This document shows positions 1 to 37,576 of a stretch of 37,576 nt of DNA, in pieces; the first letter of the stretch is position 1; each line of letters begins with the position of its first letter. The notes beneath the pieces are model-generated. The model was not told the DNA's origin. It saw only the letters and a program-made list of their open reading frames with translations, and ran no database searches. Source of the stretch: Candidatus Omnitrophota bacterium (GTDB lineage Bacteria; Ratteibacteria; UBA8468; MWAK01); assembly GCA_043797665.1 (NCBI GenBank), contig JAZDPL010000067.1, positions 1-37,576 on the forward strand, read 5' to 3'. A program made the position numbers and the translations under genes.

Positions 1-107
1 CGGAGAAAAGAAAACTTAAATTTCAATCAGCCGGAGATTACGTAAAGGTTACGGTCCCGGAAGTCAAGGGCTACCAGATAGTGGTATTTGAGTAATAAGG
101 GGGAGGG

Positions 108-1139
108 ATGAAGGCGGCGGTTACGGAAGGTCAAGGGGATATAAAGTTGGTGGAAGTACCGATGCCAGAAACGGGTCCTTACCAGTGCCTGTGCAAAACA
201 ATAGCCTGTGCTACCTGTACCGGTACTGACCAGAAAATTATCGGGCATAAACTGCCCTGGTACCAGGACTATCCAGGGATTGTGGGACACGAAAGTATCG
301 GCCAGGTGATTAAAACCGGCAATAAGGTCAGAAATATCAAAGAAGGTGAACTTGTTTTCCGGCCAACCGCGGTTTACCAGGGTGAAAAATTAGGTGATTA
401 CTATTCGCTCTGGGGTGGATTTGCGGAGTACGGTCTGGTAACCGACGGACAGGCTCTCCAGGAGGATTTCCCTAAAAAGGAACTCCATTTCTACGTTCAG
501 TTTCAGATGAAACTTCCCCGAAATCTGCCGGTCTCACCGACTGATGCCACGATGCTTATCACGTTGAAGGAAACCGCGGGTTTCGTAATGAGCCTTAAGT
601 CTACTTTAAATACCAGCCTGGTAATTTTAGGAACCGGAGCGGTAGGGATGTCGATGTGTTTCTTCGCTAAATTAATCGGCGCTTATCCGATTATCGTGAT
701 TGGACGCCGGGACGAAGCGTTAGAAAGAATGAAGAAGTTCGGCGCAAACTTTCTGATTAACAACCAGAAAGAAGATATAACCGGGAAAGTCAAAGAATAT
801 ACCGACGGCAAAGGCGTGGAACTGGTCATAGATACCGCGGGAGACGAAAAACTCCTATCAGAATCCGTAGGCATCCTTTCAGAAACCGGTAAGGTGGCGG
901 TTTATGCAACTTTCGAAACAAGCAACCCCATTCAAAATTTAGACCAGAATAAGATTGCTCAAGGCGTCACCGGTGAGGTTCAGGCACAGAATTATATGTG
1001 CGACCTGGTGCGTCTAAATTTAATTCCGCTAAAAGATTTCTATTCCCACCAAATGCCGTTCAGCGAAATTGTAAAGGGATTTGAGATGTTAAAGAAGAAA
1101 GAAGCGTTTAAGATTGCCTTTGAAATGGGAGATGCGTGA
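108..1139 (+). CDS. Zn-dependent medium-chain dehydrogenase/reductase (sugar/polyol dehydrogenase-like)
   Basis: 343 aa; CTGTD and GHE catalytic-Zn motifs, GTGAVG Rossmann motif; lacks the 4-Cys structural-Zn lobe; GGGAGG RBS upstream. Confidence 0.85.
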   Translation: MKAAVTEGQGDIKLVEVPMPETGPYQCLCKTIACATCTGTDQKIIGHKLPWYQDYPGIVGHESIGQVIKTGNKVRNIKEGELVFRPTAVYQGEKLGDYYSLWGGFAEYGLVTDGQALQEDFPKKELHFYVQFQMKLPRNLPVSPTDATMLITLKETAGFVMSLKSTLNTSLVILGTGAVGMSMCFFAKLIGAYPIIVIGRRDEALERMKKFGANFLINNQKEDITGKVKEYTDGKGVELVIDTAGDEKLLSESVGILSETGKVAVYATFETSNPIQNLDQNKIAQGVTGEVQAQNYMCDLVRLNLIPLKDFYSHQMPFSEIVKGFEMLKKKEAFKIAFEMGDA

Positions 1140-2140
1140 TGAAGACGCAGGCAATAGTATTTCCGGAACCCAACAAGTTCGAAATGACCGAATTGGAGTT
1201 GGAAGAACCCGGACCAAAGGACATCGTGGTAAAAACGTTGCTATCAGCCATTTCACCCGGGACAGAGAGATGGCTTCTCCGGGGAAAACATATTGGCAGC
1301 CAGTTTCCTTGTGTTCCGGGTTACCAGCAAATCGGAATCGTGGAGGAATGCGGAAAAGAAGCAACAAACTTCAAGGTCGGAGACATCGTCTACGGAAGCG
1401 CCGGCCGGTGGAAAGGAAACATCGTCTCAATGTGGGGAGCGCACGTGGGCCTTTCGGTTGGTGGATGGACCGGCTATCGGTTTGTCGCATCCTCATTATT
1501 AAACCGACTGGAATTAGAAACCTTATCTTTTGCGATTGCGGCTGGAGTTGCCAACCGGGGAATCAGTTTCTGCAACGTCGGCGCAACGCAGAAAGTCCTG
1601 ATTATCGGCGCCGGATTTATCGGAATCTGTGCGGCTCAGTTAGCCGCCGGACGCGGTGCTCACCCGGTCCTCCTGGAACAGGACACCGAACGGGTTGCCT
1701 TCGCAAAAAATTTAATTTCAGATGTGTTGTGTACCGACGACAAAAATTTAGAGGCGGAACTTCAGAAACTGGCTCCAGCCGGATTTGATATCCTCTACGA
1801 CACGGTCGGACATGCTCCGACAACCGACCGGATGGTACAACAGATGAAGAAACAGGGTACGCTCCTTCTCCAGGCACAGTACTTTGACCGGGAACGTTGT
1901 GCGCTCAATCTGGACCAGATTAAAATTCGGGAACTGACCGTAAAGACCACCTGCGGTATCGACGACCAGGACTGGTTGGAGACAACCCATTATATCAGAA
2001 CGCGGCATCTGAAAATTGCGCCGTTGATTACACACCGATTTGAAGCAAAGGATGCGCTGAAAGGATATCAATTGTTACATACAGGCAAGCCGTTGAATAT
2101 GGGCATTGTCTTTCGCTGGGACGAAAGAGTAAGAGATTAA
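1139..2140 (+). CDS. MDR-family dehydrogenase, ISPGTE/PGY subtype (BchC-like fold)
   Basis: ISPGTE and PGY replace the usual CxxD/GHE motifs; GAGFIG nucleotide-binding motif; ATG 1139 overlaps the upstream TGA (alternative GTG at 1136). Confidence 0.8.
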   Translation: MKTQAIVFPEPNKFEMTELELEEPGPKDIVVKTLLSAISPGTERWLLRGKHIGSQFPCVPGYQQIGIVEECGKEATNFKVGDIVYGSAGRWKGNIVSMWGAHVGLSVGGWTGYRFVASSLLNRLELETLSFAIAAGVANRGISFCNVGATQKVLIIGAGFIGICAAQLAAGRGAHPVLLEQDTERVAFAKNLISDVLCTDDKNLEAELQKLAPAGFDILYDTVGHAPTTDRMVQQMKKQGTLLLQAQYFDRERCALNLDQIKIRELTVKTTCGIDDQDWLETTHYIRTRHLKIAPLITHRFEAKDALKGYQLLHTGKPLNMGIVFRWDERVRD

Positions 2141-2143
2141 TCC

Positions 2144-2236
2144 GTCATTCTGAACAGAGTGAAGAATCTAAGATAGATCCTTCGCTACACTCAGGACGAC
2201 ACAGTACGTCGGATCCTTCGTTTCACTCAGAATGAC
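2144..2236. repeat. REP-like palindromic repeat cluster (GTC-tagged), copy A
   Basis: GTCATTCTGAACAGAGTGAAGAATC followed by two complementary-type units (GATCCTTCG..CACTCAG.A.GAC); its reverse complement matches 3469-3561. Confidence 0.8.
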
Positions 2237-2264
2237 ACTAATGGTCATCGAATAAGGGAGGATT

Positions 2265-3422
2265 ATGAAGAACAGATTGCCGGATAAGGAATTTAAGGTA
2301 AGGTGGCAGAAAGTTCAGGAAGAGGTCAAAAATAGAGGTTTGGATTTTCTCTTGGCCCACTCCCACGAAGCGGATTTCGCCAACGTGCGTTACCTCTCTG
2401 ATTACTGGCCTATCTTTGAATCGGCCGGAGTACTGGTACCGGCAGAAGGAGAACCGGTGTTGTTAATCGGACCGGAGAGTGAAACCTTTGCCCAAGACCG
2501 CAGCCGAATCAAAAAGATTTATAAATTAGTGGAGTACCGGGAGAGCGCGGAACCGGACTATCCGGACATCAAGGTAGCCACATTTGAAAACATCTTTAAA
2601 GAGATTATGCCCGGAAAAAAGATAAAGAAAATCGGCCTCTCCGGTTACCAGATATTTCCCCTGCCGATTTACGAAAGCCTGAAAAAAGCCGCGCCTGAGG
2701 CAGAGATAGTAAAGAGCGACATCGTGGCTGACCTGCGGATAATCAAAAGCCCGGCGGAATTAGAGATGCTGAGGGAGAGTTTCCGCATTTCAGAGATAGC
2801 GCTTAAGAATACGCTTAAGCAGTTAAAACCCTCGATGACCGAACTGCAGGTGGTGGGTATCATCGAAAAAGAATTCTACACTCTCGGCGCAGAATATGAG
2901 GCACACCCCCAGTACGTATTGGCCGGCAGGAGTTCCACCCACGCCATCGGCAGGCCAGGCTACCAGAAATTGGGCCGGAAGAATCTGGTGCAGTTGGACG
3001 TAGGTGCCCGGGTGGCCGGCTACTCCGGCAGTGTGGGACGTCCGGTCTGCATCGGCAGGATGTCGTCAGAGATGCGCCGGTTAGTTCAGGCCGGTCTGGA
3101 TATGCATCTGAAGACGATGGAGTGGATTAAGGCCGGGGTAATCGCCGGGGACGTGACCAAAAAGTTTTTTGCGTATGCGGAAAAATTGGGTGTACGCCGG
3201 AACGCCCTTTACGGACCCTGCCACGGCTTGGGTATGATTGAAGTGGAGAGGCCCTGGATGGAATCACACTCAAACTATCCGCTTCAGGAAAATATGACCT
3301 TCCAGGTGGATACGTTCCTCTATAATCAGAATTTCGGTCTGCGCTGGGAGAACGGAATCAGGGTAACGAAAAACGGCGTAGAAATATTTTCGGATATACT
3401 ACAAAAGATAATTGAGATTTGA
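2265..3422 (+). CDS. M24-family (Xaa-Pro aminopeptidase/creatinase-like) hydrolase
   Basis: 385 aa; creatinase-type N-domain (NVRYLS), LRIIKSPAELE, CHGLGM and GLRWENG motifs; GGAGG RBS. Confidence 0.85.
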   Translation: MKNRLPDKEFKVRWQKVQEEVKNRGLDFLLAHSHEADFANVRYLSDYWPIFESAGVLVPAEGEPVLLIGPESETFAQDRSRIKKIYKLVEYRESAEPDYPDIKVATFENIFKEIMPGKKIKKIGLSGYQIFPLPIYESLKKAAPEAEIVKSDIVADLRIIKSPAELEMLRESFRISEIALKNTLKQLKPSMTELQVVGIIEKEFYTLGAEYEAHPQYVLAGRSSTHAIGRPGYQKLGRKNLVQLDVGARVAGYSGSVGRPVCIGRMSSEMRRLVQAGLDMHLKTMEWIKAGVIAGDVTKKFFAYAEKLGVRRNALYGPCHGLGMIEVERPWMESHSNYPLQENMTFQVDTFLYNQNFGLRWENGIRVTKNGVEIFSDILQKIIEI

Positions 3423-3431
3423 TGTTAAGGT

Positions 3432-3585
3432 ATCACCCTGAGCGACAGAGAAGGATCCGACGTAGTATGTCGTTCTGAGCGAAGCGAAGAATCCGACGTA
3501 CTGTGTCGTCCTGAGCGTAGCGAAGGATATATCTTGGATTCTTCACTCTGTTCAGAATGACATGAAGCGAAAGCCTCAGAATGAC
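3432..3585. repeat. REP-like palindromic repeat cluster, copy B (inverted relative to A, with extra degenerate units)
   Basis: Three units resembling GTC.T.CTGAGCG.AGCGAAG.AT, then GATTCTTCACTCTGTTCAGAATGAC and a partial CTCAGAATGAC. Confidence 0.8.
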
Positions 3586-3598
3586 AAGGGAAGAAAAA

Positions 3599-4492
3599 AT
3601 GGGAAAGGTGAAGGTGGTTATCGGGATTGACGTGGAAACGGACGTGGGCAGTTGGACCCCCTATTATCAGGGTGTGGAAAAGGGAATTCCGATTCTTCTG
3701 GATATCTTTCAGAGGCAGCAGGTAAAGGCGACTTTCTTTTTTACCGGAGATGTTGCGGAGAAATTTCCGAAGAGTACCCGCCCGGTATTAAAGTCCGGAC
3801 ATGAAGTTGGTTGTCATACGCTATACCACGAAACCGTGGGTGACGAACTGTTTCCGATTCCGGGAGTGAAACCGCTCCTGCCGGAAGAAGTGTTCCTGAG
3901 GCTAAAAAAAGCAACCGAATTAGTGGAGAAGACTGCTGGAGTAAAACCGGTCTCTTTCCGGGCACCCAGGCTCTGGGGAAGCACGGCCATGGTGAATGCC
4001 CTGGAAAAATTAGGGTATAAAGCGGACGCCTCTTATCCGCTCTATTTTTACCGGAAGAGGCTCTTTCCCTACCATCCTAATCGGAAGAACTGGTTAGAAG
4101 AAGGTGAAAGCAGGGTTTTGGAAATCCCGAACTTTGCCGACATCAGTCAGAAAAGTAACGACCCTTTCGGAAGGGACCTGGACCAGTGGCCCACGTTTAG
4201 GACAGAAGGGGCAAAAGTGCTGATGAAAAAGGTCAAAAGATTTGTGGATTATGTACGGAAAGTCAGCCAAGGAAAGAAAGAACCGGTCATCTGCTTCTAC
4301 TTCCATCCCTGGGAATTTGTTCCGATGGCTAAAAAGTTTCACTACGGCGAGGGAACGGTAATCCCGGATTACTTCTGCGTCAAAAACTGCGGTCCGAAAG
4401 CGGCTCAGGAATTGGAGCGGATGATAGTCAGCCTTAAAGAAGAGTACTCCGCGCAATTTTTGACTGCTGGAGGGCTGGCGGACATCTGGTAA
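3599..4492 (+). CDS. Polysaccharide deacetylase (CE4/NodB-like)
   Basis: IDVETD, GCHTLYHE, SFRAP and YFHPWE motifs; ATG 3599 preferred because ATG 3581 lies inside the repeat. Confidence 0.85.
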   Translation: MGKVKVVIGIDVETDVGSWTPYYQGVEKGIPILLDIFQRQQVKATFFFTGDVAEKFPKSTRPVLKSGHEVGCHTLYHETVGDELFPIPGVKPLLPEEVFLRLKKATELVEKTAGVKPVSFRAPRLWGSTAMVNALEKLGYKADASYPLYFYRKRLFPYHPNRKNWLEEGESRVLEIPNFADISQKSNDPFGRDLDQWPTFRTEGAKVLMKKVKRFVDYVRKVSQGKKEPVICFYFHPWEFVPMAKKFHYGEGTVIPDYFCVKNCGPKAAQELERMIVSLKEEYSAQFLTAGGLADIW

Positions 4493-4532
4493 AACGCAGG
4501 ATTCCTGATAGAAACATGCAGGAATACGGGTC

Positions 4533-4556
4533 CCCTTTCCATAGGATTGGAAAGGG
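4533..4556. terminator. Hairpin between convergent genes, possible terminator
   Basis: CCCTTTCCA-taggat-TGGAAAGGG, a 9-bp stem; no clear U-tract. Confidence 0.4.
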
Positions 4557-4601
4557 CAAGAAGCGGAACGGGGTTGACTGAGTATTTACTATCACTCTTA
4601 C

Positions 4602-5618
4602 TTATCCCACAACCCGGTGAACCGCCTGGATAATCTTTTCGGAACTTGGTATATAGAAATTTTCCATGATGGGCGCAAAAGGTACCGGTGTATCGGGTGC
4701 GGCCACTCTAATTACAGGGGCATCAAGAACATCCAGAGCCTTTTCCGAAACTAACGCCGCGACTTCCGCGCCCCAGCCTCCCCTTAAGGTGTCCTCGTGT
4801 ACGATAATCAGTCGATGGGTTTTCTCTATGGAGTGAATGAGGGTTTCCAGGTCGAAGGGAACCAGAGAGACCGGGTCAATTACTTCAACACTGATACCTT
4901 CAGATTCAATCTTCTCCGCAGCCTCTAACGCACGATATACCATCAGAAGATTAGCCAGGATAGTAACATCCGAACCTTTACGTTTTATCTTCGCTTTCCC
5001 GAAAGGAACCAGATATTCTTCTTCCGGTACCTCTGAGATGGGTGAAAGAGCACCCTTTTCCGACCGGACTCCCTTACTCCCATAAAGGAGTTTATGTTCA
5101 AATATTAAGACGGGATTATCATCTCTGACCGCAGACTTTAAAATCCCTTTGGCATCATAGGCATTGGAAGGACAGGCAATTTTTAATCCCGGAACATGGA
5201 CAAAATAGGATTCCGGAGACTGGGCATGCTGACAACCTCTGGTGGTTGCTCCTACCGGGGCACGCAGAACGATGGGAATTTTAACACTGCCTCCCGACAT
5301 AAAGCAGAATTTTGCCGCCTGATTAACCAACTGGTCCATCATACAGAATATAAAATCTGAGTACTGAACATCGGCGATTGGCCTCATTCCACCAATCGCC
5401 GCACCTATAGCCGCACCAGCGATGCCAATCTCCGAAATTGGAGTATCAATTATTCTTTCGTGTCCAAACTCCTTTTCCAAGCCGAGGGTTACCGTGAAAG
5501 CGCCTCCAAATCCCCCTTCAATTCCGATATCCTCTCCAATACAAAATACTCTTTCATCCCGGCGCATCTCTTCCGCAATGGCTTCACGGAGAGATTCCAC
5601 TATTGATAATCTCCTCAT
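4602..5618 (-). CDS. 2-oxoacid/acetoin dehydrogenase E1 beta subunit
   Basis: 338 aa; GEDIG, DTPISE, QHAQS, FEHKLLY and DTPVPF motifs typical of PdhB/AcoB. Confidence 0.92.
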   Translation of the reverse strand: MRRLSIVESLREAIAEEMRRDERVFCIGEDIGIEGGFGGAFTVTLGLEKEFGHERIIDTPISEIGIAGAAIGAAIGGMRPIADVQYSDFIFCMMDQLVNQAAKFCFMSGGSVKIPIVLRAPVGATTRGCQHAQSPESYFVHVPGLKIACPSNAYDAKGILKSAVRDDNPVLIFEHKLLYGSKGVRSEKGALSPISEVPEEEYLVPFGKAKIKRKGSDVTILANLLMVYRALEAAEKIESEGISVEVIDPVSLVPFDLETLIHSIEKTHRLIIVHEDTLRGGWGAEVAALVSEKALDVLDAPVIRVAAPDTPVPFAPIMENFYIPSSEKIIQAVHRVVG

Positions 5619-5621
5619 AGC

Positions 5622-6593
5622 TCATTCCCCTTCATAATAAACATATTTAAGAGCATCCTCTGGTTTATGGTCGGTACAGGAAGAAATATATTCCACGGCA
5701 TTTTCTATTTCCCGGTTCACTCTTTTCTCGATGTTCTGAATTTCTTCTTCCGAAAAGATTTTCTCCTTAATCAATCGCTCCTTCAAAATATTAACCGGAT
5801 TCCTGGCAAGCCATCTCTTCTCCTCCTCCTTATCCCGGTAATTGCAGGCATCCCCGCGGGAATGACCCCCCTTCCGATAGGTCTTACATTCTATCAGGGT
5901 GGGACCTTCCCCGTTGCGTGCCTTTTCCACCGCCTTCCGGGACTTTTCATAGACATCAATGACATCGTTGCCATCGGCTATTACTCCCTCCATTCCATAA
6001 GCAGAAGCCCTTTCCGCAAGATTCTTTAACTTACAAACTTTGGAGATATGGGTAGACGCTCCATAGAGGTTATTCTCGCAGACAAAAATTACCGGGAGAT
6101 TCCAAATAGCAGATATGTTAAGTCCTTCATGAAAGGCTCCTTCGTTGGTTGCCCCATCTCCAAAAAAGCACGCGGCCACATTTTTTTTCTTCCTTAATTT
6201 ATAGGAAAGCCCGATTCCGACGGAAATAGGTATTCCTCCTCCCACGATGGCAACGGCAGGCACTGCCCCAACCTTAATATCGCCAACATGCATGGAACCA
6301 CCATAGCCCTTACAGCACCCTTCGGTTTTACCGTAAAGTTCCGCCATCATGGATTTTATTGAGACACCCTTGGCAATGGCGTGACCATGGGGACGATGGG
6401 TACTGGTGATATAATCTTCTTTGGTCAAATTCTCACACACCCCAACGGCGACAGCCTCCTGACCTGCATAAAGATGAATAGTCCCGGGTATCTTTCCTTC
6501 CAAAAAGAGGTGATAAAGCCTTTCCTCAAATTCTCCGATTAATTTCATTTTGTAATAAATTCTTCCACCAAAATCTTTATCCAGTTTTTTCAT
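5622..6593 (-). CDS. ThDP-dependent dehydrogenase E1 alpha subunit (PdhA/AcoA-like)
   Basis: HLYAGQEA, STHRPHGH, GGSMH and GDGA...ENN ThDP motif; ATG 6593 lies 5 nt after the GH2 stop. Confidence 0.92.
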   Translation of the reverse strand: MKKLDKDFGGRIYYKMKLIGEFEERLYHLFLEGKIPGTIHLYAGQEAVAVGVCENLTKEDYITSTHRPHGHAIAKGVSIKSMMAELYGKTEGCCKGYGGSMHVGDIKVGAVPAVAIVGGGIPISVGIGLSYKLRKKKNVAACFFGDGATNEGAFHEGLNISAIWNLPVIFVCENNLYGASTHISKVCKLKNLAERASAYGMEGVIADGNDVIDVYEKSRKAVEKARNGEGPTLIECKTYRKGGHSRGDACNYRDKEEEKRWLARNPVNILKERLIKEKIFSEEEIQNIEKRVNREIENAVEYISSCTDHKPEDALKYVYYEGE

Positions 6594-6597
6594 AACG

Positions 6598-8556
6598 TTA
6601 CCTGCGGATTTTTCCAAAAGCTTTACACAGGGCTTTGTAAGCCAGTTTGGGTTTACAGGGATATGCGATTACCGCATCCGAAATTTGCGGCCAGCAGTCG
6701 CAGAGATTCCAGAATAGAATACCGCCGCATTCTGGATTTTGGGCCGCAACATTGAACCATTCCACCAGCGCTTCTGCCTGGACTTCCTGGGTGTATTGGA
6801 TAAATTCATCGATGTTCTTCGGGTCTGGTTTTCCATTATTTTTTAAACCATCGTGTAATGCCTGTATCCGGTGACGCCAGCCCACAAACAGGGTATCAGC
6901 CGAATGATACCACCAGACTTTATTATCGGTTGGCCACATCTCCTCTTGGTGGAGAAACTGCCGCAGGACCTCTTTATCCGGACAGGAGATATAACCGGTT
7001 TCACTTATAAATCTGGGACAACAGGGGTTGTGCATAAAATCAGGGTGTTTGTAGTCTGCTCCCTGCATATACTGGTGCCGGTCGCCGGACAGCCGGTCAT
7101 TGGGGTCGCTTTCCAAATTCGGTGAAGAGGGACTGCTGGGCAAATAGACCCTTTCAGGATTCAACCTTTGTAAAATACCGGGTATCAGTTCTCTGGTGAT
7201 TCGGTTAAAGTAGTGGTGTGACCCGTCCCAATTTGTCCACCTTAAATCGCCTTCATTATCTCCGCACCACAGAGCGATGCAGGGATGGTTTCGCAGGTCT
7301 TTGACCACAAACTCCACTTCTTCTTTCAGATTTTCCATGAAATCTTGGTCTTCTTGAGGATAGATAAGACCGTTCAACATAAAGTCCTGCCAGATTAGAA
7401 TACCTAACCGGTCGCACAACTGATAAAACACCTCCTTTTCATAGGTTCCCACACCGCAGACCCGGAGCATATTCGCGTTGCATTCTTTTACCAAGGTTAA
7501 TAATTCTTCATACCTTTTGGTACCGGTCCTGGCAAATATCGCATCCGGAGGCGACCAGTTGAACCCTTTGATAAATATATCTTTTCCGTTGATTCGGAAA
7601 GAGAAGGATGTACCCCCACTTTTCTGGGGTTCCTGCACCAGTTCGACCTTTCTGATACCAAAATCCGATTTTCTGGTATCGATAGCGATTCCCTTTCTTA
7701 AAAGTCTGGCTTGACAGCGATAGAGGTTCTGTTCTCCGTAACCATTCGGCCACCAGAGTCGGGGGTCTTTAATCTGAAACTTAAACCCGATATTATGTTG
7801 CTTCTCAGTAAGTTTAAAGTTTATCCGTTTCGTCTGTCCGCCGACCTGCATTTCAAGTTCCAGTTCAGTACTTCCGCCAACCTCTTTTTGAACCTCAACT
7901 TCACATCCAACTACCGCATTCTGGCGGGATATTTCAAGAGTATGAATATACAAGTCAGTTATCCTAACTTCATCAAATGCGCACAACTCCACATCTTTCC
8001 AGATACCGATGGTAAGTAACCTGGGAGCTATGTCCCAGCCGTAACTTTCAGCCACTTTGCGGGTATAAACGATTAACGGGTCATGAGCACCCGCTTTCCC
8101 TCTTATTTCCGGAGTAACCCCGTATAGAGGTGCAGTCAACTTTACTAAAAGTTCGTTTTCACCTTTCGTCTTTAAATATTTTGTTACATCTATCTCCAGC
8201 GGCGTAAACATATTCTTATGTTTCCCTATCAGTCTTTTGTTCAGAAAGACAGAGGCAAACGTGTCCAGACCGGCAAAGCGCAAATATATGGCCTTACCGG
8301 AAAGGTCTTCGGGAACCACAAAGGATTTTCGATACCACCAGTCCTTACTTTCCATCCATAGACAATGGTCAGTATTTCGGCCGAAGAACGGGTCGTCGAT
8401 CAGACCTGCTTTCATCAGATCAAGATGGACATCGCCAGGAACGACCGCATCCAACCACTTCAGTTCCTTATATTCCCCGATAGCCGTCTCGGAAAGATAT
8501 TTCCCGAAGTAAGTATAAGTGAGATTCCAGATTCCGTTCAAGCTGATTCTTTTCAT
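6598..8556 (-). CDS. GH2 beta-mannosidase-like glycoside hydrolase (short form)
   Basis: VPGDVHLDL, GLDTFA, YGWDIAP, LWWPNGYGEQ, WQDF, WCGDNE (acid/base), FISETG (nucleophile), LCDCWP; no signal peptide. Confidence 0.88.
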   Translation of the reverse strand: MKRISLNGIWNLTYTYFGKYLSETAIGEYKELKWLDAVVPGDVHLDLMKAGLIDDPFFGRNTDHCLWMESKDWWYRKSFVVPEDLSGKAIYLRFAGLDTFASVFLNKRLIGKHKNMFTPLEIDVTKYLKTKGENELLVKLTAPLYGVTPEIRGKAGAHDPLIVYTRKVAESYGWDIAPRLLTIGIWKDVELCAFDEVRITDLYIHTLEISRQNAVVGCEVEVQKEVGGSTELELEMQVGGQTKRINFKLTEKQHNIGFKFQIKDPRLWWPNGYGEQNLYRCQARLLRKGIAIDTRKSDFGIRKVELVQEPQKSGGTSFSFRINGKDIFIKGFNWSPPDAIFARTGTKRYEELLTLVKECNANMLRVCGVGTYEKEVFYQLCDRLGILIWQDFMLNGLIYPQEDQDFMENLKEEVEFVVKDLRNHPCIALWCGDNEGDLRWTNWDGSHHYFNRITRELIPGILQRLNPERVYLPSSPSSPNLESDPNDRLSGDRHQYMQGADYKHPDFMHNPCCPRFISETGYISCPDKEVLRQFLHQEEMWPTDNKVWWYHSADTLFVGWRHRIQALHDGLKNNGKPDPKNIDEFIQYTQEVQAEALVEWFNVAAQNPECGGILFWNLCDCWPQISDAVIAYPCKPKLAYKALCKAFGKIRR

Positions 8557-8592
8557 TTTTCCTCCGGTTTAATGAACATCGGCAATCATTCT

Positions 8593-11178
8593 TCAACACG
8601 ACCAGATCCTGACGCCGAAGATTCCTGACTTCAGGTTTTCTCTATCGTAGTCTTCGGTCATGGCGTAATAGCAATTCTCGTAGTGAAACTCCTTCAATTT
8701 CTTTTTGAAATCAGAAGACCGGGCTAAATTGGCAAGGGTATTGCCAACCAGTATTTCCAATCGGTTTTTCCCCGGTAACAAATAATGTTTGTTTATTTGC
8801 AATTTATAAGGTTTATCCAGGAGCGTTCCGATTTTTCTGCCGTTCACCATTACTTCAGCGTTATGGTTAATCTGCACGAATTGAATCTGGATATCGTCTT
8901 TCAGATTGGATAGGGTGAATTCATTTTTGTATTTTACAATTCCGGTGAAGGTTTCACCGAACGTTTCCGACCAGTCTTTCAATGTATTGGTTTTAACCTG
9001 TTGCGAAGGAGTAGTGTAACTAAATCCCTCCTTCCGGGTCCACGTCGTCTTGCTCACCATGGAAATTGTCCAGTCTCCGTCAAAATCCAGTTCTTTTCCC
9101 TGTTTTTTTGCAACCAATGTTCCGGTTGGTATCTTTCCGGCTTGAAAAAGTTTTGACCTTTTATCCGCTATTACGACACAGAGCGCCTCTGACGGATTAA
9201 GAGCAATCCTCAGTTCCGTTTTAAAAACGGCGTTTCCCGCGCCGCATCTTTCCATCTTGCGAATCTGGCCGTTTTCAAGGTCTATCCGGAAAATATCGCC
9301 CATTTCCCTTAATTTTATGGTACCTCTATAGGTCTCCCTGGTGCTCTCGTTGAAAAAGTAATACAATGAACCTCCGGTAATTCCCCTCTTAATAAACCTC
9401 ATGTGCCTGAATTTGCCGAAATCAACCATGGCATCCACCTTATTGTTCAGTCCGCGATACATCGTCAGGCCATAGTCTGCTATTTGCATACGTTTCGAAT
9501 CGTACGATAAGGCAGCGGGCTTGTATTTTATCGCGCCCTTTATGTCCAGGTATTTCGGCGTATATACCGGTATTTTACCGGCCAGTTTTTCAAAAAAGGC
9601 TTTTTCATTTTGGTTGAGTTTCGTATCGTTACAGAGATAGATTTTTTTATAGAGCATTTTTCCCTGCCTCAGACCGTTACCGACCATTCCGGCGTTTTCC
9701 ATGTCCATACTGCTGAAAAGGTCAAAATCAACGCCATGAATCTGAAGATAAACCATCAGAGATTCAAAACTATCGTTCAGTCTTTTATTCTTTTCCCTCC
9801 ACAGGGTTGAAATCGGATATAACACGGCTGTGTCTATGTCCGGTCGGCCCAGGCTTGTCAGATAGCAGGCGCGGGCGGCATAATCGGCAAAGGGCTTGTA
9901 AAATTCCCACTGGGGATTGCCTTTGCCCTGATAAGAGCAGGTGCTCACCACCGCACCGTTTTTTGTCGAATAATTAAGGCTTGCCGGTACGAACATATTG
10001 ATTCCCCGTACTATGTGGTAGTTAACCAACCACTTCATTTCTGCCAGGGTAAGCCCGAATCCAAATGCATCAAAAATTTCACATAACGCATACCGGGAGT
10101 TTTTTTGATGTGCCGCGCTGGAAGCGAGTTTGGGGAAATTGCTGTTGTAGCGAATAAAATCATACGATTTTGTATTCTGACGGCGGCGTTCTTTGTCGGG
10201 GAAAATCTGGCGGGTAACGACGTCAATGCCCGGAACATCAAACTGCTTCAGTTGATACAGATAGTCGCCGCCGCCCCGCAGGTTTGCATCAAGAAAGTCA
10301 TCGTTGTTGAGGTGTCCCATGAGATACACCCCATGCCGCCGGCACCAAACGCGGAGCGGCTTGAGATAATTGTCGGCAAAAAGGGTGGTAACGAGGTCTG
10401 CAAAATCCTCCCGTACCTTTTGTGCTTCCGGCCCGTTTCCGGAGTCGTACGCGAACAGATATTTCAGCCGCGGCAGGAGAATATAACCGTATCTTTTTTT
10501 AAAGAACGCAGGGAAATCCTGTCTCCATGGAATCCCAGGCTGTTCATAGTATGTATTTCTGATCCGAAAGATTCCGTTGATGCACCCGGCATACCTCACC
10601 TCGTCGGTGAAAAAACCGATGATTGTTTTTCCGAACTCGTTGCCGAAATGCTGGAAGTATGGCTCATAAGTGATTTTGAGGAATGTTTCCGTTGTTTCTT
10701 TTCTCAATAAATCTACCGGATAATCTCCCCCCGGTTCTTCGTAGAACCAATCCTCCGAATCCCGGTGAATAACGCGGCAACATTTATGTTTGGGCGTTTT
10801 CCCCTTCCTGAACTTCTTCAGGACAAGGGGGCGGAGAGCCGGGTTTGCCTTTATGACCTTGTCCCCCGCCTTCCCTGAAGGACAAAATACATCGTCCCAT
10901 ACCCAGATTTTCATGTTCTGTTTCCGGCATTCGTCCACAATCACGCCATACTGTTTAAAATAATCTTTCGATAGATATTCCACGTTCATTCCCGCTCCGG
11001 GAAAACAATGGTGGTTTTTTGTTATGGGTATAGGCATGACTCCACCGATGCCCTTTTTCTTCATTTCCGCTATTTGTCTTCGGGTCTCATCTTCATCAAA
11101 CTCTCCGTTCAGATACCACATCGGTACCAGCCGGAAGAAACTATCCGGGTTCGATATTTTTTTTGATATCAGGGACAT
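8593..11178 (-). CDS. GH106 alpha-L-rhamnosidase-like glycoside hydrolase
   Basis: PMWYLNG, WVWDD..PSGKAG, GFFTDE, GHL..DD, VPGID, PKLASSAAH, CEIF and RGIN motifs, plus a C-terminal beta-sandwich (NRLEILVGNT); ATG 11178 overlaps the upstream TAA. Confidence 0.75.
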   Translation of the reverse strand: MSLISKKISNPDSFFRLVPMWYLNGEFDEDETRRQIAEMKKKGIGGVMPIPITKNHHCFPGAGMNVEYLSKDYFKQYGVIVDECRKQNMKIWVWDDVFCPSGKAGDKVIKANPALRPLVLKKFRKGKTPKHKCCRVIHRDSEDWFYEEPGGDYPVDLLRKETTETFLKITYEPYFQHFGNEFGKTIIGFFTDEVRYAGCINGIFRIRNTYYEQPGIPWRQDFPAFFKKRYGYILLPRLKYLFAYDSGNGPEAQKVREDFADLVTTLFADNYLKPLRVWCRRHGVYLMGHLNNDDFLDANLRGGGDYLYQLKQFDVPGIDVVTRQIFPDKERRRQNTKSYDFIRYNSNFPKLASSAAHQKNSRYALCEIFDAFGFGLTLAEMKWLVNYHIVRGINMFVPASLNYSTKNGAVVSTCSYQGKGNPQWEFYKPFADYAARACYLTSLGRPDIDTAVLYPISTLWREKNKRLNDSFESLMVYLQIHGVDFDLFSSMDMENAGMVGNGLRQGKMLYKKIYLCNDTKLNQNEKAFFEKLAGKIPVYTPKYLDIKGAIKYKPAALSYDSKRMQIADYGLTMYRGLNNKVDAMVDFGKFRHMRFIKRGITGGSLYYFFNESTRETYRGTIKLREMGDIFRIDLENGQIRKMERCGAGNAVFKTELRIALNPSEALCVVIADKRSKLFQAGKIPTGTLVAKKQGKELDFDGDWTISMVSKTTWTRKEGFSYTTPSQQVKTNTLKDWSETFGETFTGIVKYKNEFTLSNLKDDIQIQFVQINHNAEVMVNGRKIGTLLDKPYKLQINKHYLLPGKNRLEILVGNTLANLARSSDFKKKLKEFHYENCYYAMTEDYDRENLKSGIFGVRIWSC

Positions 11179-12227
11179 TATTCCCCTCCTCTTCCATATT
11201 TCCAGAAGGCAGCACATAATGCCCTGATATTCTCTATCGGCATATCGCCTGACAACTCTGCCCGACCGATAAATCCACCCTCTTTTGCTCGAAAAATATC
11301 CAGGCTCTCCTTAATATACTTATCAACTTCATCTGGTGTTCCAAACGGCAAAATCTTCTGCCGGTCAAAATCGGCCAGAACTGCTATCTTCAATTCCCTT
11401 AATTGGGCGGCGAATTCTCGCAAATTATAGCAAGAAAACTGGGGCCAGAGCACCTTTACGCCTATCTCCGCAAGGTCAGGAAAAATCTCCGTGATGAATC
11501 CACAACTATGAAACCAGATATCAAGCCCTCCGGCTCTGACGGCGTCAAACATTTTTTTATAGCGGGGCTTGAAAACCTTGCGCCATACTTCCGGTCTGAT
11601 CATTAGTCTATCCTGCGTACCCCAATCATCCGAGAAAATAATCGCCTCGGCAGAGGTTGCTATTGCCCATTGAATCCAGCCCATATTATACTCAACCACC
11701 ATATCCAGAAGTTCTTCTACAAAAGGGTCCCCAGCCGCAATGTCCAGAAGCAGATGCTCGTAGCCGCGCAGGTAATGCATCCGCTCAAAGGTGGGCCGAA
11801 ATTGGGTAACCGCATAGTGGTCAGTGCGGTATTTTAACTGATGCTCTCTTTCTTTGATAAAGCCCGGATCATTCGAGTCCAAAAACGGGGGCAAGGGCGG
11901 TCGGTAGGTTCGCAAAAAGTTCTCATCGGAAAAAACAAACGGCTCCATTACCATACCGCCAATCCCAAAATTCCGAAAAAGCCGGGTACAACCCCATTCA
12001 TCCTTCTCTATTTTGTAATATTGACCGTTCTTGAAATCCTTCGGGTCTGGTTTCTGAATATCGACTTCAGTATATGGAGTTTCCCGAAAGTCATCCGGAT
12101 GGCCGTTTAGAATATTAAGTAATTCTCTGCCGTACTTCCAGGCGCTGGGTGTGAGGCTATGCATATAAGGCACTTTATCCAATGGCTGGAAATTGATGGC
12201 GGCTAAAATTCGCTCTCGCGCATTCAT
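11178..12227 (-). CDS. Uroporphyrinogen decarboxylase (URO-D/MtaA-like) family protein 1
   Basis: MNARER start, DEWG, LRGYE, SDDWGTQ, FHSCG, GTPDEV, MPIENI. Confidence 0.85.
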   Translation of the reverse strand: MNARERILAAINFQPLDKVPYMHSLTPSAWKYGRELLNILNGHPDDFRETPYTEVDIQKPDPKDFKNGQYYKIEKDEWGCTRLFRNFGIGGMVMEPFVFSDENFLRTYRPPLPPFLDSNDPGFIKEREHQLKYRTDHYAVTQFRPTFERMHYLRGYEHLLLDIAAGDPFVEELLDMVVEYNMGWIQWAIATSAEAIIFSDDWGTQDRLMIRPEVWRKVFKPRYKKMFDAVRAGGLDIWFHSCGFITEIFPDLAEIGVKVLWPQFSCYNLREFAAQLRELKIAVLADFDRQKILPFGTPDEVDKYIKESLDIFRAKEGGFIGRAELSGDMPIENIRALCAAFWKYGRGGE

Positions 12228-12243
12228 ATTTTATCTTCCCCTC

Positions 12244-14874
12244 TTACGATGTTGCCGGTAATCCCGTATATTCACTACTACTTCTCCCAATCCAAATCCG
12301 AGTTCCATCTTTTAACTTGAGCATCTTTGGTCCGGGCACAACCTTCCCTTCTGGCACCGTCCGCCTTTTCATAATATCTATCTCTTTCTTATCTTCCGAT
12401 AATATAACCCTATCACCCACAGACGTCTTTAGAACGATTATATCTCCGGGACATTTCATCTCTATCGAACCGGAATTATACCTTAGATAAATCTCGTTAC
12501 CCTTCCACGGATTTTTAACTTTTACTTTTCCGGAGTTTTGACTTTCTACAACTACGTATTTTACCTTACCGGCTTCAATTTCAGATGAGACAAGAACTGC
12601 TCCTTTTGCCCTTAACCTATAAAATCGACCACCAAGTTTCTTGGGATAGCATGGGAAAATCCGGATTATGCCGTCATAACTCTGAATAAGCATCTCTTCA
12701 ATTACCATCATATAGGCACTACTTCCTTCCAGAATCGGAGATATTTCGCGCTTGCCTTCTTTTCTCTTTGTACATTCACCCTGATGTCCACACCACACTT
12801 CCCTTGATGACATCCTCTCTCCACAATCATTCAGAAAAGACCTGGGTAGCCTTTCTATATTCTTTTCACTATCATTTGGTGAACAAACGACTACCGGATT
12901 ATGAGAAAGTAAACCATTCGGTTTTAGAAAACACCTTAATCCATCATGGAACAGAGAATTCCAGGCCTCCTTCTTCAGACCCAACCTTAATGCAGTTATG
13001 ATAGAGAAAAACCATGTCCACAAACAAATAAAATGATAACCTCGTTTATCAGCGTATGAAATGTGGGCGGCCCTTTGGAAATTTGTACGATATGTTTTCA
13101 GGGCTATCTTGCGCAGATTTTCCGGGCTATCCATACCTATTTCACCACAGGGGAATGTGGGATACATCCCTCCGGATTGGCCAACATAGTGCTCCACAGG
13201 GATTTCATCCGCTTCTTTAAAGATACCGTCTTCCACCGGATACTCTGGAAAGTTCTTCAGGAAATCCTCCCACTTCCTTTTCTCGTCTTCAGCCACGTCC
13301 AAGATTTGAGCCGCCTCAATCGCTTTTTTCAGTAATACTTTCAGCAAAGACAATGTAAATGTCGGATTACCACAGTCAAGCCAGGGTATCTCAGGTGCCT
13401 GGGAAGGGTATAATCTATATTTACCGTCTTTACCTGTTGTCTTATACTGGTAAAAAAAGGTCAGTACCTCTTTGATAAAAGGATAGACCTTTTCCTTTAA
13501 TAAGACCTTATCCTGGGTATAGTCATGTCCCCAGCAGAAGATAAGTCCCAAATACGGACCACCACACTGTATCAGTTTTCCCCAGCCACCCGCGTTATCT
13601 TTACCATTGGGACCACCACAACCCTGCAAATATGCCCCATCTAAGCCGTAGACTTTTCGGGCTGTTTTCCTTGCTTCCGGTATCATTCTGAGGAATGTCT
13701 CATAAAAAGGTTCCGCAATCTCCGGATGATTAGCCGCAAAAACAGGCATAGGCGGTATCTGGGCATTAAGGTCGTTAACATACATACCTGCCCACGGAAG
13801 AAGTTGTCTGGGTTCACCTGTGGGGCCAAACCATAGGCCAAGGAGTCCTGGCACAGGAGCCTTACGATAGCAACTGGCAAGCTGATAGAGTGATAGATAC
13901 CAGAGTTCCTCGAGGAATTTATCGTCCAACTCAATAAACGATTTTGTCCAGAAGTCTCGCCACCATTCCTTGTGTTCTTTTAATAACCCCTCAAATCCTG
14001 TTCTTGATGCTTCATCTACTATCCTTTTGGCCGTCTTTTCCGGGGCGGGACTCTCTTTAGAGGTTACTACGGATACGTAGATTTCAAAATCTCCTCCTAT
14101 TTCTGCCTTAATTATTGTTCCGGCTACTTTTGCGATTACGGCTTTATCTGGAGCAGGCCAATACTTCTTCCTCACGTTCTTTTTGACCCAGTCCCATTCT
14201 CCGGTTGAGGAGATTTCTGTGGGTACTACCTTGGCCACCATTACATATCTTTCTCCATAAGAAGGCAGCTCCTGCTCGATTATCATTTTGTTACCTTCTG
14301 CCCTTAGTTTCGGTTTGGCTAAGGTGACATCTTCATCTTTATAGAGATGTAGTTCATTACGCCAGCCAAAGGGAGAAACATTTTTCACCCTGGTGACCAA
14401 TACGTTTCTATTTGCCGATATGAAACTATCCAACCTCGGATGGTCCATGTGTTTGTCCATCTCCATGCTCACCCTTGCCTCGTAAAGGTGTAACCGCTGT
14501 TTTATCGCTGGTGCCGGGCTCAGTAATATCCCTGAATGTCCTGTTTTCGTTATCCTTAGCTGACCGCATGTCTTCGGTGTAGGATACTGGCCAGACGAAG
14601 AGCCCGGAGATTCTAATTCGTCTAACTTTTGGCTGGTGAGACCCTTTTTCAGCCCTTCTTTTACTTCTTCTATGGTCAATACCTTCTTCCTCTTCGGATG
14701 TCGTTCATCCCACACATCCACTTTGTTTATCGTCCATTCTGGATAGGAAGGTGCATAGACCAAAGCTCCCATGTCTCCGTTACCGATGGGAAAGCCATCC
14801 TGCCAGATTTGCGGAGCTTCTTCATAGATTAAATCGTGTTGCTCCAGAAGACTATTCCAGTCTATTTTCATCAT
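12244..14874 (-). CDS. Divergent GH95-like (alpha/alpha)6 glycoside hydrolase 1
   Basis: WQDGFPIGNGDMG N-terminal motif, HKEWWRDFW, PGLLGLW, QAPE, MLIQS...IRIFP, LRAKGA; no signal peptide. Confidence 0.75.
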   Translation of the reverse strand: MMKIDWNSLLEQHDLIYEEAPQIWQDGFPIGNGDMGALVYAPSYPEWTINKVDVWDERHPKRKKVLTIEEVKEGLKKGLTSQKLDELESPGSSSGQYPTPKTCGQLRITKTGHSGILLSPAPAIKQRLHLYEARVSMEMDKHMDHPRLDSFISANRNVLVTRVKNVSPFGWRNELHLYKDEDVTLAKPKLRAEGNKMIIEQELPSYGERYVMVAKVVPTEISSTGEWDWVKKNVRKKYWPAPDKAVIAKVAGTIIKAEIGGDFEIYVSVVTSKESPAPEKTAKRIVDEASRTGFEGLLKEHKEWWRDFWTKSFIELDDKFLEELWYLSLYQLASCYRKAPVPGLLGLWFGPTGEPRQLLPWAGMYVNDLNAQIPPMPVFAANHPEIAEPFYETFLRMIPEARKTARKVYGLDGAYLQGCGGPNGKDNAGGWGKLIQCGGPYLGLIFCWGHDYTQDKVLLKEKVYPFIKEVLTFFYQYKTTGKDGKYRLYPSQAPEIPWLDCGNPTFTLSLLKVLLKKAIEAAQILDVAEDEKRKWEDFLKNFPEYPVEDGIFKEADEIPVEHYVGQSGGMYPTFPCGEIGMDSPENLRKIALKTYRTNFQRAAHISYADKRGYHFICLWTWFFSIITALRLGLKKEAWNSLFHDGLRCFLKPNGLLSHNPVVVCSPNDSEKNIERLPRSFLNDCGERMSSREVWCGHQGECTKRKEGKREISPILEGSSAYMMVIEEMLIQSYDGIIRIFPCYPKKLGGRFYRLRAKGAVLVSSEIEAGKVKYVVVESQNSGKVKVKNPWKGNEIYLRYNSGSIEMKCPGDIIVLKTSVGDRVILSEDKKEIDIMKRRTVPEGKVVPGPKMLKLKDGTRIWIGRSSSEYTGLPATS

Positions 14875-14897
14875 TTTCCTCCGGATTTAATACCCCT

Positions 14898-15956
14898 TTA
14901 CTTTCCGTCAGAGGGAACGAGCAATTTGGCCAGAAGTTCTTCTAACTGAGCATGAAGTTTGACCATTCTGGGAAGAAAAGACTGCCAGCCTGCCGGTCCA
15001 AAATCCGATAGTTTCCCCAACTCTTTTTGCAACGATTCTACCTCGTTAAAAAGAGTACTTGACCTGGCGATAAGAGGGCTATCGTTGGATACCCTGGGCA
15101 GTAAAACACGGCACTGTTCAAGTACGGAGGAAATATCGGTTAACCGGTGATACAACCCCTTGCCATATTCTTCGTAAACAAAAAGGCTTTCACCAATATT
15201 GGATTCGCTGGTATGGGAAGGAGAGCAGGCAGAGGCCAGACGAATAACCTTCTCCAGAAGTTTTGCGTCTTCTCCGAAAGCAAGAAAACCAAAACACTCT
15301 TTGGCATTACTCAATGCTCCCGGAGAGGTAGTAGCGGCTATCCAGTTGCCGTCTGACCAGTCAAAACGAATCAGGGCGAAGGTCCAGATATCACCCTCTT
15401 TGGGTTTCTTCCCCAAGTCTTTCCACGGAATCATTACTTCCACTCCCCACCCTTCTTGAGTAGTATTTGCTTTTGCCTTCCACCCCTTTTCTTCTTCCGG
15501 CGCCCAGGTGGAACTGCGACTGCCCAGACTGTCTTTACGGTCATCAGCCTGTGTTCCCAGGGAATTTACCACAAAATAATTGAAGGAGACCGGTGTATTA
15601 TCCGGGTCAATATATATCTCCAAGGAATCATCACTCCAAAGAGCCATATCTCCCCGCCGGGTTACCTCGGCCCTGAGTCTTTTGATGTCCTTTTTGAAAC
15701 AGAAAACATCGATATAGAGCGCATCTTCGTCAAAGCCTAATTTAAGAGAAGTCTCTAATTTCGTATCCGGTGTGCCACCTCTGAGATAGGGCAGGACTGC
15801 GGTTTCTATCTCTTTCCAGCAGGGGTCATCTAACCTGCCATCCAGTTGTGGAAGTTCTTTAAGCCGCTGGCAAGGGAGGATAGTCAGTTCACCTGCGGAT
15901 AAAGGTCGCGCCAAGAAGAGAGAACTTAATACAAGTAAAAGAAATTTTTGCCGCAT
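14898..15956 (-). CDS. Secreted CBM9/DOMON-like sugar-binding protein with helical C-terminal tail (a)
   Basis: Signal peptide from ATG 15956 (AGAGGA RBS); PQLDGRLDDPCW, DDSLEIYIDP, WGVEVMIPW. Confidence 0.78.
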   Translation of the reverse strand: MRQKFLLLVLSSLFLARPLSAGELTILPCQRLKELPQLDGRLDDPCWKEIETAVLPYLRGGTPDTKLETSLKLGFDEDALYIDVFCFKKDIKRLRAEVTRRGDMALWSDDSLEIYIDPDNTPVSFNYFVVNSLGTQADDRKDSLGSRSSTWAPEEEKGWKAKANTTQEGWGVEVMIPWKDLGKKPKEGDIWTFALIRFDWSDGNWIAATTSPGALSNAKECFGFLAFGEDAKLLEKVIRLASACSPSHTSESNIGESLFVYEEYGKGLYHRLTDISSVLEQCRVLLPRVSNDSPLIARSSTLFNEVESLQKELGKLSDFGPAGWQSFLPRMVKLHAQLEELLAKLLVPSDGK

Positions 15957-15973
15957 TATATCCTCTATGCTCC

Positions 15974-16138
15974 GGTGTCTGGTTCGCAAAACAGAGCTTC
16001 GTGTCAGACAAAACTACGCAATTCGGGACGGAGCCTCTCCGTGTTCTCACTACACTACAGGTGAGCCTCGGATACTCCCTTCCCTCATTTTGCTTGTTTT
16101 GTTACTGACACTTTCGCAAGTTTTGTTCACCAGACCCC
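15974..16138. repeat. ~160-bp imperfect palindromic element (MITE-like or structured RNA)
   Basis: Nested complementary blocks GTCTGGT/ACCAGAC, GTGTCAG/CTGACAC, ACAAAAC/GTTTTGT and GCAA/TTGC, with internal hairpins ACGGAG-cct-CTCCGT and CTCAC...GTGAG. Confidence 0.6.
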
Positions 16139-16157
16139 CTCGCTTTTATAAAATTGT

Positions 16158-17198
16158 TTATTGCGTTTGTATTAGAATTTGCAAAAGGATTTCTGTTCGC
16201 ACCTTTACCAACCGTTCTTCTAACGCAGACAACCTTTGAAACTGTCCCGGTGATTGGGTAGTATCTTGTTGCAGTGAATTTAATTCCGGGATTATAAAAC
16301 TGAGTTTTTCTTTAATCCCCGGAGGCAATTCGTTTGCCGGAAGCATTGCCTGACACTCTAACAAAATTGTTTTCAAATATCGGATTTTTCTCCGGCAGAT
16401 GCTCTGGAGATTATCACAGCGGAGGACTCCTTTCGGTAAAAGGAACTCAACACCTTCCGCTAATGGCAAATCCCGGGATACCAACGCGGTGGCTACTCCT
16501 CTTAAAAGGCGCTCCGGGCTTGTTCCAAAACACAAAAACGCATAGTTCTTTTTATCATATTCCGGTTGGCACATAGAGATGCTGAAATTAAGGACCCGTG
16601 ATTTGTTAGTGACGCAGGCACGCAGAAATCCAAAGGTCCAGATATCTCCTTTCTGCGGTTGATGATCTCCCAAATCCTTATAGGGAATTACCACTTCCAG
16701 ACTCCATCCATCTTTTTCCCGGTGCATAGCACCGGTACGAGTAGGCTCAGAGACTATCTCATTGGGCCCCGGGACCTCATGTTTGACAAAGACTGCGCCT
16801 ATCGGGCCGTAAGAGTAAAAGACAAGGTCATAGACTCCCCCGCTCAATTTACCATCCGGGTCAAACATGAAATGGAGCCAATCCTCTCTCCAACATTCAT
16901 CTTCTGACACTCCTGCAATCTTTGAGGAGCAAAATAGCCCTATGTAGAGTGCCTCCTGGTCAAAGCCCAACTTCAGTGTGGTTTCAGCCTCAGCCGCCGG
17001 GTAAGGAAAGGGGTGAGCCAAAGAGAAAAAGTCGGTCGTGGCCGGGCCCTCTTTCCAGCAGGCATCGTCTAAAATTCCGTCTATCTTCGGTGGAGAAGAG
17101 ATATAAGGACAACCCACGATAGTTATGGATTCTCCATAAACCGCACCGGTTGCAAACACCCAGATTAACAAAGACCCCACCAGAAATATTTTCCTCAT
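16158..17198 (-). CDS. Secreted CBM9/DOMON-like protein with helical tail (b)
   Basis: Signal peptide; PPKIDGILDDACW, EDWLHFMFDP, WSLEVVIPY; ATGA overlap with the upstream gene. Confidence 0.75.
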   Translation of the reverse strand: MRKIFLVGSLLIWVFATGAVYGESITIVGCPYISSPPKIDGILDDACWKEGPATTDFFSLAHPFPYPAAEAETTLKLGFDQEALYIGLFCSSKIAGVSEDECWREDWLHFMFDPDGKLSGGVYDLVFYSYGPIGAVFVKHEVPGPNEIVSEPTRTGAMHREKDGWSLEVVIPYKDLGDHQPQKGDIWTFGFLRACVTNKSRVLNFSISMCQPEYDKKNYAFLCFGTSPERLLRGVATALVSRDLPLAEGVEFLLPKGVLRCDNLQSICRRKIRYLKTILLECQAMLPANELPPGIKEKLSFIIPELNSLQQDTTQSPGQFQRLSALEERLVKVRTEILLQILIQTQ

Positions 17199-20100
17199 TT
17201 TATCAACACTGCCGTCTGTCCGTATAGACCGGTTGCTACATCCTTAAACTGCAGGAGGTATTTCCCGGCCGGGTCATTTAAGGCGAAATGGAATAGACCT
17301 TCGTACTTACCTCCGGGAGCAGGTATGTTTCGCGCCAGGTACGGAATTTCCTTTCCGTCAGGACCAATGACGGTAAGCCTGAAGAGATGCCGGCCTGGTT
17401 TGCCGGATTCGGTTTTGAGTTCAGCCGAAATGGGGATATTCCGGCCAGAGGGTTCCTGGGCAACAACATCTATGCTCTTCACCCGATAGGGCAAAAACGA
17501 CAATAGTTTAGCCCGACAGCAGGCCAGGGGAATTTTGGCCTCGCCTTTACCACCTATGTATTTCCCTTCTCTGACGTCATAAATCTCGGCAGACCGGTCA
17601 AGATTAATCTTTACTTCTAAAGGAGGTTTACCGCGTTCTTCACGAAGCAGTAGCAGGTAAGAAGCTTCGCCGTCCTCAAAGACCGTTCCTGATACGACAG
17701 AGACCGGATTGCCATCTGACTGGCTGAGCGCATACTTCGGTGTGACTCCCACTTCTTTCAAAATTCCCAATAAGGCGGCTTTTTTTTGATTCCCTTGCTC
17801 AGAACGCCGGACCTGAAGGTAGCCCCGAAGGAGATTTCCCAGATAGACTCCCCTTCCCTTTCCTACCACCTGATGATGTAAATCCTTTTTTTCCGGGAAG
17901 AGTTCTGACAGGGAACTTGCCGGAAGGGTTTTACCGTGTTCGTCCATAATCCCGGGCGAAAAGTCTGCTATTATTATGCCGCCTGCCCGGGCAAAGTTCA
18001 GGATAGCCTTAGCCTCTTCCGGACTGATGGCCTGGCTGTAGGAAAGAAAAAGAACCCTGGCTGAGTTCTTAAGGTCTCCCCGGCAGACCTGTTCCGGGGA
18101 GAGCAATCGGTAATTGAGTCCTGAGTCACCCAGAATTTTAATCAGGTCACTCCGGGCATCGGCCCAGGTAGTTTCAGGATGGTTAAATTCAGAGACCAGC
18201 ATAGAGGAATAGGAATAGAGTATCCTTATGCCGTCATCCCGGCGTTTTGAGTTCAACAGCAGTTTGCCTATTCCTCTTTTAATCTCCCTTACCTCCTCCA
18301 TCGTCTCTCCAAAATGGACCTCAGGTTCTTCCAGAGAGGGGGTAAGAGCCATCATGTTTCCCTGACAGAGATTGCCGTCGTAAGCTACCCACCATTCGTT
18401 TCCGTTGCATCCCCAGGCTAAGGAGAGCCAGGGCTGTAGTCGCATGTTGTCCTCAAAATAGGAAGGTGGATAAGTGCCGTAAACCGGTGCCAGGTAGAAC
18501 CCAGGTGGAGAGAAAGAGGCGACCTCCGGGATATCGGAAACACCGCCGCCTTCCCATGGATTACCAGGTATAGAGCCGGCCACTGAATTTAGACGGTAGG
18601 GGTCATTTCCGAAATAGGGTTCCAGATTGCTCCCGAAGAATACCGGAATGGTGCGCGGGTCACTTTGTCGGGTGGCACGAGCCATCTCAATATGGAAATC
18701 AGTCCAGCCTTCGGTCATATGCAGCCTGTGGTCAATCCAGCGGGGATATTGCCCTTTTTCTTTCGCCTCTTTGAAAGTAATGGGAGTACATTCGGAGAAA
18801 TCCTTGTAATCTGTTCCCCAGGATTGATTTAGACTGGCAATATCACCGTAACTCTTCTTTAAAAAACCTTGAAAGTCTTTTAAGGATGCCGGACAGAAAC
18901 AGCGGTCGGTCTTATTAAAATCTAGTCCATCTTCCTCAGAAAGGCAGTAACTTAAGGGTGCAAATGGAGCTAACAGAGAAACCTGTTCTTGAATCCTGGA
19001 AAATAGTCCTTGAGCAAAGTCAGGGGCAAAGAGACATTTACCGGGACAGAGAGGATTACCTGTCTTATCTTTTTCGCCGGGAGAAAGGCCCCAACCACAA
19101 TACGAGGACATATAAGGAAGTACCCTGAGGTTCAGCCGGGAAAGTACCCAGGCTTGCTGGCTCAGAATATCAGGGACGGTCCACAAAGCCCCGAAGAAGA
19201 TACCATCCACCCCTAATTCCTGTAATTTCTTAAGGCGGTAGTGATTGACCGGTGTATCTTTGACCTGGGCCCAGGCATGAAACTGATAGTCATCATTACC
19301 CCGGAGAGGCATTAAAAATTCGGCTCTATCTTCAGAGATTACCCCTTTCTTATCTTCTATTATTGTCTTGATGATGTAACTCTGGGTGACAGGGTCAGGG
19401 ATTCTCAACGAAAACGGTTGTACAGTTCCTTTCTCTTTCCGCACATCCTTTACCAAAAGGCGGCCCAGATTATCCCAAACTTTTACTGACAATTGGGTTT
19501 CAGGTAGAAGTTCACCAGCCAATAAGACCTTCCCCTTTACTTCCTCTCCCCGGTCAAAACTGACCTTATCCAGGGTTATCGAGGGTGGTTCACACTCTGC
19601 CTTCACATTAAAAGGGATGATGGCCCAGTCAACCACTTTACCTTCTCGTTTCAGCCATACTTCCAAGTAGTGCCTTCCACCCGGGAGTATCGGCAACTCA
19701 ATGGTACCGCCAAGTAACGGTTCAATTTTAATTTCTTCTATTCTTCCTTTTCCTTCTATTTCGTTGTAGGGATTACGGATTATCCACTCTAACGCGGTGG
19801 GGGGTTTGACGTTGCCTTCAACCCAAAAACGAACCTTAGCCTTTTCTCTTATCCACCAGTGCTGCCGGTCAGCACCGGTGGGCCAGGGGTTGAAAAGAGT
19901 CTCTTCTTTCTGTAATCGTGCCCGTTCAATCTCTACCTGAGGCAAGGCGAACCAACGAAATCGCGTGTCCCCTTCTGCACAACCCGCCCAGAGGATAGAC
20001 CTGATTACTAAACTCAGATAGTAGTCATAAACCGGTGAACCGGTTGGATAGGGTGATTCGCTACGGCCATTCGGTTGAAGAAGATATACCGGGGTAAGAG

Positions 20101-20824
20101 ACTGGGATGACTCGTTCTCAAAAAAAGTGCCCTTTTGGCGATACTCCAAATCGATAATCCGTCCTTTACCGAACTTTGCCATGCGGAGAAAGGGTTTAGA
20201 CAAGGTCAACGAATGGAAGACCGGCAAGTCCTGTTCAGGAAGGACATAGTTGAAAAAACCTTCTTTATCTTCCAGGGTTTTTTTTAATAAAATTTCCGCT
20301 AATTCCCTAGAAAGAGGTCTACTTGACTGTACAAGTTCCAACTCCTGGTCAATCACTACTAATCCTGTTCCTCTATCCCTGACATTAATAAGAATTTTAA
20401 GTCTGACTTCCGGAGGCAGCGCCTCCCAGGCAACCCTGCCTACCACGGCTACATCCCAATCAGCACTCAGAGCCTTCTCGGAGAGATTCAGAACTTCTGC
20501 CTCCTCCATAAAACCAGGACCATAGCTTTCTTCGCGCGAGATGGTAAACTTCTCAAAACCCGCGGTCATTAAAGGAATTATCTCGCACTCTAATCGTTGC
20601 CAGAGTTCTACCGATTCTCTCTGGGTACCCACCGGTGCAATCACCAGGATGCGTAGTTTTTTCCCGGCATAGGGCTTGGCCCAGGGGATATGCGGGGTTT
20701 CATAGGTAAAGGATAACTTGCCAAATACGCTCTCCTCAGCGGTAAAACCTGATAAGACAAAAAAACCGATGAGAATCAGGGGTACCGCTAAATACCAAAA
20801 ACCGGCTTGACGCAATCTTCTCAT
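17195..20824 (-). CDS. Secreted multidomain GH42-like (beta-galactosidase-like) protein 1
   Basis: 1209 aa; signal peptide; CFCPAS..FQGFLKKSYGDIASLNQSWGT (GH42-type motif); trimerisation-like domain (FARAGGIIIAD); Ig-like C-terminus. Confidence 0.7.
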   Translation of the reverse strand: MRRLRQAGFWYLAVPLILIGFFVLSGFTAEESVFGKLSFTYETPHIPWAKPYAGKKLRILVIAPVGTQRESVELWQRLECEIIPLMTAGFEKFTISREESYGPGFMEEAEVLNLSEKALSADWDVAVVGRVAWEALPPEVRLKILINVRDRGTGLVVIDQELELVQSSRPLSRELAEILLKKTLEDKEGFFNYVLPEQDLPVFHSLTLSKPFLRMAKFGKGRIIDLEYRQKGTFFENESSQSLTPVYLLQPNGRSESPYPTGSPVYDYYLSLVIRSILWAGCAEGDTRFRWFALPQVEIERARLQKEETLFNPWPTGADRQHWWIREKAKVRFWVEGNVKPPTALEWIIRNPYNEIEGKGRIEEIKIEPLLGGTIELPILPGGRHYLEVWLKREGKVVDWAIIPFNVKAECEPPSITLDKVSFDRGEEVKGKVLLAGELLPETQLSVKVWDNLGRLLVKDVRKEKGTVQPFSLRIPDPVTQSYIIKTIIEDKKGVISEDRAEFLMPLRGNDDYQFHAWAQVKDTPVNHYRLKKLQELGVDGIFFGALWTVPDILSQQAWVLSRLNLRVLPYMSSYCGWGLSPGEKDKTGNPLCPGKCLFAPDFAQGLFSRIQEQVSLLAPFAPLSYCLSEEDGLDFNKTDRCFCPASLKDFQGFLKKSYGDIASLNQSWGTDYKDFSECTPITFKEAKEKGQYPRWIDHRLHMTEGWTDFHIEMARATRQSDPRTIPVFFGSNLEPYFGNDPYRLNSVAGSIPGNPWEGGGVSDIPEVASFSPPGFYLAPVYGTYPPSYFEDNMRLQPWLSLAWGCNGNEWWVAYDGNLCQGNMMALTPSLEEPEVHFGETMEEVREIKRGIGKLLLNSKRRDDGIRILYSYSSMLVSEFNHPETTWADARSDLIKILGDSGLNYRLLSPEQVCRGDLKNSARVLFLSYSQAISPEEAKAILNFARAGGIIIADFSPGIMDEHGKTLPASSLSELFPEKKDLHHQVVGKGRGVYLGNLLRGYLQVRRSEQGNQKKAALLGILKEVGVTPKYALSQSDGNPVSVVSGTVFEDGEASYLLLLREERGKPPLEVKINLDRSAEIYDVREGKYIGGKGEAKIPLACCRAKLLSFLPYRVKSIDVVAQEPSGRNIPISAELKTESGKPGRHLFRLTVIGPDGKEIPYLARNIPAPGGKYEGLFHFALNDPAGKYLLQFKDVATGLYGQTAVLIK

Positions 20825-20896
20825 CTTCTCTCCCCTTCTTTTTTGTAATATATTAGCGCCGAAAAGCGTCAGGAAGTCTTTCGGGCGCAGACATTT

Positions 20897-23581
20897 TCAA
20901 GTTCCTTCGGGAATATGCTCCGCGAGATGTCCGGCAATCTTGCGGTAGCATTCGTGGACGGCAGGCCGGCCCAGCCAGATGACGTAGTTGCCGTCGGCGA
21001 TAAGCGGCTGCGGACCGCTCTCGCGCGTCGCCTTGAAGCGGAGATTTTTAGCCCGATTCAGACCGGCGGCGCTCGGGGCCACCGCGATTGTTTCGCCTTT
21101 GCGCAGCGGGAATTCCAATACGTCAGCCTTCACATCTATGCACACGGTGGAAGTCTTCTTTCCACGGCGCACGCATACAGACTGCCTTCCCTGCCACGGG
21201 TTTTGAACCCTCGCAGTTCCGCCGATGAGGCTCTTGACTGAGAAAAACGTCACGCCATTATTGTCCAGTTCTGCCGAGACAAGGAATGGCCCGCGGGCGC
21301 GGAGCGTAACGAATCGGGCCTTTCGTCCCTTCGGAAGCCCCGGAAACAATCGGATCCGGCCATCGTGACTCTGAAGCAGGCACTCGAGAAGCGGAAATGC
21401 ATAGTAGGCGCTGCCTTCCAGGCTGGCTTGAGAGAGTTCTCTTGCCCGGGGATTTGGCGTGCCAGCAATGCATTGAGATTTGAACTCGGTGAGCGGCATC
21501 TCCTCATTACCGTCAAGAATTGTGCGCTTGGGGATGAGTTCGTGTACCGGTTCGGACAGCTCAGGCTCGCCCAACGTCGGTCCGCCCATAAGACCGTTTG
21601 GCTTCACAGCGGCGCGAAGGATTGTGGGCATAATCTCGTTCCAGACTTCTTCTGCATGGCCCAGCCGCAGTGCCCACATCGCATAAAAAATCCAGAACTC
21701 GGCGCGCCTTTGCCCGCCAATCCAGTAACCTGTGGGTCCTAAGTCCCAGAATTCGCGATAAGTCTTCTCGGCGATCGCCAGCATCTCCTTGGGTCCGTCC
21801 GGACCAAACTCATTACCAGGGAAGACCGGGTACATACTGCCGCCCTGCCCAACGTAGTGATGCGGCGGGATGCCATCTGCCTCAAGAAACATTCCGTCGC
21901 CGACCGGGTACTCCGGGAAGTGGTCGAGAATATCCTGCCACTTTGCGCGGCGCTCAAGGTCGCAGCCGAGGACACGCGTAGCCTCCACCGCCACACGGTA
22001 GCAGGTCTTCAAATTTGCCAGGTTCATCGTAGAGTTACTCACGTCCATATGAGCAAGTTCCGGTGCCTGGAGCGGATACCAGCGGTAGTGCCCATCAGGG
22101 TCTCGCGTGGCATACGCCGTGAAAAAGTCGAGCACATCGCGCAAATACGGATAAATCTTTTTCCGCAAGAGTCTCTTATCCTTGGTGTATTCGTATCCCC
22201 AGGAGAATATGACGCCCGAATACGGACCGGAACAGGTGATAATGTACTTCCCCCAGCCGCCTCCAGATTCATCGCCTCGCGGCCCGCAGGCTCCGGGGAC
22301 GTGTGCACCGGGAAGGCCAAACACCTTCTTCGTATACTCGCGCGCCTTTGGAAGGATGTTGAACCACGTGTCATAGAAGCCTTCTGCCAGTTCAGGATGG
22401 TTGGATGGAAACAATGGCATCACGGGGACCTGGCAGTTGAGGTCGGTGTGGTACATACCCTGCCACGGCACGATCTGGCGGGGCCCTTCTGACGGCCCGT
22501 ACCAGAGCCCCATTATCCCCGGGACCGGAGCCTTGCGGTAGCAACTGGCCGCCTGATACATTGAAAGATAATAGAGTTGCTGCATGCCGGGATTATCGAG
22601 TTCAATGAGGGATTTCTTCCAGAAGTCGTGCCACCAGCGCTTGTGCGGTTCCTGAAGGCGGGTGAAACCGGTTCGCATCGCTTTTCGCGTCAGGGCCTTC
22701 GCCGCAGCAAGGGGCTCCTTACTTTCGTCAGAGGTAACGATCGCAAGATAGATTTCACAGTCACCCGAAACCGAAGCCTCTAACATATGACCCTCGACCT
22801 TGATATGATTAACCCTTCCCTCGTACCTGCGAAAACGTGGGCGAAAGTATTTTCGCATCCAGTCTTTATAAACGCCACTCCATCCCTTCGATACAACGCC
22901 GGCCGCGACCACATAACGGAGTCCATCCGGCATCGTCTTATCGAGGACCATCAGTCCGTCCTGAACGCTCAGATTCGGGTCGGCGGTAAGAGAATCCCGC
23001 GGACAGAAGACTTCGATGAAATTCGTCCACGATGAAAGCGGTGAGACATCACGAACTTTGATGCAGAACACGTTCGCATTTGAAGCAACAAAACTCTCCA
23101 TCCGGGGATGACAGAGATGGCGGTCTATTTTCGTGTGGAGAATCGCATCGTAGATGGCCAGATGTTGACTCACGGAAGGGATTGCAGTACTGCCGCCATA
23201 GGAGACGCGCGCGAATGCCAGGCGCAGCTGGACACAGGTCTTGGGAGTTATCATGAGCTCGCCGGTGTGCGCTTCAATCTCGTCGATCTTCTTTGCGGCC
23301 GAATCCGGATCGTCCCAGGGCAGAAGCCTCGGGGATGACTTGATTATCTTGAGCGCCTCCTCGTGCGTGAGAACTCTCCTGCGTGGCACGCGATGGTCGT
23401 AAACGTCGATTTTGTTGATGACGAACTCAGGGCTGGATGGCGCATACGCCAATACGCCGATATCACCGTTGCCCAGGGCGAAGCCATCCTGCCACACACG
23501 CGGAGCCTCCTCATAAACGAGGTCATGCTGGGAGATAAAACTCTTCCAATTTATATTATTTTGCTCTTTTTTGCTTGGCAT
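20897..23581 (-). CDS. Divergent GH95-like glycoside hydrolase 2
   Basis: WQDGFALGNGDIG, PGIMGLW, QAPE, LLQSH..RIRLFP, LRARG; ATG 23581 with GGAGGT RBS. Confidence 0.75.
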   Translation of the reverse strand: MPSKKEQNNINWKSFISQHDLVYEEAPRVWQDGFALGNGDIGVLAYAPSSPEFVINKIDVYDHRVPRRRVLTHEEALKIIKSSPRLLPWDDPDSAAKKIDEIEAHTGELMITPKTCVQLRLAFARVSYGGSTAIPSVSQHLAIYDAILHTKIDRHLCHPRMESFVASNANVFCIKVRDVSPLSSWTNFIEVFCPRDSLTADPNLSVQDGLMVLDKTMPDGLRYVVAAGVVSKGWSGVYKDWMRKYFRPRFRRYEGRVNHIKVEGHMLEASVSGDCEIYLAIVTSDESKEPLAAAKALTRKAMRTGFTRLQEPHKRWWHDFWKKSLIELDNPGMQQLYYLSMYQAASCYRKAPVPGIMGLWYGPSEGPRQIVPWQGMYHTDLNCQVPVMPLFPSNHPELAEGFYDTWFNILPKAREYTKKVFGLPGAHVPGACGPRGDESGGGWGKYIITCSGPYSGVIFSWGYEYTKDKRLLRKKIYPYLRDVLDFFTAYATRDPDGHYRWYPLQAPELAHMDVSNSTMNLANLKTCYRVAVEATRVLGCDLERRAKWQDILDHFPEYPVGDGMFLEADGIPPHHYVGQGGSMYPVFPGNEFGPDGPKEMLAIAEKTYREFWDLGPTGYWIGGQRRAEFWIFYAMWALRLGHAEEVWNEIMPTILRAAVKPNGLMGGPTLGEPELSEPVHELIPKRTILDGNEEMPLTEFKSQCIAGTPNPRARELSQASLEGSAYYAFPLLECLLQSHDGRIRLFPGLPKGRKARFVTLRARGPFLVSAELDNNGVTFFSVKSLIGGTARVQNPWQGRQSVCVRRGKKTSTVCIDVKADVLEFPLRKGETIAVAPSAAGLNRAKNLRFKATRESGPQPLIADGNYVIWLGRPAVHECYRKIAGHLAEHIPEGT

Positions 23582-23583
23582 CT

Positions 23584-24645
23584 TTACCTCCGGTAGGTGC
23601 CATATCTTTTCACGCACTCAATCAGCCATTGGTAATTATCGAGACTTGCCTCATCGGTTATCGGACCATCCAGGCGGTAGATGTATCCTCCTTCAGGAAA
23701 AAGCGAGATCTTTCTCTTTACTTCAGATTCGATCTCTTCTTTTGTTCCATAATAGAGAATCCGGGCATCTATGTTGCCTTCCCAAACCAGTTTCCGGCCA
23801 AAGCGGATTTTCAGAGCGGCCAAATCCACACCTGCTTTGACTTCAAGCGGGTCAAGGATGTCAACTCCAGCATCTATTAACCCGGGAATGAGTTCGGTAA
23901 TCAAACCATCCGAATGAAAGAAGATATGACCGCGGTTCCGGTGCATATATTCGAAGAGTCGACGCATGGAGGGAAGAAATATTCTTTCGAAAACTATGGG
24001 ACTGAAAAGAGGGCCGTTCTTGAAGGCAATATCCTCATTATAATAGGCTCCGTCCAGCGGAATGCCTTCCTTCCGGAAAAGTTCCAGCATCCCGATGTGG
24101 AAATCTGCGTATGTATCGGCGATGTCGATCATCCATTCCGGGTCGAGAACGAGCATTTCCAGGGTTTGCGCCATCCCCATCAGGCCGCAACCTTGTCCAA
24201 ATGCACCGTTGAGGGTTATACATAACCACGTCTCTTTCTTCCTGCCGATTTCCCCCAGCCAGTTTCTGGTTTCCCGGGAAACCCGGTTAAGGTCCGGAGA
24301 TAATCTTGTCTTTAGACGCTCCCAATCCGTGCGGTTCTTGACCGTCCACTCTAACTGATGGCTTGTCGCGTTCTGCCCGGGCAGAATCTGCTCCGTTACG
24401 CCGTTGGAATTTCTGACTACCCGCGTTCGTCCGTCATCCTTGAGGATTTCCGTTTCAATCTGCAACGTTTCATCAAACCCGGTGCCATCAATGCAGTTTT
24501 CAAAAAAATCGGCAGGCCATCCGCCCGGACGCATACCTTCCTTCTCCCATCGCTGGATGGCCCAGCTCAGCGGTGCGTCGCGCATCGGCACTACATCCGG
24601 GGTCTCTCTATCGAGACAGGCCAGAACCCTTTCTCGTGGCGTCAT
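23584..24645 (-). CDS. URO-D family protein 2
   Basis: MTPRERV start, EDIAFKNGPLFSP, FHSDG, PLEVKAGVD, GNID, GGYI; alternative GTG start at 24657. Confidence 0.85.
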   Translation of the reverse strand: MTPRERVLACLDRETPDVVPMRDAPLSWAIQRWEKEGMRPGGWPADFFENCIDGTGFDETLQIETEILKDDGRTRVVRNSNGVTEQILPGQNATSHQLEWTVKNRTDWERLKTRLSPDLNRVSRETRNWLGEIGRKKETWLCITLNGAFGQGCGLMGMAQTLEMLVLDPEWMIDIADTYADFHIGMLELFRKEGIPLDGAYYNEDIAFKNGPLFSPIVFERIFLPSMRRLFEYMHRNRGHIFFHSDGLITELIPGLIDAGVDILDPLEVKAGVDLAALKIRFGRKLVWEGNIDARILYYGTKEEIESEVKRKISLFPEGGYIYRLDGPITDEASLDNYQWLIECVKRYGTYRR

Positions 24646-27301
24646 ATTCTGTGGCACATCGGGTAAGAAATGGATGAATTAAAGGCTTACCCAGCCAGAT
24701 GGTGTAGTCGCCGTCCTCAATCAGAGGTCTGGGCTGGGCATCCATCTTCCCGACAATCTTTTCGGTATTTATCCGGCCAAAGGTCTTTTTGTCCGGCGAA
24801 AGGCATACTTCCTCTTCCGGTTTAAGACAGAGTTCAATAATCTCCGAGGAGAGACCTTGTTGAAATTCCATAATCCGGCCGGCCGGTTTTTTCAGATAGA
24901 GTCTCTTTTTGGGCCAGGGGTTCTTTATCTTAACAGTACCACCAACGAGACTTCTTATCGTGAAATAAGAGACTCTTTCTTTCTTTAACTCTGAGGATAC
25001 CAGGAAAGCTCCCCTTGCCCTCAGATTGATAAATCTTGCCTCCCTGCCCTCAGGTATCCCCGGAAAGAGCCGAATCAAACCTCCGTGACTTTGAAGAAGA
25101 GATTCCAGAAGAACCGTCATATAATAACCATTTCCTTCTATTCCAGCCTGAAGATACTCTTTTACCCTGGGGTTTGGCGTTCCACCAATAACTCGGCATT
25201 CTCGTAAGGGCATTTTGCTATATCCGTCCAGGATAAAGCGGTCAGGGATAAAATTATGGGCTCTTTCGCTCTCTCTCGGGTCACTGAAATGAGTCGCATC
25301 ATGGCCCATCAGCCCGCTGGGTTTCACACTTGCCTTAAGCGTCAACGGAATAAGTTCTTCCCATACCTTTTTTTGATAGCCAAGTCTTAAGGCCCACATC
25401 GTAATAAAGAACCAGGGCCAACCCCCACTTGACCGATGTTCCCCTTTTTTCAATCCGTAAAACATTCCGAATAGTCCGCCATCATAAAATGCCTGAAAGG
25501 TCTTCCGGGCCGTCTTCAGCATCTTTTCATCACCTTCCGGACCAAATTCGCCGCAGGGAAAGAGAGGGTAAAGACCTCCACCGCAAGAGACATAATGTCC
25601 CGGAGGAACTTCCTTCGCTTCCAGAAACATCCCTTTACCTACCGGATATTCCGGGTAATGAGCCAGAATGTCTTCCCATTTCGCGCGGCGGCCGGAATCA
25701 GTCTCCAGAATTTTTGTTGCTTCCACACCGGTTTTGAAACATACTTTTAGAAGTGAAATCATAAAGGTGGCATTCGTGGTATTCATATGACCAAGTTCCG
25801 GTGACTGCGAAGGATAGAGCCGATATCGTCCACCCTCACCTTTGCTCATATATGCGGCAAAAAAATCTAACATCTCGCGCAGAAATGGATAGACCTTCTC
25901 CTCAAGCAATCTTCTGTCCCGGGTGAATTCATACCCCCAGGCAAAAAGTAAACCATTATATGGCCCGGAACACATCGCAATATATTTTGTCGCGCCTGCC
26001 TCTTCTCCCCTCGGTCCACAGGTACCGGGAAGGTACGCACCGTCAATACCGAAGACCTTCTTAGCGACTTCACGCGCCTTAGGAAGCATCTTCAACCAGG
26101 TATCATAATATCCTTCTGCCAATTCCGGGTGATTACAGGCAAATAGAGGAAAGACCGGTCCCTGACAATTCTGGTCAGCATGATACCTTCCGGCCCACTG
26201 AGCCAGCTGTTTGGGAGATTCGTTGGGACCATACCACAGACCGGTAAGACCGGGTACCGGTGCTTTCCGGTAGCAACTGGCCATCTGATAGAGGGAGAGG
26301 TAATACAGTTGCTGCCTGCCAAAGTCATCAATCTCTATCAGGGATTTCTGCCAGAAGGCATACCACCATCTTCGGTGTTCATTCAACAGAGAGCCAAAAC
26401 CCTTTTTAATCGCTTTGTCTAATGTCTTCTTAGCCCCTTCTAAAGGGTCATTATATTCATCCGAAGTTGCGACTGTCAGAAAGAGGTCAAAATCACCACT
26501 GACCGAGGTTTGAAGGACATGGTCATCCACAGAAATGCCGTTAATTTTGCCTTCAAACTTGCGGAACCGGGGACGGCGGTTTTTCTTAAGCCATTCTTTA
26601 TAGATACCGCTCCATCCTTTTGAAATTACCTGGGCCATCACCACATAGCGCAGACCATCCGGCATTGTCTTGTCCAGAACCATTCGATTATCTCTGATGT
26701 TCAGCTGCGGGTCAGCGGTCAAAGAGTCTCTGGTATAGAATATCTCCGCAAAATTTGACCAGGAAGAAAGTGGTGATACATCCCGGACACGAATGCATAA
26801 AACATTATTTTGAGAAGATACAAAACTTTCCATCCTTGGGTGACAGAAGTGTCTGTCAATTGAAGTATGGAGCAGAGCATCGTAGATGGACAGCCTCTGG
26901 CTTATCAACGGTACCTCGCTGGAAACACCGGCATTATCCCGGCAGAAGGTGACGCGCAACTGGCAACAGGTTTTGGGACTCAAGATATCTTCGCCTTCCG
27001 TGGCTTCCAGTTTGGAAATCTTTACGGCCGCAGATTCCTCAGAACAAAGAGGCGTAATAGTTGGCGAAGAGTTTAATATCTCCAGCGCCTCTTTATGGGA
27101 GAGAATCCGCTTCCGGGGAGATACCCGGTGGTCATAGACATCTATTTTATTAATTACAAATTCCGGGCTGAAAGGAGCATAGGCCAGTACTCCAATATCG
27201 CCGTTGCCTATCGGGAGCCCGTCCTGCCAGACCTTCCCGGCTTCTTCATAAATAAGGTCATGCTGAGAGATGAAACTCTTCCAATCAACCTTCCCACCCA
27301 T
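24608..27301 (-). CDS. Divergent GH95-like glycoside hydrolase 3
   Basis: WQDGLPIGNGDIG, PGLTGLW, QSPE, LLQSHGGLIRLFP, LRARGAF; ATG 27301 with GAGGAGG RBS. Confidence 0.75.
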   Translation of the reverse strand: MGGKVDWKSFISQHDLIYEEAGKVWQDGLPIGNGDIGVLAYAPFSPEFVINKIDVYDHRVSPRKRILSHKEALEILNSSPTITPLCSEESAAVKISKLEATEGEDILSPKTCCQLRVTFCRDNAGVSSEVPLISQRLSIYDALLHTSIDRHFCHPRMESFVSSQNNVLCIRVRDVSPLSSWSNFAEIFYTRDSLTADPQLNIRDNRMVLDKTMPDGLRYVVMAQVISKGWSGIYKEWLKKNRRPRFRKFEGKINGISVDDHVLQTSVSGDFDLFLTVATSDEYNDPLEGAKKTLDKAIKKGFGSLLNEHRRWWYAFWQKSLIEIDDFGRQQLYYLSLYQMASCYRKAPVPGLTGLWYGPNESPKQLAQWAGRYHADQNCQGPVFPLFACNHPELAEGYYDTWLKMLPKAREVAKKVFGIDGAYLPGTCGPRGEEAGATKYIAMCSGPYNGLLFAWGYEFTRDRRLLEEKVYPFLREMLDFFAAYMSKGEGGRYRLYPSQSPELGHMNTTNATFMISLLKVCFKTGVEATKILETDSGRRAKWEDILAHYPEYPVGKGMFLEAKEVPPGHYVSCGGGLYPLFPCGEFGPEGDEKMLKTARKTFQAFYDGGLFGMFYGLKKGEHRSSGGWPWFFITMWALRLGYQKKVWEELIPLTLKASVKPSGLMGHDATHFSDPRESERAHNFIPDRFILDGYSKMPLRECRVIGGTPNPRVKEYLQAGIEGNGYYMTVLLESLLQSHGGLIRLFPGIPEGREARFINLRARGAFLVSSELKKERVSYFTIRSLVGGTVKIKNPWPKKRLYLKKPAGRIMEFQQGLSSEIIELCLKPEEEVCLSPDKKTFGRINTEKIVGKMDAQPRPLIEDGDYTIWLGKPLIHPFLTRCATEYDATRKGSGLSR

Positions 27302-29225
27302 GTTGTCCTCCTCTGAATTTCTTATTTGACACCAGCCTTTCCTCTTTTTTGTTCTCAATGAGCAAGGCATTGACAGATTCCGGATTTTTTATTTCAAAGT
27401 CCAGGTAATCACCCGACCTTTTCAGGTCATAATTCAGCTTCTTACCTGAGATGCCAATCACCTTGATTCTGTTATCTCTTTTGTCGTAATGTACCTTCAA
27501 AGAAACCTTCAGGCTTCCTTCCGTAGTAAACCCTTGCAATTCTTTAATCACAAAAGCCGCATAACCTTTCAGATTCTTAAATATATTTCCCTTCCACCCT
27601 TTTATCATCTTAATGGGTTCCTTTTCCAGTACCCACCTCTTGCCGATTAAAAGTTCGAAGAATCTCTTGTACTTCAGATAAAGGCCATGAATCTCCCGGG
27701 TATTTATGTCTATCCTGGCTGAAGGGAAGGCGCCCCAGAGAAGGGATGCCTGAAACATCTCCTCATATTCCGTAATATTTTTCGTCTCCCAGGTATAGTA
27801 GAATACATTCAAGGGCCTTGCGATGCATAGATAAGCAAAGTGTTCAATCAGCCAGGGATGGGCTTCAGCCATTACACAGTCAATGCCTTTCCCTACTTCT
27901 ACGTTATAGGGACCATTTCCAAATACAAACCTGCCTTTCTTCTTTAAATAAGGAAGCAGTTCCTTGCCGAACTGCTCATAGGCAAAAGTGAGTCTATAGA
28001 CGGGTTTCCCATCTATCATACTTATTCCGTCAGAGTGGCTGTAGTCAAAATAGCCAAAACAGAGATTGTCCCAGAAGATGCCATCCGCATCATCTTCAAA
28101 CTCCTTTAACAACCTTCTTAATTGTCTGCGCATATCTTTGCCGAAAGAAGTATTCTGGTCGGAATTACAGATGATACTACTTCCGCAAGGGCATTCTCGT
28201 CCAGCACTATCCTTAACAATTGCATCAGGAAATCTTTTGTAGGCAAGCCTTCTTTCGCAATCACCCACCGGTTGAAAGTAGAGCAGGGGTCTTATGCCAA
28301 GTTCTTTCAGGTCTTTTAAGTGCCGGTGCATCTTCTTTAAGGTCATCGGTACCCCGGGAACACCTTGTGACACAAGGGCTTCCATAATCCATCCTTTGTC
28401 CGCATCCTCGGGCATGTACATCCCGTATCTGGGGAAATAGTGGTGGATTTCAGAGAAGTTTATACCCACATCTTTATTCGTTGTCTTCAAAGTATTTTCG
28501 ATATAGGCTCTATCGTGATGTACCTCCTTTTCCCAGCCGGTCTGGGTCAGATTGATATAGATTTTGTTGACCGAGGGGTTATTCGGCTCAAAGTAGTCCG
28601 GATAGTCTTTGTATATCTTTTTCAGACCGCAACGCCAGTCTCCCTGATGAAAGTAGAAATTAAATTCTGCCTCTGTTTGGTTCTCTTCAGTCAACATAAA
28701 ACACGACAACTCTGCGTCAATGTACCTCTCTTCTCTCTTGACGATAAACCGTACCATGGGAGTCCTAACGTTGAGAGAATTGAGTAAGGTTAGACCGGTA
28801 TCTTCCTCCGGGTTGTAAATGGTAATACCGGGTATAAGAGAAGCACCATCCGGGCTACCGTAGTCAACGAAATAGGTGGCGGGCAGGTCAAATATCCATT
28901 TTGGATACCCTTTTGTAGCTGTCCAGATCTTCCACTTCAGGTTCCAGGGATAGAGGCTCTCCGGAAGCGGTATTCTGATGGTATAGCCGATATCCCTTGT
29001 TTTGCCTTTCAGGTCCCTTGAGGAGAAGTTTACTCTGATTCTATTATGGTCAAGGCTCAGTTTAATTCTTGAGTTGAAATCGCCGGTCTTCTGGAATTCT
29101 GTTACCGAAAGAGGCAATGGATATCTCTTCCCTTTCAGGTTGTCCACTACAAAAAAGGCCCCCTCAAGAGAATCTCTTACTTCCCGATGGTAATTTTTTT
29201 TGATAGTCATCCTTATCTTATTCAC
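27285..29225 (-). CDS. Hypothetical protein, probable TIM-barrel glycoside hydrolase-like
   Basis: 646 aa; beta-rich N-terminus, then LKELGIRPLLYF and ADGIFWDN (GH27/36-like nucleophile pattern); no signal peptide; start is GTG 29225 or ATG 29210. Confidence 0.5.
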   Translation of the reverse strand: MNKIRMTIKKNYHREVRDSLEGAFFVVDNLKGKRYPLPLSVTEFQKTGDFNSRIKLSLDHNRIRVNFSSRDLKGKTRDIGYTIRIPLPESLYPWNLKWKIWTATKGYPKWIFDLPATYFVDYGSPDGASLIPGITIYNPEEDTGLTLLNSLNVRTPMVRFIVKREERYIDAELSCFMLTEENQTEAEFNFYFHQGDWRCGLKKIYKDYPDYFEPNNPSVNKIYINLTQTGWEKEVHHDRAYIENTLKTTNKDVGINFSEIHHYFPRYGMYMPEDADKGWIMEALVSQGVPGVPMTLKKMHRHLKDLKELGIRPLLYFQPVGDCERRLAYKRFPDAIVKDSAGRECPCGSSIICNSDQNTSFGKDMRRQLRRLLKEFEDDADGIFWDNLCFGYFDYSHSDGISMIDGKPVYRLTFAYEQFGKELLPYLKKKGRFVFGNGPYNVEVGKGIDCVMAEAHPWLIEHFAYLCIARPLNVFYYTWETKNITEYEEMFQASLLWGAFPSARIDINTREIHGLYLKYKRFFELLIGKRWVLEKEPIKMIKGWKGNIFKNLKGYAAFVIKELQGFTTEGSLKVSLKVHYDKRDNRIKVIGISGKKLNYDLKRSGDYLDFEIKNPESVNALLIENKKEERLVSNKKFRGGQHGWEG

Positions 29226-29232
29226 CGTTAAG

Positions 29233-32200
29233 TTACTCGGCTTTTACTTCAAAAGAGGTTTCATTGGTCTTGCCGGTAAGGATATCCCTGGCACGCAGAT
29301 TCCATTTTCCTGTCTTTTCATTGAAAGCAATAGAGAATTTTATTTCTTCTCTTCCGCCCTTGACCAGTACATTTCTCGTGAAGTGTGCAGCAATAATTCC
29401 ATCCGGACCAATAGCCTCCAGATGAACCGGGTGAAGGACATTCCCTTGAGCCGGAACACCATTAAGTGAGATACGTACTTTGAGTTCTTCTCCCTGTTTT
29501 AACGAGGGCGAAGAAGTTTCAATCTTTAGTTCGTTAACCCGATACGGCAATACCGCCAGAAACTTGGGTTGAAGGGTAGCCAGTTTCAGGGAAACCTCGT
29601 TGGCCTGACCGAGATATTTACCTTCTCCGATGTCATAGATATGAGCCGGGGAGGGTAAGCCAACCTTTACGGCAGATAGGCCATCTTCAAGGTTACGTTC
29701 CAGTAGTGGATAAAGCATTATACCCAGAACTTTTCCTTCACCGGTTCTCCAGCGCAGAGTACAGCTGTTGAAAAGTGGTTCCGAATTATCATCGGTAACC
29801 GGGAGGCCAGGTGTGACACCGGCAATGGTGAGCAGGTCTTTTACCAGTTGGTATCGGCTACCAAGGGAAACCTGGGCTGCCAGGTTAAAATTAAGGAGAA
29901 TTGCCCGGCCTTTACCAATTTGGTTTACGAAGAAGACCGGAGTTCCGGCAGCATTTCCGAGTACTTGAGCCTTTACCGGTTCGTATCCGGAATCGACGAT
30001 TGTTCCGCCGAAATTTACCCCAATTTCCCGATTATCAATCTGTCCGGTAATCTTGACCGGTACCGATTTTGGTTCGCCGTCCTTTCGGCGCCGGACACCA
30101 AACAGTTCATCTAACATACCGGGAGAGGCAGACCTGCCGTGTTCGTCGTAAATACCGGGTCGCATATCCGCCACAAGTAAGCCACCTTCCTCCACAAATT
30201 TCCGGAGGGCTTCTGCTTCTTTCAGGCTGATAGCCTGGATACAGGGCAGGATTAAGAGTTTGTATTTGCTCCTGTCCAGGATACCATCGGAAACCTGTTT
30301 TCCGGTCACATACTTAAACTCAAGTCCCAGTCCGTGAATGATATCAATGAACTCCTTGTGAGCAGACTGAATGGTATTGAACGGTCTGTTTTCGTCAAAA
30401 GTACTGGCTAACGCAGATTCAATAGAGTAATAAAGAGCAACCGGGTCGTTTTCCTGGGCACTATTAACAAAGAGGTCGCCCAGTCCGTTACGGATTGCCT
30501 CGAAGTTTGTGAGCATCTTTTGAACAATCGGGTGGAAGTTGTAGGCCGGGGCCAAAAAGCCGATATGTGGTTCATAAGGTCGCCATCCCTCTAATTGCCA
30601 CATAAAGTAGGCGATACCGTTCAGACCGGACATCACAGTATACCAGTACGACGCTGGCTGTGGACTTGTCCAGTTCCCGCTGAGAAATCCCTGGGGCTGC
30701 AAGGACCGGAGGGCATTATTGTAAATTCCGGCCTCGTCGCGGTAAGGCATCCACCAGTCAACCGAAGCCATAATCTGGTCGAAGTCAAGGTATTCATGGT
30801 CTGAAAGCCCTAAACCCTCAAATCCGCAGAGAGCCTCCGGGTCTTTCAACCGTTTCGGGAAAGTTTCTCGGTACTGCCGGGCAACCATCATCATATTTTC
30901 AGAGGCGAAGATCTGTCTATCGAACCAGCGGGGATACTTCTTCTGTTTAAACGCAGACTCTTCCCAGGCATCTCCTGTCTTGAGCAGGTTAATCTCCTCG
31001 AAAGACTTGAACTGTTCGTCCCATTCCCGATTAAGATTCTCGATTGTGCCGTACACCCGTTTCAGATAGGTTCGGTATGCCTGCTGGCACTCCGGGCTGT
31101 CATCCACATACTTGGTATTGATTTCATCTCCGAGGGAGTAGCCGAGAACGCCGTGTTTTCTGGTTGCCATGTGCGCATCTACCCGCCAGTTAATCTCTAA
31201 TTCCCGCAGGGTGTCCTTATTCCAGCTGGCAGGTTTTCCGTAGTAGCCGTCATATTTTTCCGGCGCTCTCTCGGGCGCATCCTTGGGCGTCCAGCCGGAT
31301 AGATGGGTAGTATAGGGAACGCACATCAGGTCGTTGGCCGCGCATTCCGGAAGATAATTGCCATCGTAGAAATCGCAGAGAACCGCGGTTACTCCAGCCG
31401 ATTTCATCTGCTGACAGGCGTAGGAGCCCAGGATACCCCGAATACCCCCGCCTCCCCAGACAATGAAATTGTACTTACCTTTGCCCCGACGCGGTACGGA
31501 AAAACGGGTCTCTTTCCGGTCAACCTCCTGGTTCCCTTCTAAAAGTGTTGCCCGGATGCGTACTAACTGGGTAATGTCAGGGTCTGCCTGGAAGGTGAAA
31601 GGAACAGGCTTACCGGTATCGGTAACCTTTGATTCCAAATACGCCACGATTCGGTCGTAGTTGTCCACAAATTCAATGCGTACTGAGTCACCAACCGCTG
31701 CCTGACGCAGGAGAACTTTTCCGGTCAATGTCTGTCCCCGTTCTACATAATCACTCTCTAATTCGATGGAGCCGATTCCTTTTTCGCTGGTTACCGTGAA
31801 ACTTCCGGACCCGAAGGTCTCACAGCCAGATTTGCTTTCAACAAAGATATCCAGACAATAAGTTCCGGTACCCAGGGAAGGCAGGGTGAATGAAAGTTCC
31901 TGCGGTTCAGCCGGAAGAAGAGTCCGTTCTATGAGTTTCAGGTCTCTGGTTATCCCGTCTTCACGACGGATGACCGGCCGGACTTTTACCGGTTTTGGTT
32001 CTTTTGCCTGATTAAGAAGCGTTATTTTGAACTCCTTGTCGGGTACTTCTTTGATACTCAGGTTCAGGCCGTCCGGTATCTTCTGAATAACGATATCGGG
32101 TCGTTTTTTCTCAGGGGCGGCCCATAGAATTGCTTTTGCAACCAGAGATAGAGCATAGTCGTAATTGGTAATCGTACGACCAAAATCGAACGCCACTCCT

Positions 32201-32928
32201 TCTGCTGTCTCGACCACTTTGGCGATGTTCACTCCCCGGCCAGAACCTATTTTGTAAGTCGAGATTCCGGTTTCGGCGAACTTACGGCTGTCCGCATACG
32301 CCCGGAAACTTTTCCAGGGGTCCATCCAGCTATTGATATAGTAATGCGGCTGCAACTTCTTTACCGCGGCCGCATAATCCAGAACCTTTTTCAATCCGGT
32401 ACTGGGGAAACCATTCAGTATAAACTCTTTCCCTTCCGGTAACACCGGCAGTCCTTGAGGAGGAAATGCCGGTACATCTATATTGTGGCCCTGTTCCTGT
32501 AAACTCTTGGTCGAAAAGTCCCAGCCTTCCGTTGGTGCATATCCAGGGTTTATAACCACCAATCCCCGTCCCTCTGCGGCGCCTTTAATGATTTTATAAC
32601 GTGTTTCCGGAAGAAGTCCCTTCGTATTTACATCGGATAAGAGGCAGATATCCCAATCACCCGCCAGTAATTCGGTCGCTTCCGGCCGATCGTAGTTGAT
32701 GGTACCAACAATCTCAAGGTCAATCCGCTGGCCAATCTCCATTACCCGGCGGACCGCGTTCGGTCCCGCCAGCACAATTACCTTAATCTTGCCTTTGGCG
32801 TAAGGCTTGCACCAGGCAACATGGGGCGTTTTGACTTCATCCGTAAAGTAGTTTTCTTTCTCCTGGGCTATCCCCATCCCGGTGATTCCGGAGATTAAAA
32901 ACAGACAGATAAAAAATAATCTCTTCAT
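29233..32928 (-). CDS. Secreted multidomain GH42-like protein 2
   Basis: 1231 aa; signal peptide; YSLGDE, YRTYLKRVYGTIENLNREW, LILP...LRKFVEEGGLLVAD; same architecture as 17195-20824. Confidence 0.7.
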   Translation of the reverse strand: MKRLFFICLFLISGITGMGIAQEKENYFTDEVKTPHVAWCKPYAKGKIKVIVLAGPNAVRRVMEIGQRIDLEIVGTINYDRPEATELLAGDWDICLLSDVNTKGLLPETRYKIIKGAAEGRGLVVINPGYAPTEGWDFSTKSLQEQGHNIDVPAFPPQGLPVLPEGKEFILNGFPSTGLKKVLDYAAAVKKLQPHYYINSWMDPWKSFRAYADSRKFAETGISTYKIGSGRGVNIAKVVETAEGVAFDFGRTITNYDYALSLVAKAILWAAPEKKRPDIVIQKIPDGLNLSIKEVPDKEFKITLLNQAKEPKPVKVRPVIRREDGITRDLKLIERTLLPAEPQELSFTLPSLGTGTYCLDIFVESKSGCETFGSGSFTVTSEKGIGSIELESDYVERGQTLTGKVLLRQAAVGDSVRIEFVDNYDRIVAYLESKVTDTGKPVPFTFQADPDITQLVRIRATLLEGNQEVDRKETRFSVPRRGKGKYNFIVWGGGGIRGILGSYACQQMKSAGVTAVLCDFYDGNYLPECAANDLMCVPYTTHLSGWTPKDAPERAPEKYDGYYGKPASWNKDTLRELEINWRVDAHMATRKHGVLGYSLGDEINTKYVDDSPECQQAYRTYLKRVYGTIENLNREWDEQFKSFEEINLLKTGDAWEESAFKQKKYPRWFDRQIFASENMMMVARQYRETFPKRLKDPEALCGFEGLGLSDHEYLDFDQIMASVDWWMPYRDEAGIYNNALRSLQPQGFLSGNWTSPQPASYWYTVMSGLNGIAYFMWQLEGWRPYEPHIGFLAPAYNFHPIVQKMLTNFEAIRNGLGDLFVNSAQENDPVALYYSIESALASTFDENRPFNTIQSAHKEFIDIIHGLGLEFKYVTGKQVSDGILDRSKYKLLILPCIQAISLKEAEALRKFVEEGGLLVADMRPGIYDEHGRSASPGMLDELFGVRRRKDGEPKSVPVKITGQIDNREIGVNFGGTIVDSGYEPVKAQVLGNAAGTPVFFVNQIGKGRAILLNFNLAAQVSLGSRYQLVKDLLTIAGVTPGLPVTDDNSEPLFNSCTLRWRTGEGKVLGIMLYPLLERNLEDGLSAVKVGLPSPAHIYDIGEGKYLGQANEVSLKLATLQPKFLAVLPYRVNELKIETSSPSLKQGEELKVRISLNGVPAQGNVLHPVHLEAIGPDGIIAAHFTRNVLVKGGREEIKFSIAFNEKTGKWNLRARDILTGKTNETSFEVKAE

Positions 32929-32937
32929 GGTCCTCCT

Positions 32938-34104
32938 CTATTTACTCTCCACCGGTATTTGTAATTCTTGCCAGAGTTCTGCTTCACGGATTTCGGTCAT
33001 AAGGGCCTCGATTCTCGTAAGAAGTCTTTGGGCATCGGTGGAAAATGTGCGCTGGTTATGGGTCTTAACAAACTGGTCAATCTCGGACTCAATTTGGGCG
33101 AGCCGCGTGGTAAATCTTTCGGATAGTTCTTTACTCCAATGACCACTCTGGTTTTTAACGCGGGTTTTCACTTCCTCCAGCATATCTTTGACTTGACTTA
33201 CAGATTCTGCCATTGCGTGGCCATAGTCGGTATAGAGAAATTCCCCATTCTTCCCCTGAAAACGAAGAATACTGCTGCCCATTACCGGAGAGATCTTTTC
33301 GGCAATGAGTTCCTCTATCCGGGAAAAATTATCGGCAAAGTATAAAAATCCGAACTTTTCCGGTTCTTTATAATTACCACCCGGTGCCCAACTGGAATAC
33401 TCAAAAGTTTCACTATCGTATAGACTGCTGCGTGCCCCTTCCTTCAGCGTCCGGCAAAACCGTACAATTTGAAACGACCACAGGTCTCCTGAAAAAGGAG
33501 TATGTGTTTCGTCCAAGTCTGAAAAAGGGATTAATAGTTCTATATACCAGGCATCCTTACCGACCGAAGAACAGGAATGCCACCCGGCTTTAAAACCCCA
33601 TTTATCATCCACGATGAAATTATCGTATCGGTATTTCCAGCAGGCATCGCGCCGGGTGTTAAGGCTGTTTGTGGAAAGGACATAATAACATTTCCGGGTA
33701 GAACCCGGTTCCAGATAGATTTCAACGCTGTCGTCATCCCAGACAGGTCCGTCGTAGGTTTTGACCGTAGCAATCAGCCGTTCCGGGTGCGGCTCCTGGA
33801 GTGTTATCCCCAGATAGAGATTCTTTTCGTCATAACATACCTGAAAAGATGTCTGCCGACTGGCTAAGTTATGTTCCATATCCGGCTTGCCATAGGAATA
33901 GAGTCCGGTGAGGAAATTGGTACCTACCGGCAGGTCTTTCCAGCAGGCATCATTTAGGACACCGTCAATCTTTGGCGGCACGTTGCAACGGCAGACTTCA
34001 TATAGCAATACCTCATTGCGCTGAAGTTCACCAGCCCGAAGAGGCACTACTCCAACCATTATGACCAAGAAATTTACCAGGAAGATAATTCGCCACGGTT
34101 GCAT
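32938..34104 (-). CDS. Secreted CBM9/DOMON-like protein with helical tail (c)
   Basis: Signal peptide from ATG 34104; PPKIDGVLNDACW, DDSVEIYLEP, WYIELLIPF. Confidence 0.78.
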   Translation of the reverse strand: MQPWRIIFLVNFLVIMVGVVPLRAGELQRNEVLLYEVCRCNVPPKIDGVLNDACWKDLPVGTNFLTGLYSYGKPDMEHNLASRQTSFQVCYDEKNLYLGITLQEPHPERLIATVKTYDGPVWDDDSVEIYLEPGSTRKCYYVLSTNSLNTRRDACWKYRYDNFIVDDKWGFKAGWHSCSSVGKDAWYIELLIPFSDLDETHTPFSGDLWSFQIVRFCRTLKEGARSSLYDSETFEYSSWAPGGNYKEPEKFGFLYFADNFSRIEELIAEKISPVMGSSILRFQGKNGEFLYTDYGHAMAESVSQVKDMLEEVKTRVKNQSGHWSKELSERFTTRLAQIESEIDQFVKTHNQRTFSTDAQRLLTRIEALMTEIREAELWQELQIPVESK

Positions 34105-34134
34105 AATCTTTCTTTCAATAAACAAATTTAACCA

Positions 34135-34165
34135 TTTTGATTTTTGATATTTGATTTTTGGTATT
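34135..34165. repeat. Degenerate 7-mer tandem repeat
   Basis: TTTTGAT TTTTGAT ATTTGAT TTTTGGT ATT. Confidence 0.55.
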
Positions 34166-34194
34166 CTATAGCCAATCTGTCTATCTCTCTGAAA

Positions 34195-34218
34195 GTGCGA
34201 CCCTTTTAGGGTCGCTAC
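34195..34218 (-). repeat. GTAG-type REP-like palindrome
   Basis: Minus strand reads GTA-GCGACCC-taaaa-GGGTCGC-AC, a 7-bp stem. Confidence 0.55.
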
Positions 34219-34313
34219 CCAAAGTAAAGGAATTTTCCTGAAACAAGCCTGCCCCAGTATGTACCAGGCCGGGGTTCAGGGTATCGAACCCGCGGGCGTC
34301 ATGAGTGGCTCCC

Positions 34314-35183
34314 CTACTTAAGGTTTTTGATAAGGTCATCCAACTCTTTTTGCTGTTCACCTGATTTAGACGGATTTGTCTCCTCGTAGAGTTTCTTGAT
34401 ATCCACATGGGTAAGCGCTTCTCCTAATATGAACGCTTCTCCAATTTCGCCCTGGAATATGGCCGCACCTTTGCCATTGCAGAGGTTGGAGCCCACCGTA
34501 ACCGGAACCGGTTCCTTTCTCATGGTGGTAAATGGTGTTTGGACCGTGTTTGTCAATTGTCCATTGTTATAGAAACGGACTTCTTTGCCGTCAAAGGTAA
34601 CCGCCAGAAACTGCCAGGTACCGATTGGAATAGGGCCTCCGCCGGTGCTAATCCAGGTCTTATCGGGTATCTCTTCCTTGGGTTTCTCACCAGTTTCGGT
34701 CTTCCCGAAGAGTTGGAGCCGGGAATTCTGAGCCTGGGTTACTCCGAAATCAAAACAACGTTCGCTCGGACCGGCCCAGTCGTTTTTGGAGATAAGGTTG
34801 ATATTGGCAGGAGGTTTCTCAATCCGGAACCAGGCAGCCAAAGTAAATTTGTCTGTCAGGTGAATCCTACTTTCGGTACTTCCGGCCGATTCCTCCTCTT
34901 GAAGATAGGTGGTCTCGCCGTCAAAATGAAGGGCTTTCTTGCTGTCCCGGGGGACTACTTGCATCGGTTCCGGAGACATTACCTCAAGGCCAATACCGTT
35001 CGGAGAAGAATCATCAAGTACATCTCCCGGGGAAACAGAGTCACCAATAGGTTCACCGCCATTTTTCGTCTCAAACTTCCACCAGGCTTTAATATCCTTG
35101 CCGTCAAGTACGCCGGCATTCAATATCTGTGTCCAGTAAACCAAGGCTATCGCCATTCCCGCATACAAAAATTTTCTTCGCAT
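34314..35183 (-). CDS. Secreted LamG/concanavalin A-like lectin domain protein
   Basis: Signal peptide; AWWKFE, DSSPNG, ALHFDG, FTLAAW, WQFLAVTFDG, FQGEIGE. Confidence 0.85.
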   Translation of the reverse strand: MRRKFLYAGMAIALVYWTQILNAGVLDGKDIKAWWKFETKNGGEPIGDSVSPGDVLDDSSPNGIGLEVMSPEPMQVVPRDSKKALHFDGETTYLQEEESAGSTESRIHLTDKFTLAAWFRIEKPPANINLISKNDWAGPSERCFDFGVTQAQNSRLQLFGKTETGEKPKEEIPDKTWISTGGGPIPIGTWQFLAVTFDGKEVRFYNNGQLTNTVQTPFTTMRKEPVPVTVGSNLCNGKGAAIFQGEIGEAFILGEALTHVDIKKLYEETNPSKSGEQQKELDDLIKNLK

Positions 35184-35228
35184 TTTTCCTCCTAAGATTT
35201 TGTACCCTTGTATCTTTTCTCCAAAAAA

Positions 35229-35990
35229 TCAAAATGGATACGGAGCCGGATAGGGGGCAGCTATGTTCGGTAAACCTGCTCCGGGAATCTGTCCGGCCGG
35301 CAGCCATTCTACATGTCCATCTAAAAAAAGAAAGTTTGCTCCATTGGTGTGTTTGGTGTCCACCGGACCATAGGTGGAGACTCCATAAAGGCCATCATTT
35401 ACCCAAGGAGGAGATGGTTCATACCTACTGATAGAATCGGCAAAGAGAAAACGCCGGGAAGAGTTGGTGTAAGTTCTGTAGTTTGAATACTTCGGTGCTC
35501 CGGGTATACCGGTTATTAAATCATTCCCGTTTTCATCGAATTGCAGGCGGTTGTTAAGGCCGTAACTGGTGGTCCATTCCAGGTTTCTTTTGGCAGAGGG
35601 GCATTTAAATATATGCATCCGGTAACAGGCGTAGTTAAACCCGGAGTAATAGTCTGCCGGATTAGTATACGTTCCAGACCAACCCATGTAAGGTCCATAC
35701 AGAAATATGAAGAGAGAGTTCCACTGGTAATTAGACCCTCCGTAAATATTGGTCCAGTACGTCATAGCCTGGGGCATGAAGTAATCTTCGTTGTCGTCAG
35801 CGTACATGTTACTTATCAGGTTTATCTGTTTCAGATTACTCATGCAACTTGCCTGCCTGGCTTTTTCCCTTGCCTGGCTGAGCGCCGGCAAAAGCATCGC
35901 CGCCAGGATGGCGATGATGGCGATGACCACCAAAAGTTCAATCAGGGTGAACCCATGTCGGGGAGGGCGTGATAAAATCTTGTTACACAT
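35229..35990 (-). CDS. Prepilin-type N-methylation / DUF1559 protein with H-X9-DG C-terminal motif
   Basis: [33 protein letters not shown]...[34 protein letters not shown]. Confidence 0.93.
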
Positions 35991-36026
35991 ATGACACCTC
36001 CAAATTTGAAGTTCTCAAAAGGGAAG

Positions 36027-36055
36027 AAAAAGGGAAGAGAGCCACCGGCTCTCCT
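36027..36055 (-). terminator. Intrinsic terminator-like hairpin in the leader of the glycan locus
   Basis: Minus strand AGGAGAGCC-ggt-GGCTCTCTT followed by CCCTTTTT. Confidence 0.5.
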
Positions 36056-36171
36056 GAAAAAAAGATGAAAGAACGGACAGAATGAAAACAAGTAAAATCA
36101 CTGGCTTGCTTTCGCTTGAGCGATTTCAGGGCTCTGCTCAAGCAAGCCAATTTTCCCTGGGAGGAAAAACG

Positions 36172-37254
36172 ATGGAGAACGTGAAAACTTTTATCGGGAT
36201 TGACTTGCATAAGGACTCTCTCACCTGGAGTGCCAGAAACAGCGCCGGAGAAGAGATTGGGATAGGGAAAATTCCTACTAAGTGTCGGGAGAAAATCGTC
36301 GGTTTCATTCAGGATTGGCCCAGACCGGTCAGTGTATCTTTTGAAGCGGTCGGTTTCTACCGTTGGCTCTGGCTCCTGTTGGAACCACACGTAGATTCTC
36401 TTTGCCTGGCTGATGCAGGAAGACTCAGGGCTATGGCTGACCGGAATGTCAAGACTGACTTTAAGGATGCTCGTCTCATCAGTAAAGTTTTGTGGCGTGG
36501 AGAAATTCCCACAAGTTTTGTCGTGGGAGAACCCTTCTACACTCTCCGGCAGCAGCTCCGTCACCGCCATGACCTGTCCAGACGTGCTGCCCGCACCAAG
36601 TCCAGCATGAAACGGATTTGTCTTCGGGCCAATTTGCCTGGCCCTAAGGCACTCATCGGAGCCAGAGCGGTCGCTTACTTTGACGCCTATGGGAATCGTC
36701 TCCACCCCATGGACAGAGAACGTTGGCTTGACCTGACCGACCAACTTCTCTTGTTGGAAAGACAACTGGCCGGGACCGACCGGAACCTCTTCCTTAGGAT
36801 TGAAAGTCTTCCTGAAATTTGTCAGGATATCGATAGGTTGGCTACTGCCCCTGGGGTTGGAGTCTTGACTGCCGCTACCGTGCTGATGGAGACAGGAGGG
36901 CTCTCTCGGTTTACCCATCCGGAACAGTTGGCCTGTTACAGTGGCCTTACCACCAGAACCTTCCAGTCGGCTGATACTGTCCGTCACGGCCATATCTCCA
37001 AGGCTGGTCCTCCTAATCTGCGCTGGGTATTGCAACAGGCAAGTTGGTGTGCGATTAGAACCAACCCCTATGTAAGAGGTATCCATAACAGAATCAGTAG
37101 AAGGGCCGGCTCTAAAAAGGCCGCCACCGCTATCGCCAGAAGACTTTTGATCTGGTTGTGGGCAATGCATACCAAACAAACGGAATGGAAGAAAGAAGCG
37201 GATAAATCTCTGTCTCCTGCTTACTTGAAGGAATATTCTTTGGCAGAAGCATAA
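36172..37254 (+). CDS. IS110-family transposase/recombinase
   Basis: 360 aa from ATG 36172 (GGGAGG RBS); IGIDLHK, FEAVG, KTDFKDA (DEDD); PGVG, YSGL...QSA...HISKAG..NLRWVL C-terminal domain. Confidence 0.95.
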   Translation: MENVKTFIGIDLHKDSLTWSARNSAGEEIGIGKIPTKCREKIVGFIQDWPRPVSVSFEAVGFYRWLWLLLEPHVDSLCLADAGRLRAMADRNVKTDFKDARLISKVLWRGEIPTSFVVGEPFYTLRQQLRHRHDLSRRAARTKSSMKRICLRANLPGPKALIGARAVAYFDAYGNRLHPMDRERWLDLTDQLLLLERQLAGTDRNLFLRIESLPEICQDIDRLATAPGVGVLTAATVLMETGGLSRFTHPEQLACYSGLTTRTFQSADTVRHGHISKAGPPNLRWVLQQASWCAIRTNPYVRGIHNRISRRAGSKKAATAIARRLLIWLWAMHTKQTEWKKEADKSLSPAYLKEYSLAEA

Positions 37255-37282
37255 AGTATCTTTTTCATAAAAACTATCACTA

Positions 37283-37487
37283 TTTTGGCACGACCTTAAA
37301 GGTAAGACGGGGAGCCGGTGACCGCGTGCTTCCTTTGAAGGATTACCCGACCGGGTTTCACCTTGGTAGCGTGAAGGCGGCCCGGCCCCCGTGTACTTGT
37401 GCTCAGGCGGCATTTGACCGCGAATAGATGAAGACAACCCTTGAGGTTGAACATCTGAGAATATCCTTTTATAGGGTTGTGCCAAAA
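37283..37487 (+). ncRNA. Putative bridge/seek RNA of the IS110 element
   Basis: 16-bp closing stem with two G-U pairs enclosing two multibranch domains; one loop carries ATAGATGAA, identical to 37568-37576. Confidence 0.65.
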
Positions 37488-37576
37488 AAGAAAAGGAGTT
37501 TTCCATGTGATTAATTAATCGGTATTAAAAACCCTGTCAAGAGGGGGAAATCCCTGTCCTCACCGACATAGATGAA

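Follow-up and report, generated by a model that had tools for sequence, protein, structure and literature searches.

Elements of the IS1111 group are defined by sub-terminal inverted repeats, usually of 11 to 13 bp, and by terminal extensions of 7 bp and 3 bp (PMC11187229). The accessible text of that report describes ISEc11, ISPa11, and ISKpn4 as seekRNA or bridge RNA elements with a DEDD recombinase, a long downstream noncoding region, and two target matches that overlap on the target, the top-strand match lying 5′ of the bottom-strand match. The bridge RNA of IS621 carries four guides (LTG, RTG, LDG, and RDG) around a 2-nt core, and donor guides in a multiloop have already been reported for many IS1111 members, as far as the accessible text goes (PMC11208160; bioRxiv 10.1101/2024.01.24.577089). 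The nearest published precedent for what we describe, going by the part of the report accessible, is hed of IS900, also in the IS110 family: a complementary-strand ORF that spans the element and relies on host translation signals (PMC8141618).

The stretch analyzed here in its whole length of 37,576 nucleotides (the window) ends in an intact IS1111-type element, one of two copies in the genome (Table 1). It shares with ISEc11, ISPa11, and ISKpn4 all the features named above; unlike them, in the published text accessible, its target is a coding motif of a multigene family, its antisense frame is open, its left end rebuilds the start of the host gene, and both donor guides can be read. The four guides around a 2-nt core recall IS621, whereas the RNA in the right end, the reversed guide order, the long repeats, and the donor guides in a multiloop all depart from the IS110 group (IS621 type), where a long left end carries the bridge RNA, the sub-terminal inverted repeats are short, and the donor loop is a simple internal one. 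We think there is a good chance that this is a translation-transparent element guided to prepilin cleavage sites, with a stop/restart relay in the window copy.

Table 1. Features of the element and its surroundings, in window coordinates
Feature	Position	Strand	Remark
IS1111-type element, 1625 bp	35948..37572	+	antisense insertion in DUF1559 prepilin gene
Left terminal extension: core TG, then AA and CCC	35948..35954	+	on - strand gives Gly(-1) and most of host Phe(+1)
Left sub-terminal inverted repeat	35955..35966	+	11/12 match to right repeat
Right sub-terminal inverted repeat	37558..37569	+	11/12 match to left repeat
Core T + target-derived GAA (host Phe codon on -)	37573..37576	+	G/A split at junction position 7
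Shine-Dalgarno GGAGG (36001-35997), ATG (35990), 13-residue basic leader ending R-H-G	35952..36001	-	element-supplied
Rebuilt DUF1559 prepilin ORF, 253 aa	35229..35990	-	PF07963 + PF07596; host part intact, 240 codons
IS110-family recombinase, 360 aa (longer start at 36082 possible)	36172..37254	+	PF01548 + PF02371
Predicted bridge RNA; closing stem 37283-98/37472-87	37283..37487	+	fold + homologue alignment
Target-binding domain	37307..37392	+	outer stems 37307-18/37382-92 and 37322-25/37377-80; 12 x 12 internal loop; inner stem 37338-41/37361-64; apical hairpin 37345-56
Right target guide TCCTTTG, top-strand match	37331..37337	+	small residue then Phe in host sense
Left target guide TAGCGTGAA, bottom-strand match	37367..37375	+	antisense of Phe-Thr-Leu codons
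Probable right donor guide GTGCTCA	37399..37405	+	5/7 match to left end; weak
Donor-binding module inner stem	37407..37421	+	98.7% of cells paired
Left donor guide ATAGATGA(A)	37424..37432	+	ninth position unconstrained (per-position table)
3′ hairpin CAACC/GGTTG	37435..37449	+	invariant in 3 close homologues; outside RNAalifold consensus of 61
Host frame, 20 codons into right end, then stop	37511..37573	-	frame reading; C61 ORF
507-codon antisense ORF	35983..37506	-	codon-aligned with transposase; begins 4 nt past host-frame stop; TAA overlaps new prepilin start
Terminator-like hairpin	36035..36055	-	inside antisense ORF, just upstream of rebuilt start; pattern scan, 4 vs 1.8 +/- 1.3 in shuffles
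Three closely spaced co-directional genes (LamG, CBM9-like, GH42-like)	29233..35183	-	downstream of prepilin gene; co-transcription inferred

The ends can be placed from the assembly, in which the window is one entire contig (C43), ended by a fork in the graph. After position 37576 the contig forks into C60 and C61, both of which begin with its last 141 bases and then diverge; there are thus at least two copies of the element, and its right end lies at the window's end. On the left, C87 is identical to the window over exactly 135 bp from 35947 and divergent before, which together with the partner of the sub-terminal inverted repeat sets the left end at 35948. Among relatives, junction position 7 is G in 65 of 67 left junctions and split between G (31) and A (31) in 62 right junctions, and positions 8 to 9 are AA without exception on the left and variable on the right. 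By this contrast, the window's final three bases come from the target, and the predicted circle joins 37572 to 35948. The initial annotation had taken a partial repeat at 36063-69 for the left end, and the circle junction that it predicted was wrong for this reason. The end-to-end joint is absent from four contig sets, of a kind that cannot show that a circle is absent. Among the sequencing runs, none of which contains half the words, one DNA contig (X1 record 6) covers 35887-37576 with 54 differences.

By all features compared, the element belongs to the IS1111 group: the inverted repeats are 11/12 alike, the extensions are 7 bp on the left (35948-54) and 3 bp on the right (37570-72) with the TG core counted left and no target duplication, the noncoding stretch is longer downstream of the transposase (318 bp, against 224 bp on the left), the top-strand guide (37331-37) lies 5′ of the bottom-strand guide (37367-75), and the transposase joins a DEDD domain (PF01548) to PF02371. 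Residues D11, E58, D96, D99, and S266, which we take to be catalytic, are invariant in an alignment of the recombinase's 18 closest proteins.

The initial annotation proposed a bridge RNA of the IS110-family recombinase on the + strand. That proposal is borne out by guides that covary with the flanks in homologues, and the motifs it named were all found where it had put them, among them the closing stem with its two G-U pairs. The homologues came from 40 related genomes and, in addition, from 80 loci in metagenomes and 30 in genomes; their right ends are co-linear with the RNA in the alignment. Compared with shuffled sequence, the region folds with a z of -5.10 on the + strand and -5.05 on the - strand, nearly equal, so that folding alone does not choose a strand. 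In an alignment of 61 of 73 rows (A4; 12 near-duplicate or long-insertion rows omitted), RNAalifold gave the closing stem and, in the target domain, one internal loop of symmetrical form; a second inner stem lies in the multiloop. These consensus helices are 93.1% paired, 22 of 24 pairs are changed on both sides, and 0 of 500 shuffles did as well; the structure was derived from the same alignment, which favors it over slid controls. The closing stem is paired in 87.5% of cells in three close homologues. An Rfam search of the RNA gave five weak chance matches. The one RNA run, available as contigs, contained 7% of the words, had no listed piece over the RNA region, and speaks neither for nor against expression.

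A more branched RNA, forming a distinct programmable class, was also proposed, with domain 1 drawn as a multiloop of three hairpins. The minimum-energy fold of the window is indeed branched, and TTCAC/GTGAA and CTCAG/CTGAG are unbroken in three close homologues, as an extra helix specific to the clade might be; these three do not distinguish the branched from the internal-loop structure. The centroid fold, like the 61-row consensus, instead has the single symmetrical loop, which is the target-binding loop. Of the helices drawn earlier, the outer domain-1 stems, a hairpin at the position of ACCC/GGGT, and the GCGG/CCGC stem are backed by homologues. TCCTT/AAGGA, TTCAC/GTGAA, and CTCAG/CTGAG are not: together they are 42.7% paired in the 61 homologues against 42.0% when shuffled, scored with a one-column shift allowed for the 5′ target strand, in which 8 rows, the window among them, are misplaced by a column. 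TCCTT/AAGGA, with a loop of just 2 nt, cannot fold as drawn; the target guides coincide with two arms of the rejected hairpins and would be buried by the extra helices; and the literature already describes, in the text accessible, a multiloop donor guide for many IS1111 orthologues (PMC11208160). A separate branched class is thus very improbable. Judged by the alignment, the predicted fold is the ordinary, known IS1111 architecture, on an unusual element.

Both modules of this RNA are ordered alike: right guide, inner stem, G-N, left guide. Pairing between flank and RNA was compared with 5000 shuffles, in rows that include kin and so are not independent. Rows were dropped for a different RNA layout (L009, L025, L026), distance (L013-15), a long insertion (L135), a 1-nt insertion (L130), or mis-calling (L097 and the left end of L121). 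No shuffle reached the observed pairing for the left target guide (347/420 against 294 +/- 5, 60 loci), the right target guide (256/434 against 209 +/- 6, 62 loci), or the left donor guide (327/330 against 307.5 +/- 2.3, 66 loci); one did for the right donor guide (317/469 against 307 +/- 2.4, 67 loci). Cross-controls were null. In retargeted members, both target guides, the flank, and the core are altered together. The initial reading of 37424-32 as a donor guide therefore stands, as the left donor guide covarying with the element's right end; its identity with 37568-76 holds as well, except that the last three letters at the window's end come from the target. An earlier placement of the right target guide at 37355-63 was replaced after alignment by 37331-37. 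A shifted register for this guide, which some members use, was not above chance overall (208 against 198 shuffled), and pairing beyond position 12 was unconvincing (77 against 63 +/- 6; reached by 59 of 3000 shuffles).

As read from sequence, the guides aim, antisense, at the G/A/S-F-T-L cleavage site of the large DUF1559 prepilin family, of which the genome holds 59 cleavage-site motifs. Both in the window and on C87, the element lies directly against FTLIELL of an intact DUF1559 prepilin gene; in the window the insertion is at the cleavage site, 15 codons into the host ORF, and the C61 flank holds the displaced host leader as a 37-aa ORF overlapping an upstream regulator-like gene. A prepilin junction lies upstream in 78 of the 114 loci that have an N-terminus, a count that includes duplicates and loci too short to judge; loci with names are mostly from Planctomycetota and Gemmatimonadota. 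The window's guides are unspecific alone, with 194 non-prepilin sites scoring 7 to 8 of 8 against 3 prepilin sites, and a related element on C34 is found in a gene other than a prepilin; the prepilin bias may therefore owe something to the survival of harmless insertions. Since the rebuilt junction is again a target, elements stack: C60, C50, and L037 carry the right end of one element on the left end of another, as do four complete loci examined. The Moraxella pilin invertase Piv presumably offers a parallel, as an IS110-family recombinase at type IV pilin genes, although Piv is a domesticated invertase and here a mobile element sits in prepilin-like genes.

What the left end brings is a new beginning for the host gene. 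On the minus strand its ATG follows GGAGG by 6 nt, and the leader is in frame with the mature prepilin gene. In 67 distinct left ends inserted in prepilin genes, the supplied leader ends in G (65) or A (2), and its final 12 residues have a net charge of +2.6, against 0.03 and 0.5 in the other frames; native leaders end in G, A, or S in 58 of 59 cases. The prepilin peptidase is suited by G, A, or S at -1 and a basic leader. His(-2) of the supplied leader is forced by the ATG of the inverted repeat. At C39 and C79, intact prepilin genes begin with left-end remnants that lack a transposase. Such remnants, or look-alike leaders (R-H-G or R-H-A before FTLIELL), were seen ahead of prepilin genes at C39 11937, C79 97922, and C50 38033 and on C72, C46, C30, and C78, and part of the host leaders may be footprints left by old elements.

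The second unusual property is the open frame opposite the transposase. TTA, CTA, and TCA, the codons that give stops on the opposite strand, number 0 in the 360 codons of the window's transposase; host ORFs average 9.6 per 360, and 14 of 858 have none. They are absent from 63 of 64 transposases with an F-T guide and from one of nine with another guide (8 identical proteins and 3 with internal stops were dropped, and 14 rows without a guide call, 11 lacking such codons and 3 having them, stand apart). L011, at 30% GC, has 0 in 376, and 11 distant IS110 matches outside the clade, a count in which two ORFs are listed twice, have 7 to 33 each. Among complete elements of the Planctomycete type, 40 of 45 (L117 and L121 set aside), in 31 different lengths, keep the host frame (a multiple of 3) and have no stop between the host leader and the mature protein. 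The expectation with base-shuffled noncoding ends is 0.41. In a separate analysis the nearest ATG was taken as the transposase start, so the "noncoding" part there may hold a few codons. The five failures comprise four frame breaks and one late stop. By sequence comparison, retargeted relatives have lost the open frame: 0 of 10 are in frame and stop-free, and most keep their own outward ATG. Fisher's P of 6e-9 for this contrast overstates it, as on a quick, unfinished tree the retargeted rows fall into two nested groups and thus give only two independent control events; in one group, just one of three members has a stop. Eleven retargeted loci (L044, L048, L052, L056, L064, L068, L070, L073, L090, L118, and L134) are aimed at another Planctomycete N-terminal motif, R-R-W-x-F-S-L-R-x-L-L.

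One could read the antisense ORF as a functional protein of the element, expressed from host signals as with hed, and the rebuilt leader as a separate, simpler trait that restores the gene. The ORF has 507 codons and an ATG, and IS900, of the same family, has an antisense ORF that spans the element, according to the accessible text (PMC8141618). Here, too, the ORF spans the element, but it has its own start (ATG 37506) and the insertion is not at initiation signals. A Pfam search of it gave no match, and in 40 of 45 relatives the frame is fused to both host parts and is lost on retargeting. Between close relatives, fourfold sites differ at 58 to 67%, and this filler frame is 44 to 51% identical where the transposases share 77 to 83%; with synonymous sites near saturation, what is kept is the openness of the frame and not its protein sequence. 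A functional antisense protein therefore seems unlikely to us.

A translation-transparent insertion agrees better with these comparisons. We base the following scheme on the ends, guides, target, open frame, overlap of stop and start, and loss on retargeting, which sequence comparison establishes. The first module of the bridge RNA would pick the target and the second the element's own joined ends, and the element would insert antisense around the TG core, between host leader and mature protein. Ribosomes from the host start would run 20 codons into the right end, stop, and restart 4 nt on to translate the 507-codon filler; its stop overlaps the left-end ATG led by the Shine-Dalgarno sequence, where a new basic leader with Gly as its last residue would begin, joined to the undamaged mature prepilin. 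A message translated throughout would be spared premature termination, and the downstream genes polarity; the terminator-like hairpin and the three genes downstream offer a motive for keeping it translated. Thus the interrupted gene and its neighbors could probably still be expressed, the insertion likely being non-polar. Expression, translation, coupling, anti-polarity, and leader processing are what we infer from this arrangement.

The overlap of a stop and a start is the usual sign of translational coupling. Of 9 distinct elements that have a start of their own, 8 place the filler stop 1 to 14 nt past that ATG. Window-subgroup elements are in frame end to end in 0 of 5 cases, and in L008 and L011 the host leader runs straight through to the filler stop. 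The first hand-over, the weakest step of the relay, is loose in relatives: 4 nt in two, an overlap of 7 to 29 nt in three, and 51 and 320 nt in two. Perhaps only the left-end start and leader matter, served by an element promoter or read-through, and the long frame of the relay subgroup is left over from an ancestor that was read through. The strong left-end Shine-Dalgarno sequence and ATG would suit this, as would the absence of an evident Shine-Dalgarno sequence at the ATG at 37506, the solo left-end remnants still heading intact genes at C39 and C79, and the retargeted relatives with their own ATG but no open frame. Against it, four close-clade and four AT-rich transposases have 0 stops with fourfold sites near saturation, and an overlap of filler stop and new ATG is kept in 8 of 9 elements despite unlike left ends. 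A scan for outward promoters found 1 site against 1.3 expected. We doubt that the frame is such a relic and prefer the relay.

A wider reading seems to us evenly poised. The clade would be widespread and near-invisible at the protein level without splicing: in the Planctomycete type, a 1.4- to 1.7-kb element would become a leader of 460 to 560 residues cut by the host peptidase, and here a relay would lead to a rebuilt leader. The opposite strand would police the transposase codons, and solo left ends would become permanent new host 5′ ends. Inteins and IStrons are also mobile elements that sit inside genes at little cost; unlike them, this element has no evident splicing machinery, and translation re-initiation or cleavage of the host leader would make it harmless. 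In contrast to IS900 as described in the text accessible, which targets translation starts and whose hed is read as the element's own gene, the filler would return ribosomes to a host gene rebuilt at a protease site (PMC8141618).

The comparison of open frames across the clade and the stop/restart relay are new here. In the literature accessible, a translation-transparent IS110/IS1111 design (prepilin, DUF1559, antisense frame, coupling) was not found; supplementary target tables of the bridge RNA papers may list the target, and a term search of the accessible part of bioRxiv 10.64898/2026.08.14.744561 gave no hits. Such elements would add a route for mobile DNA into coding genes besides introns and inteins and would explain a many-copy coding motif as a safe harbor for RNA-guided elements. 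They may also be relevant to the many DUF1559 genes in PVC-type bacteria, as these elements replace the genes' 5′ ends. Removal of very long leaders by prepilin peptidase, and translation through the element preventing polarity, are testable. As tools, about 70 natural bridge RNAs of the IS1111 group, in which all four guides have been located, are at hand together with natural retargeting events, and the relay suggests a design for non-polar insertion into operons.

Several further arrangements were seen. A second IS1111-type element (C34 1966-3627, which is L026; also L009 and L025), 37% identical, shares the donor guide and has a longer RNA laid out otherwise; its C34 copy lies inside the non-prepilin gene, presumably ThuA-like by its motif, with the antisense frame still open. 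The right end of L009 carries a tandem duplication of about 90 bp with promoter-like sequence pointing outward. In five AT-rich loci (L007, L008, L010, L011, and L012), the target-binding loop overlaps the last transposase codons, and in four the stop codon lies within the left target guide. A long left-end hairpin in the window (36098-36156) has an 82% similar copy in the left end of the other element type (C60 172-215). Most Planctomycete-type left ends, and those of L055 and L059, carry across a likely transposase start codon a second terminal repeat in inverted orientation that could fold back on read-through transcripts. The right flanks of L130 and L131 hold short miniature elements with the same inverted repeats, stacked next to the full element.
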